A stretch of DNA of 64,000 nucleotides, from the sequence record LC819008.1; one strand, written 5' to 3'. Position 1 is the stretch's first letter. Each line of letters opens with the position of its first letter. Positions 1 through 64,000 of the stretch are shown here, piece by piece. The notes below the pieces were generated by a model. The model was not told the DNA's origin and ran no database searches. It worked only from the letters and a program-made list of their open reading frames with translations. The translations under genes and the position numbers were made by a program.

Positions 1-1
1 T

Positions 2-1504
2 CTCAAGATCATCACGCTCCTGCACCTCGAATCACAGATCGAAGGTGAGAATGCACGATCGTCTGACTTGGCTACCAGCCTGCTCGCCACCGTCAAAATT
101 CCTGAGGCCGACGTGGGCCTCATAGACAGTGAACGAGAGATTATTGGCTCGCTCTACAACATATGTCGCAAACTCGCCACCGCTACGCCGGGCGACGAGA
201 TGGACAAATCAGACCTCCTTCAGGAAGTCCGGTTGCATTGTGGCAGTGAAATCGATCTGTTCGAATCCTTCAAAGAAGGGATCGCGATTGAACTATCACA
301 AGATGGTCTCAAAAAGCGTGTTGGCTTCATCCGTAAAGAGCTCAAATCGTATCTGCATTACGAGGGTACGAAAAAGCGCATCATGGATGCTGCTCATGCG
401 CTGCGTTTCAAGGAGAACTCGATTGAAGATATGGACAAGTATCTTCGCGACTTCTCAACTGACATTGAATCATCGCTCAGTAAATCCAGCAAGCAGGACG
501 AAGCTATTCTCGGCACAATCGACATGGCAGATAAAGAGTCGGTTGTGAAAGCTGCATGTTCCGTGTCAGATGAGCAATCGGGTGCCGGTAAGCTCAAGAC
601 GCATTTGCAAGATCTGAATGACATGATGAATGGCGGCATGCGCCGTGGTGAATTCGTCTGTACTTCGGCTCTTCCGCACAATAACAAGACCGGCTTTTCG
701 TTGGACATCTTCGCTGGTGTCGCAATCAACAACGATCCGTATCTGATTGATCCGAAGAAGAAGCCTTTGCTTCTGCGCATCTCGTTCGAAGATGACGTCG
801 AAATGAACTTCAACCACCTCTATAAGCACTTCTGGGAACAGGAGCATGGCGAGGTGGCAGTGATGGTCGGCAAATCGGAAGACGAAATCGCCCAGTACGT
901 CATGGACAAGATGACGGCACGTGGCTGGCATGTTCGAATGTACAAGGTTGACCCTTCGATGTGGTCGATCTTCGATCTGTTTGCATTCGTGCGCGATCTG
1001 GAATCGCAGGGTTATGAAATTGCCCTGTGTATGCTGGACTATATGCGGAAGATGCCGACTACGGGCTGCGTACAGGGCATTGCAGGCGCTGACGTCAGAG
1101 ACATGGCTCGTCGTTGCCGTAACTTCTTCAATGCCCGTAAAACGGCGTTTTACACGCCGCACCAGATCTCGACTCAGGCTAAGGAAATCCAACGTTCGGT
1201 GCCTAAGGACTTTGTCAAGATGCTGCCGGGTGGTGGTTACTACGACGGCTGTAAGAGTCTGGACGCAGAAATCGATCTGGAAATCTTCCAGCATATCGAG
1301 AAGCACAATGGTCATTCGTATCTGACCTTGCAGCGTGGCAAGCATCGTAACGCTCCGGTACTGGCAGAAGAACTGAAGTATCTGGTTTACCAATTCTACG
1401 ACATCGGTGGTATTCCTCCTGACATTGGCGGAGAGCGTTCCGGTTTGCGTAAGGTTGGTGGCAAGCGTGCTTCGGAAGCTGAAACCGATTTCGATTGGCT
1501 TTAA
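2..1504 (+). CDS. dnaB: DnaB-like replicative helicase, phiKZ type (5'-truncated by the window edge)
   Basis: Frame is open from position 2 (LKIITLLHLESQ...). Degenerate Walker A SALPHNNKTG, Walker B LCMLDY, YTPHQIS and QRGKHR motifs of RecA-fold DnaB helicases of phiKZ-like phages. Confidence 0.9.
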   Translation, partial: LKIITLLHLESQIEGENARSSDLATSLLATVKIPEADVGLIDSEREIIGSLYNICRKLATATPGDEMDKSDLLQEVRLHCGSEIDLFESFKEGIAIELSQDGLKKRVGFIRKELKSYLHYEGTKKRIMDAAHALRFKENSIEDMDKYLRDFSTDIESSLSKSSKQDEAILGTIDMADKESVVKAACSVSDEQSGAGKLKTHLQDLNDMMNGGMRRGEFVCTSALPHNNKTGFSLDIFAGVAINNDPYLIDPKKKPLLLRISFEDDVEMNFNHLYKHFWEQEHGEVAVMVGKSEDEIAQYVMDKMTARGWHVRMYKVDPSMWSIFDLFAFVRDLESQGYEIALCMLDYMRKMPTTGCVQGIAGADVRDMARRCRNFFNARKTAFYTPHQISTQAKEIQRSVPKDFVKMLPGGGYYDGCKSLDAEIDLEIFQHIEKHNGHSYLTLQRGKHRNAPVLAEELKYLVYQFYDIGGIPPDIGGERSGLRKVGGKRASEAETDFDWL

Positions 1505-1523
1505 AGCAAAAAAAAATAAGAGT

Positions 1524-1547
1524 CTCTACTCCCTCACGGGAGTAGAG
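1524..1547. terminator. Hairpin terminator between convergent genes
   Basis: CTCTACTCCC-TCAC-GGGAGTAGAG, 10-bp perfect stem; A-tract at 1508-1517 gives a U-tract on the minus strand. Confidence 0.8.
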
Positions 1548-1565
1548 CTCTGGCCTTATGTCGGC

Positions 1566-2426
1566 TTAGTGCAAGTTCGTGCCCATGACTTCATCGGGAA
1601 CGAAATCGCTATAAAGCTTGTCGGCATCCGTCCCAGGTTGGTCCGAATAAACTCGGGAGAAAAGATCCCGATCGTTGACAGACATGAAGCAGGTTCCGGT
1701 AACCATGTCCGACGGATTTTGACTCGAAGCAGGAATCACCGAGAATTCCCACAGATAGCCGAACGACAATCCAGGAGCGCTGGGAAGTCGAGCTTTTCCA
1801 GGAGTGAGCGTCGATGCGACACGGATCGGAACATTCCGACCTTTAGTCACGGCTTCGACGATACTCATGCCGAAATGCATCTGGATTTTCTTGACAGGAG
1901 AGTTCGATGCCTTATTGGAAACGAAATCGATAATCTCCTTCGGATCCGTCATGGTTATTTTCTTTCTGGCGGAGAGAGATGTACCAAGACTCGTCTTGAC
2001 GTCGTTCGGAATATGCGTCACGCCTTCAGGCAGACTGTAGGAGGCAGTGACGATACCGTCCAATTGGGGATCGGATTGTATTGCGGCTGCCAATCGATGA
2101 ACTTCTGCATCGAAGTCCATGATTTCATCGAACTTATCACGCAAAGCCGTGGCGCGTGACTTGAAGCCTTTCTCGTCGAAATCCTGACCGCTGAATTCGG
2201 CCCTCAGTTCGCCGACCACTGTATCGACATCCTTCTTGAGAGTCTGCTGGTACACCTGAAATCTCGACTGGAGATTCTCAGCCGTGGTGAAGTAGTGTGC
2301 GAATTTTTCGCCACGATCTTCTTTCAGCTGTTTCGTAACGTCAACGATTCCCGCGATGTTACGAATCATTGCTGCGATCAGAGCCTTGTGCTCTTCGTAA
2401 CGTTCTTCAACTTTAAGCTTTTTCAT
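1566..2426 (-). CDS. Hypothetical protein, N-terminal coiled coil
   Basis: Long ORF; start moved to ATG 2426 (MKKLKVEE), downstream of the hairpin and AAGG. Confidence 0.75.
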   Translation of the reverse strand: MKKLKVEERYEEHKALIAAMIRNIAGIVDVTKQLKEDRGEKFAHYFTTAENLQSRFQVYQQTLKKDVDTVVGELRAEFSGQDFDEKGFKSRATALRDKFDEIMDFDAEVHRLAAAIQSDPQLDGIVTASYSLPEGVTHIPNDVKTSLGTSLSARKKITMTDPKEIIDFVSNKASNSPVKKIQMHFGMSIVEAVTKGRNVPIRVASTLTPGKARLPSAPGLSFGYLWEFSVIPASSQNPSDMVTGTCFMSVNDRDLFSRVYSDQPGTDADKLYSDFVPDEVMGTNLH

Positions 2427-2452
2427 CAAAATACCTTTTAAAAAGAATACAT

Positions 2453-2482
2453 ACAGACAGATGCCAAATGGCATCTGTCTGT
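2453..2482 (-). terminator. Hairpin terminator ending the winged-helix operon
   Basis: ACAGACAGATGCC-AAAT-GGCATCTGTCTGT, 13-bp perfect stem. Confidence 0.75.
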
Positions 2483-2492
2483 GATCAAGAGG

Positions 2493-2687
2493 TTATGCGC
2501 CTTTAACTTGCTTCTCTCGAATCAAGCGGACCATCCGCTTGTAGACTTCGACGAAGGTAAAACGATATCCTGCTTTAGCCAGAGCGTTTTCAACGTCTTC
2601 GGCCGGAGTCAGAATACCGTTTTTGTTCATCGCGTCCAGAATGATCGCTTCGATCTTGGCCTCGTCGAGTTGGAGCGGAGTCGTCAT
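2493..2687 (-). CDS. Small winged-helix-like protein (Fur/ArgR-like N-terminal pattern)
   Basis: 64 aa; TPAEDVENALAKAGYRFTFVEVYKRMVRL resembles the Fur HTH helices; ATGA overlap with the upstream gene. Confidence 0.55.
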   Translation of the reverse strand: MTTPLQLDEAKIEAIILDAMNKNGILTPAEDVENALAKAGYRFTFVEVYKRMVRLIREKQVKGA

Positions 2688-3004
2688 GACTTGAAGCCGC
2701 CATCGAGCAACATCGGATGAACTTCTCGAACAAGATGATAGAAGTCATCCGTGAGGATGTATTCCTCGCCTTTCAATTCGAGAACGCCCTTGTCTAGCAA
2801 CCAATCCAGATGCATTTCAGCCACGTCCATCGGAAGACTACGAGTCTGATACGCCGACAGCAAACTTTCGATCGTAGCTGGACGATCGAAGATCACGTAG
2901 CGAATCAGCCGGAGCCGATGGTCCATTAGACGAAGCTCCCGACCATAACGAATACAGTCGGAAGCCAGTTCGCGGATTTCCGGATCTTCTTTATTCAGAG
3001 GCAT
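2684..3004 (-). CDS. Winged-helix-like protein
   Basis: MHLDWLLDKGVLELKGEEYILTDDF: recognition helix, Gly turn and wing pattern. Confidence 0.6.
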   Translation of the reverse strand: MPLNKEDPEIRELASDCIRYGRELRLMDHRLRLIRYVIFDRPATIESLLSAYQTRSLPMDVAEMHLDWLLDKGVLELKGEEYILTDDFYHLVREVHPMLLDGGFKS

Positions 3005-3392
3005 CTTTCACCTCAGCAGAAGCCGAGACGGGCGGCGTTGAATGCGTAACGTACTCGGCGATCAGTTCCATCATCGAATCCGTCAGCACGTAGCCCTTCT
3101 TGGTCGGATGGGCCACGCCGTCGACATGCAGATCCACCAGCAAGTTGCTGATATTCATCTGCGGCATGAAGACGTTTGCTTCACGCATCTTCTTGAGCAG
3201 CAGGTTTTCGTTGATGGGTTTGTTTTCGCCGAGATACAACGTACGGACGATGAAACCCGAAGCCGTGATGTTCGCATGGCCGCCGTAACCTTCAATGGTC
3301 TTGGTTTCGACGGATTCCTTGCTACGAAAGCACGCTGCCGCCATCGACTGGATCCGTCGGAAGCCCTTGCCGTTTCGATCGATTTTTAGCAT
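2991..3392 (-). CDS. Winged-helix-like protein
   Basis: NLLVDLHVDGVAHPTKKGYVLTDSMMELI; start moved to ATG 3392 with GAGG upstream. Confidence 0.55.
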   Translation of the reverse strand: MLKIDRNGKGFRRIQSMAAACFRSKESVETKTIEGYGGHANITASGFIVRTLYLGENKPINENLLLKKMREANVFMPQMNISNLLVDLHVDGVAHPTKKGYVLTDSMMELIAEYVTHSTPPVSASAEVKDASE

Positions 3393-3720
3393 TTTTAATT
3401 GAAACCTCAAAAATAAGTTCTCTCATGTCCTGCGTTAGCTTGAACATGTTTCCCGGAAGGGAGTGTACTGCACCACGGTCTTTCAGAAACCGAAACGCCT
3501 TTTTGACATTATAGTCGGTGGCGCTGGTAATCTTTGCATGCCTCAGGTCAACTGCTACCTGAATGAAGTTATAGGGCTGGTCAGGAAAAACCAGTAAGCG
3601 TTTTAAAACCAGGACGCTTAGTCCGCCCTGAAAGCCTGATACCATTGTTGCTTGTTGGGCTAACTCACGCATCTGCGCGTCTGCTTTATTGAGCTTAGGT
3701 TGTTCTTTCAGGGCCGACAT
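3322..3720 (-). CDS. Winged-helix-like protein
   Basis: KAFRFLKDRGAVHSLPGNMFKLTQDMRELI; GGAG upstream; 3' end overlaps the next gene by 71 nt. Confidence 0.55.
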   Translation of the reverse strand: MSALKEQPKLNKADAQMRELAQQATMVSGFQGGLSVLVLKRLLVFPDQPYNFIQVAVDLRHAKITSATDYNVKKAFRFLKDRGAVHSLPGNMFKLTQDMRELIFEVSIKNAKNRSKRQGLPTDPVDGGSVLS

Positions 3721-3729
3721 TAGTCGCTC

Positions 3730-4059
3730 CTAGTGTTTAGTCATCGCCTGAGAAAGAATCAGGTCGAAGATCGACGTCATCTCCGGATGGAGGCGATACG
3801 CCACGTTCGGAAACGAAGTCTTGGTTGCGAGAATGCCCTTCTGCAGCAGATCCGTACATGCGTCACGCAGCATGTCGGTGATGTGGATACTGTCGCATCC
3901 ATAGATAGCGAATGCCATGTCTTGAAGCGACTTGGATTCACCATCCTTATCCTTCAGGTAGAACACTACCTTGTGCTGGGTATCCCAGTTGTCTTGCGGC
4001 TTTGCTGCAATGATGACGGCTTCTGCCATCTGGCGGCGCCACATTTGTTGTGCTGACAT
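3730..4059 (-). CDS. Winged-helix-like protein
   Basis: DACTDLLQKGILATKTSFPNVAYRLHPEM; GAGG SD upstream. Confidence 0.6.
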   Translation of the reverse strand: MSAQQMWRRQMAEAVIIAAKPQDNWDTQHKVVFYLKDKDGESKSLQDMAFAIYGCDSIHITDMLRDACTDLLQKGILATKTSFPNVAYRLHPEMTSIFDLILSQAMTKH

Positions 4060-4068
4060 TTTGTCCTC

Positions 4069-4617
4069 TTATTCAAAAGCCTTCTGTTGTTTGAGGATAG
4101 CGTAAAGATCGATAGCTTCCTGCTTAGTAAGCTTCGACCTGCCTACATGGATGTGTTCGAGGTTTTGTTGTGTCTCGAACAACCACAAAACATTCTTGTA
4201 AAACTGATACAGGTCGCCGATCTTGACGTTGTTGCCTTTGACCTTGATATTGACATCGAGTAGGAATTGCTTACCCTTCTCACCCGTGTAGCTCGACATC
4301 AAACTCACGAAATCAAGCGTCAGCGAATACAGCGTTGGACGATCGCCGATAATCGTGCCCATCGGCTGCCAGCCTTTCAGAACCCCAGCATCGAGCAGGT
4401 CCTGCAAAGCAGTCTCAACTTCTGTCGTCGAGTACTTACCAAATGCCGTAAGACGATGGATGATTTCTTTACCATCGTGTCCTTCCAGATGGCGACTTTG
4501 TTCCGATACCAGCTGAACGATGCATTCTTCAGCCGTCAGATCGCTGCCATACTTGATCGATGTACATGCAACAGCAACCAGCTTCTTGATGACTGCGTTG
4601 TTTTTATCGAGTTTCAT
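4069..4617 (-). CDS. Winged-helix-like protein with an extra C-terminal domain
   Basis: TALQDLLDAGVLKG...LYSLTLDF; C-terminal IKVKG...LTKQEAIDLYAILKQ is shared with 4628-5203. Confidence 0.6.
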   Translation of the reverse strand: MKLDKNNAVIKKLVAVACTSIKYGSDLTAEECIVQLVSEQSRHLEGHDGKEIIHRLTAFGKYSTTEVETALQDLLDAGVLKGWQPMGTIIGDRPTLYSLTLDFVSLMSSYTGEKGKQFLLDVNIKVKGNNVKIGDLYQFYKNVLWLFETQQNLEHIHVGRSKLTKQEAIDLYAILKQQKAFE

Positions 4618-4627
4618 TTGCAGCCCC

Positions 4628-5203
4628 TTAATCTATGTAACGATCTTGTTTGAGAGTTTTGAGAAGCTGACGAGCTTCATCGATAGTCAGCGATGCGTGA
4701 TCGAAAAAAGGGAATCGCGCAGTATCGCCATCGAGCCCACCATCGCGTTCCCAGATCCGAATGAAATACTCAGCATGAGCGTAGAACGCACGTAGTTCAT
4801 CCATATAGACAGCCATGCCTTTAACTCGGATAGGCATGCTGAAAAGTGGAGGAGGAGTCTGCCGTGATCCATCAGGCGCTGCGTTCTTTATCTCAAGGTG
4901 GATTTTCGCGGTACTCATTGCTGCCTTGAAGTCCGGCATGAATTCGTAATTGAGGGTCGCGCGCCTCTGCGCCAGAACCCCTTCTTCAACGAGTTGATTG
5001 AGGGCGAACTCCAGCTGGCCGCGAGTTGCCGGTCTGACGAGGCTACGAACGATACCGACGAATTCATCGATGCCGATTCCATCCGGCCTGCCGAATGAGC
5101 CGAGGATTGCGACGATATGATGTTCGATCGGCGCCTCACTGTGTACTTTGTTCTCAACTGCCGAGACCGCGAGTTCGCTGATGTATTGCGGATTCACAAA
5201 CAT
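4628..5203 (-). CDS. Winged-helix-like protein with an extra C-terminal domain
   Basis: FALNQLVEEGVLAQRRATLNYEFMPDF; C-terminal IRVKG...LTIDEARQLLKTLKQ; start moved to ATG 5203 (GGAG SD, downstream of the promoter motif). Confidence 0.6.
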   Translation of the reverse strand: MFVNPQYISELAVSAVENKVHSEAPIEHHIVAILGSFGRPDGIGIDEFVGIVRSLVRPATRGQLEFALNQLVEEGVLAQRRATLNYEFMPDFKAAMSTAKIHLEIKNAAPDGSRQTPPPLFSMPIRVKGMAVYMDELRAFYAHAEYFIRIWERDGGLDGDTARFPFFDHASLTIDEARQLLKTLKQDRYID

Positions 5204-5252
5204 TTTGGCTCCGTGAAAGGAATTGTAAAGTTTACTACAGGGATTCACGGCA

Positions 5253-5260
5253 GTTATATA
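5253..5260 (-). promoter_or_regulatory. Putative phiKZ-type early promoter variant (TATATAAC)
   Basis: Minus strand ATTTCAGACA-TATATAAC; same context as the TATATTAC copies. Confidence 0.55.
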
Positions 5261-5282
5261 TGTCTGAAATAAAATGCATACT

Positions 5283-5312
5283 CATACACACTGGCGCAAG
5301 CCAGTGTGTATG
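5283..5312 (-). terminator. Hairpin terminator
   Basis: CATACACACTGG-CGCAAG-CCAGTGTGTATG, 12-bp perfect stem. Confidence 0.75.
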
Positions 5313-5320
5313 ATGAACGC

Positions 5321-5641
5321 TTATGCTGCGATTTTAAAATTGCAAATACGGTCGATCTCCAGCCGAGTCCGCAAACGCAGACGCGACTCCTTATGCAGGC
5401 GTACGTGATTGATGGAGAAGATACGACGTTCAACCTTGTATCCCTCCGGAGTCACGAAACGACTCTTCAGGTAACCCCGTTTTTCGAGAAGCTCCAACGC
5501 CTCCATCAGACCGTCAGCAGACAACTTACCTTCTGCATCACGGACGATGTCGGACGAAGTCTTCTCGACCCCGTAAGGCGCTTTAAGAAGATCAAGAATC
5601 TGTTCTTCCAGCGCTGTTAGTTTTTGTTGGTCCAGTTCCAT
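5321..5641 (-). CDS. Winged-helix protein (PadR/ArsR-like pattern)
   Basis: LEEQILDLLK...TSSDIVRD...LMEALELLEKRGYLKSRF...RRIFSI. Confidence 0.65.
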   Translation of the reverse strand: MELDQQKLTALEEQILDLLKAPYGVEKTSSDIVRDAEGKLSADGLMEALELLEKRGYLKSRFVTPEGYKVERRIFSINHVRLHKESRLRLRTRLEIDRICNFKIAA

Positions 5642-5670
5642 TTTCTAAGGTCTCGTAGAAGTTCTTGTTA

Positions 5671-5847
5671 TTAGACCCGTGCGGTGTTGTTCATTGACTT
5701 CTGGTCACCGTGCCTGTTGCGACTCGTGAGACCATTGGGATGAACATCCGATTTCTCGGTTTGTTTGATGTCCTGCCTGATTGCAGGGCTGAGTGGATTC
5801 TCGGCTTTAAAGCCGCCCCACTTTGTGGTGCCGTTTCCTGGTGACAT
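5671..5847 (-). CDS. Small hydrophilic hypothetical protein (58 aa, not in the ORF track)
   Basis: ATG 5847 preceded by AAGGA; translates MSPGNGTTKWGGFKAENP...NNTARV; fills an otherwise empty 300-nt gap. Confidence 0.5.
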   Translation of the reverse strand: MSPGNGTTKWGGFKAENPLSPAIRQDIKQTEKSDVHPNGLTSRNRHGDQKSMNNTARV

Positions 5848-5902
5848 TTTTATTACCCGTCCTTACTGGTGAAAAACCACAGGATCAGCGAAAAAAATAA
5901 TA

Positions 5903-5924
5903 GTCCGCCCCGTTAAGAGCGGAC
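5903..5924 (-). terminator. Rho-independent terminator
   Basis: GTCCGC/GCGGAC stem with adjacent A-tract (U-tract on the minus strand). Confidence 0.6.
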
Positions 5925-5940
5925 CCTCCATTAACGCAGA

Positions 5941-6108
5941 TTAACTGCGTTTCTTAGCTGCCCGAGACTTGCTGATGTGGGCTTCTATTTTTTTGTCTTC
6001 TTCCATCAGTTTTCGAGCTTGTTCTTGAGTCATGTGATGCCGCTTTGCAATATCTTCATTGTGAGCGGCTGCCTGAAACAACTTCCGTTGAGACGGTGTA
6101 TACGGCAT
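5941..6108 (-). CDS. Small basic phage protein
   Basis: MPYTPSQRKLFQAAAHNEDIAKRH; AGGAG SD; resembles a recurrent small phage family (MPxxSxxQxxFxxAxAHN), function unknown. Confidence 0.65.
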   Translation of the reverse strand: MPYTPSQRKLFQAAAHNEDIAKRHHMTQEQARKLMEEDKKIEAHISKSRAAKKRS

Positions 6109-6194
6109 TTTCAAACTCCTCAATGGAAAAAATGCGACCGAACCCCGAAGGATCCGATCGCCCAACTTACCGGGCTGAGGCTCCCGGTAATTCT

Positions 6195-7640
6195 TTACTG
6201 CTGTTCGCCATCCGGACCCGGATAGATATCCGGCTTCTTATGCAAAGATGAATGGCGCACTTCACCATCATCCATCGACTTATCGGCAGTAAATGGCGCC
6301 GTGCCTTCGATGATTGCTGGACCACTCGCCAAATATGCATCCGTTTCTTCAAGCAAAGGGCCGGGTTCGACACCTGGGAAAGTTCCCCAGACGTGAGCGA
6401 TCAACGTACGCTTGATCGTTTCGAACTGCGACATGCGTTCTTCTTCTGTGCCTTCCAGATAGAAGAGACTCGGCGACAGGTAGTTCTCGACGGCCTGACG
6501 GACCAGCAGGAGCTGTTTGTAGTCCGGATACTGCTGAAGCTTCACGCCTTCATGACCTGCCGATTGACGCATCTGACCAGAAATCAGTTTCTTCGCCGAA
6601 GAACGCGAGGCAACCATGGCGTCATAGAACTGGGTGAAGTTGGGAGTTCGGTCGTGTGTATCGTGCGCTACCATCTGGTCCTTGTAGACAACATTCGGAA
6701 CCAGATTCTTTTCGACGATGCGAACGGTAGCACCGATACATTGTTGCTGGAACAAAGATTCCCACGGTTCGGGCTTCACAGCCGTCTCGTATTGTTCATC
6801 GTTCCAGGTAACCGGGATACCCAGCACCCGAAGCTTATCGGCGATGATACCGCACAATGCCGACTTACCCACGCCGGTACGACCCATCACCACGACACGA
6901 ATGTCCCCACCATTCAGGTAGTCGAGCGGAAGACCCTGACGACCCAGAACAGCCAATGTCCATGCCACGGCACCATCCCACATGACGCGAGCATTCTTCG
7001 TGTCATAATGACCGTACTGATTAGGATAGTGCGGATGGTCCGGATCGTAACGCTGGACATCCTTGATGAAGTTCTGCTGACGTGCGAACGATTCGAACGC
7101 CTTGGTATCGTCGACGATGACGTCCGGCCGCTGTTCGATCAAACCGGTCTGCCAGCCATATGGCTCGATCTTGACTTCATGATAGCGGGCCAGTTGACGA
7201 ACGTAAGCGACCGCATCGGACTCGTGCCAGAAATCGACGGAGTGTTTTACCATTCCGTTTTCGTAGCGCGAATAGACGCCGTAGCCTTTCGTTTCATCAT
7301 TAGCGCCGTCCATCTGAATTTCGATGGAACCCTGCTCCAGTTCCTTAAACGGAGCAAGCTGAAGACCGATGATCTTACCCGCCTTTTTATCGACGGTATG
7401 TTGGCCGATGTAGACAGGTATTTTGTATTCGTAGGCGAGGTTAGTCGCCGTTGCTGCAGCCCGACCGATGTCGGTAAAGTAATTCGGATCGACTGGACTC
7501 AGGCTGCCGTCTTCGTGTTCCCAGAACAGAATCCAGCCAGCGAACCCGCGTTCGCCCTTCGCTTCAAATGCAGCGACTACTTCACCATCGAGGTTTTTCA
7601 CTGCGGGAATAACGCGAACCGACTTTGCTTTGTTCTGCAT
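6195..7640 (-). CDS. Multidomain hypothetical protein with a Walker A-like motif
   Basis: VVVMGRTGVGKS at 6861-6884; duplicated N-terminal segment; start probably ATG 7640. Confidence 0.7.
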   Translation of the reverse strand: MQNKAKSVRVIPAVKNLDGEVVAAFEAKGERGFAGWILFWEHEDGSLSPVDPNYFTDIGRAAATATNLAYEYKIPVYIGQHTVDKKAGKIIGLQLAPFKELEQGSIEIQMDGANDETKGYGVYSRYENGMVKHSVDFWHESDAVAYVRQLARYHEVKIEPYGWQTGLIEQRPDVIVDDTKAFESFARQQNFIKDVQRYDPDHPHYPNQYGHYDTKNARVMWDGAVAWTLAVLGRQGLPLDYLNGGDIRVVVMGRTGVGKSALCGIIADKLRVLGIPVTWNDEQYETAVKPEPWESLFQQQCIGATVRIVEKNLVPNVVYKDQMVAHDTHDRTPNFTQFYDAMVASRSSAKKLISGQMRQSAGHEGVKLQQYPDYKQLLLVRQAVENYLSPSLFYLEGTEEERMSQFETIKRTLIAHVWGTFPGVEPGPLLEETDAYLASGPAIIEGTAPFTADKSMDDGEVRHSSLHKKPDIYPGPDGEQQ

Positions 7641-7672
7641 GTTGTACACCTTTTAAAAAGAGACATAGAGCA

Positions 7673-7700
7673 TAGACAGATGCCCGAAGGCATCTGTCTA
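7673..7700 (-). terminator. Hairpin terminator with UUCG loop
   Basis: TAGACAGATGCC-CGAA-GGCATCTGTCTA; stem nearly identical to 2453-2482. Confidence 0.75.
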
Positions 7701-7714
7701 TTCGCGCTTCGACG

Positions 7715-8929
7715 TTAGTCGTTGGTTTGCGGCTTGGCACGCTTTACTGCAGGCTTCTTGATCGGTGTTTTCTTCACCGGCACCGAAGCTTTCGACGGTT
7801 TCTTAGCCGCCGTGGTCGTGGCGGTTGCGCCGCCTTCACCCAGGAGCGTTACCTTGAAGCCGAACTTCTCGGCAAATGCCGCGGCTTGCTTCTGGGTAAG
7901 CTTCGACGTCATCGTCGGGTTCTTCAGACCGACCCCAGCAGCCATGCGGATCACCAGAGCATGCTCGATGATGCCCATGCTGCGAACCAGCTGGTCGAGT
8001 TTGATGGTCTTCGGGATCTCGATGGTCGGCTGTTTACGACGAGCGCCTGCCAGACGATCGATTGCCTTCTGGAGCTCCGAGCCTTCCGGAAGCGGAGACT
8101 TTTTACCGAACATCATGCCTGACAGATCCAGCTTCGAGACCGGAGTCACACCTCCTGAGCTTGCTGCCGTAGATGCGACGGGTCCCGACATGATCGCCAT
8201 ACCGGCGCCAGAAGACGTCGAGAGATCCGTACCACCTTGGGTCTGTCCAGCTTCTGCGAAGCCCGCCTGAGCCGTTTTAAGGCCCTCTGCGAACGTTCCT
8301 TGCTGGCCTTCCGTCAAGATCTTCGTATCCTTGAAGATCACGACGACGACATTGCCGATCGGACCGAGTTCCATGTACTGGATACGGTCGACCTGATCCG
8401 GATTTTCGTTGGCAGTGCCTTCGTAAACGCGGATGATTTCCTTTTGCTTCGTGTCGTAACCGACCCACACGGTGCTGCTGGAAACCTTGTGCAGGCCATC
8501 GGTCTGCGAAGCCTTCGGATCCGGATCGCGTTCGGTGACGTCATGCTCGACAACGAGACGACGCTTCCAGTACGAGATCGGTACTTCGACCGGCGTGTTG
8601 CTGCCGTCTTCCGGTTCTTGCTGAACCGAACGGATCGTCGGCGGGAAAGCTTCGTTGACCATCTTGCCATTGATGAGCTCGAACATCATGGCGTAATGTT
8701 GTTCCTGCGCCGAGCGAGCCTGACCGTGGAAGATCGGCGGTTCGTTCGTGTTGAAGCCGATGGTGTACTGCAGATATGGCAACGACTGGTGTTCGTCGTG
8801 GCCGACGGTCGTCGTGAGCTTCAGGTTCTGGCGAAGACACGCGAGCGACAGTTGCTGCTGCATCGACAGGATAGTTGCGATACGTGCCGCGGCTTCCGGA
8901 TTGGAAATGTTTTTGTTCAGGCTTTTCAA
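7715..8929 (-). CDS. Hypothetical protein with a Lys/Pro/Ala-rich basic tail
   Basis: TTG start after GGAG; ends AKKPSKASVPVKKTPIKKPAVKRAKPQTND. Confidence 0.75.
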   Translation of the reverse strand: MKSLNKNISNPEAAARIATILSMQQQLSLACLRQNLKLTTTVGHDEHQSLPYLQYTIGFNTNEPPIFHGQARSAQEQHYAMMFELINGKMVNEAFPPTIRSVQQEPEDGSNTPVEVPISYWKRRLVVEHDVTERDPDPKASQTDGLHKVSSSTVWVGYDTKQKEIIRVYEGTANENPDQVDRIQYMELGPIGNVVVVIFKDTKILTEGQQGTFAEGLKTAQAGFAEAGQTQGGTDLSTSSGAGMAIMSGPVASTAASSGGVTPVSKLDLSGMMFGKKSPLPEGSELQKAIDRLAGARRKQPTIEIPKTIKLDQLVRSMGIIEHALVIRMAAGVGLKNPTMTSKLTQKQAAAFAEKFGFKVTLLGEGGATATTTAAKKPSKASVPVKKTPIKKPAVKRAKPQTND

Positions 8930-8939
8930 AGCGAGCTCC

Positions 8940-9275
8940 TCAGTTTTGATAGGACAGGTCCGTCAGGCGAACGTATTTTTCGATGAACTGTTCGTCGTTC
9001 AGGATCTGGGTGACATCATCGGAAACGACAATCCAATCGCCCTTCTTGCACAGGACGACTTGTTCGTCGATTTCGAATTCGAGTTCGTCGACCGGGCGTC
9101 CGATCAACGACGTGATTTTGCGGCGGGCGAGATGTTTGCAAAAGAGGAAGGGGATCTCATCCGCATAGCCACGGTAACGGAAGGCGTAAACCTTCTGGAC
9201 CGTTTTAGGGACGAAAGCGTATTTCAGCATTTCGTCCTCTTCTTTCATTGCCAAACGTCTTTCTTGAGACATCAT
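8940..9275 (-). CDS. Hypothetical protein, PGDYG-like phage family
   Basis: KVYAFRY...KKGDWIVV...QFIEKYV resembles the common phage KPVVIEA...GDWII...FxxTY pattern. Confidence 0.5.
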   Translation of the reverse strand: MMSQERRLAMKEEDEMLKYAFVPKTVQKVYAFRYRGYADEIPFLFCKHLARRKITSLIGRPVDELEFEIDEQVVLCKKGDWIVVSDDVTQILNDEQFIEKYVRLTDLSYQN

Positions 9276-9505
9276 TCTCCCTTCAGGGGCGGAACGGTTT
9301 GATATTTGGCCAGATCGTGCACATACGTGAGGATCTGGTCATTGAGACCGTGCAGGTAGTACATCAGAAAGACTGTACAGACGAGCACGACTAGACCAAC
9401 GGCGCTGATGCGCTTGCGAAAATAAAGCTCGTTGCAAAACAGAACGAGACTGCTCAGCAACAAGAACCCGAGTGCGATGATGGCGAAGACTGCTTGCATT
9501 TTCAA
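9272..9505 (-). CDS. Small membrane protein with two predicted TM helices
   Basis: Hydrophobic stretches AVFAIIALGFLLLSSLVLFC and ISAVGLVVLVCTVFLMYYL. Confidence 0.7.
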   Translation of the reverse strand: MKMQAVFAIIALGFLLLSSLVLFCNELYFRKRISAVGLVVLVCTVFLMYYLHGLNDQILTYVHDLAKYQTVPPLKGE

Positions 9506-9570
9506 CTTCCTTTCTAATAATCAACTTATCAGGCCGTTCAATTGCTTTTTATTGCATTGGGTTCACGTAG

Positions 9571-9578
9571 GTAATATA
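9571..9578 (-). promoter_or_regulatory. phiKZ-type early promoter (TATATTAC)
   Basis: Exact TATATTAC on the minus strand, intergenic, just downstream of a terminator. Confidence 0.7.
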
Positions 9579-9606
9579 TCTCCAAAATAAACTACACATA
9601 AACACA

Positions 9607-9626
9607 CAGGGAGCCGAAGCTCCCTG
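9607..9626 (-). terminator. Hairpin terminator with UUCG loop
   Basis: CAGGGAGC-CGAA-GCTCCCTG. Confidence 0.7.
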
Positions 9627-9630
9627 CATG

Positions 9631-10638
9631 TCAGAACAGATCTTCAGAGAACAACGGCGTGACGCTAATTAGGTAACCTCGCTCATCCATATCACGCTCA
9701 CGCCAGATGCCGCCCATTTTGGGATCTTCCTGGTTAAAGAGTTTGGATGCGCAACGAGTCAGCATCACGGACATCGTAGGCGTATCGACGATCATCTTGT
9801 TATCAACCGCCATGAGCATTGCCCGATACCGTGTAACGAAATTGCCGTGATTCGTAAGAAAACCCTGGACTTCGTTTCGCTGCTGCCCGGCGTATGCTTC
9901 CTGGTATTCCCGGGACTGCAGGATGTGGTGATGACGATGCGGACGATCGACGTACCACACCACACCATCAACCCAATTCGCAGCCGCTACCGGATATTCG
10001 TTCTCGTGGTCAATCGTGGCTTCCACGGCACGAAGGATCGGAGTACCAAAGTCTTTGAGCAGACGGAAGTTCGTCTGGCTAAAGATTGCATTACGCAGCT
10101 TGTACAGCTGAGTAACATCTTCATCATTCTCGTCATAACGAATGATGGTCATCTGCATCGATGACTCCACGATATGCGAACACATCGTGCCTTCAGTCTT
10201 CTGCCACTTGCGAGGACCAGTCAAGATCGCAATGATCGGCTGCTCGACTTTCCAGAACACGCAGATGTACAGGATGTCGTATCCGAACAGTTCGCTGTTG
10301 ACGATATCCGAATACGGAGTACCATCCATCAGCACGAAGTCACGACCTTTCTTCTCCGGGTTCTGTCGCATGAACTGCTCGGCGACCAAGATCGCTCGCA
10401 TGCACAGCGATTCAGTTGTCTGAGGGTTCATGTCGTAAACCGGCTGAGTCAAACCACCCAGTCGGTAAACGTGCTTACAGCCCTTCACGAAACGATAGAG
10501 CAGATCGTTGATTTTCGGACCCAGACCAATCGCACCGCTAGGGTTCGCTCCCCAGTGACCGGAGAACTGCGCCGGATAGCGGAAGTTAGTCTTCTTGACC
10601 AGCCCGCTCAGGAGCTTTTCCGAGTTGTTTTGCGACAT
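9631..10638 (-). CDS. Hypothetical protein with a conserved phage C-terminal domain
   Basis: C-terminal RPHRHHHIL...QGFLTNHGNFVTR...LFSEDLF is a recurring phage domain of unknown function. Confidence 0.75.
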   Translation of the reverse strand: MSQNNSEKLLSGLVKKTNFRYPAQFSGHWGANPSGAIGLGPKINDLLYRFVKGCKHVYRLGGLTQPVYDMNPQTTESLCMRAILVAEQFMRQNPEKKGRDFVLMDGTPYSDIVNSELFGYDILYICVFWKVEQPIIAILTGPRKWQKTEGTMCSHIVESSMQMTIIRYDENDEDVTQLYKLRNAIFSQTNFRLLKDFGTPILRAVEATIDHENEYPVAAANWVDGVVWYVDRPHRHHHILQSREYQEAYAGQQRNEVQGFLTNHGNFVTRYRAMLMAVDNKMIVDTPTMSVMLTRCASKLFNQEDPKMGGIWRERDMDERGYLISVTPLFSEDLF

Positions 10639-11098
10639 GAGGAGTATGCTCCCTGTTCAGTGCTTTGCACCAGGCGTTGTAAGCCTGCCGCGCTGCGGGG
10701 AAGGCGAACAAGCCGCTGCGCACGGCTTTCGTTAGCGAGATGTGGCCTTTCATTGCCACTTCGAAATCGGCGAGGTTCTGGGCTTCGTTGGGGTTGTAGG
10801 GAATCAATCCCAGACGAACCACCATGTCATGAACGAAGTCCACGAATTCCGGATCAGGCCAACCCGTCTCGCGTGCTACGTCCATAAGAAGATCTTGACG
10901 CCACTTCCAGCCCATCAGGTAGGCCATGGCGTAGTAGTTCTCGACTTTGGGATGATCGTCGTCTTCTTCGACGACTGCTCCACCATTGAAGCGGACCGCT
11001 GCACCACAGAGGTTCGCAAACTCATGGAGGAAGCGTTGTTTGACTTCTTCCGACAACGGCGGATTGAAGGTATTGACTGTGGCTTCTTTGTAGAACAC
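10586..11098 (-). CDS. Hypothetical protein
   Basis: GTG 11098 after GAGG, downstream of a terminator; 3' end overlaps the next gene by 53 nt. Confidence 0.65.
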   Translation of the reverse strand: MFYKEATVNTFNPPLSEEVKQRFLHEFANLCGAAVRFNGGAVVEEDDDHPKVENYYAMAYLMGWKWRQDLLMDVARETGWPDPEFVDFVHDMVVRLGLIPYNPNEAQNLADFEVAMKGHISLTKAVRSGLFAFPAARQAYNAWCKALNREHTPHVAKQLGKAPERAGQED

Positions 11099-11129
11099 GG
11101 TTCGCCTCTCAAATGAAGCAAAAAAAAAA

Positions 11130-11154
11130 TGGTGAGAGGATTTCCCTCTCACCA
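11130..11154 (-). terminator. Rho-independent terminator
   Basis: TGGTGAGAGG-ATTTC-CCTCTCACCA with an adjacent A-tract. Confidence 0.8.
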
Positions 11155-11170
11155 CCAACGCGCTTCTCGC

Positions 11171-12595
11171 TTAAGCGCGCAGGAAAGCGTTCATCGCGTA
11201 GAACTTCAGCGACGGATCGAAGATCTGCGAGATCGTGCCGATCTTCCAGCGGTCTTCAGCCGGAATTTTGGCGATGAACTCGGGATCGCTCGGGTGCGAT
11301 CCGCCATTGGACATGGAGTCCATGACGAAGCGACTGCTGATGGCCGGACGATGCGGATTGAGCGACAGCATTTCCAGCGTACCGATGAGTGAATCGATGA
11401 CCGAACGCGACCAGCATTCCAGCGGAGTCGGCAGGAGCGAATCGTCTTGCAGGTCTTCGAGCCACTTGAAACCGACGTCGTGGAGTTCTTCTTCGTTCGT
11501 GAAGATCTCGTATTTTTCCGGCACCTGAATAGCGATCATCATTGCCAGGTGGTGCTTTTCGACATCACCCGACGCATAGTCGAGGAAGAACGTGGTGCGC
11601 TGATGCAGCCATTGTTCCGGCGAACACATTGCGTCCTGGGCACCTTGAGCGATCAGATCGACGATGTCTTTCGTTTCGTACACCACGCCGTCGTCGCTGT
11701 AGACACGCATCTCGACTTCTTCGCGCCCTTCGCGAATCACGTTGTTCATGATGCCGGTCCAGAAGCCTTCGCACAGCAGACGGCCCGAGAACGTGTTGAT
11801 GAGTTCGCTGCCGCCCGGGAAGGCATGCTTCACGAGCTTCGATTGCGTCGACAGGAAATCGTGCGGATTGATGTGGCCGCCCACGCCGACCGAACAGCCC
11901 AGTGCCAGACGTTCTTCGCCGACGCCCTTGCCGCGCTGATACACGAAGATGCGATAGCGCTTGCCGATCTTCTTGTAGAACACGATGTACGGCAGCAGCT
12001 GGATGTAGCGGCTGTCGTTTTCGCACCAGCCACGACGGATGAAGTTCAGGGCCCAGTAGACCGCTTCATTCAGTTCGTTCGGACGCACTTCTTCTTGCGG
12101 GACCATCGTCATCATGTCGATGAAGTCACGTGCGGCGATCGCCAGCACTTGTTCGACGGGTTTCTTCTGACCTTCGACCGAATCGCACAGATCGGTGTAG
12201 GTCGGCAGACGACCGAAGTCGTGTTCCTTCATCAGGTCGTGTTCGACCGGCGGCTTTTCGTCGACCATCAGCGGAATCTGGCCCGGGTAGAGCAGCGTAC
12301 CGAAAAGCGGAACCGGCGCGATGTCTTCCATGATCTGCTCGCCGAACTGGTTCTTGAACCCGAGCGACACTTGCCCGCCGATCGGCGTGATGACCGCGTT
12401 CTCGTCGTCGCGCATCTTCGCCGCGCGCTTGATGACCTCGGTGCTGACCGGCAGCAGCGGAACGTATGCCCGTGCCGACAGCGGAGGCGTTTGCGGATCG
12501 TCGATTTCGTCGAGTTGGTTTGCTGCGGGCGTGATCAGAACGCGAGTAGCCTGGTCAGCTGCTTCAGCTTGGTCGAATTTTTCTTGCAGAGACAT
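11171..12595 (-). CDS. NUDIX-family phosphoesterase (YmaB/COG4112-like) with a long N-terminal extension
   Basis: ENDSRYIQLLPYIV...FVYQRGKGVGEERL...SVGVGGHINPHD...IREGREEV matches the YmaB-like NUDIX pattern. Confidence 0.75.
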   Translation of the reverse strand: MSLQEKFDQAEAADQATRVLITPAANQLDEIDDPQTPPLSARAYVPLLPVSTEVIKRAAKMRDDENAVITPIGGQVSLGFKNQFGEQIMEDIAPVPLFGTLLYPGQIPLMVDEKPPVEHDLMKEHDFGRLPTYTDLCDSVEGQKKPVEQVLAIAARDFIDMMTMVPQEEVRPNELNEAVYWALNFIRRGWCENDSRYIQLLPYIVFYKKIGKRYRIFVYQRGKGVGEERLALGCSVGVGGHINPHDFLSTQSKLVKHAFPGGSELINTFSGRLLCEGFWTGIMNNVIREGREEVEMRVYSDDGVVYETKDIVDLIAQGAQDAMCSPEQWLHQRTTFFLDYASGDVEKHHLAMMIAIQVPEKYEIFTNEEELHDVGFKWLEDLQDDSLLPTPLECWSRSVIDSLIGTLEMLSLNPHRPAISSRFVMDSMSNGGSHPSDPEFIAKIPAEDRWKIGTISQIFDPSLKFYAMNAFLRA

Positions 12596-12668
12596 GGAAA
12601 ATCCTTATCTAAAAAGTACTACCGGTTTAGGTCAAACCATCCGGTCTTGTAGTAAAAAATAAATTGAG

Positions 12669-12692
12669 TCGAGATAGCCGAAGCTATCCCGA
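12669..12692 (-). terminator. Hairpin terminator with UUCG loop
   Basis: GATAGC-CGAA-GCTATC core, with an AT-rich tract downstream on the minus strand. Confidence 0.55.
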
Positions 12693-12707
12693 TCTCATTT
12701 TCAAAGG

Positions 12708-13289
12708 TTACGTCTTGGGAAAGTTAACGCGTTCCCCACGCTGCTTCTGAGCCAGATACATCCGGAATGCGGTGATCTGTTGCGAGAATCTTTCTCGCGC
12801 TTGTTGCGTTTGCCCATAATTGACCGCAATAGCCGTACAAGCATTTACGAGCTTTGCGAAATCGTTATCGAACCGCTTGTCTGCAAATGAAGCACGAATC
12901 CGGGTGACACCTTCTTCGTCGATCTGATTGTCAACGCCGTAACGCATTTGCATCGCCTTCCCTGAAGTCGAGGTAGCAATGTCATATCCGTCACGCCACT
13001 GGACCTGGCTGAGATTGTACAAATCTGAAGCACGAATCAAAATGACGAGATCGGGATCAAGTGGTCGCCGATTGATGACTTCCTTGGCATGATCTGACCA
13101 GACCATATGCTTGTTGTCCATATAGGACCTCAGCAGCTCATTGTCAGCCCACGCTTCTTTGTAGAACTTGTCCTGAGCAGCAACAGCTGTTCTGATTCGC
13201 TCTATCTCACGTTTGTGGTATTGTCGGACAATGATGAGCAGGATGATAAAAACGAGGCTGATTCCTCCGAACATCAGTCCATTTTGCAT
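12708..13289 (-). CDS. Membrane-anchored hypothetical protein
   Basis: ATG 13289 after GGAG; N-terminal TM LMFGGISLVFIILLIIV. Confidence 0.7.
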   Translation of the reverse strand: MQNGLMFGGISLVFIILLIIVRQYHKREIERIRTAVAAQDKFYKEAWADNELLRSYMDNKHMVWSDHAKEVINRRPLDPDLVILIRASDLYNLSQVQWRDGYDIATSTSGKAMQMRYGVDNQIDEEGVTRIRASFADKRFDNDFAKLVNACTAIAVNYGQTQQARERFSQQITAFRMYLAQKQRGERVNFPKT

Positions 13290-13325
13290 ATTTGAATCTC
13301 CGTTGTAAAAGGAAAACATAGTCCA

Positions 13326-13350
13326 CAGGATGAGGCATTGCCTCATCCTG
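13326..13350 (-). terminator. Hairpin terminator
   Basis: CAGGATGAGGC-ATT-GCCTCATCCTG. Confidence 0.7.
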
Positions 13351-13363
13351 GGAGAAGTCGTGT

Positions 13364-13792
13364 TTACTTCTTCTTGACGACCTTGACGGGAGCCGGCGCA
13401 ATTGCACCGATTACCACACCAGAGCGAATGTCGTCGTGACGCATCTTGATGAGGATGCGATTGCTACCAGTGACAGGTGGCAGGATGATGACGTTCGTCC
13501 AACCATCTACGTCGAGCACTTCACGAACGATGTTTGCGATGAAACGATCGTCCGAACCATCGAGACGGGAGAACAGATCGATCTCGTGTTCCTTGCCGAT
13601 GTACCAGGCGATTTCACCGATCGTGGGGTCGTACGAGTACAGGCCCAGCTTCAGTGCTTTGGCCAACAGGTCGAAGAATACATCCTTGACCTCTTGTTCC
13701 GACTTGAAACGACGGAACGGCTTACCGCTGAATTCGGTAAGCTCTTTCTTGAGCATCTTTTTGACTGCGTCGAGGGAATTCATGTCAACCAT
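13364..13792 (-). CDS. Hypothetical protein
   Basis: 142-aa ORF overlapping the upstream stop codon region. Confidence 0.7.
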   Translation of the reverse strand: MVDMNSLDAVKKMLKKELTEFSGKPFRRFKSEQEVKDVFFDLLAKALKLGLYSYDPTIGEIAWYIGKEHEIDLFSRLDGSDDRFIANIVREVLDVDGWTNVIILPPVTGSNRILIKMRHDDIRSGVVIGAIAPAPVKVVKKK

Positions 13793-14264
13793 TGTGGTTC
13801 TCTTCTTTCACGTAGATGATTTCTTTCGAATAGTTCTGGGCGTAGAACTTATTACCGCCGATTTCCAGAGCCTTACGCGCAGATGCGAGGAACTTCTCGA
13901 TTTCTGCGGTCGGCATGTAACCGAATTCAGAAATCGTACGCTTATAGCCGGCCTCGACCATAATCTCGACCTGGACTTCAGCGACTTTTTGAACTGCTTC
14001 ATCGTACGGCAGATAAACAATCTTGGCCACACGGATACGTTCGGTTTCAGGAGAGTTCGGCACATAGTTCACGCCGAATTCCGTCATTAGTCGAGCTGCT
14101 TCGTCGGTATACTTCTTCCGATCCACTTCAGTCAGATCAGTAAGGATATCCGACGAGATGATTCCGAGCCGATAGTCGCGACGAACGTTTTGTTCAGCTG
14201 CTTTCTGAATCGCTTCTTCCAGCGGATAGTACTTGTCTTCGATCGGTCGAATTTCAAACGGCAT
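13785..14264 (-). CDS. Hypothetical protein
   Basis: Start moved to ATG 14264 (MPFEIRP), GAGGAG SD. Confidence 0.7.
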   Translation of the reverse strand: MPFEIRPIEDKYYPLEEAIQKAAEQNVRRDYRLGIISSDILTDLTEVDRKKYTDEAARLMTEFGVNYVPNSPETERIRVAKIVYLPYDEAVQKVAEVQVEIMVEAGYKRTISEFGYMPTAEIEKFLASARKALEIGGNKFYAQNYSKEIIYVKEENHNG

Positions 14265-14314
14265 CAGCAAGCTCCTCAATTTTAAAAAGTTGGTATTCAG
14301 GTACAAAATAAAAA

Positions 14315-14339
14315 GCCCCGCTATGAAAAATAACGGGGC
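14315..14339 (-). terminator. Rho-independent terminator
   Basis: GCCCCG/CGGGGC stem with an adjacent A-tract. Confidence 0.55.
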
Positions 14340-14357
14340 CTAACATCACCTCCCTAA

Positions 14358-14732
14358 CTACTGGAAGGTCGGTTGTTGCTGTTGGAATCTACGATCGGGC
14401 GGAGTAGGCAGATCATGGATCGCCACTTGCCAGCGCCTGCTGAGTACATCCGGTAAGAACAGCGAGCGCTTTTCGCAATACGGATTGCCCCAATGATCCT
14501 TCTTGGGGACATCTTCCCAACCAAACTCGATTTTCGGAGCTTCAAACGTAGACGGCACATTTTCCATCGTACCGTTCGTCTGATCCACTTTACTTAAGAA
14601 AGCAAAGGGATAACCACAGTGGACGCAGAACATTCCTTGCGCCGCACGTCCTTCGAAGTTTTCGTTGCTGGATCTTACCGTCCAGTAATGTCCGTTATCG
14701 CAGAGGTACTCTGTGTAACCTTCGTAAGACAT
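14358..14732 (-). CDS. Putative zinc-binding protein
   Basis: CDNGH and CVHC motifs; GAGGAG SD. Confidence 0.65.
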   Translation of the reverse strand: MSYEGYTEYLCDNGHYWTVRSSNENFEGRAAQGMFCVHCGYPFAFLSKVDQTNGTMENVPSTFEAPKIEFGWEDVPKKDHWGNPYCEKRSLFLPDVLSRRWQVAIHDLPTPPDRRFQQQQPTFQ

Positions 14733-14778
14733 TTCTTAGCTCCTCTATCTGCGTAGAGCTAACTACGCAGACTTTCGT

Positions 14779-15135
14779 TTAAATGAAGTTATTACAAGGG
14801 TAGTACTCCAATTGCCCGGTGGTCCTACGATCCGGATAAACTTCGCTACTACTCGTACCACGAAACCCCGAGTACGATACCGATTTCAACTTGAAGACTT
14901 CTTCCCTGGTCAGGGGATTACCATGCTGGTCCATCTCAGCATGGATTTGGAATCGACGGAATGCTTCGTCGGCTGCTTTTTTCGTGTCCTCTGCTGCAAT
15001 GAGTCCACGTGACTCTGCGGTCAGCTGATATAAAAAACCACCTGGCTGAGCCGACTCCCAATGTTGTTTCTCTTGGGCAAACCGCTGCCGGAACCGGTCG
15101 ATTGATTCCTGGCGTTTCTGTTCCTTAGTCTTCAT
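14779..15135 (-). CDS. Hypothetical protein
   Basis: ATG 15135 (MKTKEQ); alternative start at 15189. Confidence 0.6.
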   Translation of the reverse strand: MKTKEQKRQESIDRFRQRFAQEKQHWESAQPGGFLYQLTAESRGLIAAEDTKKAADEAFRRFQIHAEMDQHGNPLTREEVFKLKSVSYSGFRGTSSSEVYPDRRTTGQLEYYPCNNFI

Positions 15136-15195
15136 TTTAAAAGGTATTCCTTTCAAACGTTTCAGGATATGACGGATTGTCCCCGTCATACCAGA

Positions 15196-15348
15196 TTACT
15201 TCAGGTGGTTCTTCTTCAGATGCTTTTTAATCCGAGCCTCTCTTGCAAGCAGCACCGGATCCACGTAGTGAGCAACAACGCTGCGCGTTACATCATGGCG
15301 CAAGTGCGAAGGTTTCGTCGTGCGCCGATTCTTCATCGCGTTTTGCAT
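15196..15348 (-). CDS. Small basic hypothetical protein
   Basis: MQNAMKNRRTTKPSHLRHD..., 50 aa; AAGGA upstream; overlaps the upstream gene end. Confidence 0.45.
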   Translation of the reverse strand: MQNAMKNRRTTKPSHLRHDVTRSVVAHYVDPVLLAREARIKKHLKKNHLK

Positions 15349-15784
15349 CTTCCCGTTCCTTGAGCGTTTGAGCTTCAAAGGAGCCTTCCGGATATTTACC
15401 CGGAATGCGATCAGGATACAGCCTCTTCAACCGGCGGATGTATTGCAACGCATGCCACTCGGTTACGAAGATCAGGTTTTGTGCCTCCGGCCATGCCGGC
15501 AAGGCGCGGAGTTCCGCTTTTTGCTGCGGAGTGTCCACGCCAAAGTCGGCGAAGTGGTGAGACTCCATTTCGTTGGTGTGTTTACGACCAACGATCTTCT
15601 TTCCTTCGAACCATTCAAACAGTTCGCCAAACGGCCGATTGGTCCCACGGCCATCGTCGAATGCATAGGGAACGGTTACGAAGATCTTCAGGATCTCCTC
15701 AGACATCGAATAACCGTTAACGAGATAAAGCTTCGCGCCTTTCTTGAAGTCTTCGAACTTAGCACGACCGGCTTTAGTTGCCAT
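15293..15784 (-). CDS. Hypothetical protein
   Basis: ATG 15784 (MATKAGR) after GGAGG, coupled to the upstream stop. Confidence 0.7.
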   Translation of the reverse strand: MATKAGRAKFEDFKKGAKLYLVNGYSMSEEILKIFVTVPYAFDDGRGTNRPFGELFEWFEGKKIVGRKHTNEMESHHFADFGVDTPQQKAELRALPAWPEAQNLIFVTEWHALQYIRRLKRLYPDRIPGKYPEGSFEAQTLKEREDAKRDEESAHDETFALAP

Positions 15785-16022
15785 CAGTATTGCCCTCCGT
15801 CGCAGCATTCGTCTTTTCAACGTATGCGTTGTACTGCTCGATCAGCAGGTTGATCGGGTTGCGTTTGATCGCGAGACCTTTGAGATCCAGATTCCGCGTA
15901 ACCTGCAACTCACGAATGAGATATCCCGGTCCAGTCAAAGCATGCAGAAGCTCCCCCAGAGCCTCCACATCTACGGATACCATCGCACGTTCTTCAACTT
16001 CTGCTGATTGCTGTTCCGACAT
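15774..16022 (-). CDS. Hypothetical protein
   Basis: 82 aa; GGAG SD. Confidence 0.65.
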   Translation of the reverse strand: MSEQQSAEVEERAMVSVDVEALGELLHALTGPGYLIRELQVTRNLDLKGLAIKRNPINLLIEQYNAYVEKTNAATEGNTDGN

Positions 16023-16044
16023 TTTCTTTCTCCGTTTTAAAAGG

Positions 16045-17403
16045 TTAGTCCATCAGGCGCGCAAAGTCCTCGGCTTCTTTGCGATCCATCTCCTCTTCCA
16101 GCTTCTCCACTTGCCGCAGGGTCATGAAGAGCTGGTGCTGGTGATCGCGAATCCACGCGACCATTTTCTTGATGTTAAAGACGTAGAAGCTTTCGAACTT
16201 ATCGTCATTCGGTCCATACAGCGTGACGAATCGTCCGAAATTACGTTGCACCATGAATCGATGCAACTTACCTTCATCGAGCCACTTACCCTGATTTTCG
16301 GGGCGACGACCCACCGAGTTCAGAATGCAGCTGACGAGACGGCTGAGATTGACAACGAAACGCTCGTCCTTGTTCAGATGAGGCAATCGAAGCGAATTTT
16401 CACGAGCGAACATTTCGATCGTAGCTTCTTCGGCAGCCAGGAGCTCGTCGATCGCAACCGGTCGATACTGCGGGAAGTCATCGCGCAGATCCACCGGACC
16501 ATCACCACGCTTGACAATCTTCCAGACATGATGCATGTTGTACTGGCGAGGTTCATCAAGGACGAACGCACTACCGAGAACACCCGGCTTGATTTCCTGC
16601 ATCACCAGCAGGTAATTGCGAGCCCCCATCACGACGATATGATCGACCGTGAAACGGTTGTTGCCGAGATGATCCGGATGTTCAGGATTGACTTCGACAA
16701 TGGTCCCTTTCGGAAAGTGAGCCGGGCCGTACTTGATGTCCATTTCCGTACGACCATGGCGGCCGAAACGCTTTTCGTAATCGATCAGCGTGTATGGATA
16801 CTTGTCTTCGAAGTCGTGAAGCCGCGGCAGTTCCGCCACACAAACGCCGTACGGATCCCTCAATGCCCAGAGCTCTTCACCAGGAATATCTTCATTCTCG
16901 ATCTTCCAGCCATCGGCACTCGTGTAGACGCCGAGTTTACGTTCAACGAACGTACGATGGAAACGCTCGTTCCAGATCACCTGTTCCCAATACTCGTTCG
17001 GGAGTATGAGACTCGATTGCATCCAGGCGTTCAACCAACGATCGAACAACTGAAAGTCGTCGACAGATCTAGCCTGGTCGCGCAGAAAAGCACGAGCATA
17101 ATTGATGTCGCCGTCCGCCATGTGCTTGGCTTTCTTCGTGATGCAGCGATGCACCTTCAGGCCCTGGCGCATGTATTTGATACTGATGTCCGACATGTAT
17201 TTGGCATCGAGAGACTTCGCGCCGTAAAGCACGCTGCTCGGAAGAGCAATTGCGTCGTGAATGATCTTGCGCATGTGATCCTCAAACTCACGGGTATCTT
17301 CAATTCCATGATTCGAAAACATCTGTTTCCGACTGTAATGAACCTCAGCTCGGAAAGGATCGAGTGCGTTTTCCATCAACATCTTCGAAATGTTCTTATC
17401 CAT
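16045..17403 (-). CDS. Hypothetical protein
   Basis: 452-aa ORF with GAGG SD; no family recognised. Confidence 0.75.
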   Translation of the reverse strand: MDKNISKMLMENALDPFRAEVHYSRKQMFSNHGIEDTREFEDHMRKIIHDAIALPSSVLYGAKSLDAKYMSDISIKYMRQGLKVHRCITKKAKHMADGDINYARAFLRDQARSVDDFQLFDRWLNAWMQSSLILPNEYWEQVIWNERFHRTFVERKLGVYTSADGWKIENEDIPGEELWALRDPYGVCVAELPRLHDFEDKYPYTLIDYEKRFGRHGRTEMDIKYGPAHFPKGTIVEVNPEHPDHLGNNRFTVDHIVVMGARNYLLVMQEIKPGVLGSAFVLDEPRQYNMHHVWKIVKRGDGPVDLRDDFPQYRPVAIDELLAAEEATIEMFARENSLRLPHLNKDERFVVNLSRLVSCILNSVGRRPENQGKWLDEGKLHRFMVQRNFGRFVTLYGPNDDKFESFYVFNIKKMVAWIRDHQHQLFMTLRQVEKLEEEMDRKEAEDFARLMD

Positions 17404-17424
17404 TCTTACCTCATTTTAAAAAGT

Positions 17425-17850
17425 TTAGAACTTGTGGAACTTGGCGATGTGTACGCCGGGAGCATCCTTCAGGTCGTCATAAAACGCACGCTGAAACACC
17501 CGCTTCATCTCTTCAGCAGTTGCCAGCCTGGTACAGTGAATCTCCGGGTCGACGTCGATGTAACCGATCTCGCCCTTAGTCGAGAACCGACCTGCCTCTT
17601 TATCCAGCGACGCCAGTATACATCCCAGGAACCGTTTCGTCTTCTTTTCGAAAACCGACTTGTGGCACATGGGTGGCAAGTTCCACGGCTTTAGGGCCTG
17701 ACAATACTCCTCCTTCGAGACCAACTTCCCGTTGATCCCGAACTCCTGTCCCAATGGTCCCATCCGGAAGAAGTAATTCGGCTTCTCCGCATTCTCCACT
17801 CTGCTTCGAGCCGCATCCGTCAGAACCATGGGAATTCGATGCTTCGACAT
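17425..17850 (-). CDS. Hypothetical protein
   Basis: ATG 17850 after GAGG; overlapped for 251 nt by the QueC-like ORF in another frame. Confidence 0.65.
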   Translation of the reverse strand: MSKHRIPMVLTDAARSRVENAEKPNYFFRMGPLGQEFGINGKLVSKEEYCQALKPWNLPPMCHKSVFEKKTKRFLGCILASLDKEAGRFSTKGEIGYIDVDPEIHCTRLATAEEMKRVFQRAFYDDLKDAPGVHIAKFHKF

Positions 17851-18598
17851 CTTCTACCTCATTGGCGAGATTTAGAGAATTCAAGTACTCCATCCGCTCA
17901 TCGATGGCATCCTTGAGTGTTCGTTTCTTTCGGCGTTCCCAGATAAACACGGTCTTCGCCATGGTCTCGCACGCGACACAGCGTTCGCACGGAACAAACT
18001 TCACATCGTCGGGCTGGTCATCTCCAGCAGCGACAGGAAGTTCACAGATCCAGAGATCCCGAATGATTTCCAACGGCATCTCTTTCAGGATCCGATCCTT
18101 CGAGTGATGTATCAGGGGGAATTCCAGCGGCACCTGTTCGTACCTCGCGAATGCGCTGGTGTGTTGCCAAGCCAACGCCAGATCCCCGAGATGCATTGAG
18201 ATCTGATCCCCCATTACGATACCCATACAGACTTTCGAATGCTTGGTGCCGTTTGTTGCAAACTGCATCCCGAATTGCCACAACGGCGCCTGAGCAAACG
18301 TGTGATCGGGAATGAGGTTATTCCAACTCCTTCTCGTGTGTCCGTCATGCGGATCTTTCTCCATCACGTTGATGAAGTTCCCCAGATCCACGATCGTGTC
18401 CGAGAGGACCCGATTACCGGTCTTCTTCTCGAAGAACTTGATGATCTTCTTTCGGGCTTCCAGTTCCATCGGAATCTTGTCCTGGCACTGCATCGCCTTG
18501 ATGTAACAAGTATAGACGTCACCCTGTTCCAAAGCACGCCAGAGCATGTACGAGGAGTCCAGACCGCCCGAGAATAAGAGAAGAGGTTTCTTATTCAT
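17600..18598 (-). CDS. queC: QueC-like PP-loop ATP pyrophosphatase (7-cyano-7-deazaguanine synthase family)
   Basis: LLLFSGGLDS at the N-terminus (18554-18571) and a Zn-binding C...CERCVAC cluster; lacks the canonical PxRN motif. Confidence 0.7.
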   Translation of the reverse strand: MNKKPLLLFSGGLDSSYMLWRALEQGDVYTCYIKAMQCQDKIPMELEARKKIIKFFEKKTGNRVLSDTIVDLGNFINVMEKDPHDGHTRRSWNNLIPDHTFAQAPLWQFGMQFATNGTKHSKVCMGIVMGDQISMHLGDLALAWQHTSAFARYEQVPLEFPLIHHSKDRILKEMPLEIIRDLWICELPVAAGDDQPDDVKFVPCERCVACETMAKTVFIWERRKKRTLKDAIDERMEYLNSLNLANEVEDVEASNSHGSDGCGSKQSGECGEAELLLPDGTIGTGVRDQREVGLEGGVLSGPKAVELATHVPQVGFRKEDETVPGMYTGVAG

Positions 18599-19406
18599 TA
18601 TTCTTTTCCTTCTTCACGACCGGTTCCTTTTCCAGAACTTCCTGGAGAATCGGATCCAACTTGTGTTCCGGCCGAAGCTTACCGACCTGATACTTGCGAT
18701 GCAGATTGAGCGGATCACCTTCGCCGCGTGTCATCGGAACATTCGTCGGTTTCAAACGACCCGTCAGACATTCGCCGACATAAGGCAAAACTTCCGGACG
18801 ATTCGGATTGACATCAGTTCCTTTGAACTTATCCGAATAGCCGCCGACTTCCATCAGAGGCGGATGATCGGCATCCGGAGGAACAACGCCGAACGACAAC
18901 GATTCATCTGGATTCATCTGACAATCGATTGCGATCGGTGGTCCGATCTTTTTGTACAAATCCTTCATGCCTTCGCTTATGACTGTCTCTCCATGTTCCA
19001 GCGGAACGAAGAAGATCGACTTATTCAGACCACGACCGATGTCAGGCATGCGGCCGATTCGTGTCGGACCAGGAGGTACTACCAGCACCATGTCGCGCGG
19101 ACCAGAGTTCTTCGATGCTTCGCTGATACGTTCCTGGATGTCTATCGGCAAATGAACCGGCAATTCGCCGATAGACTTTTCCAGGTATTTCAGCTGACTG
19201 TTGGGAGAATACAGTTCACTCATGTCTGCGCCAGCGTATTCCATCAGCTCGACGCAGTAATCGAGAACATTGAAACCGTTATCGATTGCTTCAGTGAGAA
19301 CTGTCTTGAGTTCTTCGCAAGCCGCGTCACGTGCTTCCTGGTCAGCTGCTGCTTCGAAACGAATCTTGAACTCGCCCATTTTTTTCTTCAGATCTGCTTC
19401 AGTCAT
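18591..19406 (-). CDS. Hypothetical protein
   Basis: 271-aa ORF coupled to the QueC-like start. Confidence 0.7.
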   Translation of the reverse strand: MTEADLKKKMGEFKIRFEAAADQEARDAACEELKTVLTEAIDNGFNVLDYCVELMEYAGADMSELYSPNSQLKYLEKSIGELPVHLPIDIQERISEASKNSGPRDMVLVVPPGPTRIGRMPDIGRGLNKSIFFVPLEHGETVISEGMKDLYKKIGPPIAIDCQMNPDESLSFGVVPPDADHPPLMEVGGYSDKFKGTDVNPNRPEVLPYVGECLTGRLKPTNVPMTRGEGDPLNLHRKYQVGKLRPEHKLDPILQEVLEKEPVVKKEKNNE

Positions 19407-19416
19407 TTCTTTACCT

Positions 19417-19869
19417 TCATTTTAAAATGATTGAGGACAACGCAGCGATGGCGTATTTATCGCCTGCCATACTTTCGCACGTTGCTCTAAGTGCTTCTAC
19501 ATCACAAGCCCGCTCCATCGCCAGACGTTCATCGTCCGCTTTCATCTGGATGAATTTCAGCTTCGCACGAATGGCGCGGTAATACGGACGGATTTCGTTC
19601 ACACATGCTCTCAGCACGGTCAGGATATCTTTGCCCGGACCATCTTCGTAAAACAGCTTATGCAAGAGAGGCTGGTTTTCATCGTTGGGCGGCAGCAACA
19701 ACAATTCCCGACATACCGCCATGCGTATGTATTCGTAGCGCGCATGAACCGCGGCTACGCTAATGCCGAAATCCTTGCCGACACGGGCAAACCCTTTACC
19801 TTCGAAAACGATCTCTTCGAAGATACCGAAATAGCCATTCAGGTTTTCCAATGTCTGCATGGCGATCAC
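19417..19869 (-). CDS. Putative HTH DNA-binding protein (sigma70 region 4-like)
   Basis: FEGKGFARVGKDFGISVAAVHARYEY HTH pattern. Confidence 0.55.
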   Translation of the reverse strand: MIAMQTLENLNGYFGIFEEIVFEGKGFARVGKDFGISVAAVHARYEYIRMAVCRELLLLPPNDENQPLLHKLFYEDGPGKDILTVLRACVNEIRPYYRAIRAKLKFIQMKADDERLAMERACDVEALRATCESMAGDKYAIAALSSIILK

Positions 19870-20060
19870 CGATTTAGATGTGAGACGAGGGCTTCAGCTT
19901 CGGTCTGCGAATAGACCACAGCGATCTGATCACCATCTTCATCGATGATTTCAAACTGTTCGACATCCTGCAATTCGTCGACAGTTACCGGTTCACCACT
20001 CTCATGCTTGAAGACATGTTCTTCAACTGCGTCTTCATCGATCTTAGCCCATTTGTACAT
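19866..20060 (-). CDS. Small acidic hypothetical protein
   Basis: Start moved to ATG 20060 (MYKWAK), GAGGAG SD. Confidence 0.65.
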   Translation of the reverse strand: MYKWAKIDEDAVEEHVFKHESGEPVTVDELQDVEQFEIIDEDGDQIAVVYSQTEAEALVSHLNR

Positions 20061-20094
20061 TTTGTTACTCCTCAGTTTTAAAAAGACCTGGTAA

Positions 20095-20334
20095 TTACTT
20101 CGAACGTTGCGGCACTTTCGGAAACTCTGCTTCTTTACCATCCGCATCACGAATGATAATGGTCTTCCCGCTCGCCTGTAAATCGACGATGTAGCTATAC
20201 GTACCGAGTGCGTGACGAATCACATCTGCCAAGCCAGTTGCTGCAGTTTGCATCTGAAGCTTTTCAATCTCAACATGCGTTTCGGGCGACATGTCGAGTT
20301 GGAAGCCCTTCTTCTTCGATTTGCTCTTAAACAT
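20095..20334 (-). CDS. Ribbon-helix-helix (CopG-like) protein
   Basis: FQLDMSPETHVEIEKL...GLADVIRHALGTYSYIV...GKTIIIRD matches the RHH pattern. Confidence 0.7.
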   Translation of the reverse strand: MFKSKSKKKGFQLDMSPETHVEIEKLQMQTAATGLADVIRHALGTYSYIVDLQASGKTIIIRDADGKEAEFPKVPQRSK

Positions 20335-20359
20335 TACATCTCCTCAGATTGAATTAGGA

Positions 20360-20375
20360 GGGGAGCCGCAGCTCC
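20360..20375 (-). terminator. Hairpin terminator
   Basis: GGGAGC-CGCA-GCTCCC. Confidence 0.5.
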
Positions 20376-20383
20376 CCATGACT

Positions 20384-21022
20384 TTAATACCGCCACGGAT
20401 TGCGCGGATAGTTATCTGCTTGCCGGTAAGCGTAGTCGGGACGGACATAACGATCCACGTAACCCGTCGGATAACCGCGCGGATACGGACGAACTGCCGG
20501 CTGAATCACTACCTGCGTCGGACCGTAATACGGTCTGTTGTACTGAACGGGCGGCGGTGCGTAATACACCGGCGCCGGAGAACGAACGAGGTGCGGTGGT
20601 TCTTGCTGGACGTATGCTTGTTGCGGATACTGCTGCACATACGGAGGATCGTCGGCGTCGACTTCTGCGACCTGGTTGGGATCATACGTCTGCTGCGGCG
20701 CAGGCGCGTCGGAATACGTGTACGTGCGAGACTGCAACGGAGCCTGGGGTCGTTGCTGTTGCTGCTGATCGTACAACTGCGCGTAATTACGGGCATCGTA
20801 GTCTCCGCGTTGAATCCAACCATTGCGGAATGCTCGGGCACGATCCGACATGGGACTGTCGGGATCTTCAGCGCGATTATCCGCGTTACGAGTCCAGTCA
20901 TCGGGCGTAATCTGCCGAGGCTGTCCATTGGCGTCCGGTACGCTATAAGCGTAGAACGGACCATCGGCCCAAGCCGACATACTGACAAGCAGTAATGCGC
21001 AAAGCGCGATTCGAGTTTTCAT
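20384..21022 (-). CDS. Exported Pro/Gln/Tyr-rich low-complexity protein (PXPV-repeat-like)
   Basis: Sec signal peptide MKTRIALCALLLVSMSAWA-D; QQQQQ and PAPVYYAPPPV tracts. Confidence 0.7.
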   Translation of the reverse strand: MKTRIALCALLLVSMSAWADGPFYAYSVPDANGQPRQITPDDWTRNADNRAEDPDSPMSDRARAFRNGWIQRGDYDARNYAQLYDQQQQQRPQAPLQSRTYTYSDAPAPQQTYDPNQVAEVDADDPPYVQQYPQQAYVQQEPPHLVRSPAPVYYAPPPVQYNRPYYGPTQVVIQPAVRPYPRGYPTGYVDRYVRPDYAYRQADNYPRNPWRY

Positions 21023-21049
21023 TTTTCTTCCCCGTGTTTTAAAAAGGAA

Positions 21050-21604
21050 TTACTTCTGCTTCGGAAACAGATAGAAGATCGCCAGAAGCCTGCAATCTTT
21101 ATCCAGCTTGATGGACTGGTTGCCGAGCAACAACCGTGAAGCGTTTTCGAAACCACGACTGCATGCCGAGATATAGTCGTCCATGGACATGATCATCGTG
21201 CCAAAGCACTCAGTCGTTCGGACCACCGAGTCATCAGACTCTGAAGCGAAGTTCAGAGGACAGACCTTTTGATCGATGGGATCCGAGTCGGTGTGAACCG
21301 GACAGATCCAGTTGCTCCCCCGCTGATCCTGAATCACCATGAAAGCACAGAGATTTCGGATCTTGTTTGTGTCTTTATCCAGATACTCCAAATATTCCCC
21401 TTGTTCACGGGCCTTGAGGATATCCTCATAGATCGTGGAGAAAGTATCGGAGTCCATGATCAACTTCCCGAAGAAGATCAGCGGATTCTGCAGAGGCTCG
21501 GGATCTTCCTTAAGCAGAAGGGAATTCTTCCACTGTATCGCCGGGCCGGGATTTACGGGTTTATCTTTCTCGTTAGGTTTATTTACAACAGGGTTCATGA
21601 TCAC
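21050..21604 (-). CDS. Hypothetical protein
   Basis: 184 aa; GTG 21604 or ATG 21598. Confidence 0.65.
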   Translation of the reverse strand: MIMNPVVNKPNEKDKPVNPGPAIQWKNSLLLKEDPEPLQNPLIFFGKLIMDSDTFSTIYEDILKAREQGEYLEYLDKDTNKIRNLCAFMVIQDQRGSNWICPVHTDSDPIDQKVCPLNFASESDDSVVRTTECFGTMIMSMDDYISACSRGFENASRLLLGNQSIKLDKDCRLLAIFYLFPKQK

Positions 21605-21723
21605 TCACCTGTAATTATTTTAAAAACGGACTGTCCTTTTGTTAGGACAGGCTTTTCCCCCCAGGTTCAAACATTATCGCAGACGAGTTAGTTTTACTCG
21701 CTTGTCTACAGAACTTCAGTTGG

Positions 21724-21731
21724 ATGATATA
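21724..21731 (-). promoter_or_regulatory. Possible early promoter variant (TATATCAT)
   Basis: TTTCGGAAA-TATATCAT, same context as the other copies, just downstream of a terminator. Confidence 0.4.
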
Positions 21732-21758
21732 TTTCCGAAAAGAAATACAGCAAACATA

Positions 21759-21789
21759 ATCCCAGGGAACCCTTTCGGGTCCCTGGGAT
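21759..21789 (-). terminator. Hairpin terminator
   Basis: ATCCCAGGGAACCC-TTTC-GGGTCCCTGGGAT. Confidence 0.7.
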
Positions 21790-21814
21790 TACATATTGTT
21801 TTACTTCTGCCTAC

Positions 21815-22258
21815 TTACGCAGCAGGCGGCGGAGTACCAGCAGCCGGTTGTGCCGGCGTCTGTGGAGCAGCAGCCACCGGCGGTGCAGCGGCCGGCGTAA
21901 CAGCGGTTGCCAAAGCCTGTGCAGCGACTGCGGTAAGAGTGGCTTCAGCGGTAGCGACAGTCTGCGCATCATTCGCAGAGGTTGTCAATGTATCGAGATG
22001 CTTCTGCTTTATCAGTCGCGAAGCTGCGCCGACAAAGGAGATGATCGCGATCAGGTGCGCGAGTTGCGGAGGAGCACTTGCACCGGTCAGCAGACCCGAC
22101 TGGAGAGCCAGGTTGTACAGATCCGGAGCAGCGCCTACGATGGCGAAGAACCACACCGAGTACATCGTGTAGAACTTGCGCCATTCGGTGACGAGTTCGA
22201 GACCAATCTTGTTCAGACCGGCTTCGATCTTATCCCCGAGTGCGGAGAAAAAGCTCAT
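21815..22258 (-). CDS. Holin-like membrane protein
   Basis: VTEWRKFYTMYSVWFFAIVG pattern of phage holin-like proteins; two hydrophobic segments; Ala/Pro-rich tail. Confidence 0.5.
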   Translation of the reverse strand: MSFFSALGDKIEAGLNKIGLELVTEWRKFYTMYSVWFFAIVGAAPDLYNLALQSGLLTGASAPPQLAHLIAIISFVGAASRLIKQKHLDTLTTSANDAQTVATAEATLTAVAAQALATAVTPAAAPPVAAAPQTPAQPAAGTPPPAA

Positions 22259-22269
22259 GGTTACCTCAC

Positions 22270-22872
22270 TTAAGAAAGAACTACGATACCAACGTCCTTG
22301 ACACGGAGTTCTCCGTTGGGCGGATAAACCATGACGTGAGGAACATTAGCTGCATACTGACGAACGGTTTCATCCGCGTCGTCTCTTTGCCTGGCTTGCT
22401 CGTAAAACCATTTGGTCTTGCCGAGATACTTCTTGCACTTGGATTCCATTGCTCCGGGACCCGTGCCAATGAAACCACGAGCGCGCATTTCTTTGTAGAA
22501 AGCACGCAGCGCCATTTCACGTTGTTGTCTTGTCATGTGGTACCAATCGAAACGATCGGACCACTCATCCATCTCCGGAGTCTCAACGACTTCGAATACC
22601 ATATCGTGCGGCATGTCAGCCGTATCCACGATATGCATGTAGAGTTTTTGTCCAGACTTCCAGAACTCGTGCTTATGCTCGAAGATCCTGGCAATGTCTT
22701 TATCAGGAATTGGTTCGATGAAAAGCGAAATGTGGTCGTAGTAACCACCCGGCATTCCATAGAGAGCCTGATCGGTCACATCCTTCTTGATTGCTTCAGG
22801 AGAAAGATGATGAGTCAGTCGGCTCGTCTTAAGAGTCGCGTATTTCGCTTTCGAGTAATGATAGAAAAGCAT
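22270..22872 (-). CDS. Conserved jumbo-phage hypothetical protein
   Basis: Start MLFYHYSK at ATG 22872 (TAATG overlap); YYDHISLFIEPIP motif recalled from phiKZ-like phages. Confidence 0.7.
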   Translation of the reverse strand: MLFYHYSKAKYATLKTSRLTHHLSPEAIKKDVTDQALYGMPGGYYDHISLFIEPIPDKDIARIFEHKHEFWKSGQKLYMHIVDTADMPHDMVFEVVETPEMDEWSDRFDWYHMTRQQREMALRAFYKEMRARGFIGTGPGAMESKCKKYLGKTKWFYEQARQRDDADETVRQYAANVPHVMVYPPNGELRVKDVGIVVLS

Positions 22873-23357
22873 TACTTGATGTCGAACGTCTTGGTTCCGT
22901 CGCCTTCCTCTTTCGGAGGTAGGACTTCCCACTGAACGAGGATCTCGCGCAGTTTCACCCAGTCAACGCAGGGTTTACCGTTATTACCCACCTTGAGCGG
23001 AATGCCGATACCAGCATCATCCACATAGATGGAAGCGTAGACTTTGGGAGAATTGGACCACTTCTCCTGCTCGGGGTTTTCGTTGATCCCCCAAAAGTCG
23101 ATGTTGTTCTTGTTGCAGTAGACGACAGCTTCGTGCAGCTTGTCTTCCGATCGCATGGTCAGAAGAATGATTTTGATACCCACCTTCTTCAATTCTTGCA
23201 GGACCTCAATAGCCCCTTCGTTCGGTTTACCGATGTACGGAAAATCGTTCTCGACGATGGTGCCGTCGAAATCCACCGCGAAGATAGTCTTTTCGAATTT
23301 CTTCTGCGACTCTGCTTCGTCGACCTGCGTCACTTCGTTAGTGTTAAGCCACGGCAT
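22872..23357 (-). CDS. HAD-superfamily hydrolase (BT0820-like)
   Basis: IFAVDFDGTIV motif I, ILLTMR motif II, KVYASIYVDD motifs III/IV. Confidence 0.85.
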   Translation of the reverse strand: MPWLNTNEVTQVDEAESQKKFEKTIFAVDFDGTIVENDFPYIGKPNEGAIEVLQELKKVGIKIILLTMRSEDKLHEAVVYCNKNNIDFWGINENPEQEKWSNSPKVYASIYVDDAGIGIPLKVGNNGKPCVDWVKLREILVQWEVLPPKEEGDGTKTFDIK

Positions 23358-23408
23358 ATCTTCACCCTGTTATTTGTCACAAGATCAGCCAAAAAAAATA
23401 TAGGACAT

Positions 23409-23438
23409 AGAATGGATGGGCTTTCGCCCATCCATTCT
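23409..23438 (-). terminator. Hairpin terminator
   Basis: AGAATGGATGGGC-TTTC-GCCCATCCATTCT, 13-bp perfect stem. Confidence 0.75.
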
Positions 23439-23448
23439 GTACATCGGG

Positions 23449-23796
23449 TTACTTCCCTTCAGCAGCCATGCGCTCGCGATTCTTCCGACGGATTTTCACG
23501 ACCGTCCGGATACACACGAGAGCATGTATCAGGCGATCTCTTTCGGTCTGAGTGCGAGCTTTCAACGTAACGCCACGAGGAACCATGACTGAAACGGGAG
23601 CGTTGTTTTCGTCACGGTATGCATACTCATACCAGCCTCGCCCGACTTTAGCAGTCGGTTTCATCTTAAGCGTACAGGACCTCGAATAACCTGCAAGATC
23701 CTTATCCGTAACATTGCTACGGATTGTTGTGCTGAAACACGGAGTATGTGTTCTAGCCAAACGTTTCAAACGCAGACGGGAATGACTAGCTTTCAT
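23449..23796 (-). CDS. Basic hypothetical protein
   Basis: 115 aa; starts immediately after the upstream stop. Confidence 0.6.
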   Translation of the reverse strand: MKASHSRLRLKRLARTHTPCFSTTIRSNVTDKDLAGYSRSCTLKMKPTAKVGRGWYEYAYRDENNAPVSVMVPRGVTLKARTQTERDRLIHALVCIRTVVKIRRKNRERMAAEGK

Positions 23797-23797
23797 T

Positions 23798-24268
23798 TTA
23801 TTGCTCCGTGATCAGAACGTATTCCCATTTATCGGCGTTGGGAATGCACCGGTCCTCTGCTGCCTTGTAGGCTTTCGCCTGATCCCACAGCGATGACTGT
23901 TCGATCAGAGTGTGAATGATAGAACATGCCGTGCCAACTTTATCGTATTCTTCACGCGACAGAACACGAATCAGTTTGTTCCTGCTGTCCCAGGATTTGT
24001 GAACAATTTCCTGAGCTTCTTCCAGGATATCCTGGATGCCGACAGACTCGAAGTTCTTGAGCAACTCCAGACCCACATACATCCGGATCTTCAGCGTAAT
24101 GCGATCGCCCAGGTTGGCGAAACCATCACGATAGGCGAGCAGCCGGAAGTAGCAGTTCAGCGTCATCGTAGTGGAATCGTCTTCCGAGTACTCGAACGTC
24201 TTTGCCGAGTATTCGACGATGTTATCTTGCTTCGGACGGAAGCCTTTGCGGATTTGTGCTTTAGCCAT
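23798..24268 (-). CDS. Hypothetical protein
   Basis: 156-aa ORF within the operon. Confidence 0.7.
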   Translation of the reverse strand: MAKAQIRKGFRPKQDNIVEYSAKTFEYSEDDSTTMTLNCYFRLLAYRDGFANLGDRITLKIRMYVGLELLKNFESVGIQDILEEAQEIVHKSWDSRNKLIRVLSREEYDKVGTACSIIHTLIEQSSLWDQAKAYKAAEDRCIPNADKWEYVLITEQ

Positions 24269-24279
24269 GTTGTATTATC

Positions 24280-25164
24280 TTACTTCGTTTTAAAAAGGTT
24301 TACGACGTTTTGGGGTTTGGGACGCACTTTCAGATCCGGAATGCTCTCTTTCGTTTGCATCAGAACCTTGGTAGCCCAATGGAAAACTTTTGAGGGTTTG
24401 TCTTCCGTATAACCACGCGGAATCGAAACACCAGTCGCCATGCTAAATGCCATAGCGCATTGCCGGAAGAAAGTTTCGTCCAGCAAATGGTAGAACTTGA
24501 CCAGATGGGCGGGATCCTGATACAGGCCGTGCAATTCTGCCTGATGGATGCTGCCAATGATGCGATCCAGTTCGATCGTGTTGAACATCTTGATCGGCCA
24601 GTCAGCGGGCGCTTCTTCGTCCGTATGGTAGACGATGCGATCACGCTGGGTAATCACCATCGAGACGAGATAGTCCAGCACCTGCAGACCTTCGTAAGCC
24701 ATGCGCTTCGGGATATGAGAACCCGTGAACATCGCGTTCGCATTGAAGTACGAGATCTGGCTAAGCTTCGCCATGATGTTAGCCGAAGTCTCCATCAATG
24801 CCGTGCCGAATTCTTCGTCACCTGGACGCATAGCACGAGCTTCGATTTCGTCGATTAGTAGCTTCGACATAGGCTCGCGTGCAAGAACCAGTTGTTCTAC
24901 TTCCAGCAACCAACCAGGCTGAACCTGAGTCGGATAAACTGCGACGCCTTTGAAGCCGAGCGTACGATGCTGGATCAGACCATCCTTACCCGGCTTTACC
25001 GCTTCGAGTACAGGAGGTGTAATCTCACTACTTCCCATCCATTCATAAAGGCGAACGGAGTTAGATGACTGATGGAACTTGCCATCGAAGTCTTTAATGC
25101 ATCCTTCAATGCTTGGTAGTACATATTCTTGTTGTCCGAGATTGATTGTCAAAGGTGTGTTCAT
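24280..25164 (-). CDS. Hypothetical protein
   Basis: 294 aa; TAA-ATG abutting the upstream gene. Confidence 0.75.
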   Translation of the reverse strand: MNTPLTINLGQQEYVLPSIEGCIKDFDGKFHQSSNSVRLYEWMGSSEITPPVLEAVKPGKDGLIQHRTLGFKGVAVYPTQVQPGWLLEVEQLVLAREPMSKLLIDEIEARAMRPGDEEFGTALMETSANIMAKLSQISYFNANAMFTGSHIPKRMAYEGLQVLDYLVSMVITQRDRIVYHTDEEAPADWPIKMFNTIELDRIIGSIHQAELHGLYQDPAHLVKFYHLLDETFFRQCAMAFSMATGVSIPRGYTEDKPSKVFHWATKVLMQTKESIPDLKVRPKPQNVVNLFKTK

Positions 25165-25698
25165 TTAATAACTCCGGTTCGATAGGCGCTGAGCCGTTAC
25201 CACGTTTTGTGGAAAGTCATTCAGTTCGTCGAAATGACTCTCATGTACGTCCACCCTGAAGGTGAAGTTATTGATCTTGGTGATCTCGGTGACAGCAGTA
25301 AGATCACTCGTGTAATGAGGATCGTCCTCATGACCACGAGGCATTTGGTGAGGCGCGAAGTAATAGCCTGCACCTTGCAGTTCTGAAAACACTTCTTCAC
25401 CGCAGAACAGAATCAGATCTCTTAAACGATCTCGATCCAGATGGGAGAGATGGTATCGACCAATCCCAAACTGACTCATGATGCTGTACGACAGATCTTC
25501 GAGATTCTGCTCGCATGCAGCCATCGACCGCGGAAACATTGCACACGCAGTCATGACTTCTTCCATGAAAGCATAGAACGTCAATGCTCTCAGAAAGCGT
25601 AGATACTCAGGCCACGGTTCACGGGCTGCTTTTTTAACTTCATTCTCGTACGCGTCGTAGGAGCGTTTGAGCCTTATAACAAAAGTGAGATGTGCCAT
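25165..25698 (-). CDS. Hypothetical protein
   Basis: 177-aa ORF. Confidence 0.7.
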   Translation of the reverse strand: MAHLTFVIRLKRSYDAYENEVKKAAREPWPEYLRFLRALTFYAFMEEVMTACAMFPRSMAACEQNLEDLSYSIMSQFGIGRYHLSHLDRDRLRDLILFCGEEVFSELQGAGYYFAPHQMPRGHEDDPHYTSDLTAVTEITKINNFTFRVDVHESHFDELNDFPQNVVTAQRLSNRSY

Positions 25699-26107
25699 TT
25701 CGCAGGGGATGTTTTACAACGATTGCAAAATTGGAACGAGAGACTGGAATGACCCTGACGGGTCGAGTTCCTCTCTCACGGATGTAATCGAAAAGATGAA
25801 TGTCTTCAAACATCTCCACGATAGATTCGCAGATTGCGTAAAGAATACCGCAGATCTTCACATACGGTTCGTCTTGCGAGAAAACGTATTCCTGGATAAT
25901 CCCCTTATCGTAGAGTTTACCGATCAGGTACTCAATCTCATTTATTTGTTGCCGTGCTTCTTTAGCATTTTCCATTCCTTCGGTCAGGAACTTAACTAAC
26001 TCCTCCAACAGATCGCGACGGTTAACGTCCTCGAACATTCCGGTCGTATCGAAACGACGTATATGGCGATCAATGTTGAAGATCACACCGAATCGATATT
26101 TCGCCAT
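25640..26107 (-). CDS. Hypothetical protein
   Basis: Start moved to ATG 26107 (MAKYRFG), downstream of the hairpin. Confidence 0.7.
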   Translation of the reverse strand: MAKYRFGVIFNIDRHIRRFDTTGMFEDVNRRDLLEELVKFLTEGMENAKEARQQINEIEYLIGKLYDKGIIQEYVFSQDEPYVKICGILYAICESIVEMFEDIHLFDYIRERGTRPVRVIPVSRSNFAIVVKHPLRNGTSHFCYKAQTLLRRVRE

Positions 26108-26119
26108 GATTACCCAATT

Positions 26120-26278
26120 AGAAAAAGATCCCCGTCCAGACCCGAATGGGTCTGGATCGGGGCGACACTTATGACACGACAGGATCAACGGCTAAATCGG
26201 ATCACTCACCATGCCATTAGTCCCGAGAGAATAGCACCCGAGTCGAGGAGAAGACTCTGGAGATGGGCAGCTATTCAA
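26120..26278 (-). ncRNA. Candidate small structured RNA
   Basis: Lies between an exact TATATTAC and a terminator hairpin with U-tract; long 5' stem-loop; no ORF longer than 6 codons from the ATGs I read. Confidence 0.35.
26130..26160 (-). terminator. Rho-independent terminator
   Basis: TCCAGACCC-GAAT-GGGTCTGGA core with AAAAA on the plus strand (U-tract on minus). Confidence 0.7.
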
Positions 26279-26282
26279 TTAG

Positions 26283-26290
26283 GTAATATA
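26283..26290 (-). promoter_or_regulatory. phiKZ-type early promoter (TATATTAC)
   Basis: ATTTCACCGA-TATATTAC on the minus strand. Confidence 0.7.
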
Positions 26291-26303
26291 TCGGTGAAAT
26301 CAG

Positions 26304-27569
26304 TTACACCGCTGCCGGCTTGAAACGGATCGGCGGATGCGACTTGTAGTACACCGTCAGGCGAGTGGAGTCGAACTGCGTCACGTCTTCCAGAGTCGGG
26401 TCGACAATGATGCGAGCCGGTTCCATCGGCGTGCGATCCAGCTGCTTCTTCACGCCTTCATGCTGGTCGTGGTAGATATGGTAGTCACCCATGAAGTGGG
26501 TGTATTCCCACGGCACGAAACCCGTGACTTCAGCGAGCAGGTGGGCAAGCAGCGAATACATGCCGACGTTGAACACCGTGCCGAGCGGCACATCTTGCGA
26601 ACGCGCGAAGCATGCGAGCGAGAGCTTGCGTGCAGTGAAACCGCCGTCGAGGATCTTGTCGACTTCAAGTTGACCTGCTTCGGTGAGTTCCAGTTCGCTG
26701 TCGTTGCCCAGGTTGTACTGCATGTTCTTGCCGACGAGCAGACCGCGAGTCACGAGCTCGTTGTTGATGCGCGTCTTGTAGTACAATTCCTGCGCTTCGT
26801 GCGACAGGCCGCGCATTCCTCCGAAGACTTCCTTGAAGATTGCCACAGCGAAGTCTTCCTGATCCATCGCGTAACGCAGAACTTCAAAGCCCGTCATCGG
26901 AGCCGTATTGACCTGCCACATCGAATGACAAGGAGCGAGTGCCATGCGACCGGCGTCTGCGTTCTGTGCAGGAGTCATCGACGTATCGGGCAAGAGGCCC
27001 GCGTGCCACACATTCACAACCAGACGACGGCTGTCCGGATTGTTCTTCAGTTCGTTGACGATGTTCGACAGTTGATCGACGCCACCAGAACCACCTTGTT
27101 CGAACGACTTGGTCTTTTCGGCCAGGAACGACTTGACGACTTCGAGGGCCGCAGTTTCCGTAAACGACCAGTTGTTATCGGAGTAACGATCGATTTCCGT
27201 CTCGAACATCTTTTCCAGACGCTTTGCGTCTTCGCCTTCCAGCTTCGTCAGGCCAGTCGTCCAGTTACGCCACTGTTCGCCGTACATCGGTCCGATCGTG
27301 CCGCTTTCCGGACCCATCCACGAGTTCCAGATCTTGTTGTCACGGTCTTGTAGCCAGTCCACCGAGACGATGCCCTTGAGCATCCATTCGAGTTCTTCGG
27401 CGATCTTCTTCCATGCCACTTCACGTGTGGTCGGAATCGGCCAGATGCCGTGACGAAGCGAGAACTTCATCATGCCGCCGAACTTCGAAGTCGTACCCGT
27501 GCCGGTACGATCGGTCTTCACATCACCCGTTTCCAGGATGTCTTTCAGTACGTCGAGATACTGTTTCAT
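26304..27569 (-). CDS. thyA: Thymidylate synthase with two large insertions
   Basis: DRTGTGT, GPMYGEQWR, NPDSRR, ALAPCH (catalytic Cys), RSQD, FNVGMY (dUMP-specifying Asn), GDYHIY. Confidence 0.95.
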   Translation of the reverse strand: MKQYLDVLKDILETGDVKTDRTGTGTTSKFGGMMKFSLRHGIWPIPTTREVAWKKIAEELEWMLKGIVSVDWLQDRDNKIWNSWMGPESGTIGPMYGEQWRNWTTGLTKLEGEDAKRLEKMFETEIDRYSDNNWSFTETAALEVVKSFLAEKTKSFEQGGSGGVDQLSNIVNELKNNPDSRRLVVNVWHAGLLPDTSMTPAQNADAGRMALAPCHSMWQVNTAPMTGFEVLRYAMDQEDFAVAIFKEVFGGMRGLSHEAQELYYKTRINNELVTRGLLVGKNMQYNLGNDSELELTEAGQLEVDKILDGGFTARKLSLACFARSQDVPLGTVFNVGMYSLLAHLLAEVTGFVPWEYTHFMGDYHIYHDQHEGVKKQLDRTPMEPARIIVDPTLEDVTQFDSTRLTVYYKSHPPIRFKPAAV

Positions 27570-27602
27570 TTATTTTTCACCAAAAAAAATACTGCTATTA
27601 AG

Positions 27603-27983
27603 TTACAGACGAATTTCCATGACCGACAATCGAGTGCCGGGCTTAATGATCACTCGTTCGGGAAGAGGAATACAACTAATCTGTTCGAGATACTTTTTGA
27701 AGTAATACATCGTCTCTTCAACTCGCAGCAGATAGGACATTACATCCGCTGGGAGTCTGCCGAGTCTTTCTCTGATGTCGATTTCAACATCGTCCAGGAA
27801 CTCACACAGGACGTAATCAAAATCGTCGCCATCTCGAACCATTTGCCCTTGCAGTCTTTCGACCAATTCCTCACAGAGTTCGAGATAATCGTATTCTATA
27901 AAAATCGGCTGTTCTTCTCTTAACAACCGACTGATGCGTCTTTTCTCGTAAGTATCACCGACGAGGTAGCGGGTTTCTCGCAT
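27603..27983 (-). CDS. Acidic hypothetical protein
   Basis: 126-aa ORF. Confidence 0.6.
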   Translation of the reverse strand: MRETRYLVGDTYEKRRISRLLREEQPIFIEYDYLELCEELVERLQGQMVRDGDDFDYVLCEFLDDVEIDIRERLGRLPADVMSYLLRVEETMYYFKKYLEQISCIPLPERVIIKPGTRLSVMEIRL

Positions 27984-28333
27984 TTGCGTATCAATCCGAA
28001 AAGCGACAACGGACTAACGTTGTGGATCTCGAAGTCTCCTAATGAATCTAGAAGTTCGAACTGTTGCAACTGTCTAACCATTTGCTTAGCCAACTTCGCA
28101 AGCTTCCGTAGAATCTTGTTGGCCTTTTCAAAAGTATTTCCTTGAGCATAAAGATAGCGACGGGTGCCTTCCAGGTAGTATCTCAAACTTTTGGAAGACT
28201 TCTTCACGCCGAATACTCGGCTCACCCGAAGGTGTTCGTAAAATCCTTCCAGAAGTTTAAAATATCGCCGCTTAAAGCGAACGAGCTTTGGGACTGGCTT
28301 TTTAAAGCCAAAAAGAAGAATGTCTGTTTTCAT
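27920..28333 (-). CDS. Basic hypothetical protein (low GC)
   Basis: ATG 28333 (MKTDILL) just downstream of an early promoter motif; weak SD. Confidence 0.5.
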   Translation of the reverse strand: MKTDILLFGFKKPVPKLVRFKRRYFKLLEGFYEHLRVSRVFGVKKSSKSLRYYLEGTRRYLYAQGNTFEKANKILRKLAKLAKQMVRQLQQFELLDSLGDFEIHNVSPLSLFGLIRKCEKPATSSVILTRKDASVGC

Positions 28334-28374
28334 GCCAATGAAAGGTTGATATGAAATCAACTTACAACAAAGTT

Positions 28375-28382
28375 GTAATATA
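28375..28382 (-). promoter_or_regulatory. phiKZ-type early promoter (TATATTAC)
   Basis: Exact motif, intergenic, downstream of a terminator. Confidence 0.65.
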
Positions 28383-28419
28383 TGGCTGATCAAAACTGGA
28401 ATAAAATGGACATAAAGGA

Positions 28420-28446
28420 TACCAGGAGGCACGAAGCCTCCTGGTA
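28420..28446 (-). terminator. Hairpin terminator
   Basis: TACCAGGAGGC-ACGAA-GCCTCCTGGTA. Confidence 0.75.
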
Positions 28447-28471
28447 CTCTCACTCAGTCCTGACTAGCAGG

Positions 28472-28561
28472 TTACTTCACGAACAACCACGGAAAGCACA
28501 TTTCCCAACATGCTTGTACCATGATGCCGTAGGCAAGGCCCATCTGTGCCGGAAGCCACAT
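28472..28561 (-). CDS. Small hydrophobic peptide (29 aa, not in the ORF track)
   Basis: MWLPAQMGLAYGIMVQACWEMCFPWLFVK; GAGAGG SD; starts 1 nt after the upstream stop and precedes the terminator. Confidence 0.5.
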   Translation of the reverse strand: MWLPAQMGLAYGIMVQACWEMCFPWLFVK

Positions 28562-28562
28562 G

Positions 28563-28886
28563 TTACACCTCTCGTTCGTTGATCTGCTTGTGTTGCAGAC
28601 CGAGCAGTTCGCGAGCAACATCCTTGGGAATGCCGACAACGCGAACTGCGAACCAGTAAGCGTGGGGCATCGGTTTCATGCTGATGGGACCCATGCTCTC
28701 GACGTACGCGTCGTACTTGGACTTCATGATGCCTGAGTTCAGGAAGTCCTTCAGCTTCTGGCGATTGGCCGGATCTTCGCTGTTGATCAGGAAGCTCATC
28801 CCCGTGATGTACGCCGATTTCTCGATGTCCGTCAACAGGTCAAAAGCTTCCGGCGTCAGCGCTGCATCGGTGACGATCACTGCCAT
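28563..28886 (-). CDS. Hypothetical protein
   Basis: 107 aa; GC-rich codon usage. Confidence 0.7.
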   Translation of the reverse strand: MAVIVTDAALTPEAFDLLTDIEKSAYITGMSFLINSEDPANRQKLKDFLNSGIMKSKYDAYVESMGPISMKPMPHAYWFAVRVVGIPKDVARELLGLQHKQINEREV

Positions 28887-28889
28887 GAC

Positions 28890-30176
28890 TTACGCCTTTT
28901 CGAGCGCGTTGAATTCGCCGGTGATCTTGGCGAACTGGTCGTTGGTCAGCTGGAAGATGACGCGAGCGATGTACAGTGCGTGCGAGATCTTTTCGCCGGG
29001 TTCGAGCGTTTCGTTCAGGCGTTGGTATTCGCCTTCCAGAATGCCCGAGTTCAGTACGTCACGCACCAGCGGCCACTTGCTTTCATCGCTGCACTGCTTC
29101 TCGATGACGGCCAAGTACACACCCTTCTCTTCCATCGACAGATCGTCGAACTCTGCCTTGGTCAGGAGGTATTCACCCAACACGCCGCGCTGCGAAGCGT
29201 ACGACACCACGGCGCCCGTTTCTTCACGCGGTACTTCGATCGTGTCGCCTGCGAAGTCGCCGGCCTTGACGCCCGAGTCCAGGATCTGCTGAGCGAATTC
29301 TTCCACGCCCAAACCAATCTGCGTTGCACCGTTTTCGACCGGAGCGAATTCGATAGCCGGCTGTTCTTCGACACGACGCGGTTCTTCGACTTCCGATGCG
29401 AGGTTCGTCGGAGCAGGCTGTTCCTTCTTGGCCTTTTCCTTCTTCTTGCCTGCGCCGTTCTGCTGGCCGTTGTTGAACTTTTCGCCGAGAGCTTGCAGGC
29501 CCGCGCCGACGTAGTTCTTGAACTGGCCGTCGCTGAACGTCAACTTCGGGTTGAACGCGAGTGCCGGCAGATTCTGCTTGATCTTCGACAGGATTTCCGC
29601 TTGCAGGCGGTCCGGACCGATGAAGTCCGCGAGATCGACGACGGGCGAGACGATCGTGAATTCGAAAGCTTGATCAGCGTCGCTGCCTTCCTTCAGCCAG
29701 AGCTTGCCCTTGATGCCGTCGACCTTCGGGCCGTTTTGCACGCCGCGGATGGCGTTGAACCACACGAGGTTGCCCAGCGGGACCTGGATGGTTTCGACGA
29801 GCGGCTTGTTGCGGCCATGCGAGACCGACGAGTAGTCGACGCGGTTCGTGTTCAGTTGCAGCAGGTTGCGAAAGAGCGTGGTCAGCTGGCTTTCCGACGG
29901 CAGGGACGGCGCTTCGGTCAGACCGTAGTGGTTCTTGAACGAGTCGCTGTTGACGAGTGCCGACAAAGCGTTCGCGAGCTTCGTGACGAGGTCCTTCACG
30001 TTCTTGCGATGCTTCTTCAGTTCCGCCAGGTTGCGGTGCAGACGCCAGTAAGCGACTTCGCCGTTGGGCAGCTTGACAGCACCCGAGGGCAGGTCGGCCG
30101 ACAGCGTGTTGAAGATCTTCGGCAGCGGCAGGAACTGGATGGTCTGGCCTTCGACGGTGCGTTGGAGTTTGCTCAT
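28890..30176 (-). CDS. Hypothetical protein, strongly biased codons
   Basis: 428 aa, very high GC3, Lys/Glu/Pro-rich linker between two domains. Confidence 0.8.
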   Translation of the reverse strand: MSKLQRTVEGQTIQFLPLPKIFNTLSADLPSGAVKLPNGEVAYWRLHRNLAELKKHRKNVKDLVTKLANALSALVNSDSFKNHYGLTEAPSLPSESQLTTLFRNLLQLNTNRVDYSSVSHGRNKPLVETIQVPLGNLVWFNAIRGVQNGPKVDGIKGKLWLKEGSDADQAFEFTIVSPVVDLADFIGPDRLQAEILSKIKQNLPALAFNPKLTFSDGQFKNYVGAGLQALGEKFNNGQQNGAGKKKEKAKKEQPAPTNLASEVEEPRRVEEQPAIEFAPVENGATQIGLGVEEFAQQILDSGVKAGDFAGDTIEVPREETGAVVSYASQRGVLGEYLLTKAEFDDLSMEEKGVYLAVIEKQCSDESKWPLVRDVLNSGILEGEYQRLNETLEPGEKISHALYIARVIFQLTNDQFAKITGEFNALEKA

Positions 30177-30344
30177 GATGTACTCTTGAGTGAGATTTTT
30201 GAAAGTCCCGAATATCGGGCACGGTAAATGACTGGATACGCTCAGTCAGCTTTTCCAGCGAATGGATCGGTTTTAAGTCAGCACGTGAAACAGATGCGTA
30301 TCATGCCAAATCATAACGACATCTCAGTAGAAAATAACTTAGTA

Positions 30345-30368
30345 GACAAGGAGCCGAAGCCCCCTGTC
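30345..30368 (-). terminator. Hairpin terminator with UUCG loop
   Basis: GACAAGGAGC-CGAA-GCCCCCTGTC (G-U pairs on the minus strand). Confidence 0.6.
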
Positions 30369-30374
30369 TTTTTG

Positions 30375-30788
30375 TTATAGTGAATGGTACAAATGCACGG
30401 CCCAGTACATGATTTTTCGCTTCCACCACGGAGTACCCAGTACCTTCATGGCTTTCTCGAAAATCAGGTCGACTTCGTCTTGCGAAATCTTCAGAACCGG
30501 ATTATCCCCGTTCCTCGTCAGTGCGAGAGTCGTGCACAGGTAATCGTGCGTAACTGCTGCCTGACCGTACACACCCCAGGGAGGAAAGATTCCCCACAGA
30601 AGACGCGGAACAGTTGCGCCATCCGTGATGAACCCTTTCGGGACGGTAACGTATTTTTGGTCTGTGACCTCTCCGATGAAAAACGTGAACGTATCATCGG
30701 TATGCCAGAGGTCTTTGTCTTTTGCTTTCGACTGTGCTTCGTCGTAAATGATGCCGACGTCGTTGTCGAATGAACCCACGATTGCCAT
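30375..30788 (-). CDS. DUF1353-family protein
   Basis: VTVPKGFITDGATVPRLLW...AAVTHDYL...DLIFEKAM...WWKRKIMYWAV signature. Confidence 0.85.
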   Translation of the reverse strand: MAIVGSFDNDVGIIYDEAQSKAKDKDLWHTDDTFTFFIGEVTDQKYVTVPKGFITDGATVPRLLWGIFPPWGVYGQAAVTHDYLCTTLALTRNGDNPVLKISQDEVDLIFEKAMKVLGTPWWKRKIMYWAVHLYHSL

Positions 30789-30824
30789 ACTCTCTCACTT
30801 GGCTGTTAAACCAAATGATCATAA

Positions 30825-30852
30825 ACTAGAGAGGGCTTTCGCCCTCTCTAGT
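30825..30852 (-). terminator. Hairpin terminator
   Basis: ACTAGAGAGGGC-TTTC-GCCCTCTCTAGT. Confidence 0.75.
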
Positions 30853-30866
30853 CTACGTTTCGTTAA

Positions 30867-31535
30867 TTACGACGGAAGAGTGATCTCTGCCGGAACTGCC
30901 GGGAGGTCTGCTGCCGTAGCAGCTTTCGTCACAGCGTCCTTCAGTGTCCAGCCCGCGCCCAAGAAGCCAAGATACGCTTCGTAGGCTGCATCCGACAAGT
31001 CCACGATCTGTGCCGGAGTACACATGTGGGTCACGTTCTCCCAGTCACGGAAAGGCATCACCGCATCGGTAACGCCCTGAGTGACCAGCTTGTCCGCGCG
31101 AATGCGGGCGCTGGCGATATTACCGCGATCACCGTCCCGCAACTGCACATGACCAGCCACATCGGAGAACGCGAACGAGAAGCCCTTTTCCAGAGCAGCC
31201 GTCAGTTTGTTGGTGATGTCCGTCATCATGGCCGTCTTCGTGACATCCAGCTGCGATGCCAGTTCATCGGCCGTGAACGTGCGAACGTTCCAGACTTGAG
31301 ACCACACGCCGTTTGCGAAGACAGGATCGCCTTCGGTCACGACGTCTCCCGTTGGCTGAGCTACTTCCTGAACGATGAAGTAACCCAGACCGTTGAGGTA
31401 TTCCTCTTCGGTTTCGTCCGGGAACGAGATGTTGGGGTTGTCCTGCCGCACTTGACCCATGTACACGGGATAGGTGTTGGCTTGACCTTCCGCACCGATT
31501 TTGATCAGGCGGGTAGACGCGTTGATGGTCGTCAT
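30867..31535 (-). CDS. Tail fibre assembly-type protein with DUF4376-like C-terminus
   Basis: N-terminal YPV...NPNISFP and VWSQVWNVR; C-terminal FRDWENVTHMCTPAQIVDL...LKDAVTKAATAADL; directly downstream of the fibre gene. Confidence 0.7.
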   Translation of the reverse strand: MTTINASTRLIKIGAEGQANTYPVYMGQVRQDNPNISFPDETEEEYLNGLGYFIVQEVAQPTGDVVTEGDPVFANGVWSQVWNVRTFTADELASQLDVTKTAMMTDITNKLTAALEKGFSFAFSDVAGHVQLRDGDRGNIASARIRADKLVTQGVTDAVMPFRDWENVTHMCTPAQIVDLSDAAYEAYLGFLGAGWTLKDAVTKAATAADLPAVPAEITLPS

Positions 31536-31550
31536 GTTTGTTAGCTCCTA

Positions 31551-34500
31551 TTAGTTCGGAACCGAGCCGACCCATTCCGTACCGTCCCAGTTCAGGACAA
31601 CGGTGGTCGTGCTGTTGGTCAGCGGAGGCGCCGAGCCGTCGAACCAACGGATGGTGTTGGTCCAGGTCATGGCGTTCGTCTTGCCGTAGATCTTCACGAT
31701 CACGGTCGTCGTGCGGTCCGCTGCCGGGAGGTTCGTCATCGTGATCGCAGCAGCAGCCGTATTCTGGATACGGAACGTACGCGCAACCGAGAGGTCAAGC
31801 GTAACCGCACCAGCGGAGATCGCAGCATCGACAGCCTTCAGAGTGTAGGTATCCAGACGAGTCCAGGCACCGCTCTTCATGATGTACGTGCCCGTATCTG
31901 CCGGGATCGTATCAATCAGGGTATCTTGCACCCACAGACCGTTGGACAACACGTAATGCTTACCCGTGTTATCCGTCGGCAAGGCGTTCACGACCGAAGG
32001 CAGGTCCACCCAGCCCGAGTCGTTGTAGCCACGGTATTTACCCGTTGCTGCCGGAGCGTTCAGGTTACCCCCGCCGATGTGACCCAGCGATGCCCAGGTG
32101 GACGTCGAGGTCTTGCGGAAGAATTCCTGCGTGTTGCTGTTAAAGAAGTAGTCGCCGACGTTACCGTCTTGCGCTTGCGGATCGCGCGTGAGCACAATCC
32201 AGAGCGTACCTTGCGGACCAGTCGGACCTGCAGGACCCGTGAGACCTTGCAGACCACGCAGACCCTGGATACCCTGCGGACCTTGAGCACCAACCACGTG
32301 ACCGAGGTTGAACCACTGCGAAGTGGTCGACAACCAGATCCAGCAGTTGTAAGTGCCAGGCGAGGACGAATCCGGAATCGCATAGCCCGTACCAGCGGTA
32401 CCCGTACCCGGGAGTTGGCTGGAATCGCTCAACGTGCCGATGATCGAAATCGCCGGACCCGTCGGGCCTTGAGGGCCAGTCGCACCATCTGCGCCTGCAG
32501 GACCTTGCGGACCCGTGGTCAGGGTGATGTAGTCGTTGATGGTTGCGCCGGGGGAGAGCTTTCCGGCTGCGATGGCGTCCTGGACCGCAGAAGCGCCGGT
32601 AGGACCGACAAGCGAGGCGAGCCACTGGGCTTGCGTACCCACAAATCCGCCAGCGACGGCTGCTTGGTAGGCGCTCTGGCCAGTTGCGCCAGTTGCGCCA
32701 GTGTTACCTGTGTCACCTTTGGGACCCTGTGGACCTTGGGCCACCGGACCTGCATCGACCCAGGTGGTACCATTGTTGATGAAGATGTGACCAGCAGCGG
32801 TCGCCACTTGGGAAAGCGTACCAGCAGGGATCGCACCGGAGCTTGCGAAGTCGCCGATGTAGGCGAGACTCGTACCAGCAGGACCCGTTGCACCCGTGTT
32901 ACCGGTCGGACCAGTTGCCCCGGTAGCACCCGTAGCACCAGTATCGCCCTTCGCACCCTTGAGGGATGCGAGCCATGCCGTGACATCGCCAGCGAAGCCT
33001 TGAGCCACAGCAACCGTATAGGCGCTGTCGCCTTGCAGACCCTTCAGCGACGCGAGCCACTGAGCCTGGGTACCGGCAAAGCCAGCATCCACAGCGACTT
33101 GGTAAGCGGACTTACCATCGGCACCAGTCGGACCCTGCAAGCCTTGCGGGCCTTGCACACCGATCTGACCGTTGTCGGTCCAGCCGTTGGTTGCATCCCA
33201 CAAGTAGATGTGGTTGGTATCGGTCGTGGTAGCAGCAGCGCCCGTGTGCGTTCCCGTCGGCAGAGCAGCAGCATTCGCAAACTGACCGATGTACGTGAAA
33301 CTCACGCCATCTGCGCCCTTAAGCGAAGCCAGCCATTCCGTCACAGTGCCAGCGAAACCAGCAGCTTGCGCTTGCTGATAGGCCGACAGACCGTTGGTGC
33401 CGTTCGTACCGTTTGCACCACGCCACTGACCCATGTTGACGAACTGAGCCGTCGACGAGTTGTAGACGTAGATGAAACCACCGATTTCGTAAGCATCGCC
33501 ATTGGCGTTGCCCGAGCTCGGCAGCAGACCGGTATTCGCAAGCGAACCCTTTGCGTTGACAGGTTGACCAACCGGACCTTGAGCGCCAGTAGCGCCAGCA
33601 GGACCCGTCAGGTTGCCCATGTCGACCCAGGCAGCACCATCCCACGAATACAGGTGACCCTGTACGCCGTAGGAATCGCCCACGCTGTTGCCAGCCGAAG
33701 GCAGTGCACCGACGTTTGCGACAGTGCCCTTCGGCTTCATCGCATTACCGGCAGGACCCTGCTCGCCTTGAGGACCGGTTGCACCCGTATCACCCTTCGG
33801 ACCAACGTTGCGGCCGAGGTTCACGAACTGCGAGTTGATCCAGACGTGGAAGTCATAGCCGTCCGTGTCGTTACCGACCAGATAACCATGGTTGTTGGTG
33901 CCCGTTGCCGGCAAATCGCCAGTCGTTGCAACCGTACCGTCAGCCACGAACGAAATCGCCGTATCGCCCTTGGCACCTTGCGGACCAGTGATGTACGTGA
34001 TGAACTTCGCGAGCGTGTCGACTTCCGGGTGTTGAGCGCGAACGACGTCCCATGCGGACGAGCCTTGCGGGCCCGTTGCGCCGGTCGGACCAACAGGGCC
34101 TTGCAGACCTTGTTGACCTTGAAGCTGCCATGTCGTACCCTGCCACACATACATGACCGTACCAACCAGCCATGCATCGCCGTTACGCTGACCGGAAACC
34201 GGCAGGTAGTCCGACGAGGGGAGTGAGCCGAGCACCGTGATACCCGAGCCGTCTTTACCAGGCAAGCCCTGGAAGTCACCCATGTCGGTCCATTCACCGT
34301 TCAGGTTCATCCAGACATGCGTGCCGACGAAGAAGTAGTCGGCTTGTTCGTAGCCCGAAACATCCGGCAGATCTGCCGACGTATTCACCGAACCCACGAG
34401 ATGGCCGAGCACTGAGCTTTGGCCTGCGGGACCGGCTGCACCGGTATCGCCCTTGGCACCCTTCAGGCTGGCAAGCCAGCTGGTCAGGTCACCGGAATAA

Positions 34501-35261
34501 CCTTGTGCGACTGCATCCTGGTAGGCGGAGTTACCCGTCGGACCAGCAGCGCCTGCGGCACCCGTATCACCCTTTGCGCCCTTGATGACGGAACCAGCAG
34601 GCCATGCACCACCAGCCTTCGGACCATACATCGTGGACGTTGCAGGATCGTAGGCGTAATCGCCATTCTGACCCGTACCAGCAGCAGGTGCGCCGTTGGT
34701 CGTGAGAAGCGTGTTGCCGTTCGTGCCAGCAGCACCGGTATTGCCGGTGTCACCTTTCGCGCCTTTGAGCACCACACCTGCCGGCCATGCGCCTGCGGAC
34801 TTCGGACCATAGATGGTCGAGGTAGCCGCATCGAAAGCCAGATCGCCGTTGTTGCCAGTGCCGTTTGCGGGTGCACCACTGGTAGCGATGATGGTCTTGC
34901 CATCTGCACCTGCGGCGCCTGTCGCGCCTGCTGCTCCCGCAGCACCCGTTGCACCTTTGAGCGATGCGACCCAGGTTGCTTCCGTACCGACGAAACCCTG
35001 GTCGAGTGCCGACTGGTAAGCGGACTTACCGTTTGCGCCAACGAGGCTTGCCAGCCATTGAGCTTGCGTTCCCGCAAAGCCTGCGTCTTGTGCGACCTGA
35101 TAGGCCGACTTGCCGTTCACCGAAACACCGGAGAGCGGGACCTTCTGGCTGGACGTTTGACCAACCACGTGAACTTCGATATACGAGTTCGCGAGATCGA
35201 TTTGGCCAGTCAGTGGGTCGAGCTGGAGGATGGTTTTACCCACCACATTCGAATCCGCCAT
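31551..35261 (-). CDS. Collagen-like tail fibre protein
   Basis: Many G-X-Y runs, repeated SAYQxA...WLASLKG modules and a C-terminal [10 protein letters not shown]...WFDGSAP domain typical of fibre tips. Confidence 0.85.
31700..35130 (-). repeat. Protein-level modular repeats within the tail fibre (approximate bounds)
   Basis: About 7 clear SAYxxAxxxG[FY]xGxxxxW[LV]ASL modules, about 8 GxxxxxxxLP...W beta modules and 3 GxxGD[LY]x[FY] modules, separated by collagen triplets. Confidence 0.8.
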
Positions 35262-35312
35262 GGATTGCTCCCATTTCCTGTAAAAAATTATCTATCGATT
35301 GCGAAAAAAAAT

Positions 35313-36371
35313 TTACGCGTAGGCCCGCGCAACACCCGGCGCGCTAACGCGATAACTTCCGTCACCAACCAGACGCACATTCGCAGGCGTGTCTGAGTGG
35401 TAGTTGACCTTCAGGGTATAGGTGCCCGGCAGCCAAGCGAGAGACGTCTTTTTAAACGTGATCGGATATTCACTGAGCCCCGGCTGGAATGCCGTATTTT
35501 CAATGTCGTCTGCGGTGAGTTGCAGGTTGAGGGCAGCGTTGATCTGATCGAGTATGCTGTATACCGTGAAGGCTTCGTTGGGCACCGTCACCGACGGAAT
35601 GTTACCGTCTGTGAATTGGTCATTGATCGTAGCAGGACTGACGCGAGTGATATACAACCACTGATCCACATACCCTTGCTTATGCGCATACACATAAACT
35701 CGGGTATTGCGTCCGGCAGGAGCGACAGACACCGTTTCGATAGCACCGAAATCGAAGTCAATCATCTCTTGCCAACTCACGGCGTTATCGTGGTTGGCAA
35801 TGCTCGTCAGTTGCGCTTTTTTGTCGGCCTGAATGCTGGTCGCGGAAGTGAAACCAAACAACAGGTAATTCGGGTACAACAGGTTTTTCTTACCGCCGCC
35901 GAGGACATTGATGTAACGCCACCCTGTCCAGATTTTCGAAGTCGGCTTTGCGGTGATGACGAAGTCGTCATCCATTGTGGTATACTCGGTATTTTCCAGA
36001 TCGTTTTCCGTCAGCCGGACACCCAGCTGCTGGTTAATCTGGTCGAGTATGTCATACGTTTTGAAAGGAATTGCGAGAGGCTGGATAATCGAGTTATCTA
36101 CGACCCGCAGTGCCGCGAGAGGAATCCGGTGATAGAGAAAACCGGTTTCATTCGGGAACATGCGATGATCGAACTTCGGGTTGATCTTCGCAGGAATGTA
36201 TGCGTTGGGATCGTCTTCGATGTCGGGACGCTGGTCCAGTTCCTGAGGAGTACCGAATACCACCATGGGCGGCGGCAGTTTGTACTTGTTCGAAACGTAA
36301 ACCAGGTCGCAGAGAATTTCATCCTCCGGACGATCGAAGTCGTATGTCAAGATGAACTGGAAGATCGACAT
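35313..36371 (-). CDS. Putative virion (tail/baseplate-associated) protein with internal duplication
   Basis: TYDILDQINQQLGVRLTENDLENT and VYSILDQINAALNLQLTADDIENT repeats; next to the fibre gene; resembles phiKZ-like structural families. Confidence 0.6.
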   Translation of the reverse strand: MSIFQFILTYDFDRPEDEILCDLVYVSNKYKLPPPMVVFGTPQELDQRPDIEDDPNAYIPAKINPKFDHRMFPNETGFLYHRIPLAALRVVDNSIIQPLAIPFKTYDILDQINQQLGVRLTENDLENTEYTTMDDDFVITAKPTSKIWTGWRYINVLGGGKKNLLYPNYLLFGFTSATSIQADKKAQLTSIANHDNAVSWQEMIDFDFGAIETVSVAPAGRNTRVYVYAHKQGYVDQWLYITRVSPATINDQFTDGNIPSVTVPNEAFTVYSILDQINAALNLQLTADDIENTAFQPGLSEYPITFKKTSLAWLPGTYTLKVNYHSDTPANVRLVGDGSYRVSAPGVARAYA

Positions 36372-36437
36372 ATGACTCCGTTCTGGGTTAAAAAATCAAA
36401 AAAAATATACTCGGCTCAAACGATTAATACCGCAGAC

Positions 36438-36469
36438 ATACTATCCGGGACCGAAGTCCCGGATAGTAT
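36438..36469 (-). terminator. Hairpin terminator with UUCG loop
   Basis: ATACTATCCGGGAC-CGAA-GTCCCGGATAGTAT, 14-bp perfect stem. Confidence 0.75.
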
Positions 36470-36483
36470 TCATGCAGTTTTAC

Positions 36484-36804
36484 TTAGCGGGAATGCGCCA
36501 TCGTCCGATGCACAGGGCGCACCGGCGCGAGGCCGGCATACGAATACAGATGCGTCGGATCGATTCCTGCCATCTTGGCGTGGTGGAACAGTTCCGCGAT
36601 CACTTCCGGACTCATCTTCGGAGCGTGGGTATGGCCCTTGAAGAAGAACGAGATGGTGATCGGATTGCGTGCACCTTCCTTGAGCCAGGTGCCGACGATC
36701 GCGCCATGTTCACCTTTGCCTGCTGCTTCCGGTCCGAACAGAACTTCGTACTTGTTTTGACGGTCGGTGTTGATGAAACCCAGTGCGCCCAGAATCTTTT
36801 TCAT
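36484..36804 (-). CDS. Hypothetical protein
   Basis: ATG 36804 after GAAAGGA; alternative start at 36825. Confidence 0.65.
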   Translation of the reverse strand: MKKILGALGFINTDRQNKYEVLFGPEAAGKGEHGAIVGTWLKEGARNPITISFFFKGHTHAPKMSPEVIAELFHHAKMAGIDPTHLYSYAGLAPVRPVHRTMAHSR

Positions 36805-36862
36805 TTGGAATATCCTTTCAATCATTTTAAAAGTAGGGGACCGTAGTCCCCCGGTATACTAC

Positions 36863-37237
36863 TTACGACGCGACGTTGCCGTCCTTGTCGTAATACTGCG
36901 CCCGTGGATGACCCTTGAAAGTCACCCACCAACCAGGTTTATCATCCCTGGCGTACGGAGCCAGATTCTCCTGTTCGATATCCACGAACTTGAGAACCTC
37001 TTCCAGATCCCGAGCCTTGAAGATCGGAATCCACTCACTGGTCGTATACAGATACTGCCAGACAGTATCCTTCAGACCAGGCAGAGCCAGCATCTGCTCG
37101 ATCGTCAGGTCACTGTCCTGGATCGTAGCTGTCTGGCCCTGATACTCAAACTGCAGGAATGCTGAATCCTGCAAGATGAGATCGTTCTGTACCTGCTCAA
37201 GGGTATAGAACGCATTCATACGCGGCTTTTGGCGCAT
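36863..37237 (-). CDS. Hypothetical protein
   Basis: 124 aa; AGGAG SD. Confidence 0.7.
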   Translation of the reverse strand: MRQKPRMNAFYTLEQVQNDLILQDSAFLQFEYQGQTATIQDSDLTIEQMLALPGLKDTVWQYLYTTSEWIPIFKARDLEEVLKFVDIEQENLAPYARDDKPGWWVTFKGHPRAQYYDKDGNVAS

Positions 37238-37302
37238 GGTGTTACTCTCCTAAAAAGGTTTTAAGCAGAGGGCGGAATTGCCCTCCATTTTGGTCCAGCT
37301 GT

Positions 37303-37779
37303 TTACATCCCGTACTTCACGAGGAAGTCGTCGAACTTCGTGTAGAACTCACTGCGAGTCATAACCTCGCCGTGGAACTCACGATTGGCGATCCGTAGTT
37401 CTGATTCGACCCGATACGCTTGCAGCATGACTTCAGCAATCATGCATTCAACACGACGTGCGAAGTCCCTGGTATATGGAGCATCGAAGCCGAAGTGACT
37501 CAGCACCGCCAGGTAAGCATTGACTTCGATCGAGTCATTGAACCTGTCGTATCTGAAATCGCCATTTTCAGCTTGCCCGATGAAGCGACTCGACATCAGC
37601 CACTTGTCGACTGTAACCGTAGCCAGTTTGAACGACTTGCGGTCTTCATTCGATTCCGCGAACGGATTGAAACGAAGATCGACCATCTCTTTCGTGTAGT
37701 GGCTGCGAGGTTCACGCGCATTCATTGTGCGTAGAACTTCACCGTCGTAAACAACGTGGACCACGTACTTCTTATCCAT
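37303..37779 (-). CDS. Hypothetical protein
   Basis: ATG 37779 after GGAG; alternative start at 37791. Confidence 0.7.
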   Translation of the reverse strand: MDKKYVVHVVYDGEVLRTMNAREPRSHYTKEMVDLRFNPFAESNEDRKSFKLATVTVDKWLMSSRFIGQAENGDFRYDRFNDSIEVNAYLAVLSHFGFDAPYTRDFARRVECMIAEVMLQAYRVESELRIANREFHGEVMTRSEFYTKFDDFLVKYGM

Positions 37780-37834
37780 TACAAACTCCATTGTAAAAGG
37801 AAGTTCAAAGCCTTTGATTGGCTTTATCCTTTTC

Positions 37835-37842
37835 GTTATATA
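37835..37842 (-). promoter_or_regulatory. Putative early promoter variant (TATATAAC)
   Basis: ATTTTTTCAAAGA-TATATAAC, intergenic, downstream of a terminator. Confidence 0.55.
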
Positions 37843-37869
37843 TCTTTGAAAAAATCTACAAAGGCAAAT

Positions 37870-37900
37870 GACGAGGATAGGGCTTTCGCCCTATCCCGTC
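37870..37900 (-). terminator. Hairpin terminator
   Basis: GGATAGGGC-TTTC-GCCCTATCC with a GACG/CGTC extension. Confidence 0.7.
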
Positions 37901-37906
37901 TTTCGT

Positions 37907-39289
37907 TTAGTCCAATCCTGTCAGACCAGCCTGATTGGGATCATCCGCTTTCACGAAGATCACCATTGCGACGAATGAACGATAGCCATTTGCCATCAGG
38001 CCCTTGCCGTTCATCTTGGTTTGGATATGCGCTTTCAACAACACGCCATTGACTTCTTTCACTTCACCCTGATCGAGGAACATGATCTTCACGTTCAGAC
38101 CAGGCTTGATGATTTCGGGATTAGCGTTTTCCCATTCGAGCGTGTAGAAATGTCCTTGTCCACGAGCCAAACGAGAAGTCGCCAGATACGGATTTGCCGT
38201 AATCCCTTCAGGCGAGAGTCGAACATTGTTCTTTCCGTTAGGAGCTTGCTCACCAACGAATTCACTGTTGTTCTGACTACGTCTAGCCAGCGCAGTATTG
38301 TTGCCGCCCTTGGAGAAGCCTTGGACGATCTGGTTAGCATCTGCGAACATGACGCCATTACCAGCATTGTCCTGAATCTGACTCTTGTCAGATTCGATCT
38401 TCTTGTTACCCGTCGACAGGATGGTCGTGATGCCATTTTGCGTAAGGTAAGTCTTCTCAACCTGAGGAAAGCGCTTGGCAGGAACTGAGATGATGATCAG
38501 CTTTTCCTTTGCCTCATCAAAGCCTGCCGTGTCATACGGCGGATACACGTACCAGATACGCTCATGAACAAACTGAGCCATACCGGTCGGAAAGATACCG
38601 CCGCACTTGGTTTGAACGTAATCTGCCAGATCCGAGAGCATGACGCCGTGATCGATTACGACCTGGCTTTGCTTATCGGTAGCTGCTGACGGGTGCATGT
38701 TCACGCCCAGGAGCTTATTGTCGTCATCGACTTCCAGCTGACCGCAGTTCATCGTGATCAGGTGCTTGACGAGATCTGCATTGGTCGTGTTGGTAAAGTT
38801 ACCACCCACACTCACTTTACTGATGTCGTCGAGCAACTTGGGTTTTAGCTGAATATCGACTTCAACGAAGTCAAGCAGGTTCTGAACCTCTCGACTCAAA
38901 TTCTCGTTGTTGTTATCTTCCGACATGAAGGGACGAGCCTTCGGATCGATAGACACATTAAACGTTTCGACAGTCACCGATCCAGCAGCATCGGATTTGT
39001 CGTAACTGGTAGGATTGAGTAATTCTGTTTTCAGAATGAACTCAAGATTACCCTTGGCCGGATAAACGAAAGCCGTGTAGTCACCCAACATCATGACCAC
39101 ACGAATCATCTTCACCGCACCATAGTTCAGTTCGTAGTCGGCATGTTCGTCGATGTCCGTAATCTTGATCACGTCATACGTCTGCGTGCCAACCTTGAAC
39201 TGTCCCGTATAGCTGTAGAAGTTAGGCTGGAAGCTGGAATTCAATACCCGCTGGATATCAAAGTCCAATGGAGAGCTGTCGATGTTCAT
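37907..39289 (-). CDS. phiKZ-like virion structural protein (tail/baseplate region)
   Basis: 460 aa; end of the conserved structural block; size and position match recalled phiKZ-like synteny. Confidence 0.6.
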   Translation of the reverse strand: MNIDSSPLDFDIQRVLNSSFQPNFYSYTGQFKVGTQTYDVIKITDIDEHADYELNYGAVKMIRVVMMLGDYTAFVYPAKGNLEFILKTELLNPTSYDKSDAAGSVTVETFNVSIDPKARPFMSEDNNNENLSREVQNLLDFVEVDIQLKPKLLDDISKVSVGGNFTNTTNADLVKHLITMNCGQLEVDDDNKLLGVNMHPSAATDKQSQVVIDHGVMLSDLADYVQTKCGGIFPTGMAQFVHERIWYVYPPYDTAGFDEAKEKLIIISVPAKRFPQVEKTYLTQNGITTILSTGNKKIESDKSQIQDNAGNGVMFADANQIVQGFSKGGNNTALARRSQNNSEFVGEQAPNGKNNVRLSPEGITANPYLATSRLARGQGHFYTLEWENANPEIIKPGLNVKIMFLDQGEVKEVNGVLLKAHIQTKMNGKGLMANGYRSFVAMVIFVKADDPNQAGLTGLD

Positions 39290-39990
39290 TGAATGCGCCC
39301 GTGAATACCTGAACGATCCATGTAAGACAGGAAGATGTCACGCATGGATGGACGCTCCGGCAACTTCTTCTCTTCCACATTTTCCGGCTTGGGCTGATCG
39401 GTAACCGGTACTGTCGAGTACTTGTTGCGAACAGTGTACTGATCCTGCTTTGCCTTGCCTCGATCCCTGACGCGTTTGTCGACTGCATCGAACATTGCGT
39501 TGAGGTTGACGATTTCTCTTTGAAGACCTTCCGGAATGAACGTGCGAGCAAACTCTTCGCCATACTCGTGACCAGCATACTGATACACGGCTTCAGCGAA
39601 TTCGTCGATCTGCACGAGATCTTCAAACGGCACATTGTGGTTGAACACAGTCGACTGGATGCGTTTAGCCCAATCGAAAGTATAGTCCTGGCAGATCTCG
39701 TAGATCGCTTTCGTATCGTCACGCTTAACGATACTGACCATTGTGTGTTCGTGATAGTACTCCACCATCTGAGCGATGGGGATGTACACGGGAGCCTGCT
39801 GCTTCATGAGCTCCCGGTCTACGTTTTGATTACCCGATGTGTGCAGGCCGTAGCGTTCAAGGTACGCCGTACCAAAACGAGCAATACGAGGTACCTTGCA
39901 CAACCAGACCCGCCCCCACAACGGATACCGAGGATCATCGAAAGGGATGCTACTCGGGTTAGGTGCGGGGCGTTTCTTTTGTTCCGTCAT
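39286..39990 (-). CDS. Conserved phiKZ-like hypothetical or structural protein
   Basis: 234 aa; ATGA-coupled within the structural operon. Confidence 0.6.
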   Translation of the reverse strand: MTEQKKRPAPNPSSIPFDDPRYPLWGRVWLCKVPRIARFGTAYLERYGLHTSGNQNVDRELMKQQAPVYIPIAQMVEYYHEHTMVSIVKRDDTKAIYEICQDYTFDWAKRIQSTVFNHNVPFEDLVQIDEFAEAVYQYAGHEYGEEFARTFIPEGLQREIVNLNAMFDAVDKRVRDRGKAKQDQYTVRNKYSTVPVTDQPKPENVEEKKLPERPSMRDIFLSYMDRSGIHGRIQ

Positions 39991-41336
39991 AGCCTTCTGA
40001 GGTTGTACTTGATCAGCAACAGGAGAAGCGGAATGTAGTAGAACCGTTCCACATGTCCCCAGTTGAGAATGTCGTCACACACTTTCAGAATATCGCCAGC
40101 GGCGATAATTTTAAAGTCGATGTAATCCAGCAGCAAACTTTCGAGCAACGACAGATTCGTGTTGTCACGCGTATAGAAGGCGCTGGAGAGGACGTAGCCG
40201 TTGTCCATGTCGATGGGCTTGATGATGGGCATCGGAGCGATGGAGCCATCCGTAGGCGGCGTGGGAGGCACGTACGCAGGCATTGTCGACTTGATGTTGA
40301 CCGGAAGCAGAGGTTTCTGGATTTCCTTGGCCATCATGAAGTCAACGTTCGTCTTCGGATCGACCGGATACACGACTTGAGCAATGCCCGAGTAGCGCAT
40401 CGAAGCGAGAAGTGCTGAACGATGGAAATTCACCCGTGACGTCACGCCGGTCTTCGTGTAGATGAAGTTCATCAACTTCGGATCGCGATTGGAGAGCATC
40501 GTCCACAGACTCATGGACGAAATCGCGCCATCGTCACCGATGTTCAATTCACGAATCGACTGGATATGAACATCGTCGAACGAGTTCATGATCGACTTGA
40601 CGAAATCGACCAACCCATGATCGTAAGTCGGCACGTCTTGCATCGGCACGACAATCGTCATGTACTCGCGACTGAAGTACTGGTTGAAGTACAGCTGGAT
40701 GTAGTCGTACCAGTAGCCAGCCAGCTTCTTGCTGTTCTGATAGTCGTCCTCAACGAGCAAGGGATTCTGCAGGTTCAGCAGGAAGTCCTTGACGAAGTAG
40801 TACGTGACGATAGTCTTCTGATCCAGGTCGAAGATACGAGTCTGATCATTGATCGCAATCAGCTGATATTCGATCTGGTGGGCATGGTCCACGAAGATCT
40901 GCATCGCCTGCACTTTCGTGACCTTGAAGATACCTTCACGACCATCAGCAATGCCGGCGCGGAACATGTCACCTTCCTGAGGCACCAGGAAAGGATAGAC
41001 GTTCGCCATACCCTGCATCGTCATTTCATTGGTTTGCGGATCTTGAGAAACCTGCGTCAAGTCCTGAGTCACTTTCAGTTCCATCGACCAGATGCGACGG
41101 TACTGTTGGAGAACAGCAGGCAAGGACGTATCCTGGCCTTTGATCTCACTATTCTTGTCGAGGATCTGTGAGTAGTAATCCACCACCCACGGCGAGCCTT
41201 CGATATACGCAAGCAGATCGCTCTGAGGCGTATATTCGGTATCGATGACAGCGGTCTTCACACCCGGCTTGAAAGGACGGACAATGTCCTGCCTGGGCTG
41301 AGTGGGAGCGTTGTCGAGATCTGTCCAAAGCGGCAT
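39987..41336 (-). CDS. phiKZ-like virion structural protein
   Basis: 449 aa; LLAYIEGSPWVVDYYSQ and PQEGDMFRAGIADGREGIF recalled from phiKZ-like structural proteins. Confidence 0.65.
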   Translation of the reverse strand: MPLWTDLDNAPTQPRQDIVRPFKPGVKTAVIDTEYTPQSDLLAYIEGSPWVVDYYSQILDKNSEIKGQDTSLPAVLQQYRRIWSMELKVTQDLTQVSQDPQTNEMTMQGMANVYPFLVPQEGDMFRAGIADGREGIFKVTKVQAMQIFVDHAHQIEYQLIAINDQTRIFDLDQKTIVTYYFVKDFLLNLQNPLLVEDDYQNSKKLAGYWYDYIQLYFNQYFSREYMTIVVPMQDVPTYDHGLVDFVKSIMNSFDDVHIQSIRELNIGDDGAISSMSLWTMLSNRDPKLMNFIYTKTGVTSRVNFHRSALLASMRYSGIAQVVYPVDPKTNVDFMMAKEIQKPLLPVNIKSTMPAYVPPTPPTDGSIAPMPIIKPIDMDNGYVLSSAFYTRDNTNLSLLESLLLDYIDFKIIAAGDILKVCDDILNWGHVERFYYIPLLLLLIKYNLRRL

Positions 41337-41345
41337 TGCGTCCTC

Positions 41346-42911
41346 TTATTTCTTCGATTGAAACACGCCATTGACGGTACTGAACTGTACGGTCTTCATG
41401 GCACGATTGATGGTTCGGCCTTTGAGGCATTCAGCGAATGCATCGTAGGTACGCGGCGTCAAGCCGTTAGCGATGATGTTATCGCACGGACGATAGTTAC
41501 CGGCAGTCGTCGGTGCAATGTACTGAACGATCTGATCGAACGCACAGCGGGCATTGCGAAGACGAGCTTTCGCATCTTCCGTGATGTAGGTCAGGTCAGT
41601 GGTCACCGAAATACGCAGATGCCAGACCTTACGCTTATTGAGAGGCTGAGTCGAATAGATGTTCAGATTCTCATCCATGCGAATCCAGGTAGGATCTACC
41701 AGCAGTCGACCCATGTAAAGGGCCACGTTCACGGCAGACTGACGAGGCTTTGTCACGTACTGGGCTTCCGATGCCATGAATTGCTTCATGCAGTCACTGA
41801 ACTGGAAACCATACGAATCCGCTTCGAGATCCGTCAGGTTCATGAGCAGGTTCGGATCCATTCCCGCCGCCACCTGATCGTCAGTCGGCAACAGAACGAG
41901 AGTCGTGACCATGCGCATCGTTCTCTCAGGAACATTGCGAGGCATAAACTCATCGAAGGTCGGGAAGTAACGACCCGGGAAATCCTGATAGACAGGATTC
42001 ACGTTCTGCATCGACTCGAACGATTTCAGGTGCGCCATCGACCAGCTACGCGATTGCTGGTGATCTTGCAAACGCTGAAAGCCTGTTTCGTTTCGGAACT
42101 TCTTGCTCAGGATCTGATTGTGAATCGAGATCGGATACATGAAGTGAATGTCCTTCGGCTTCTCGTAACGCAGCACGTAAGGAATTTCCACTTCCCACAC
42201 ATCCGTCTCATCTTTACGCTGACCGAAGTCAGGCTCAGAGCCGATGTCAAAGAAGCCAAGACAACGCATCTGGGTTTCCTTGAAGACACCCAATGTGTTC
42301 TTTCCTGCCTGATCCGTCAATAGACCATAGCGGGGATTGACCCATTTCTGGAAGAACGTGTCAAAGTCCTCACCATAGCCTGCTACAGCTTCCTGGAGGC
42401 GATGGATCTCTCTGAGGATGACCATGTAGGACTCCGGCATCGCAAACGAATACTGAAGCGTATGGAGCCACGTATCCTCACGATTGGGGATCTTCATGAT
42501 CATGTAATCGTACCAGCGACGAGCATCCGTCTTGTTCTTGGCACGATAGTGGATCGTGAACTTCATTTCCACCGATGCATAAATCGGACGCATCTCGATT
42601 TCGAGGTCACGATTCAGAAAGAGCGGAATTTGTTCAGGTTGTTTGGTCACCATTGCAGGCAGCCAATCATTGACATAGTTCTCCGTGATTTCGATGAAGA
42701 TCTTGTCAGTCGTCGGCAGGCGAATGGTTTCGTATTTGTTCGAGATGTAGCCATGAGGCTGAGCGACCGTATCCGCATAACCCGGATAGTTGATATTCAT
42801 GTCTGCAGGCAGACCGAGTCGATCGATCAGAATTTCCTGGACCGTGGCTACAGCGATGGCACGACTCACCGACTGATCGGATTCCAGGATAGGTCTTTGA
42901 ATCTTGGGCAT
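41346..42911 (-). CDS. phiKZ-like virion structural protein
   Basis: 521 aa; position within the structural block. Confidence 0.6.
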   Translation of the reverse strand: MPKIQRPILESDQSVSRAIAVATVQEILIDRLGLPADMNINYPGYADTVAQPHGYISNKYETIRLPTTDKIFIEITENYVNDWLPAMVTKQPEQIPLFLNRDLEIEMRPIYASVEMKFTIHYRAKNKTDARRWYDYMIMKIPNREDTWLHTLQYSFAMPESYMVILREIHRLQEAVAGYGEDFDTFFQKWVNPRYGLLTDQAGKNTLGVFKETQMRCLGFFDIGSEPDFGQRKDETDVWEVEIPYVLRYEKPKDIHFMYPISIHNQILSKKFRNETGFQRLQDHQQSRSWSMAHLKSFESMQNVNPVYQDFPGRYFPTFDEFMPRNVPERTMRMVTTLVLLPTDDQVAAGMDPNLLMNLTDLEADSYGFQFSDCMKQFMASEAQYVTKPRQSAVNVALYMGRLLVDPTWIRMDENLNIYSTQPLNKRKVWHLRISVTTDLTYITEDAKARLRNARCAFDQIVQYIAPTTAGNYRPCDNIIANGLTPRTYDAFAECLKGRTINRAMKTVQFSTVNGVFQSKK

Positions 42912-42945
42912 AAGTTGTCCAGTGTTGGTTCTATGTCAAAAGATG

Positions 42946-43362
42946 TCACTCGTTTCGCTGCATGTATTCAGGCAGATCGGGAAACGGCAAGATCTTTCCT
43001 TTCAATTCGTGCGAACAGTCGCCCAGGAAATACACTTCTCCCGGTTTAGCTCCGTTGCAACCTACCCAGGTATGGCACTGCTGACATTCGAAGTCACGCT
43101 CGTCTTCAGGATGCTTCTCATTAAACGTACACCAGCAATCATCCCCAGGTTTGTGGGAATCCATGTAATGTCCAGAACGAGTCAGGACGCTCGGACCGAA
43201 GACGGGTTTGTTCACGTCTCCATTCCACGTCCAGTTCTGACCCGGAGGACCACCTTGAGTCGTGATCTGGTGACAAGTCTGACAACCCTGACACCAATAG
43301 GTCAAACCACTACGACCGCGATTGTCGGACCAGCTACGAAGTTTTGAAGACAGAAGTCCCAT
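42946..43362 (-). CDS. DUF6527-like Cys/His-rich protein
   Basis: YWCQGCQTCH...WTWNGDVNKPVFGPSV...CHTW...FLGDCSHEL; start moved to ATG 43362. Confidence 0.7.
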   Translation of the reverse strand: MGLLSSKLRSWSDNRGRSGLTYWCQGCQTCHQITTQGGPPGQNWTWNGDVNKPVFGPSVLTRSGHYMDSHKPGDDCWCTFNEKHPEDERDFECQQCHTWVGCNGAKPGEVYFLGDCSHELKGKILPFPDLPEYMQRNE

Positions 43363-43397
43363 GATGTTCTCAATAAAGATTAACCAAAGGATCAACA

Positions 43398-43425
43398 CTA
43401 CCAGTAGCCTTTCGGCTACTGGTAG
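43398..43425 (-). terminator. Hairpin terminator
   Basis: CTACCAGTAGCC-TTTC-GGCTACTGGTAG. Confidence 0.75.
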
Positions 43426-43437
43426 AGGATCTGCTGT

Positions 43438-43716
43438 TTAGTCGTCGTGACCACGAGTACGTTCGCGGAAGGAACTGTGTCCCGTCATGCGGGCTTTCAG
43501 ATCCTTGTTGCTGCTGCTGCCCGTACCGTAAGCATCGTTGATGGTCCTGACTGCACGTACGGCCGCATGGCCGACGTTCTTGGCCGAACCCACCACTGCT
43601 TCCTTGACGTCATGCGCGGCGTTCTTCACGCCTTGCTTGGCGTTTTCCTTGGTGTCCTGCCACGAGCTCAAGGAAACCTGGCTCTTGCGCGGTTTGTCGA
43701 TCTGGTAGAAGCCCAT
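43438..43716 (-). CDS. Small hydrophilic protein, possibly head-associated
   Basis: 92 aa; AKQGVKNAAHDVKEAV amphipathic run; follows the internal head genes. Confidence 0.6.
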   Translation of the reverse strand: MGFYQIDKPRKSQVSLSSWQDTKENAKQGVKNAAHDVKEAVVGSAKNVGHAAVRAVRTINDAYGTGSSSNKDLKARMTGHSSFRERTRGHDD

Positions 43717-43718
43717 GA

Positions 43719-45029
43719 TCAGTGCCCATCCTTCTTCAAGTCAACGTGGTTGCCGCTACGGTTGTTGAAAGCCAACACGTATTGGGCAAGATTGATGAAC
43801 GAGTTCACCACCCCATCTACCAGGCCGTAATACATCAGAGCAGGCTGGTCCATCGTCTTCTGGAAGAACTTCAGATCGTAAAGCATGATGTCACGGTCGT
43901 TCTTCTTCTCTTTGGTGGAGAAGAGGTTTGCGCCGATCTTCTTGATCTTGGCTTCCATGCCCTTGATGAATGCTTCCTTGTCAACCTGATACTGCTTGAC
44001 CTTATCTGCGCACGCTTTCAGCTGCGAGTTCAGATACTGGATGTTTTCGATGAGTTTGTCGGGATTGGCGAAATCGCCTTCGAGCACAGCGTACTTGTTC
44101 AAGTTGATGATGCCTTCGACTTTCGTCTTCTGGATCTTCAGGCCGTCGACCCAACGCAAGTTCTGCTTCATCACGTCATCGCTCTTCGCATCGTACTTCG
44201 GAGGCGGGAGCATCTGAACAGTCACGAAGGTGTTGTCGCCGAATTCTTCCGACGCATACACCTTGAGTTCACCATTCTTGCCGCGAGCAGCGGTGAGAAC
44301 TTTACCCTCACGGGTTTCCTCGAAAGGAACCGGCATCGAGTCGTCAGTCGGTTTATCGCCAAGCATGCTTTCTTTGGCCTTGCGGTTCATCTCATGCTGG
44401 GCACCAAACACCTTCAGCATTTCAGAACCGATCTTGCCGAGGTACGGACCATCCATGATGCCGTGGGTGGTCACGATATGCTTGAGGATCTCCGGCTTGG
44501 ACAAATCGCACTTGGTGTAAAAGCCATTGGAGCCAATCGGATACGGACCATCTTTCTTCTGCTCGTCGGTCTTTTTCTCGTTAGCAGCTTTGACTTCTTC
44601 AGCTTTGTGCTTCAGATCCGCGGTCTTTTCTTCGTGGTCCTTGTTGCGCGTGAAGATACGCTTAATCAGGCCCCACACCCACTGGAACGCTTTCTTGATC
44701 GCATTGATGATCGACATGAAAACGTTCTTGATCCCTTCACCGAATCCTTCGAGAGCGGCATGACTGATGTCGTGCGTCTTGAAGGACTGCAAGTCGGGAA
44801 TCACTTTGTTCGGTTCGCCGCCAATGCGACCCAGACGCAGGAAGCATTCAACGGAGTGCTGGACGAGTTTGTACGCTGTCTCATCGAGTCCCTTATCGCC
44901 GTCGGTCATCAGTTCCTGGGTATACGTGAGACTTTCCAGAGTCTGAATAGCCGTTTCGACTTTCTCGTTATCGTGAGCATAAGCCTGGAGGTCCAGATCC
45001 AAGCTGTCGCTATAGGTGAGTGAGCTCAT
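43719..45029 (-). CDS. Internal head (inner-body/ejection) protein, phiKZ gp93-97-like family
   Basis: Acidic propeptide ending ALE-G, followed by the amphipathic IKNVFMSIINAIKKAFQWVWGLIKRIF helix. Confidence 0.7.
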   Translation of the reverse strand: MSSLTYSDSLDLDLQAYAHDNEKVETAIQTLESLTYTQELMTDGDKGLDETAYKLVQHSVECFLRLGRIGGEPNKVIPDLQSFKTHDISHAALEGFGEGIKNVFMSIINAIKKAFQWVWGLIKRIFTRNKDHEEKTADLKHKAEEVKAANEKKTDEQKKDGPYPIGSNGFYTKCDLSKPEILKHIVTTHGIMDGPYLGKIGSEMLKVFGAQHEMNRKAKESMLGDKPTDDSMPVPFEETREGKVLTAARGKNGELKVYASEEFGDNTFVTVQMLPPPKYDAKSDDVMKQNLRWVDGLKIQKTKVEGIINLNKYAVLEGDFANPDKLIENIQYLNSQLKACADKVKQYQVDKEAFIKGMEAKIKKIGANLFSTKEKKNDRDIMLYDLKFFQKTMDQPALMYYGLVDGVVNSFINLAQYVLAFNNRSGNHVDLKKDGH

Positions 45030-45056
45030 CGGATTCCTTAATTAGACGTCATAAGA

Positions 45057-45090
45057 GAATACTCAGGAGCCCGAAGGCTCCTGAGTATTC
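45057..45090 (-). terminator. Hairpin terminator with UUCG loop
   Basis: GAATACTCAGGAGCC-CGAA-GGCTCCTGAGTATTC, 15-bp perfect stem. Confidence 0.8.
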
Positions 45091-45134
45091 CCAGTGACAA
45101 CTAACCGAAGTCAGTTACCGGCACGAAACGAGGA

Positions 45135-46451
45135 TTACTCCTTGTTTTCGTACTGGCGTGCCGACAGTTCAGCGTACTGCAGCGACGCGCTCATGCCGCG
45201 GATCGAGTGCGAAGCGAACGAAGCCGCCGGCTCGTCCATCAGCTTGCGGAACAGCGTTGCCGAAGCCTTCGCCTTCTTCTCGGCGTCGCCCTTCGAATCG
45301 CCGCCTTCGCGCGATTGACCGGCCGCGAACTTTTCGAGCTTCGCGATGAACTTCGCCTTGTTGTTGTTGATGTCGGTGAGGTTGCGCTTGTACTCGCTCA
45401 CTTCACCGGCGAACTTCTCGATCGCTTCCGCGAAGCCGCGGATTTCGTCCGGCGTCAGGACCTTCAGCGTCTTGCCTTCGTCCTTCTTGTCGGACAGCGA
45501 GACCGAGCCGGCCTTGACCTTGTTCGCAGCTTCTTGAGCAGCCTTCACGTCGGCGCCACCTTGTGCCTTCGGCACTGCGATGTACACGACGGATTCGCCC
45601 GGGAAGCGCGAGGTCACGAACACGGCGACGTCGCTTTCAGCCGTCACGCGCTTGGCCGTACCGGCGTCAGCTTGCTTCAGGCCGTATTCAGCCGGCGACA
45701 CGCCTTCCGTACGATCGTTCGCGAGGTCCGTTGCCTTGCCGAAGACGTCCGAGAATGCCTTTTGCTGGCTGAACAGCTTCTTCGCTTCAGCAGCCAGACC
45801 TTGCAGGTCGGCGGTCTTGACCGGCTGGCCGTTCACGCGCACGCTGTTGTACAGCGAGTCGTTTTCGAGGTTCGGCTCGGTAGCCTGGCCCGACAGCTTC
45901 GTGGTCGATTCCTTCAGCTTCTGAGCGCGCGATTGCAGACGCTCGGCCGCGCCGAAGATCTTGTTGAAGAAGTTGCGGACCCACTCGATCGACTTCTTGA
46001 TCGCGTCGACGATCGATTGCCAGATCTTCTTGGCGGAGATTTCGAGCGCTTCGACCGTGGCCTTGCCCAGTGCCGCGCGGTTCGTGCGCGTACGGAACGA
46101 TTCCGACGACGGGATGCCGAGTTGCTTGTACGTCACGCCGATGCGTGCGACCTTGAGCAGCGTTTCGACGGACGTTTCGATGATCTCGGCCGTGTTCTCG
46201 TCGATGCCTTCGCCTTCGTTCGCTTCCGCGACTTGTTCGGCGATGGTTTCCAGGCCGTCGGCTGCAACAGCAGCTGCGTCGATCTGGTCGTTGCCCGTGT
46301 TGATCGCTGCTTCGTCGGCGTTGATTTCGCTGACGGCCGATGCCAGGGTGTTGGTTTCGTCCGGAGCGATTGCGTCAGCGCCGGTCATGGTGTCTGCGGC
46401 GTCGAAGTTTTCGTTCGAGTGCAGGATGCCGCTTTGCGGAAGGAAAGACAT
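45135..46451 (-). CDS. Abundant internal head protein, phiKZ gp93-97-like family
   Basis: SNE, SSE and ALE motifs of the S/A/G-X-E head protease type; ALE-ISAKKIWQSIVDAIKKSIEWVRNFF helix; extreme codon bias. Confidence 0.75.
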   Translation of the reverse strand: MSFLPQSGILHSNENFDAADTMTGADAIAPDETNTLASAVSEINADEAAINTGNDQIDAAAVAADGLETIAEQVAEANEGEGIDENTAEIIETSVETLLKVARIGVTYKQLGIPSSESFRTRTNRAALGKATVEALEISAKKIWQSIVDAIKKSIEWVRNFFNKIFGAAERLQSRAQKLKESTTKLSGQATEPNLENDSLYNSVRVNGQPVKTADLQGLAAEAKKLFSQQKAFSDVFGKATDLANDRTEGVSPAEYGLKQADAGTAKRVTAESDVAVFVTSRFPGESVVYIAVPKAQGGADVKAAQEAANKVKAGSVSLSDKKDEGKTLKVLTPDEIRGFAEAIEKFAGEVSEYKRNLTDINNNKAKFIAKLEKFAAGQSREGGDSKGDAEKKAKASATLFRKLMDEPAASFASHSIRGMSASLQYAELSARQYENKE

Positions 46452-46583
46452 GTTGGATTACTCCATTGCAATGAAGGTTACTAAGAGGCCCTTAGTTTAA
46501 AACACCTACTCTCGTAGGATCCTGAAAAACGTGCATTCTAAACTATATGCCTAAAATACACGTTTTAGTTTCTCACCAAACAA

Positions 46584-47168
46584 TTAAGAGCCAAAGAACA
46601 CGCGAAGGGTGAAAAGCATATCGCTCAAACCATCCCGTTGTCCCAGCCATGTACGCAGGAAGTCCCGGATGAGAACGGGTTCGTTGTTGTAGCGCCCCAA
46701 GAGGAACTCGCGTGTTGCGATCCCAATCGTCCAGGCATTGTGCTTACCGATGTCCAGTGTGTCCACATAGATCATCGGATGATACTTCCGGAACCCCGTG
46801 TACACGTAGCAGACCGTCTCGTCAACGAAACGATTTTGCATCGTGTCAAAATATGGGTTCTGTTTCTGTTTTTCGATCCATTCGTTGATGGTCAAGGTGC
46901 CAAACGAGCCGAGGGCAGCTCGATACAGGCGTTCGCGAAAAGCGAAATCCCGCTTGAGCATGTCCTCGTGCTTCGTGACCTCTTTCCAGAGTTCCTCGAT
47001 GTCCGCGTTCGGAGTGAGGTCATTAGCCTCAGACTCCAAAGTGATACGCCGAGTTGCGGCACCTATAAGATCCACCTGAATGGGTTTGTTCACCTGAGCC
47101 TTACGGTACTCGATGGGGGCACCGAGAAAACCGTTCGGATAGAGTTTCAACCCACCGAAGATCTTCAT
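46584..47168 (-). CDS. phiKZ-like virion-associated protein
   Basis: 194 aa; TAATG-coupled; contains a TLE motif. Confidence 0.55.
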   Translation of the reverse strand: MKIFGGLKLYPNGFLGAPIEYRKAQVNKPIQVDLIGAATRRITLESEANDLTPNADIEELWKEVTKHEDMLKRDFAFRERLYRAALGSFGTLTINEWIEKQKQNPYFDTMQNRFVDETVCYVYTGFRKYHPMIYVDTLDIGKHNAWTIGIATREFLLGRYNNEPVLIRDFLRTWLGQRDGLSDMLFTLRVFFGS

Positions 47169-48058
47169 TACTGCATCTCCTCTTCGGCTTTGTTGATTTT
47201 GTAAATCAAGCCTTCCGACTTATCGCGCAGGAGTTTGATCTCCTTCTCGACTTGCGGGTTGGACTTGCCGGCTTGCGCTTCTTCCAGCAGCAAAATACGC
47301 GACTGGATGCGACGCAGGTCTTCCTGCGCCTCTTTGTAGCGCCATGCCTGGAACTCGACGATCCACTTGCCGATATGGAAGAACGGGTTCAGGCTGACCG
47401 GGATGAAACCCATTTTGAACGGGTCCATCTTCAGACGGCCGAAGAGCGCGTTGTTGTCGTCGCTTTCCACGTCGACCTTCACGTTCGGGATCTCGTCGAA
47501 CTTCGACTTGAACTTGTCGTCCGACAGCGCTTCGAGGGTTTCCAGGAAGAACGGGAAACGTGCGTCGACCCAGGCAGCTTCGCCCTTGGACATGTTTTCC
47601 TTCTGGTAGTCCTCGTACATGCCGATGGCTTCGGTTTCGTAGATCGTGACTGCCTCGACGAACTTGCGCAGGAAACGATTCAGGAACGAAGCGTTGTCCA
47701 CCAGTTGCATCATGACAGCCGAGCGATGATCGATCGTTGCCTGCGATACCGTTTCGGGCATCGACTTGCGGATTTCCTGAGCCAGGATATCCAGGTTCTT
47801 CTGAACCTTGTGCAGACGATCCTTCAGGTCTTCGATCACGCTCGCGTTGCGTCCCAGGCGGAATGCTTCGCGATACTTCTCTTCGTAACCGAGGACCATT
47901 TCCGACTTGGCCTTGCGGGTTTTGAACGCCGCAGCAGCGGTGTTGTAGATCGGCATGACCTTGGTGCTCAGATCTTGCTGAACCACTTCCAGCGAGGCCA
48001 GTACTTCATCCTTGCTGGTCACACCTTTGAGCGACTTGACGTATGCGTTGATATTCAT
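47168..48058 (-). CDS. phiKZ-like head structural protein
   Basis: 296 aa; high GC3; C-terminal coiled coil; synteny. Confidence 0.65.
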   Translation of the reverse strand: MNINAYVKSLKGVTSKDEVLASLEVVQQDLSTKVMPIYNTAAAAFKTRKAKSEMVLGYEEKYREAFRLGRNASVIEDLKDRLHKVQKNLDILAQEIRKSMPETVSQATIDHRSAVMMQLVDNASFLNRFLRKFVEAVTIYETEAIGMYEDYQKENMSKGEAAWVDARFPFFLETLEALSDDKFKSKFDEIPNVKVDVESDDNNALFGRLKMDPFKMGFIPVSLNPFFHIGKWIVEFQAWRYKEAQEDLRRIQSRILLLEEAQAGKSNPQVEKEIKLLRDKSEGLIYKINKAEEEMQ

Positions 48059-48074
48059 GTTGGCGGCCTTGCTG

Positions 48075-49175
48075 TTAGAAGCTCGGAGCGTTGCCGAGCT
48101 GGTAAGCTTTCAGAATATCGGTGATCGACGTGCTGTCCTTCTGGTTGGCCGCCTTGCACTCGCGGATCGACAGATCCGACACCGACGGGATACCGGTCGT
48201 GTAGAACTGCACACGGTCGTATTCCGTATCCATCACGGCCACAATGAACAGCCCCGTTGCATCGAACAGCTTCTGGCGAGCCTTGAAGTTGCTGAACTTG
48301 TCGTTCATCGCCAGTTCGACCTTCTTGATGGTTTCCGTCGTGGTCACCACCAGGTTCGTCGAGTTTGCCACCGACGGGTTGAGCGAGAGCAGGCCGGAGA
48401 GCTTGTTGCCACGACGCTGGTTGGCCAGTGCCGTGTACACGCCCGACTTGTCTTGCATCAGGTTCTTCTTGTGTTCCTTCACGAGATCACGTGCCGTGAG
48501 CAGATCGACCAGGTTGATCTGGCCGCTGCGGTACTTGATCCATCGCGTGGACACGTCATTGTCGACATGGCCCGTCGAGAGCAGCTGCGAGAGCAGATCC
48601 GGAACCATCGTCGATGCTTGCAGACGAATGAGAACCGGGAGCGTACCCTTGTTGCCGCCAGCGGAGATCTGGACTTCCAGCAGCTTGCCGACAGACAGGT
48701 TGCTCGCTTCCTTGATCACTTCCGTCGAACGCGATGCCAGACCACCCGGTTCCGAGATTTCATTCTCGCCACCGAGCATCTGCGAAGCTTCGTTCGAAAT
48801 CGACTTGAACGACGGCAAACGATGCTTGAAGCTTTCGTTGGACATCGTCCAGATCGCGCCGGCAGTGTCGATGGCGCTGTCTTTCGGATTGCGGTTGGGA
48901 TTGAGCTTGTCCAGGTGACGAGCCACCGCGATGTTGTCGATGCTTGCCTGGAGCATGTTCCAGGACAGCAGATAGTATGCCGAAAAAGCCGAATGCAGTG
49001 ACTGGGTCACTGTGGGCGTATTTTCGTTGAAGAGCACACTGGAGTCGACGATCATCAGGGGTTCGACGCGGACATTGCGCGTGTAGTCGACGTACGAATC
49101 GGCAGTGCCGGAACGCATTGCGTCGATTACTTTGCCAGCGGTAACGAGGCCGGCTTCTCCAAGCTTTTCAAGCAT
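48075..49175 (-). CDS. phiKZ-like head structural protein
   Basis: Start moved to ATG 49175 (MLEKLG); VRVEPLMIVD and NLSVGKLLEV motifs; SNE cleavage-type motifs. Confidence 0.7.
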   Translation of the reverse strand: MLEKLGEAGLVTAGKVIDAMRSGTADSYVDYTRNVRVEPLMIVDSSVLFNENTPTVTQSLHSAFSAYYLLSWNMLQASIDNIAVARHLDKLNPNRNPKDSAIDTAGAIWTMSNESFKHRLPSFKSISNEASQMLGGENEISEPGGLASRSTEVIKEASNLSVGKLLEVQISAGGNKGTLPVLIRLQASTMVPDLLSQLLSTGHVDNDVSTRWIKYRSGQINLVDLLTARDLVKEHKKNLMQDKSGVYTALANQRRGNKLSGLLSLNPSVANSTNLVVTTTETIKKVELAMNDKFSNFKARQKLFDATGLFIVAVMDTEYDRVQFYTTGIPSVSDLSIRECKAANQKDSTSITDILKAYQLGNAPSF

Positions 49176-49207
49176 GATTTTATTCCTCGGGATAACAGGA
49201 CTTTTAA

Positions 49208-50476
49208 ATGGATAACAGATTAGATCTAACGATCGACCAGATCTATTCACTCGGGAAAAACGGGTCGGAGACCTTGCAAGCCGGGTTGGATCGAATCTAC
49301 AATTCGACGCCTCTCGGTCCGTTGCCGAGTAACATGGTCAACACGATTTACGGTATCAACCACCGACAGACTCAGTTGGCTTTGCCTTTCAACCGCGACA
49401 ATTATGGTTTAACATTCTTTACGCGGCCGAGGTTGAACCTGACCACAAACAACATTCGTTTTGTTCGGCAAATGTATCCGTTGTTGAACACGGAGCCACG
49501 GTCTATTCAGCGGATCATCCGTTGCCTGCTGGATCCCTCACTGGCCTATCCAGACACGCAATACACTCAGATCCAACCTGTCAAGTCGCCCTATGTGGAC
49601 GACCTGAATATGTTTATTCCACTGCTGTCCAACCTCTGTCTGACTATTTCGGGGTGGCCTGATTACGTCGTCGATACGCATACGACGCCCGAGGGTCACT
49701 ACCGGGAATCGCACAGCATGGTCGACAGCAGTATTGAAGTTAAAAACACATACGAATTGTCGGCTTCCTTTCGGAACATACCGAATAATCCGGTCACATT
49801 ATTGTTTTATTTCTGGATCTTCTACGCATCGAAGGTCTTTGAAGGTGAAATGATTCCGTATGGCTCCTCGCTGTACGAAAATGAGATCGATTACAACACC
49901 CGAATCTACCGTCTGGTGCTGGATCCGACCAAGCGTTACGTTCAGCATATCTTGTCGACTGGGGCGTCTTTCCCCCTCAATGCACCGGTTGGTGCGCTGG
50001 GTAACTTCGACCACGATCAGCCCTTCAATGAATCAGGGGATAACGTCAACATCCGCTTCCAATGCATCGGAATGGATTACAACGATCCGATCCAGATTCA
50101 GGAGTTTAACTCCGCTGTGACGATCATGAATCCTGGCATGGGCGATGGTTACCGTGACCAGTTCTACATCAAGATTCCTTACCAGATCCTCTCGTTCTTC
50201 AATATGCGTGGTTATCCTCGTATCGAGAAGAGCACGATGGAACTGGAATGGTACGTGTCCTACGCGATGTTCCAGTCGTATGCCGCTCAGTTGAGTGACT
50301 TCGCCAATATCCAGGGCATGCGCAACCAGACATTCTTGCAATATATTTCCGCAGGCGACACCTCTAATTATAAGAAAGCCTTGGAAGACCTGGATACCGA
50401 GAACCTGAATCAGACGTTTAACGGCGGCATCATTAAAGCTGATGTCAACGCGAACTCTGGTTCCTCACAGACTTAA
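49208..50476 (+). CDS. phiKZ-like virion structural protein (baseplate region)
   Basis: 422 aa; GLTFFTRPRLNLT motif; divergent from the head block as in recalled phiKZ synteny. Confidence 0.65.
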   Translation: MDNRLDLTIDQIYSLGKNGSETLQAGLDRIYNSTPLGPLPSNMVNTIYGINHRQTQLALPFNRDNYGLTFFTRPRLNLTTNNIRFVRQMYPLLNTEPRSIQRIIRCLLDPSLAYPDTQYTQIQPVKSPYVDDLNMFIPLLSNLCLTISGWPDYVVDTHTTPEGHYRESHSMVDSSIEVKNTYELSASFRNIPNNPVTLLFYFWIFYASKVFEGEMIPYGSSLYENEIDYNTRIYRLVLDPTKRYVQHILSTGASFPLNAPVGALGNFDHDQPFNESGDNVNIRFQCIGMDYNDPIQIQEFNSAVTIMNPGMGDGYRDQFYIKIPYQILSFFNMRGYPRIEKSTMELEWYVSYAMFQSYAAQLSDFANIQGMRNQTFLQYISAGDTSNYKKALEDLDTENLNQTFNGGIIKADVNANSGSSQT

Positions 50477-50490
50477 CTGGAGCCATTTTA

Positions 50491-53409
50491 ATGGGCACTA
50501 TCCGTGACATCATGAACGACGCGCTGGCGGCGTCCTATGACCCTAGCGGTCAGTTCAGAGCGTCGATGCGCACGCTCGTAGCAATCATGAATGGGGAGAT
50601 CGATGACGTCTCTCCGGCCAACCCCGTGGTGATGACCATCGAAAACACGGGTGCGTTGATCGCGGCGTTCACTGAGAGCATGCAGACTCAGACTCAGCGA
50701 CTCCTGCAGGTGAACGCTCTGACGCCTGAGGACCTTTATCCTCACATGGCGGACGTACACTTCACCAACATCTTCAATCTGCCAGCCAAGTCGACATTCA
50801 CTCTGATTCTGGATAAGAAAGAAATCCTGAACCAGATGAAGCCGATTCCTGGCACGATGTCGAGCAAGGTGACGATTCCTCGCAACTCGTACTTTACGGT
50901 CTCGGATTACGTCTTCGGTATTCACTATCCGATCGATATCATCCAACAGGTGCATGGTGGAATTCGTGTTCAGTATGACACGAGTATGCCGACTGCTCTG
51001 GAAGCGTTGTCGACCAACATCCTGAATACGCGTGAAGTTCAGCGTGACGGGGTGACGTATCTGGCAATCGACATCGACGTCTTCCAGTTCGACATCGCGA
51101 GCAAGACGCCGGTAGTGACCCAAGGCACTACCTTCAGCTTCAACGTGGCGACCACGGATCTGTATTACGCGACCCGTGTCTACATGACGAATGCTGACGG
51201 CTCGTACTCCGAGATCCCGGTAACGTACAGCGAGAAGATCTATGATCCTCTCAAGCCGTGTGCTGTGGTGAAACTGAGTGATGGGAACGTCAATGTTTCC
51301 ATCCCGCAGATCTACATCAACCAGGGCATCATTCTGGGCACGCTGCGCATCGACGTCTACACCACGAAGGGACCGCTCCAGACCGATTTCTCCAGTTTCG
51401 CTATTGGTTCGGTAGGCTACCGCTTCAGAGACCTCGATAAGAACGCTGTAACGACGTATACGGCCCCGATGACGCAGTTGGATACCTGCATCATACTGGC
51501 GGAGCAGCCCGTCTCTGGCGGCGCTCTGGCGATGACCTTCGACGAGTTGCGTACAGCCGTGATTGCCGACGCAATTGGTGATCCGAACCTGCCGATCACG
51601 CCTGCCCAGATTCAGAACTTCATCACGCGTCTTGGCTACGACGTCATCAAGAATACCGACATCGTAACCGACCGTGTGTTCCTGGGCACGAAGAACATGC
51701 CGGACCCGACCGATCCGTCTTTGCTCACTGCTGCGAACGCTTCTATCGAAACGATGAATGCGGCGTTCACCGATCTGATTGGTAACTCGGCAGTGATCGA
51801 CAACACGGCGGATTCGAACTCCATTACCTTGACGCCTAAGGCTATCTACCAGTTGGTCGATGGCATGCTCAAGCTGGTGGACGACTCGACTCTTGCTTCG
51901 ATCAATGCAATGCGCAGTGATCTGAAGGCAACTTACATCACCAATGGTGGTTTCCTCTATTCGCCGTATTACTACGTGCTGGATAAGAGCAACAACCAGT
52001 TCCGTCTTGCGCCTTACTACCTGGATAATCCTCAGGTGCTGTCGCAGACGTTCGTCGAAGACAACGAAGGCACGCTCCTGCAAGTCAACACCAACGGGTA
52101 CACGCTGGTGAAGACGGACTCGGGCTACACGCTTCGTCTGACAGTCAAATCCAACGACGACTACAAGGCTTTGCAGGACACGGACGTACAGTGTCTGCTG
52201 GGCTTTAAGTCGCCCACGGAAGAAGATCCCTGCTGGCTCACGGGTACGCTCTACGGAACGGATCCCACGAGCAAGGAACGGATCTGGGAATTCGATCTCT
52301 CGTCCAAGTTCGCTATGGATGTCACCGATCGGATTGACTTCCGTAACTTCAAGATGTACGACACGACCGCCAAGACGATCTTCGCAAGCCTCACGCAAGA
52401 CTTCACGGTTATCTACGCGACTCAATCGCAAATGGGTAACCTCTTCGTGCCTGGCCTGATCGACGCACTGCTTCCGCGTTATCTGGTCGGCCTGAATAGC
52501 AAGGCGATCTGTCAGGAGAAGCTGACGCTGCAGTTCGGTCAAGCTTTGTCCAACCTCTGGGCACGTGCTCGTTCGGTTGCTTCCACGATCGAATACGAAA
52601 CGTACCCGACCGACGTTATCCTGCGCTACACGGACGACGTCTGGAAGGTGGATCCGGCAACCAACAGCACGATCTTCATGGTCGATGGCAAGCCGACACG
52701 TATTCTTCTGCATGCGAAGAACGATCCGATCCTGGATGCCAATGGCAATCAGCAGGTTCAGTATCCGGCTGGTTCGATCGTGTATGACTACACGCAGAAT
52801 CCGCCTGTGCCGATCGTCAAGAACGTTCGTTATCTGAAACATCGCTTCGAGCTCTTCCTGATCGAAGGCGTCTATGCGTTCAGTAACGACGACATCGCTG
52901 TTGCCTATCGTAACACTGTTGCTCAGACGGTGGCTTCGTGGGTGACAACCGACATGGTGAACGTTCAGAAGGCTTCGATGGATAAGACGCGAGTCTACTT
53001 CTATCCGAAGACTATCTTCGGCACCATCGAGGTTGTGGTGGCCGATGGCATCATCCAGCAGATCTCGGCAGGTCAACGTTTCGACGTTGCTCTGACTGTG
53101 ACCAAGGAAGTCTATCAGGACGACGTTAAACGTCAGCTGCTGACCAATCAGACCACGACGGTGATTGCCGCCTATCTGAAAGGTCAAACGCTTTCCAACA
53201 GCGACATCGTGGAACAACTTCGTGCAAGTTATGGCGAAGACGTTCTGGATGCTCAAGTATCGCTCTTTGGCGATGCTGCGAACATTCCGGTGATGCAGTT
53301 GGTCAATGAAGTTCACTGTTGCGGTATTCGTAAACGACTGGTGTCGCGTGACGACAACAAGCTGGTCGTGCAGGAAGACATCAACGTGACCTTCACGATG
53401 ATTCAGTAA
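50491..53409 (+). CDS. Large phiKZ-like virion structural protein (baseplate wedge-like)
   Basis: 972 aa; GGAG SD; size and position match the conserved gene pair. Confidence 0.65.
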   Translation: MGTIRDIMNDALAASYDPSGQFRASMRTLVAIMNGEIDDVSPANPVVMTIENTGALIAAFTESMQTQTQRLLQVNALTPEDLYPHMADVHFTNIFNLPAKSTFTLILDKKEILNQMKPIPGTMSSKVTIPRNSYFTVSDYVFGIHYPIDIIQQVHGGIRVQYDTSMPTALEALSTNILNTREVQRDGVTYLAIDIDVFQFDIASKTPVVTQGTTFSFNVATTDLYYATRVYMTNADGSYSEIPVTYSEKIYDPLKPCAVVKLSDGNVNVSIPQIYINQGIILGTLRIDVYTTKGPLQTDFSSFAIGSVGYRFRDLDKNAVTTYTAPMTQLDTCIILAEQPVSGGALAMTFDELRTAVIADAIGDPNLPITPAQIQNFITRLGYDVIKNTDIVTDRVFLGTKNMPDPTDPSLLTAANASIETMNAAFTDLIGNSAVIDNTADSNSITLTPKAIYQLVDGMLKLVDDSTLASINAMRSDLKATYITNGGFLYSPYYYVLDKSNNQFRLAPYYLDNPQVLSQTFVEDNEGTLLQVNTNGYTLVKTDSGYTLRLTVKSNDDYKALQDTDVQCLLGFKSPTEEDPCWLTGTLYGTDPTSKERIWEFDLSSKFAMDVTDRIDFRNFKMYDTTAKTIFASLTQDFTVIYATQSQMGNLFVPGLIDALLPRYLVGLNSKAICQEKLTLQFGQALSNLWARARSVASTIEYETYPTDVILRYTDDVWKVDPATNSTIFMVDGKPTRILLHAKNDPILDANGNQQVQYPAGSIVYDYTQNPPVPIVKNVRYLKHRFELFLIEGVYAFSNDDIAVAYRNTVAQTVASWVTTDMVNVQKASMDKTRVYFYPKTIFGTIEVVVADGIIQQISAGQRFDVALTVTKEVYQDDVKRQLLTNQTTTVIAAYLKGQTLSNSDIVEQLRASYGEDVLDAQVSLFGDAANIPVMQLVNEVHCCGIRKRLVSRDDNKLVVQEDINVTFTMIQ

Positions 53410-53420
53410 CATAGATGAAC

Positions 53421-53454
53421 CATACACACCTGGGCGTAAGCCCAGGTGTGTATG
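53421..53454. terminator. Bidirectional hairpin terminator
   Basis: CATACACACCTGGGC-GTAA-GCCCAGGTGTGTATG, 15-bp perfect stem between convergent genes. Confidence 0.85.
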
Positions 53455-53465
53455 TGCTCTTTCGT

Positions 53466-55250
53466 TTATTCGTCTTTTTTCTCTTGACCCGTCACGATAC
53501 GGAGAGCGTTCTCAGCTTCCGACGTAGACATGGTAATCGAAGGACGATCGTCATCTTCATCATCCGCGCCACCGAACGACACCTTCAGGTGCTTAACGGA
53601 GACGAACGGCAGCATGTGTTGGTTGACTGTCGATTCCTGAGCTTCCTTGCTCAGATCCGACAGATCATCCACGAGTTCTTCCAACGAAGGCGGAACCATC
53701 TCACCCACCTTGTTGTAAAGCGCCACAAGACCAGCTGCGTTCTTCCTCAGCGTACTCACGACGTCTGCTGCGTTCTTGGTGACTTCCGTGTAAACACGGG
53801 AGATCTCCGCATACACACGCATCAAGCCGGCGTAGTTCTCCGTCAAGACGCGTTGCAGGCGAATGATCGATTCAGCTTGCGCTTTACGTTCCGGGCGCGA
53901 AGGATCACGCGCAGCAGTTTTCTGAAGACCGCGTGATGCGCCTTCGAGATGTTGCAGGGCAGGCTGAGACTTCTTCAGCAGTTCGATGAAGACGATCATG
54001 CCGCGCCAGTCTACTTCCTTCAGGCGACGCACACCGATCTGGTAACCAGAGAGCAGTTCTTCCAGATCGTTGAAGTTCGGCTCTTTCGAACCAGCTTCAT
54101 GAATGCTGTTGCGAAGAGTCGATGCCCATTCGCCCGCCGTCATGAACGTGTGGGTGCCGATCTTGAATGCAGCTGGTCGTTCGTCGGAAATGGATGCCAA
54201 CGAAAGAAGACCGGTGCGTTCCTTATCCCAACCTGCGCTGGGGGGTGCATTGCCTTGCGTGAAAGCAGACGTCGCTTCCTTGCCGGCAGCAAATGCTGCT
54301 TCGAGAGCGTCCAGTTCGGATGACATGATCTTGCTGTAGCTGTTGAAGCCTTCGAACGACGACGTGATGAGCGACATCGCATCGCTACGTTCTTGAGCGA
54401 AAACAACACGAGCGTAACGGCTCGGCTTTCTCATGTACTCCAGAACTTCTTTGCCACCTTCAACGCCCATCAGTGCTTCGCCCAGGTCGATCTTCAGGAA
54501 GTGCTCGCGCTTTGCCTTCGGATCGATCTTGGTGTTGTCCAGCAGGTCGGGGATTTCAGCGATGATCTGGTCTTGAACCGACACAGGCAGCGAGGACTTG
54601 CGGACTTCCTCGTGACTGATCGCATTGGGCATGCGAATGTTCAGTTCTTTACCCCGCGTAGCTCGGACCTTGCTGACGGTGCGATCGAGGACCTTCTCCT
54701 GCTTGTCCACTTTCTTCTCGGATTCACGGACACCCTGCTCCGCTTTATCCAGATTACCGCCGCCGCTACCACCACTCGATCCACCACCACTGCCAAACAG
54801 CCAGTTGATGAACTTGTAGATGATAGCGACGAGGAAAGCAGCCGCCGCAGCAATCACTACCCACATCTGGGTCGAGAGGGCTTCGAGACTCGGCTCGTAG
54901 CCAACGCCCGAAACATCTTCGGTGAAGTAGTTGGGCTTGACGTGGGATTCGAGCGACGGAACGAGTTCCAGAAGCTCGTAAGCCATCCCACGACTCATGC
55001 CCTTGTTCTTCTTCATGCGGCGTTCCAGGTCAATCAGGCGATTGACGTAGGATTCGGTCGAGATGATCAGATCGATGTCGTCCTTCATCTCCGGGAACTG
55101 GTTAGCCAATTCCGGTTGCTTGAAGAAGTTCGTATCCGGCATCTCGAAGCCGCTGTTGGGACCGCCCTCAGCTGCGGACTGCATAGCCTGAGCGCGGATC
55201 TCCTCGTTGTCGTTGAACTTGTCCCACGTGAAAAGCGAATCACCACGCAT
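53466..55250 (-). CDS. Head protein with propeptide and a hydrophobic helix
   Basis: STE and SLE motifs, followed by SLE-ALSTQMWVVIAAAAAFLVAIIYKFINWLFG. Confidence 0.65.
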   Translation of the reverse strand: MRGDSLFTWDKFNDNEEIRAQAMQSAAEGGPNSGFEMPDTNFFKQPELANQFPEMKDDIDLIISTESYVNRLIDLERRMKKNKGMSRGMAYELLELVPSLESHVKPNYFTEDVSGVGYEPSLEALSTQMWVVIAAAAAFLVAIIYKFINWLFGSGGGSSGGSGGGNLDKAEQGVRESEKKVDKQEKVLDRTVSKVRATRGKELNIRMPNAISHEEVRKSSLPVSVQDQIIAEIPDLLDNTKIDPKAKREHFLKIDLGEALMGVEGGKEVLEYMRKPSRYARVVFAQERSDAMSLITSSFEGFNSYSKIMSSELDALEAAFAAGKEATSAFTQGNAPPSAGWDKERTGLLSLASISDERPAAFKIGTHTFMTAGEWASTLRNSIHEAGSKEPNFNDLEELLSGYQIGVRRLKEVDWRGMIVFIELLKKSQPALQHLEGASRGLQKTAARDPSRPERKAQAESIIRLQRVLTENYAGLMRVYAEISRVYTEVTKNAADVVSTLRKNAAGLVALYNKVGEMVPPSLEELVDDLSDLSKEAQESTVNQHMLPFVSVKHLKVSFGGADDEDDDRPSITMSTSEAENALRIVTGQEKKDE

Positions 55251-55261
55251 GGCGGGTCACC

Positions 55262-55738
55262 TCACGAGAGCGAGATCTTGTTGCACTCGCGCAACTTGCA
55301 GATGAGCAGGTTGGCCAGTTGGAGAACCGACGATGCCTGCATGCCGACTTCCTTGATGGCATTCCACACTTCGACCGGCATGATCGGAGCGATACCCAAC
55401 GCGGTAGCCAGGAATTCGAATTCCGGGTTCACGTTGTAGTCGCACGCTTCTCCGTTCAGGATGCGGCTGCGCAGCAGGAACATCATCTTCGCGGCTTCAC
55501 AAGCTGCTTGCACGTCGATGAGCATTTCTTCGTTCAGGAACGAGACCGCACGCGCGACGTTTGCCGTGTGCACATCTGCGAACACCGTCATCGGGTTCAG
55601 TTCGTTGCCGATCTTCGGAACGAGGTGGTTGCCGATTGCCATGCCGATGATGACCGGCAGGATCAGGCGACGCTTGGCGGAATCGGGCAGCATGAGGCTG
55701 ACCTTGCCAGCGAATTCTTGGACTTCGAAATTCTGCAT
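55262..55738 (-). CDS. phiKZ-like virion-associated protein
   Basis: 158 aa within the structural operon. Confidence 0.6.
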   Translation of the reverse strand: MQNFEVQEFAGKVSLMLPDSAKRRLILPVIIGMAIGNHLVPKIGNELNPMTVFADVHTANVARAVSFLNEEMLIDVQAACEAAKMMFLLRSRILNGEACDYNVNPEFEFLATALGIAPIMPVEVWNAIKEVGMQASSVLQLANLLICKLRECNKISLS

Positions 55739-55753
55739 GATGGTGACCTGTGG

Positions 55754-57064
55754 TTAAGCGTTACGGAACTTGTTTGCGTAGTAGAACAGCTTGTTGGACG
55801 CCATGTCTTCGAGCTGTTGCTGGAATTCGATCTGTTTGCGTTTGTTGACGCCCGACGGAATCAGGTAGTCATAAACCAGGCCCACGAGCTGGGTATGGTC
55901 CTTGAAGTGATCGTTGGTCTTGTCGATGATCTCGATGTCTTCGCGAATGCGAGCCGAGTCTTCCTTCGTCAGGCCAGGTTCCTTCAGTTCGTTGATCAGG
56001 TCGTTGCGGATACGGATGAAACGACGACCTGCCTTGTCGTACCAGTCGTGATGGGCATCTGCCAGCAGGAGACCTGCGAGCAGCACGAACGTCGTGTATG
56101 CGCCGTACACTTGACCGATTGCGATTTCGAAGATACCGAGCGCAAGCACACAGACCTTCACGAATTCCATGAAGAAGTAGCCGACCCAGCCACGACGATA
56201 GATCGTGCCCTTGTACATCTTGTCGAGCGCCGTCACGAGATCACGGCCAGCACCATGACGCGTTGCGAACTGATCCGACAGAGCTTCGAAGCTGTTGATG
56301 TCGTAGCCTTCCACACCCGACTGGCTGCGGTTCTTGCGTGCCAGGTTCGAGATGATGACCGTGTAGATCGTCGTGTTGTTCTTGTTGCCGAGATCCTGAG
56401 CATCCAGATTCGTGATCGCCAGCATATCGCCAGCTTCCTTGATGATCAGCTCACGGCGACCATGATCGGTCGTACCATCCAGTTCGCGCACCATCGTGAT
56501 GAGGATCTGGTTGGTCGTACGGAAACGGATCAGGTGTTCGAAGAACGACCACACGTGACCGACTTCATGCAGGATGATAGCCGAGAGTTCCGGGCTGGAA
56601 TATTCGCGGCCGTCGAAGAGCTTGTAGAGCAGGCCCTTGTTGCCGTAGATCATCGCAGCGTTCAGGTACATCTTGATCGGCGGCAGTTCTGCCAGGTAGC
56701 CGTCCACCCAGCCTGCGTTCGTATCGATGAACGCACGCACTTCCTTGTTCTGGCTCTTGCGGATGTCGGCGAGCGAGCGCTTGGAGAGCGTCGTGTCCTT
56801 CCAGCCGTAGCCTTCGAGCAGCGGGCTGTTCTTGTCCAGATGCGGGGGTTCCGTCATCATGGGCATGTCGCTCACGCTGATTTCGAAGTTGATGTTCGTG
56901 TTGTCCTTGATGCACTTGGCAACTGCGATCTCGAACTCGGTGCGAGTGTTACCGTCGCTCTTGGTACGGTACTTGTCGATGATCGCCGTCATCTCGCGGT
57001 GGAAGCGATCGTTCTGGAACGAAATGCTCTCCGGCGAGTAGATGGGATTGATGGTGGTAAACAT
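55754..57064 (-). CDS. Virion protein with an M48-like zincin motif and a hydrophobic segment
   Basis: SPE-SISFQ N-terminus; AIILHEVGH (56555-56569); EALSDQFA...LVTALDKM. Confidence 0.6.
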   Translation of the reverse strand: MFTTINPIYSPESISFQNDRFHREMTAIIDKYRTKSDGNTRTEFEIAVAKCIKDNTNINFEISVSDMPMMTEPPHLDKNSPLLEGYGWKDTTLSKRSLADIRKSQNKEVRAFIDTNAGWVDGYLAELPPIKMYLNAAMIYGNKGLLYKLFDGREYSSPELSAIILHEVGHVWSFFEHLIRFRTTNQILITMVRELDGTTDHGRRELIIKEAGDMLAITNLDAQDLGNKNNTTIYTVIISNLARKNRSQSGVEGYDINSFEALSDQFATRHGAGRDLVTALDKMYKGTIYRRGWVGYFFMEFVKVCVLALGIFEIAIGQVYGAYTTFVLLAGLLLADAHHDWYDKAGRRFIRIRNDLINELKEPGLTKEDSARIREDIEIIDKTNDHFKDHTQLVGLVYDYLIPSGVNKRKQIEFQQQLEDMASNKLFYYANKFRNA

Positions 57065-57161
57065 GTTTTGGCCGACCTTTTGTCAACGGTAATTAAAAAT
57101 CAGACGACACAATGTTGTGCCTGAAATTGTCCTACGCCTCATAAAAAAGGTGCGAAATAGA

Positions 57162-59258
57162 ATGGATAATATTCTGTTGCTCAACAAGAGGAACAAAACA
57201 GCAGTTTACCCAAGTGATCTGCTGGTCATTGACATTGACAGAACCTGTCCGATTCTCGGAAATCCGTTTCCGATGAAGGACAAAGACGACGATGAAGAAC
57301 GCTCTTTTGTGATCGATTCATACCGTCGGTATTTTGAAAAAGAGTATACCAATAATGGGATACTCACCAAACGAATTCATGAACTTGCAGACCTGGTTCG
57401 CTCTGGTAAGCGGATCGGTCTTCGCTGCTGGTGTCACCCTAAACCGTGTCACGGCAACATCATCATCTCCAAGATCAAAAAACTACTGGAAGGAAACATG
57501 TCTGAATCGCCTCAACAACCCAGTAAAGAGTTTCTGAACTATCCCTTCGCAAAGGAAGACATCGATTACGTCGAATGTCGTTTCGCTATCCACATTCCGA
57601 AGGATCGAAACAACGAGAAAGGTATCGACCTTCATGCAGTTAAGGAAATCATTCACTTCAAGGATGGCACGACCAAGCCGTGGGTGAAGTACATTCCGAA
57701 CTACCAGTGCAAATTCTGGACGACGAAGCCTCATGTTCGTAACGGCAAGTTTGCACACAAGCAGAAGAAAGAATGGGAGTCGCTCGATAACCTGATTGAA
57801 GGTCAGGCTACCGCTTCCGGCATGGGCTTTGCTGTTGCTCGTGCGCTGGATCAGATGCGTCTGGCTGATCGTTATTTCGATCTGAAGGATTCGCCCTACG
57901 TCTACGGTCTGGATATTCCGTCGACGGTGCAACTCAAGCACGACTACACCGTGCGTATGCAGGGTAAGGCTGATACGCCGTTTACCATCGCCTATTCTGA
58001 TACTGAAACGAACATGCTCGGTATCGAAGAAGGTGCTTCGAAACACATCATCATGCAGTCGCTCTTCCATCAGGATGGACGTCTGTTCACGGTGATTCTC
58101 GAAGACTTCGTGAAGACGCTGCCTAATCCGCAGAAAGATCTTCGCGCCCTCTATGACGAACACATGCCTGAGCAAGGCAAGGAACTCGTCAAGGATTGGG
58201 AAATCGCAATCGTCAAAGAACCGATCGACATCGTCAAGGCAATTTTGCAACGTTGCCATACGTGGCAGCCTGACTTCCTGTCGTTCTGGAACATGATCTT
58301 CGACTTGGACAAAATGATCCAGTGCGTTGAAGACGCCGGTTATCGTCCAGAAGACATCTTCTGCGATCCTCGTCTGCCGCGTGAGTTGCGTTATGCATAC
58401 CTGAAGCGCGCTAACCCGAGCAAGACGTCGGCATCGGGTCGTCTGATGACCAAGAAGCCTGCCGACCAGTGGCATAGCTGGCTATGTCCTGCCTCGTTTT
58501 ACATCATTGACCAGATGGCCACCTACCGCTTCGTTCGTAAATCGAAGCAGCTGGAAAAGTCTTACGGTCTGGATGACATTCTGGGCAAGGAACTCGAAGG
58601 TCTGGGTAAGCTTAAGCACAAGCCTGCTGAAGGTTTGACTAAAGCTGAATTCCACATCTTCATGCAACAGAAATATCCTGGCGAGTATGTGATCTATCAC
58701 ATCTGGGATGCGGTCTGTATGCACCTGCTGACATTGAAGACGAAGGACTTGTCATTCTCGTTGCCAGGTACGACGGAGTTCTCGGACTTCATGAGCTTTG
58801 AATCGGAACCGAAGCGTTACATCCACAAGTTCCATTTCTACGCATTGGAAAACCATCGATGCGTCACTGGTGTATCCAGTAAAGCTCTGGTGCAAGAATA
58901 CGACGACATGACCATCTCCACCAAAGGTCACATCGTTACTCTTGAACCACACTTGACTGTGGATTCGGGGATGAAGATCTTCAATGATTATCCCGAGCTA
59001 CAGACAAACTTCTACGGTCACAATGCTGACCTGGACGTTAAGTCCAGTTATCCATACGGCCAGTGGGTTTTCAACATGTCGCGTACGACGACTGTTCGAG
59101 AACTCGTTGAGATCGAAGGTGTGCGAGATCATGTCCGTCGCATCCAGGGTCTTAACATCTCCGGTGGACGCAGTAATGCAGTTGAATTCTGTACTGAGAT
59201 CTTCGGTCTTCCGACTCTTGCCGAACTCGACAAGATTTACGATCAAGCAAATGCATAA
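57162..59258 (+). CDS. DUF4326 domain fused to the phiKZ-type family-B DNA polymerase subunit (3'-5' exonuclease plus motif A)
   Basis: N-terminal LGNPF...IGLRCWCHPKPCHG (DUF4326); then SDTE (ExoI), FWNMIFD (ExoII), YHIWD (ExoIII) and DLDVKSSYP (PolB motif A). Confidence 0.8.
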   Translation: MDNILLLNKRNKTAVYPSDLLVIDIDRTCPILGNPFPMKDKDDDEERSFVIDSYRRYFEKEYTNNGILTKRIHELADLVRSGKRIGLRCWCHPKPCHGNIIISKIKKLLEGNMSESPQQPSKEFLNYPFAKEDIDYVECRFAIHIPKDRNNEKGIDLHAVKEIIHFKDGTTKPWVKYIPNYQCKFWTTKPHVRNGKFAHKQKKEWESLDNLIEGQATASGMGFAVARALDQMRLADRYFDLKDSPYVYGLDIPSTVQLKHDYTVRMQGKADTPFTIAYSDTETNMLGIEEGASKHIIMQSLFHQDGRLFTVILEDFVKTLPNPQKDLRALYDEHMPEQGKELVKDWEIAIVKEPIDIVKAILQRCHTWQPDFLSFWNMIFDLDKMIQCVEDAGYRPEDIFCDPRLPRELRYAYLKRANPSKTSASGRLMTKKPADQWHSWLCPASFYIIDQMATYRFVRKSKQLEKSYGLDDILGKELEGLGKLKHKPAEGLTKAEFHIFMQQKYPGEYVIYHIWDAVCMHLLTLKTKDLSFSLPGTTEFSDFMSFESEPKRYIHKFHFYALENHRCVTGVSSKALVQEYDDMTISTKGHIVTLEPHLTVDSGMKIFNDYPELQTNFYGHNADLDVKSSYPYGQWVFNMSRTTTVRELVEIEGVRDHVRRIQGLNISGGRSNAVEFCTEIFGLPTLAELDKIYDQANA

Positions 59259-59269
59259 AGCATAGGTGC

Positions 59270-59297
59270 CTACTCCTACCCGCAAGGGTAGGAGTAG
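59270..59297. terminator. Bidirectional hairpin terminator
   Basis: CTACTCCTACCC-GCAA-GGGTAGGAGTAG between convergent genes. Confidence 0.85.
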
Positions 59298-59309
59298 AAC
59301 TATGTCTGT

Positions 59310-59909
59310 TTACCACAAGCTGTAACCAGCAGGTGTGTATTTGGGATTTGCCTGCCAGTCCACAATGGTTGCACCTACCTGACCATTAGGACTGGAAATG
59401 ACAGGATAGTAATTGGTTTGTCCCGGCGAATAGGTCGTGAGGCTAAGTGTGCCTTCATTGACGCCATTGCGGTAATAGGTAAACTGTTTGTTGACAAAAT
59501 CGACAGCCATGCCGACGTAGTCGCCTTGAGTAAACCCAGTTACACCGTAGTTAGCACGAACGTTGCTGTTGTAAATCAGCTGACTCACAGCACCTGTGCA
59601 ATACCAGAAGACTTCACCGGAATTGGTGGTCCATGGCGTATTAAAAGGCGTCGTGGTTGTTCCAAGACCAATAAGAGGGCTGTATGAAACAGAACCCTCA
59701 AACTGAGTCATGAGAACTTCAAAATACCACTTGCCTCCATTGGCAACGGCTCTGGAAAGTGTTGCAAAAACTGAGCCGCCTGTGTTTCCGCAGTTCGCTC
59801 TCAGGTTTCCGTTTGAAACGGAAACCGAAGTAGCTTTAAGTGTTGGGCTAAAAGTCGTTGTTGTTGCTGCGATTGTTTTCTTTTTTAACAGCAAGCTAGT
59901 TGCCAACAT
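59310..59909 (-). CDS. SPRY/B30.2-domain protein
   Basis: GKWYFEV, GDYVGMAVD...FTYYRNG and YYPVIS SPRY motifs. Confidence 0.8.
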   Translation of the reverse strand: MLATSLLLKKKTIAATTTTFSPTLKATSVSVSNGNLRANCGNTGGSVFATLSRAVANGGKWYFEVLMTQFEGSVSYSPLIGLGTTTTPFNTPWTTNSGEVFWYCTGAVSQLIYNSNVRANYGVTGFTQGDYVGMAVDFVNKQFTYYRNGVNEGTLSLTTYSPGQTNYYPVISSPNGQVGATIVDWQANPKYTPAGYSLW

Positions 59910-59912
59910 AAA

Positions 59913-60512
59913 TCACCACCGAGAAAAGCCGGACGGAATCGGATTCACCAGGTTCGTCGTGAAGTCAACGATCGCAGGCGAACCACCAGCATTCACGCTA
60001 CATGAAACCGGATAGTACGTGTGTCCGAGGTTACTGTAAGTGGAAAGGGAGAGTTTTCCTCGCGCAGTTCCACCAAGAATAAATTCGATCGTGTTGTTGA
60101 CCAGATCCAGACAGATACCGATCACACCACCTGCACTTACGAATGTACCGTAGTTCAGACGTGCATCAGCAGCATAGCTGACCTGTGCATTATTGGGTGC
60201 GCTTCCGTAGAAGAGAACCTGATCCAGTGCGCCGCCGCCATACACGTTCGACAACCCTGTGCGTTCAGAACAGATCCCGGTCATTGGTGCTGCGCCGCCT
60301 GACCACCCACTCTCAGTCTGGACAATCAGAATTTCGGTGTACCACTTTCCAGTAGTTTTACCGATAGTGCCGCGAGCACCTGCTCGTGAGTTGGATGCCA
60401 GCGTTGCTCGTGAATTGGTATTCGACAGCGTTACACCGGAAACTACGACAGCAGGATCCCAAGCCAGCAAAGATCCTGTCTTCTTCTTTAAAAGCAGGGA
60501 GTTGTCAAGCAT
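59913..60512 (-). CDS. SPRY/B30.2-domain protein (tandem paralogue)
   Basis: GKWYTEI, GGVIGICLDL and YYPVSC; start moved to ATG 60512 (MLDNSLLLKKK). Confidence 0.8.
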   Translation of the reverse strand: MLDNSLLLKKKTGSLLAWDPAVVVSGVTLSNTNSRATLASNSRAGARGTIGKTTGKWYTEILIVQTESGWSGGAAPMTGICSERTGLSNVYGGGALDQVLFYGSAPNNAQVSYAADARLNYGTFVSAGGVIGICLDLVNNTIEFILGGTARGKLSLSTYSNLGHTYYPVSCSVNAGGSPAIVDFTTNLVNPIPSGFSRW

Positions 60513-60547
60513 ATAAAGCCCAGTATAATTGGTCAAAAGTCATAGAA

Positions 60548-60575
60548 TCGTACCTAGGCTTTCGCCTAGGTACGA
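60548..60575 (-). terminator. Hairpin terminator
   Basis: TCGTACCTAGGC-TTTC-GCCTAGGTACGA. Confidence 0.75.
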
Positions 60576-60579
60576 GTTC

Positions 60580-61275
60580 TTAACCGATGTACTGGATGAT
60601 TTCGTCGACGGATTTCTTCACTTCAGTGAAGAGGCGAGTTGCGTCAACAGTGAAAAGAGGACCCGCTTCCTGGATGCGACGCTGCGCGAATTGCAGGCGG
60701 AAATTCTGGATGAGATTCTCGAAGAATTCATCCGGTTTCGTTTCGAACGCGTCCTTCGTATTGCCGAGCGCACTCACTCGCTCGTCGACACGAGCACGAG
60801 ACGTTGCCAGATCGATGTCCAGGAAGATCGTGGCGTAGCCTTTGATCTGGCTGTAGAGCCATGCCCGCGTTTGAAGCGGATAGCCTGCCAGGATGTTGGG
60901 CAGATTCAGATGGTAGTCGAACATCTGATCACAGAGCTTCTTAGGGATTCCCTGGGTGAAGTGCTGGTACACCCATGTCGTGTCGTTCCAACGGTCACTG
61001 ATGACCACCTGGCCAGACAGAAGGGCAGGTATGATGGTCTCGACCAGTACCCGACGGCGCAGATACAGAATGCATGACAAAACTGCCGGCATCGGGATTT
61101 TCTGATGAATCCATGCGTCCCGCATGAACGATGCTTCTTCGTCTTTCGGGTAGGCTGCCACGACGACGTTCGGAATACCCTTGGCGGTCAGGTATTCCCC
61201 GATGTGCTGCGAGATGCTGCTCTTGCCACTACCGTCGATGCCTTCAACGGTCCAGAAACGATTGTCACTTGCCAC
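60580..61275 (-). CDS. tmk: Thymidylate kinase
   Basis: VEGIDGSGKSS P-loop, VISDRW, YQ and IFLDID motifs. Confidence 0.9.
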   Translation of the reverse strand: MASDNRFWTVEGIDGSGKSSISQHIGEYLTAKGIPNVVVAAYPKDEEASFMRDAWIHQKIPMPAVLSCILYLRRRVLVETIIPALLSGQVVISDRWNDTTWVYQHFTQGIPKKLCDQMFDYHLNLPNILAGYPLQTRAWLYSQIKGYATIFLDIDLATSRARVDERVSALGNTKDAFETKPDEFFENLIQNFRLQFAQRRIQEAGPLFTVDATRLFTEVKKSVDEIIQYIG

Positions 61276-61336
61276 GATTGGTCTCCTAGTTTAACCAGGG
61301 TATCTGCCGAAAGAATAAAAAAATAAAGCAAAAAAA

Positions 61337-61356
61337 TCCCCGGTGTTACCCGGGGA
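61337..61356 (-). terminator. Rho-independent terminator
   Basis: TCCCCGG/CCGGGGA stem with an adjacent A-tract. Confidence 0.65.
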
Positions 61357-61379
61357 GAAAATACACGCGCCGCCGAGGG

Positions 61380-62150
61380 CTACACGCGACGCATGTAGAG
61401 ACTCAGTGGCACGTAGGACGGATTCACGAAACGATACATCGCAGCGGCACTCTGTTCCTTCTCGCGGCAGTTATTCGCGAAACGAACGAAGTGCTCCAAC
61501 TCGCCCTTGTTCTTGGCGGTGCCGACGTACACACTGTTCTGCTCCTTAAGCGAACTGTAGTAGACTTCGACGCCGCCTTCTTTCGAGCGAGCATATGCCT
61601 GTACGCCATCGGGGATGATGACGTCATGCACAGTCTTGATATAGTTCCGGTTGTACTTCACCGGATACCACAACGACTTGTTGACCTCGTCGGTGAACTG
61701 ACGCAGATTCTCGAAGTAGTAGTTCGCGGCTTCCAGGACCATGTTCTTGTAGTCCGGGTTGTGGAACTCCTGCGCAATGCTACTACCGCTGAACACGCGG
61801 ATAACAACCTTACGAGGACCCCGCATTACTGCGACCATTTTCGAAGGAAGAATGAAAACGCCATGGCCGGGAATGACCTTGACGCCTTCTTCTTTCTTAT
61901 CAAACAACTGACGTAGCTTGCCGCGCTGGGCGAAAGCTTTCGACTGACCGAGCGCGACGTTGTACTCGCGGAATGTCTCAGCCGATACTTCTTCGTCCAC
62001 GATGGGCGTGAACACGTGATTCTGACGAATGCTATTCACCCGCCATGCCTTATCGCCATAGCTGGCGTTGATGATGGATAGGTCCGAATCAATCGGGAAT
62101 TCGCGATTCAGAATACGCACTACGTTTTTGCCGACGGAGATCTGTTGCAT
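61380..62150 (-). CDS. Hypothetical protein
   Basis: 256 aa; AAGGA SD. Confidence 0.7.
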   Translation of the reverse strand: MQQISVGKNVVRILNREFPIDSDLSIINASYGDKAWRVNSIRQNHVFTPIVDEEVSAETFREYNVALGQSKAFAQRGKLRQLFDKKEEGVKVIPGHGVFILPSKMVAVMRGPRKVVIRVFSGSSIAQEFHNPDYKNMVLEAANYYFENLRQFTDEVNKSLWYPVKYNRNYIKTVHDVIIPDGVQAYARSKEGGVEVYYSSLKEQNSVYVGTAKNKGELEHFVRFANNCREKEQSAAAMYRFVNPSYVPLSLYMRRV

Positions 62151-62184
62151 GTCGATTTTATCCTTACGTTTTGAAAGTTGAAGC

Positions 62185-62922
62185 TTAAGCTGCGTTGGTG
62201 CTTACATCTTCAGAGTTTGCTGCTTCCAGGCTTTCGCCCGATGCTGCTTTTTGGCGAGCCTTGATGATGCAGATCGCCATGTCCACGGCCACCAGGAAGT
62301 GGGCGTGAGAGGTTTGGTACGGATTCTTCGGAACAGAAACCGTACTGGCCAGCCGTCGCGGATCGCCTGCTTCTTCATAGCTTTCCAGCGGAGCAGTCGT
62401 CTGATACGCGTCGATCATTTCCTTGGTAGCGGCGATGACCGAATCGACCCAGACATACTTCTTCTTCCATGCTGCCTTGTAATAGCGCTTGGCATCTTCA
62501 ACCGAATAGCCGGCATTGGCGAGAGTCGCCAGACAGCCTTGTTCGAAGATTGCCCGCGTACGGACAGACAGCGGAATCGCGACGATTGTGCGGCCGACTT
62601 CTTTTTCATCTTGCTTGCGGATATTGACGCGCAGGTCCCATTCACCGAGTCGGTGGGGAACGCGGCTCCAACCGTGGAAGAACTGTACCAGGTCCTTCTG
62701 GCGTCCTTCAGACACGATCCGTTCGATTTCTGCTACAGCCGCTTCGTCGGCGGCAGATGCGAGAGGTGCAGGGGCTACCCGATGTGCAGGACGATGGGTC
62801 GCATGGTTGTTTCCTCCACGACTGAAGGTCGAGGTGTGCGGCCGGTGACGTTGGCCTTCTGTGGATTGGGGCGTCTTATTCTTGTTGCCGCCGAATCGAT
62901 GTGCCATGTTGAGATAAGTCAT
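62185..62922 (-). CDS. Hypothetical protein with a disordered basic N-terminus
   Basis: Start moved to ATG 62922 after GGGAG. Confidence 0.7.
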   Translation of the reverse strand: MTYLNMAHRFGGNKNKTPQSTEGQRHRPHTSTFSRGGNNHATHRPAHRVAPAPLASAADEAAVAEIERIVSEGRQKDLVQFFHGWSRVPHRLGEWDLRVNIRKQDEKEVGRTIVAIPLSVRTRAIFEQGCLATLANAGYSVEDAKRYYKAAWKKKYVWVDSVIAATKEMIDAYQTTAPLESYEEAGDPRRLASTVSVPKNPYQTSHAHFLVAVDMAICIIKARQKAASGESLEAANSEDVSTNAA

Positions 62923-63019
62923 AATGACTCCCAAGACATAATTTTGGTAAGCGAGGAATTCGCTTGTTTTAACCAACAGAACAGAACCCAGCAAAAGTTT
63001 TAGCCGGAAATTCATTTTG

Positions 63020-63027
63020 ATTATATA
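63020..63027 (-). promoter_or_regulatory. Possible promoter (TATATAAT)
   Basis: AT-rich intergenic site resembling both the early motif and a sigma70 -10 box. Confidence 0.35.
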
Positions 63028-63086
63028 TTGTTGATTTTTTCTGCATTATATCTGAACGCTACACAAATAAAAACAGACATAGACCA

Positions 63087-63114
63087 ATACCAGAAGCCTT
63101 GCGGCCTCTGGTAT
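63087..63114 (-). terminator. Hairpin terminator
   Basis: ATACCAGAAGCC-TTGC-GGCCTCTGGTAT. Confidence 0.65.
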
Positions 63115-63116
63115 CG

Positions 63117-63671
63117 TCATTTCTTTTGCTGTTGATTACTAGGCGTTTGAGCGAGCAGCTTCTCCAACTTCTGAATGGCGCCGTTTCCGGCCCCCAGGAG
63201 CTTGGCACTATGCTTCTTCGCCGAGTTAATCACCTTCAGGAAATCGCGTCGAGGATAACGAATTAACTCATCGAAGGAAAACCCGAAGATTTCGTGCACC
63301 TTGTTTTCGGCAAACTGGTCGAGACGGAAGTCAAACGGGTCCACACGAGCCAGATCCTCAAGCGGCGAGCAGAATAACAGGGGCCATGGAACGTTCTTGA
63401 AGTCGTCCGGTCCGTCGTGATTGTAGATACCGAATGCGGTTTCGTACTTCATCCGCATGAACAACTCCGCGTCCACCACATTGGGTAGTTTGGCGTTGGT
63501 CATGGCTTCCAGAATCACGTTGACCGGAGACCTGCCCCTGTCTTCTATTCTCGCCAACTCGGGTTCTAGTCCGATGTGTCCTCCAGACTCCTCGATGAGA
63601 GTCCAAGCAACTTCTGCTCGACCAGCTGAAAAAAAACCGAAACCGCATCGAGTGCGATCAGGCGCGGCCAC
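63117..63671 (-). CDS. Conserved phiKZ-like hypothetical protein (start uncertain)
   Basis: YETAFGIYNHD...VHEIFGFSFDELIRYP; the true start may be internal. Confidence 0.6.
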   Translation of the reverse strand: MAAPDRTRCGFGFFSAGRAEVAWTLIEESGGHIGLEPELARIEDRGRSPVNVILEAMTNAKLPNVVDAELFMRMKYETAFGIYNHDGPDDFKNVPWPLLFCSPLEDLARVDPFDFRLDQFAENKVHEIFGFSFDELIRYPRRDFLKVINSAKKHSAKLLGAGNGAIQKLEKLLAQTPSNQQQKK

Positions 63672-64000
63672 TTGTCGCCGGACAGGGTGTCCTCGTACTC
63701 GTTGACCGAAGTCGTCGCAATGATTGCGACTTGCGTGTTGTTGATGTAGTCGCTGATCGCCTTGAAGAACTTCCGGGAGATCTCGTCGGAGGCCGAGAGG
63801 GACACGAGCACCTTGTCCACGTTTTCACGCGTGGTATAGAGCTCGCCATCTTCTTCGATAGCCTTGACGTAGTGCGAGTACTGGCGCAGACGGGAAGCCT
63901 TAGCCAATTGGCTGATGTACTGCATGCGCTTCTGGTCGGTCGCTTCCGCGCCAAGAGCTTCGTGAACCGCGGCGTTGATCTCGTTGATCCACTTCTCGCC
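63566..64000 (-). CDS. phiKZ-like protein, C-terminal part (gene starts beyond the window)
   Basis: Frame is open to the window edge (GEKWINEINAAV...); ends LIALDAVSVFFQLVEQKL. Confidence 0.6.
   Translation of the reverse strand, partial: GEKWINEINAAVHEALGAEATDQKRMQYISQLAKASRLRQYSHYVKAIEEDGELYTTRENVDKVLVSLSASDEISRKFFKAISDYINNTQVAIIATTSVNEYEDTLSGDKWPRLIALDAVSVFFQLVEQKLLGLSSRSLEDTSD

Follow-up and report, generated by a model that had tools for sequence, protein, structure and literature searches.

A tandem cassette of predicted winged-helix paralogues in an early-looking transcription unit of Ralstonia jumbo phage FLC4-4C

Few early genes of phiKZ-like jumbo phages have been assigned a function. 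The window analysed here, a stretch of 64,000 nucleotides, derives from Ralstonia phage FLC4-4C (LC819008.1), a phiKZ-related jumbo phage of the genus Chiangmaivirus (RSL2/RSF1 group). A sequence-only reading of this window had pointed to eight consecutive ORFs on the minus strand; each is present where it was placed and corresponds to an annotated CDS (gp126–gp133), all eight carrying the product label 'hypothetical'. These are real genes, with orthologues in related phages and dN/dS values of 0.10–0.47. The locus comprises the following features:

5321–5641, minus strand: gp133, 106 aa, conserved small protein, wHTH-like, its long C-terminal helix basic, in the separate upstream unit gp134–gp133
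5282–5313, minus strand: 14-bp hairpin and U-rich stretch, putative terminator of the gp134–gp133 unit
5253–5280, minus strand: promoter-like element TATGCA-TTTTATTTCA-GAC-ATATATAAC, with conserved blocks near −30, −20 and −10
4628–5203, minus strand: gp132, 191 aa, predicted wHTH domain and C-terminal (beta-hairpin + helix) x2 domain
4069–4617, minus strand: gp131, 182 aa, predicted N-terminal helix and wHTH in residues 1–112, beta-beta-alpha x2 domain in 123–177
3730–4059, minus strand: gp130, 109 aa, single-domain family member
3322–3720, minus strand: gp129, 132 aa, single-domain family member, pI 10, basic tail
2991–3392, minus strand: gp128, single-domain family member, GenBank start 3344
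2684–3004, minus strand: gp127, 106 aa, single-domain family member, acidic recognition surface
2493–2687, minus strand: gp126, 64 aa, final gene of the operon, its start overlapping the gp127 stop (ATGA)
2453–2482, minus strand: intrinsic-terminator-like hairpin of 13 bp closing the seven-gene unit

The start of gp128 probably lies at 3392, giving a protein of 133 aa, rather than at the annotated 3344. Orthologues of gp128 bear an N-terminal helix (MLKIDRN...), and a PHROG alignment covers residues 7–139 of the long ORF. gp132, which among the isolates is found in FLC4-4C only, has a GGAG SD sequence ahead of its ATG at 5203.

The seven genes gp126–gp132 overlap or are separated by gaps of at most 10 nt, consistent with one operon. 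Both hairpins fit an intrinsic terminator, with a GC-rich stable stem followed by a U-rich tract: that at 2453–2482 has a dG of −23.7 kcal/mol (z −6.8, tail AUGUAUUCUUUUU), and that at 5282–5313, which divides gp133 from the other seven genes, a dG of −29.7 kcal/mol (z −7.6, tail ...GCAUUUUAUUUC). The stem of the latter is kept through compensatory changes in 14 related phages. The hairpin–promoter module as a whole is conserved in these 14 phages, where the promoter element upstream of the first cassette gene retains both its position and its sequence while the genes downstream differ. The element carries TATATAAC at 5253–5260 on the minus strand. TATATWAC occurs five times in the window, always on the minus (coding) strand, against 0.47 copies expected and with none of 100 shuffles reaching five; four of them sit upstream of genes in DNA annotated as intergenic, the fifth (28375–28382) falls within the annotated 5' end of gp170, and all five have a common upstream T-rich block. 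A candidate early-promoter consensus for Chiangmaivirus, predicted from sequence, reads TGYA-N-TTTATTTCA-NNN-ATATATWAY. The earlier proposal that seven genes lie between a promoter-like site and a terminator is well supported at the sequence level by the gene spacing, SD sequences, the hairpins and the module shared by 14 phages, and gp132–gp126 are well supported as a single putative transcription unit running from the 5253–5280 element to the hairpin at 2453–2482.

Early expression of the cassette would be expected solely by analogy with the AT-rich early promoters of phiKZ type. Those of phiKZ and 201phi2-1 share the architecture, with an AT-rich block near −10 and further blocks near −20 and −30, and likewise stand ahead of operons whose small genes are hypothetical (PMC7598289, PMC11512511). 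They are read by virion RNA polymerase, whereas the Chiangmaivirus consensus is a predicted one and rifampicin sensitivity is reported for RSL2 and RSF1 (PMC5468394); host RNA polymerase might therefore read the promoter. With its TATGCA, 16–17 nt spacer and TATAAC/T, the element is loosely sigma-70-like and might serve that enzyme. A transcriptome of the genus was looked for and not found.

The sequence-only reading had ascribed a motif, L..L...G[VIAY][LAV], to seven of the proteins. It matches literally in five of the seven, while gp129 and gp130 deviate by one substitution each (F and C, respectively, at its start). Elsewhere in the window it occurs in one of 72 other proteins, and shuffled cassette proteins gave a mean of 0.04 matches against the 5 observed. 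Profile–profile comparison with hhalign gave probabilities among the gp127–gp132 families of 95.8% (gp127 versus gp131, 95 columns), 95.5% and 92.1% (gp129 versus gp128 and gp127, respectively), 90.9% (gp130 versus the gp131 family, 80 columns), 88.2% (gp128 versus gp131), 79.9% and 75.7%, with at most 2.3% for control comparisons with neighbouring unrelated genes. The gp131 family matched gp132 at 95.7% over 161 columns, and the two can be aligned over their full length. In the 79-protein window proteome, a profile of the N-terminal domain (N-domain) recovered cassette members only, gp130 being its best non-training match, and the HMM links between paralogues are transitive via metagenomic intermediates. 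That the motif is a chance resemblance between unrelated small ORFan genes, as the barely significant BLAST scores between paralogue pairs and the lack of any Pfam family match could suggest, is hardly conceivable given the enrichment over shuffled proteins, profile–profile probabilities of up to 96% with clean controls, the transitive links and the full-length gp131/gp132 alignment. Motif enrichment and profile–profile comparison rule it out for gp127–gp132, leaving gp126 as the only gene to which it could apply. Judged by these profiles, gp127–gp132 are paralogues of one previously undescribed family of predicted winged-helix proteins. The shared ancestry suggested for all eight genes stands for these six; gp126 reached at most 2.4% against any family in hhalign and an E-value of 0.045 against the N-domain HMM in the window proteome, and could not be linked to the family on this basis.

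The AlphaFold (AF2) model of gp131 (pLDDT 80.8) has the topology H-H-b-H-H-b-b-H, with elements H29–37, E46–48, H49–58, H64–76, E80–83 and E96–99. Nearly all of its best 50 Foldseek matches in the PDB are winged-helix proteins (PadR, MarR, Fur, TFIIE, Pex, RTP), with probabilities of up to 1.00, a best E-value of 0.01 and TM-scores of about 0.3–0.5; no match at E ≤0.001 was obtained for the gp131 and gp133 models. Searched against 1.84 billion proteins, the N-domain profile matched the cellular proteins P0040 (E 1.2e-5, residues 603–671) and P0049 (E 3.5e-4, residues 326–379), in which Pfam places MarR at 592–644 and MarR_2/TrmB at 310–365, respectively. None of the eight phage proteins matched a Pfam wHTH family, even at E-values up to 1, or an NCBIfam wHTH family; none reached the Pfam gathering threshold for MarR (PF01047) or PadR, and no family member reached the Pfam, NCBIfam or PDB sequence thresholds. 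On this individually weak but converging evidence the shared domain of gp127–gp132, as modelled, is a winged helix (wHTH), the call for gp127–gp130 and gp132 being made by homology to gp131. In the predicted layout, each family member has a helix at its N-terminus, ahead of a MarR/PadR-like wHTH, and another one following the wing. The C-terminal (beta-hairpin + helix) x2 domain, additionally present in gp131 and gp132, is without known relatives and constitutes a new target for structural study. Paralogy, the gp131 model and the profile matches hence uphold the expanded, fast-diverging wHTH family claimed earlier for six of the eight genes.

The two outer genes differ from these six. gp133 was likewise read as a member of the array, and it is likely a wHTH protein according to a low-confidence AF2 model (pLDDT 61.7; H10–20, H45–54, hairpin 58–77, helix 79–105); however, it is conserved (78–100% identity across the genus, 58% in the remotest relative) and belongs to a separate transcription unit. 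Its best Foldseek matches are LmrR/PadR proteins (E-values of at least 0.04, 20–25% identity), its C-terminal helix is strongly basic and almost invariant, and it matches the gp131 family at 53% over 64 columns in hhalign. It is probably a separate, conserved PadR/LmrR-like wHTH protein in its own unit. The suggested resemblance of gp126 to the Fur HTH found no match to Fur in Pfam, NCBIfam or the PDB; the best PDB match is DtxR, at an E-value of 0.86. Assignment to the Fur family has no statistical support; the protein of 64 aa ends directly after its third predicted helix and matches no Fur profile. Among 5.8 billion proteins, gp126 is represented by just 4 clusters.

Compared with its neighbours, the cassette has diverged far more rapidly, and its evolution is mosaic. 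Identity falls to 30–60% where DnaB, gp123 and gp133 stand at 85–99%, and dN/dS is 0.1–0.47 versus 0.06–0.11 for the neighbours, with dS inflated in some pairs. The number of cassette genes varies between 4 and 9 per genome. Fused relatives of 450–640 aa contain 2–4 repeats; two such forms, P0052 (640 aa) and P0048 (452 aa), occupy the syntenic site in distant relatives, adjoining a divergently transcribed DnaB gene and a PhiKZ_MCP gene. The family is clade-restricted, with 37 matches in 1.84 billion protein representatives.

The scaffold common to the paralogues comprises helix 1, the half of helix 3 that is buried, and the helix following the wing, whereas the canonical ligand face (the wing, helix 2 and the N-terminal half of helix 3) differs between them; the recognition helix is kept among orthologues but changes from one paralogue to another. 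Purifying selection, with dN/dS values below 0.5, together with a recognition helix conserved at the level of orthologues would also fit sequence-specific DNA binding. HTH-plus-wing segments carry net charges of −5 in gp127, +1 in gp128, +5 in gp129 and −1 in both gp131 and gp132, charge being a limited test, since an acidic overall composition is found in many true wHTH regulators, and such proteins may still bind DNA. Only gp129 has a clearly basic segment, and gp133 is basic overall (pI 8.8). By charge, gp129 and gp133 alone look like candidates for nucleic-acid binding; this function, proposed earlier for the whole array, is doubtful for most members, with acidic or neutral segments in gp127, gp131 and gp132. 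The suggestion of DNA mimicry is likewise unsupported, as pI values of 5–7 are not strongly acidic.

The preferred reading, which we consider evenly poised between right and wrong, is that a new wHTH family has expanded within one early-looking unit to supply interacting adaptors for host takeover or counter-defence. A lineage-specific expansion has produced gp127–gp132 as one scaffold with different ligand surfaces, and the six genes are predicted to be transcribed together with gp126 from the phiKZ-type, early-looking promoter. From the common scaffold, the differing surfaces and the fused relatives we infer interacting adaptor modules: the separate paralogues may act jointly, each with a target of its own. 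Host (or phage) proteins would be likelier targets than DNA because the surfaces are mostly neutral or acidic, evolution is fast and copy number varies, and the role would be an accessory one. A search for links to defence systems, PADLOC included, found none.

It is unlikely, though to be taken seriously, that the proteins are instead phage-specific DNA-binding transcription regulators, each with its own class of operator or promoter, timing the phage programme or repressing host genes. Members of the MarR/PadR-type wHTH fold are mostly DNA-binding dimers, jumbo phages commonly encode 1–15 HTH or wHTH transcription factors (PMC7824862), and both the basic gp129 and gp133 and the paralogue-specific yet orthologue-conserved recognition helices would suit such a function. 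However, the acidic or neutral segments of gp127, gp131 and gp132 do not, copy number and sequence vary strongly between phages that have almost the same promoters and core genes, and a search for a repeated operator-like DNA motif near the locus found none.

Little credence is given to replication-associated winged-helix proteins (origin-binding, replisome-organiser or helicase-loading) working with the adjacent, divergent DnaB-like helicase. In every relative the locus does lie beside the divDNAB helicase gene, and replication protein O, replisome organiser and RTP are among the weak structural matches; these are no better than the matches to generic wHTH regulators, iterons were looked for near the locus and not found, and a replication factor would be expected to be single-copy and conserved, whereas no part of the region varies more than the cassette. 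Slightly less credible still is histone-like coating of DNA, or acidic mimicry that decoys host nucleases or regulators: many small related proteins would be made together, and the weak matches include linker histone H1 and ScpB-type tandem winged helices, but the proteins are neither strongly basic nor strongly acidic and their paralogue-specific surfaces favour specific targets. As a long shot, a modular multi-winged-helix factor, analogous to TFIIE/TFE or Pol III RPC62/RPC34, could have the cassette proteins and their fused relatives as its subunits; it would dock on the multisubunit RNA polymerase of the phage, which lacks a sigma factor, and confer promoter-class specificity or template selection. 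If true, this would address middle/late promoter choice by the non-virion polymerases of phiKZ type.

A whole early-looking operon can now be described by its predicted fold, its family and the way it evolves. At a single fixed site in the genome, behind a promoter module of unusual conservation, the family grows, contracts, recombines and fuses, a pattern typical of host-interacting genes. Its members are therefore concrete candidates, open to testing, for a part in host takeover or counter-defence; the phages concerned are under development for the biocontrol of plant-pathogenic Ralstonia and Burkholderia.

Among known systems, the MarR/PadR/TrmB regulators share with the cassette proteins the H-b-H-H-hairpin topology and the signature 'L..L...G[VI][LIV] - wing - Y.LT' at the end of the recognition helix, and the predicted helices flanking the cassette wHTH are like the dimerising helices of MarR. 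Unlike these regulators, the cassette proteins have mostly acidic or neutral surfaces and occur as a tandem array of 4–9 paralogues or as fused repeats, and gp131 and gp132 have an unrelated extra C-terminal domain. gp133 has the size (LmrR-type, subfamily 2 PadR, ~110 aa) and the predicted layout, wHTH plus one long C-terminal helix, of LmrR-type PadR proteins, but is without a Pfam PadR match and its C-terminal helix is strongly basic. In ScpB/KITE, TFIIE/TFE and RPC62/RPC34, several winged-helix modules work jointly, mostly as protein-binding adaptors, which is comparable to the 2–4 repeats of the fused relatives; TFIIE, RPC62 and ScpB were seen as weak matches, none of these systems gave a significant sequence or structural match, and the modules here are mostly separate genes. 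The main text of the survey by Iyer et al. 2021 (PMC7824862) makes no mention of the RSL2/RSF1 group. The Myb-type HTH expansion of Bacillus phage G (PMC7824862) is likewise a clade-restricted, HTH-type expansion in a jumbo phage, but it involves another domain family, host group and architecture than the FLC4-4C cassette.

All eight of the consecutive small ORFs that the sequence-only reading had placed on the minus strand at 2493-5641 were found there, and all of them, gp126-gp133, are annotated as 'hypothetical protein'. Window position x corresponds to LC819008.1 position x + 124000 in a 225-kb record, and the region 2400-5700 matches Ralstonia phage FLC4-4C at 100% identity. The relatives of this phage, FLC4-5C, FLC8, FLC4-11C, FLC6, RSL2, RsoM3USA, SURPRISE13 and RSF1, are phiKZ-related jumbo phages of the genus Chiangmaivirus. 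On one side of the cassette lies a DnaB-like helicase gene, transcribed divergently, and past that the major capsid gene; further small genes lie on the other side. Seven of its genes (gp132-gp126) overlap or lie ≤10 nt apart, with Shine-Dalgarno sequences before most of them, and the following elements accompany them:

2453-2482: hairpin (-23.7 kcal/mol, z -6.8)
5253-5260, minus strand: promoter-like TATATAAC, by sequence match
5282-5313: second hairpin, between gp133 and the promoter-like site (-29.7 kcal/mol, z -7.6)

Given this tight spacing, the Shine-Dalgarno sequences, the hairpins and the promoter-like site, the proposed seven-gene unit between a promoter-like site and a 13-bp terminator is anatomically sound. 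The GenBank start of gp128 (3344; window 2991-3410) removes the conserved N-terminal helix of the family; a start at ATG 3392 (133 aa), which creates a 71-nt overlap with the end of gp129, is backed by orthologues and a PHROG profile.

The consensus TATATWAC occurs five times in the 64 kb against 0.47 expected (0/100 shuffles reached five), always on the minus (coding) strand and with a common T-rich block upstream. By the annotation, four copies are intergenic; the fifth, the TATATTAC site at 28375-28382, falls within the 5' end given for gp170 (27920-28432), which points to a wrongly placed start codon or else to a promoter inside the gene. At 7674-7699, between gp137 and gp136, there is a near-identical copy, with a different loop, of the terminator stem at 2455-2480 (AGACAGATGCC-loop-GGCATCTGTCT); the window has two copies in all, where chance would give none. 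The DNA from the gp133 stop (or from an inserted 115-aa gene) to the first cassette gene was aligned for 14 phages. The hairpin stem varies in sequence yet stays paired, and TATGCA-N-TTTATTTCA-NNN-ATATATAA(C/T), the leader CGTGAAT-CCTG...TTTACAATTCC and a GGAG Shine-Dalgarno sequence are conserved, even though the downstream gene differs between the phages. Several metagenomic relatives carry an unrelated gene of 115-118 aa with a VVDGTHR motif, lacking in FLC4-4C and without Pfam matches, which in four of them lies between gp133 and the hairpin-promoter module:

L012, 5545-5892: VVDGTHR gene
L013, 7189-7545: VVDGTHR gene
L014, 8329-8676: VVDGTHR gene
L015 and L016, 8328-8675: VVDGTHR gene

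Seven of the proteins had been proposed to share the motif L..L...G[VIAY][LAV]. Taken literally, it fits gp127, gp128, gp131, gp132 and gp133, whereas gp129 (F in the first position) and gp130 (C) are each one substitution away. The five observed cases compare with a mean of 0.04 in shuffled versions of the cassette proteins, and among the 72 other annotated window proteins (18,194 aa) a single one has the motif. Pairwise BLAST among the genes was barely informative, and hhalign comparison of six-isolate profiles linked gp131 to gp132 (95.5%) but gave just 38-59% for most other pairs. These weak links were settled only once the loci of six metagenomic relatives (L011-L016), retrieved by anchoring on gp131 and the conserved gp133, were added:

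Profile-profile comparison (hhalign) with the deeper profiles
gp127 and gp131: 95.8%, 95 columns
gp128 and gp129: 95.5%, 71 columns
gp127 and gp129: 92.1%, 93 columns
gp130 and gp131: 90.9%, 80 columns
gp128 and gp131: 88.2%, 81 columns
gp129 and gp131: 79.9%, 94 columns
gp127 and gp128: 75.7%, 62 columns
gp131 and gp133: 53%, 64 columns
gp126 and any family: ≤2.4%
any neighbouring control gene: ≤2.3%

The gp131-gp132 match stands at 95.7% over 161 columns. Against the 79-protein window proteome, a profile of the common N-terminal domain matched cassette members alone; gp130, which was not in training, came next with E 0.003, followed by gp126 with E 0.045. By profile comparison, gp127-gp132 are thus one family, and chance resemblance is excluded for them by the motif enrichment and by profile-profile support against clean controls. 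For the other two of the eight genes, gp133 would be a distant relative at most, and gp126 is an unproven candidate member.

A winged-helix fold had also been predicted. The AlphaFold2 model of gp131, built from 8 sequences (pLDDT 80.8), shows an N-terminal helix, an H-b-H-H-b-b arrangement, i.e. winged-helix topology, and a post-wing helix in residues 1-112, followed by two beta-hairpin-plus-helix units in residues 123-177. Nearly all of its best 50 PDB structural matches are winged-helix proteins (PadR, MarR-type AdcR/ZitR, Fur/PerR/Mur, Pex, TFIIE, RPC62 and RTP), with probabilities up to 1.00 but E values of just 0.01-0.08 and TM-scores of 0.3-0.5. As an independent line, searching 1.84 billion protein representatives with the N-domain profile (HMMER) gave just 37 matches at E ≤0.001; the cellular ones, P0040, P0037 and P0049, are multi-repeat proteins, and in P0040 and P0049 the matched stretches fall on Pfam MarR, MarR_2 or TrmB domains. 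These results support the prediction for gp131. For gp133 there is a low-confidence AlphaFold2 model (pLDDT 61.7), in which a helix is followed by one of recognition type, a hairpin wing and, at the C terminus, a helix of 27 residues. LmrR/PadR subfamily-2 proteins, the best structural matches of gp133 (E ≥0.04), have this same architecture. The 35 C-terminal residues of gp133 (72-106, window 5321-5425; RRIFSINHVRLHKESRLRLRTRLEIDRICNFKIAA), a predicted single long basic helix, do not vary among the six isolates and hardly vary in relatives whose overall identity is 72-78%, and are far more conserved than the remainder of the protein.

Scans of the eight proteins and their fused relatives against Pfam, NCBIfam and PADLOC found no known family, and PHROGs returned just the function-less PHROGs of RSL2/RSF1. 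With the alignments of all ortholog groups and with the C-terminal domain as queries, sequence-profile searches of the PDB gave nothing below E 0.27; for the latter, no relatives beyond the family were detected, and Pfam on its members gave only noise. A structural search of BFVD yielded only generic HTH proteins besides the orthologue from FLC6, and IMG/VR nothing but RSL2 and RSF1 themselves.

The array had been described as rapidly diverged, and comparison of FLC4-4C with RsoM3USA, RSF1, SURPRISE13 and RSL2 bears this out. Identities are 30-53% for gp127, 36-59% for gp131, 39-91% for gp130, 51-76% for gp129 and 55-88% for gp128, against 89-95% for DnaB, 85-99% for gp123 and 85-91% for gp133; dN/dS is 0.10-0.47 in the cassette and 0.06-0.11 in DnaB and gp123. 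For some cassette genes dS is far above that of neighbours in the same phage pair (versus RsoM3USA, 2.0 for gp131 and 0.55 for DnaB), which points to replacement of alleles by recombination rather than faster drift alone. Synonymous divergence of gp131 (4069-4617), gp127 and gp130 is 2-6x that of the flanking DnaB in some phage pairs (versus the relatives' loci L004 and L002). Cassette size ranges from 4 to 9 genes, with nine members in L015; FLC6 is without gp127 and gp132, RSL2 is without gp129, and in RSF1 and L011 a different 213-aa two-domain member fills the gp132 slot. RSL2 has a gene-free 340-nt stretch (L002 3458-3793) exactly at the place of gp129, which may be a decayed copy. The slot directly past the terminator is likewise replaceable (gp125, 1566-2426; same slot in L003, L005 and L011): it holds a 286-aa protein in FLC4-4C, 283-aa and 167-aa proteins in FLC6 and an unrelated 329-346 aa protein in SURPRISE13 and several metagenomic relatives, none with Pfam matches.

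The synteny search in related jumbo phages recovered the cassette or fused forms of it at the same site near DnaB. In two contigs from jumbo phages that are more distant (230 kb and 219 kb), this site, adjoining divDNAB and PhiKZ_MCP, is occupied by a single protein (640 and 452 aa). Both proteins combine 2-4 winged-helix repeats with a long low-complexity linker and a cassette-type C-terminal domain, and further single and double family members lie beside them. Since tblastn against 50,697 phage records gave no match, the fused proteins are known from metagenomes only.

What the paralogues conserve in common is concentrated in the first helix, in helix 3 (its buried C-terminal half) and in the post-wing helix. 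The paralogues are unrelated to one another in helix 2, in the turn, in the first half of helix 3 and in the wing, yet each ortholog group conserves these parts. This split pattern indicates a common scaffold bearing individual recognition surfaces. We favour a reading in which the cassette proteins would form a physically interacting adaptor set, each with its own, mostly protein, target, acting in host takeover or counter-defence, because the module fusions, the rapid mosaic evolution, the variable copy number and the early-type promoter agree with it. Classical DNA-binding regulators are a serious rival, above all for gp129 and gp133. The net charge of the HTH-plus-wing region is +5 in gp129, -5 in gp127, +1 in gp128 and -1 in both gp131 and gp132, and whole-protein pI is 5.1-7.0 except in gp129 (10.0), gp133 (8.8) and gp126 (8.0); no convincing operator or iteron repeats were found around the locus. 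A replication-associated role and a DNA-coating or DNA-mimic role are less likely. AbiEi-antitoxin mimicry, hinted at solely by the distant cellular match P0037, and an ScpB-like function, hinted at by a sub-threshold match (E 0.0014), were dropped.

The gp127-gp132 array is in our view a solid and testable finding, its function being a matter of inference only. The fold is of a known kind, and jumbo phages encode 1-15 HTH or wHTH factors, with occasional expansions (PMC7824862). As far as literature searches show, such an array is undescribed for phiKZ-like phages, as the sequence-only reading had supposed, or for Chiangmaivirus, and no description was found of the gp127-gp132 family, its C-terminal domain or the fused forms. 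Read loosely, the cassette promoter-like element also passes for a sigma-70 promoter; RSL2 and RSF1 reportedly do not replicate in rifampicin-treated cells (PMC5468394). In RNAP-encoding jumbo phages, early promoters are, according to reviews, ~10-nt motifs, AT-rich, highly conserved and centred near -10, and those of phiKZ and 201phi2-1 are conserved at -10, -20 and -30 (PMC7598289, PMC11512511). The Chiangmaivirus cassette element, here read from sequence alone, matches the layout described for the early promoters of phiKZ and 201phi2-1.

Follow-up and report, generated by a model that had tools for sequence, protein, structure and literature searches.

We describe here gp197 of Ralstonia phage FLC4-4C (LC819008.1), which, judged from its sequence, is a genuine and evolutionarily stable fusion of a DUF4326 domain to DNAP-N, a subunit of the split family-B replicase of chimalliviruses. 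The gene occupies positions 57162..59258 (+ strand) of the 64,000-nucleotide stretch that was analysed (the window, in which a coordinate equals that of the LC819008.1 record minus 124000) as a single stop-free open reading frame of 698 codons, and the full-length 698-aa product comprises the DUF4326 domain (residues 1-110; 57162..57491, +), a variable linker (approximately residues 111-133; 57492..57560, +) and DNAP-N. As the initial annotation had noted, a complete DUF4326, with GNPF at residues 33-36 and CWCHPKPCHG at residues 89-98, runs in frame into a DNA polymerase subunit, and the physical tie that it drew between DUF4326 and a replicative polymerase is borne out. The gene is preceded by a divergent intergenic region and 5' leader (57065..57161, +) with a ribosome-binding site, AAGGTG (57147-57152), 9 nt before the ATG. 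This region is almost without change across Chiangmaivirus genomes, and most of 13 relatives retain its core, CTCATAAAAAAGGWG, ahead of the first ATG, P0011, P0012, P0013 and P0015 showing minor variants of it; the motif has no repeat copies elsewhere in the window. A sigma-70 promoter scan saw no promoter, and none is expected because the phage has its own RNA polymerases.

The polymerase part proper (586 aa; 57498..59258, +) is the orthologue of phiKZ gp82, as indicated by its match to phrog_3011 (E 2e-202; residues 127-697 match the same family, 'DNA polymerase', at E 4e-202) and by an identity to gp82 of 37% by tblastn and 36% by alignment; matches to this part are found in 301 phiKZ-like phage records. 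In phiKZ, the split family-B polymerase is made up of DNAP-N (gp82) and DNAP-C (gp50) (Basu et al., bioRxiv 2026, 10.64898/2026.09.30.755723). Alignment with RP12 and phiKZ places Exo I at D280/E282 (57999-58007, +), Exo II at D381 (58302-58304, +), Exo III at D516 (58707-58709, +) and polymerase motif A at D623/D625 (59028-59036, +), with D280, E282, D381, D516, D623 and D625 invariant in that alignment and the acidic residues of gp197 matching phiKZ D151/E153/D251/D452/D562, which were mutated in the phiKZ study (10.64898/2026.09.30.755723). On this sequence evidence, the polymerase part is DNAP-N of the chimallivirus replicase, with an NTD, a 3'-5' exonuclease and palm motif A. [quoted passage not shown]

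As in phiKZ, the orthologue of gp50 is separately encoded in FLC4-4C: a search with phiKZ gp50 found DNAP-C outside the window (record 1391-3526, - strand) in an open frame of 738 codons, with a match to PF20286 (divDNApol) at E 6e-281 and 33% identity to gp50, while a Pfam PF00136 search for the other polymerase half gave no match. The two systems differ in that gp82, which corresponds to residues 113-698 of gp197, is without an extra N-terminal domain, whereas gp197 has DUF4326 ahead of the NTD; no chimallivirus N-terminal domain of this kind is described in 10.64898/2026.09.30.755723. Conversely, the Pseudomonas-specific LF insertion is missing from FLC4-4C DNAP-N. At phiKZ gp82, the -1 frame contains an ORF without a start codon, which belongs to the conserved phrog_9995. 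We considered it as a NADAR-like appendage to gp82 and rejected it: Pfam finds no NADAR in it, its profile does not resemble that of DUF4326, and neither FLC4-4C nor RP12 has a counterpart, so that it offers a thematic parallel only.

We take the fusion to be real because the frame is kept open in 13 lineages, represented by nine genomes of Chiangmaivirus and eight syntenic metagenomic contigs that are more distant, and in independent contigs (three soil metagenome runs, one root RNA library), which cross the junction without a change of frame (the root RNA library contig, X4, counts as presence only). Whole-protein identity among these relatives falls to 57%, their length differences are multiples of three only, and purifying selection on both parts is indicated by dN/dS, which is 0.15-0.23 in DUF4326 and 0.06-0.09 in the polymerase. 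The possibility that the fusion is an artefact of sequencing or assembly, or that two genes have only just lost the stop codon between them, which the initial annotation had left open and proposed to check by looking for a stop at the junction in orthologues, can be practically dismissed, given that no such stop occurs in any of the 13 independently sequenced lineages or in the metagenome and RNA-library contigs and that the DUF4326 domain is under purifying selection, while the four annotated starts (586, 659/660, 678 and 698 aa) reflect annotation uncertainty only and lend the idea no support. The records of FLC4-4C, FLC4-5C, FLC6, FLC8 and FLC4-11C carry the long form, named hypothetical; the annotated starts of RSL2, RSF1 and SURPRISE13 fall within the DUF4326 domain; and the RsoM3USA annotation is without the domain, over which a spurious antisense ORF is called. 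Recognition of the fusion corrects these inconsistent gene annotations.

The two parts are joined by a linker that varies between 20 and 45 residues among relatives, with column entropies of 2.2-2.9 bits and indels of up to 21 aa. The full-length AF2 model (mean pLDDT 58, pTM 0.47), which is too weak to be read for domain packing and is used here for the linker only, gives a pLDDT of ~33 for residues 111-125; in the model, then, DUF4326 is tethered to the polymerase by a segment left disordered.

Within this linker lies a candidate internal start (57488..57500, +), in which the junction reads, as first annotated, CTG GAA GGA AAC ATG: an SD-like GGAAGGA (57488-57494) is followed by the in-frame ATG of Met113 (57498-57500), from which translation would yield a product of 586 aa. 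On balance, and from comparative sequence evidence, we lean slightly towards the view that the gene makes two isoforms, a 698-aa form initiated at the conserved ribosome-binding site and ATG 57162, and a plain 586-aa DNAP-N initiated at ATG 57498, which would be a retained ancestral start. Met113 is invariant in 13/13 relatives and is the sole invariant column between I101 and L125; the residue that follows it is small (S, T or A) in 12/13; and the unfused orthologues of RP12 and phiKZ begin ~10 residues downstream of its position. The mRNA from -30 to +30 nt around the Met113 ATG is among the least structured of the gene (mean percentile 0.04), and in 13/13 it has less structure than its synonymous recodings (mean rank 0.10, vs 0.67 for control windows).

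The Shine-Dalgarno sequence itself does not decide the matter. The good SD claimed before 57498 is present, with an anti-SD duplex of -5.5 kcal/mol that exceeds in strength those of ~70% of the window's likely true starts, but it is not distinctive: an equally strong one precedes 6% of 304 internal in-frame ATGs, similar ones precede two further internal ATGs of the gp197 ORF (58719 and 58791), and it is unconserved among relatives, P0009 lacking it and P0011, P0012 and P0013 having weak versions. We therefore rejected SD strength alone, which is not significant, as evidence for an internal start. The same facts speak for a single product, as do the strongly conserved ribosome-binding site of the upstream start and the choice of the long form by the submitters of the FLC records named above. 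According to this alternative, which is a serious possibility though not the one we prefer, only the 698-aa fusion is made, and the A-rich, unstructured junction with its Met113 either survives as a relic of the ancestral start or matters for the protein itself, for instance in how the linker behaves or in folding during translation. A relic ATG should drift, however, whereas Met113 is fixed in 13/13 amid such variable columns; synonymous codon choice lowers mRNA structure at Met113 in every lineage; and Met113 sits in the low-pLDDT segment, where the model gives it no packed environment. Other causes of the low mRNA structure and the fixed Met are nonetheless conceivable, such as co-translational folding or a contact missed by the low-confidence model. 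If the two-isoform reading is right, only a fraction of replisomes would bear the extra domain.

Turning to that domain, the assignment to DUF4326 (PF14216) covers residues 23-102 (whole protein: E 1.5e-13, 51.6 bits; isolated domain: E 5.9e-15, 56.1 bits; gathering cut-off 25); by Pfam profile it is the sole copy in the phage genome, and a protein atlas search confirmed DUF4326 and nothing further. The family-invariant residues R27, G33-N34, R47, C89-x-C91, P93 and C96-H97 (P0002 numbering) are all present. Across 123 homologues, N34, C89, C91, C96 and H97 are 100% conserved, and R27, G33, R47, G82, W90 and P93 are at least 90% conserved (at least 92% for W90 and P93). The AF2 model of the domain (pLDDT 96.2, pTM 0.88) sets the signature loop C89-W-C91-H-P93-K-P-C96-H97 (57426..57452, +), a putative active or metal-binding site on grounds of conservation and the model, between strand 84-89 and helix 98-110. 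In a VIA-align search, the top match to this model was RapZ-C (Z 6.4, with 95 of 112 residues aligned at rmsd 3.4 Å); next came DUSP, PTEN and PTP chains at Z 4.5-5.7, the top matches after RapZ-C being almost exclusively cysteine phosphatases and tetrapyrrole-type methylases; Z values of 5-6.4 lie in the tool's 'middling' range, and below 8 the support is moderate. Foldseek against the PDB returned nothing at E<=0.001, with the best TM-scores still to RapZ, and Pfam adds a weak match of the domain to DUF488-N3a (E 0.009). With moderate support, the model thus suggests the Rossmannoid three-layer fold common to RapZ-C and the PTP/DUSP phosphatases. Burroughs and Aravind reportedly placed DUF4326 in 2023 within the rhodanese-phosphatase superfamily, in a RapZ-C/DUF488/DUF4326 clade.

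Like the P-loop of the phosphatases, the Cys loop of gp197 occupies the strand-to-helix position, but identity to RapZ-C and the phosphatases is 4-13% and the gp197 signature is C-x-C-x4-C-H instead of CX5R. Since gp197 holds no canonical C-X5-R P-loop, with no Arg at +6 of the C89-W-C-H-P-K-P-C-H loop, the domain is not a canonical PTP. It may, from the model, work in a way related to PTP; C89, C91, C96 and H97 could instead bind metal. PDB sequence searches with either the DUF4326 or the polymerase part found nothing significant, an NCBIfam search gave no match, PADLOC gave a single, non-significant match (E 0.029), and a word search with the 112-aa domain returned no matches, which is a limit of the word index.

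Across 1.84 billion representatives searched, DUF4326 forms 1625 clusters at 50% identity, mostly viral. Among the best 150 of these 1625 matches that were listed, one cluster is the polymerase fusion, and the other long matches listed have NADAR, SLOG, UvrD or HD domains instead. DUF4326 is found in 415 phage records, and among the 120 matches listed the domain sits in a polymerase gene only in Chiangmaivirus; a scan of IMG/VR found RSL2 and RSF1 only. Among the matches listed in the collections searched, the fusion is confined to the Chiangmaivirus clade and uncultured soil and rhizosphere relatives. That DUF4326 is fused to NADAR and SLOG domains and to 'DNA replication or R-M components' has been stated in a general way that encompasses gp197 (Iyer et al. 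2021, PMC7824862; Iyer et al. 2022, PMC9503650), and our literature search found no text on the DUF4326-DNAP-N architecture or its internal start. The idea that DUF4326 usually occurs alone is accordingly correct in that it is mostly stand-alone, but it is not always so, as the NADAR and SLOG fusions on record demonstrate. In the ten multidomain relatives that we tested, NADAR is present in 6/10, SLOG in 4/10 and a UvrD helicase in 1/10, and one relative has DUF4326 fused to an HD_4 (RelA/SpoT-type) domain; AgentSmith gp46 combines DUF4326 with a NADAR-like domain. These proteins recombine the same domain with nucleic-acid- or ADP-ribose-processing partners, whereas the partner in gp197 is the replicative polymerase itself. 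Stand-alone phage DUF4326 proteins (N4 gp12-like, CP-T1 gp04) share family, size and hallmark residues with the gp197 domain but are separate polypeptides of ~100 aa, in contrast to the covalent join to a replicase subunit in gp197. In Vibrio phage CP-T1, the gene of one of them, gp04, overlaps a DNA polymerase gene at the latter's start, which is an independent DUF4326-polymerase link, the CP-T1 polymerase belonging to phrog_1252, another PHROG family than that of gp197. In the giant E. coli phages SP27, Sharanji, JP4 and vB_Ec-M-J, DUF4326 adjoins anaerobic ribonucleotide reductase genes.

Literature on DUF4326 activity consists of predictions only (PMC7824862, PMC9503650), one of which has the domain act on the terminal phosphates of ADP-ribose or of compounds that arise from its breakdown (PMC9503650). 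According to PMC11543638 and PMC11825919, NADARs reverse DNA base ADP-ribosylation and are used by phages against DarTG1. We infer from the NADAR, SLOG and UvrD partners that DUF4326 may process ADP-ribose-type or phosphate-blocked DNA, and tentatively propose, as a reading that we hold to be possible though short of probable, that the tethered domain is an enzyme acting on ribose- or phosphate-linked groups of nucleic acid. Candidate substrates would be ADP-ribose-derived DNA adducts, their phospho-ribose remnants and phosphate-blocked termini, and the domain would clear such lesions, possibly imposed by host defence, for the replicase at the fork.

Polymerases with end- or lesion-processing modules are known, among them Pol beta with its 8-kDa dRP-lyase domain and the bacterial LigD phosphoesterase-polymerase. 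These likewise tether a small end-cleaning enzyme to a DNA polymerase, although the likeness is an analogy only, their folds being unrelated to that of gp197 and the polymerases being repair enzymes rather than a replicase.

The closest fold, RapZ-C, is a small-molecule and RNA-binding module, which favours another, somewhat unlikely reading, in which the enzyme acts at the replisome on free nucleotides or nucleotide-derived signals and not on DNA, for example in dNTP-pool sanitising or on ADP-ribose-derived messengers or a small-molecule ribose phosphate. The nrdD-nrdG operon setting in SP27, Sharanji, JP4 and vB_Ec-M-J points to nucleotide, not DNA, substrates, and the HD_4 fusion and the prediction on ADP-ribose terminal phosphates (PMC9503650) also agree with it. 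A tether would be needless for a diffusible substrate, however, and the polymerase tether, the UvrD helicase fusion and the translational coupling to the CP-T1 polymerase fit a DNA-linked substrate better.

We regard it as improbable that the module is non-catalytic, with a metal-binding Cys/His cluster and a structural or interaction role such as bringing DNAP-N to other proteins of the replisome or onto the route of import into the phage nucleus. The C-x-C-x4-C-H signature without the phosphatase arginine is consistent with such a role, as is the proposal that lineage-specific DNAP-N add-ons such as the phiKZ LF domain may mediate protein contacts (10.64898/2026.09.30.755723). Against it, R27, G33, N34 and R47, which lie at a distance from the Cys loop, show little or no variation in the 123 diverse homologues, whose partners vary, and this therefore suggests a shared small-molecule or chemical function over a lineage-specific interface; the mostly solitary occurrence of DUF4326 also argues against it.

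Returning to the preferred reading of an enzyme on nucleic acid, its combination with the candidate internal start would give a replicase that has a counter-defence or repair enzyme built in, at a dose set through conserved internal initiation: a minority of replisomes would bear the domain, which would scan the template at the polymerase NTD and remove DarT-like ADP-ribose adducts or phosphate-blocked ends in the phage nucleus. We put this combined picture forward as speculative and, taken as a whole, unlikely; if it is true, and if the -1-frame ORF of phiKZ is likewise appended to gp82, it would suggest that chimalliviruses generally use DNAP-N as a platform on which sub-stoichiometric accessory enzymes dock. 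With the fusion, the recently described chimallivirus DNAP-N/DNAP-C/Rhc replisome gains an accessory module that resembles an enzyme, and isoform control via internal initiation becomes a possibility in chimalliviruses. By tying DUF4326 to a structurally characterised replicase, it also provides a testable context for the domain, in template lesions, blocked ends or nucleotides.

The sequence matches Ralstonia phage FLC4-4C (LC819008.1; 100% identity), a phiKZ-like jumbo phage of 225 kb from the Chiangmaivirus group, and window positions are those of the record less 124000. The fusion gene gp197, labelled 'hypothetical protein' in GenBank, spans window 57162..59258 (+) with 698 open codons. 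Its product matches Pfam DUF4326 over residues 23-102 (E 1.5e-13 within the whole protein; 5.9e-15 for the domain alone) and phrog_3011 'DNA polymerase' over residues 127-697 (E 4e-202). The initial annotation was right to read a single ORF from DUF4326 into a polymerase subunit without a stop, and to place GGAAGGA (57488-57494) and an in-frame ATG (57498) at the junction. Annotated starts of this gene disagree among the related records: RSL2 (660 aa) and SURPRISE13 (659 aa) use an internal ATG that falls within the DUF4326 domain, the RSF1 product has 678 aa, and RsoM3USA takes the ATG of the junction as its start (586 aa), with a 53-aa antisense 'hypothetical protein' (ACEO27_00152) called across the DUF4326 stretch. 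In papers on RSL2/RSF1, RP12 and S13 no more than two 'DNA polymerases' are listed, and we found no description in the literature of an internal start or of DUF4326 joined to DNAP-N, the gp82-type subunit of the split family-B replicase. Iyer et al. (PMC7824862, PMC9503650) had noted, without naming this case, that DUF4326 is fused to NADAR, SLOG and components of replication or R-M.

The open frame in relatives, the substitution pattern and independent contigs exclude the alternative originally considered, that the junction reflects a sequencing error or a recently lost stop codon. No stop interrupts the frame in any of the nine available Chiangmaivirus records (FLC4-4C, FLC4-5C, FLC4-11C, FLC6, FLC8, RSL2, RSF1, RsoM3USA and SURPRISE13), which show 84% to 100% nucleotide identity and differ in length by whole codons only, nor in related metagenomic contigs. 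A word search with residues 1-115 only returned 12 proteins, each of 655-730 aa and all 12 with PF14216; ten of these, when aligned, share 57% to 88% whole-protein identity with the reference, P0001. Eight of eight metagenomic contigs are syntenic with the FLC4-4C locus: each carries the divergent gene, here of 435 aa, upstream of the fusion gene, and the longer ones a thymidylate kinase gene downstream. By the Nei-Gojobori method, dN/dS comes to 0.15-0.23 in the DUF4326 part and 0.06-0.09 in the polymerase part, so both are translated in the same frame and evolve under purifying selection. Three soil metagenome runs and a root RNA library also yielded contigs that span 57480-57500 with no frame-breaking difference. 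Over 56900-59400, several soil metagenomes and the root RNA-seq library (X1, X3, X4, X5) hold close relatives at 85-99% identity, and the root library contig covers the DUF4326-polymerase junction.

[quoted passage not shown] Residues 113-698 of gp197 are 37% identical to phiKZ gp82 by tblastn (36% in the multiple alignment), and the acidic residues invariant in the alignment, D280/E282 (Exo I), D381 (Exo II), D516 (Exo III) and D623/D625 (motif A), are equivalents of gp82 positions studied in 10.64898/2026.09.30.755723; the Pseudomonas-specific LF insertion of gp82 is missing. The earlier name 'exonuclease subunit' is thus incomplete, because the protein also bears polymerase motif A. The FLC4-4C gp50 orthologue lies outside the window at record 1391-3526 (-) (Pfam 'divDNApol', E 6e-281). 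The RP12 DNAP-N orthologue, ORF251, has an acidic C-terminal extension of ~35 residues (L012:3240-3360), missing in Chiangmaivirus and phiKZ, which is another lineage-specific appendage on DNAP-N. In phiKZ, a start-less 126-codon ORF (L013:3318-3698, +), conserved as phrog_9995, overlaps the end of gp82 in the -1 frame; it has no Pfam NADAR match and no similarity to DUF4326, and no counterpart was found in FLC4-4C or RP12.

The upstream start at ATG 57162 is secure: nearly all of the 13 lineages compared retain an AAGGWG motif 8-9 nt 5' of it, within a CTCATAAAAAAGGWG core (small variants in four), and the N-terminal 37 residues form part of the DUF4326 fold. For the internal start at Met113, the Shine-Dalgarno argument put forward initially carries little weight: at -5.5 kcal/mol the motif is strong in this genome and surpasses ~70% of likely true starts, but it is equalled at 6% of internal ATGs, including two others within the gp197 ORF, and it is missing in one relative (P0009) and weak in several others. 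Better evidence comes from other signals. Between I101 and L125, Met113 alone is invariant, flanked by columns with 2.2-2.9 bits of entropy, and the next residue is Ser, Thr or Ala in 12 of 13 lineages. Since the unfused orthologues RP12 ORF251 and phiKZ gp82 start ~10 residues downstream, Met113 is very probably the ancestral DNAP-N start. The 60 nt centred on its ATG rank with the least structured segments of the respective genes (mean percentile 0.04). In 13/13 lineages they are also less structured than synonymous recodings (mean rank 0.10; control windows 0.67), which shows selection on the RNA beyond linker amino-acid composition. From these comparisons we consider it slightly favoured that a 586-aa form is made from Met113; the idea of nested products has gained comparative support and remains unproven.

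Residues 104-133 are the most variable stretch of the gp197 family, with insertions of up to 21 residues. The full-length model is weak (mean pLDDT 58) and supports no claim on domain packing; in it, residues 111-125 fall to pLDDT ~33 between the well-predicted DUF4326 domain and the first strands of the DNAP-N N-terminal domain (NTD). Because of this hypervariability and low pLDDT, the DUF4326 domain looks flexibly tethered to the NTD N-terminus.

A scan of 1.84 billion representatives yielded 1625 DUF4326 relatives, and stand-alone proteins of 100-160 aa make up the majority of the best 150, in keeping with the earlier statement that the domain usually occurs alone. Across a 123-relative alignment N34, C89, C91, C96 and H97 are invariant and R27, G33, R47, G82, W90 and P93 at least 90% conserved; gp197 keeps every one. 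An AlphaFold2 model from this alignment (pLDDT 96.2, pTM 0.88) has three strands and three helices, with the C-x-C-x4-C-H loop between strand 84-89 and helix 98-110. Foldseek gave no significant PDB match, the best TM-scores being to RapZ; an all-against-representatives structure search placed the RapZ C-terminal domain first (Z 6.4, 95/112 residues aligned), followed almost entirely by PTEN, DUSP and PTP cysteine phosphatases, an RNA 5'-phosphatase and tetrapyrrole-type methylases. Although the Z-scores are middling, this uniform list of model-based matches and weak Pfam matches to DUF488 agree with placement of DUF4326 in the rhodanese-phosphatase superfamily (PMC9503650). The fold resembles that of PTP/DUSP phosphatases, but the domain lacks their canonical CX5R loop and is therefore no ordinary PTP.

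Among the best 150 of the 1625 relatives, one cluster at 50% identity accounts for the polymerase fusion, and other long DUF4326 proteins tested share only that domain with gp197. Partners in ten tested multidomain relatives were NADAR (6/10), cpYpsA-type SLOG (4/10), a UvrD helicase and an HD_4 domain. DUF4326 occurs in 415 phage records; in the contexts sampled it forms a small ORF of its own in N4-like, rV5-like, T4-like and group-2 jumbo phages, in some cases adjoining nrdG. The RP12 genome has no DUF4326 domain. In phiKZ, a 122-aa ORF with a C-x-C…CH signature gives a sub-threshold DUF4326-like match (155376-155531, -; 18.8 bits, E 5e-4) and may be a very divergent stand-alone member. In Vibrio phage CP-T1 the stand-alone DUF4326 gene gp04 (L010:2944-3252) overlaps by 4 nt the start of polymerase gene gp03 (3249-5585; phrog_1252), suggesting translational coupling to an unrelated polymerase; DUF4326 is there a separate gene beside the polymerase, whereas in FLC4-4C it is fused to a polymerase subunit. 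AgentSmith gp46 combines DUF4326 with a NADAR-like domain. The CP-T1 and AgentSmith cases are two independent links of DUF4326 to replication or ADP-ribose enzymes.

Directly downstream of gp197 lie two tandem SPRY-domain paralogues on the minus strand (59310-59909 and 59913-60536; PF00622, both phrog_10080), where the GenBank record has shorter ORFs (gp198, gp199). Nucleotide similarity to most relatives stops near 59316 and gene content beyond differs between them, marking a hypervariable spot. Upstream, as in all relatives, lies a divergent gene (55754-57064, -; 436 aa; phrog_2767, function unknown) whose product has no Pfam match; its HExxH motif (…LHEVGHVW…) suggests that it may be an unrecognised metalloprotease. 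The conserved intergenic region contains a small hairpin (57106-57121) with a terminator-like score on the minus strand, its stem kept among relatives and its loop varying (ATGT, ATTC, ATGA).

In gp197 the N-terminus of a replicase subunit with NTD and exonuclease bears a tethered domain of phosphatase fold in which the family motifs are intact. From fold and domain associations we infer that this domain could be an enzyme acting on ribose- or phosphate-linked groups and, because it is tethered to the polymerase, would most likely act on DNA that the polymerase meets; candidate substrates would be ADP-ribose-type base adducts or remnants, or phosphate-blocked ends. Terminal phosphates of ADP-ribose products are the target predicted by Iyer et al. 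2022 (PMC9503650), PMC11543638 and PMC11825919 describe NADARs as reversing DNA base ADP-ribosylation and as used by phages against DarTG1, and NADAR is the commonest DUF4326 partner among the ten multidomain relatives. We hold this DNA-directed reading tentatively, at somewhat under even odds; action on a nucleotide or small-molecule substrate is rather unlikely, and a non-catalytic metal-binding or interaction module is improbable. The fusion itself is a variant of the chimallivirus split replicase that is specific to one clade and under selection.
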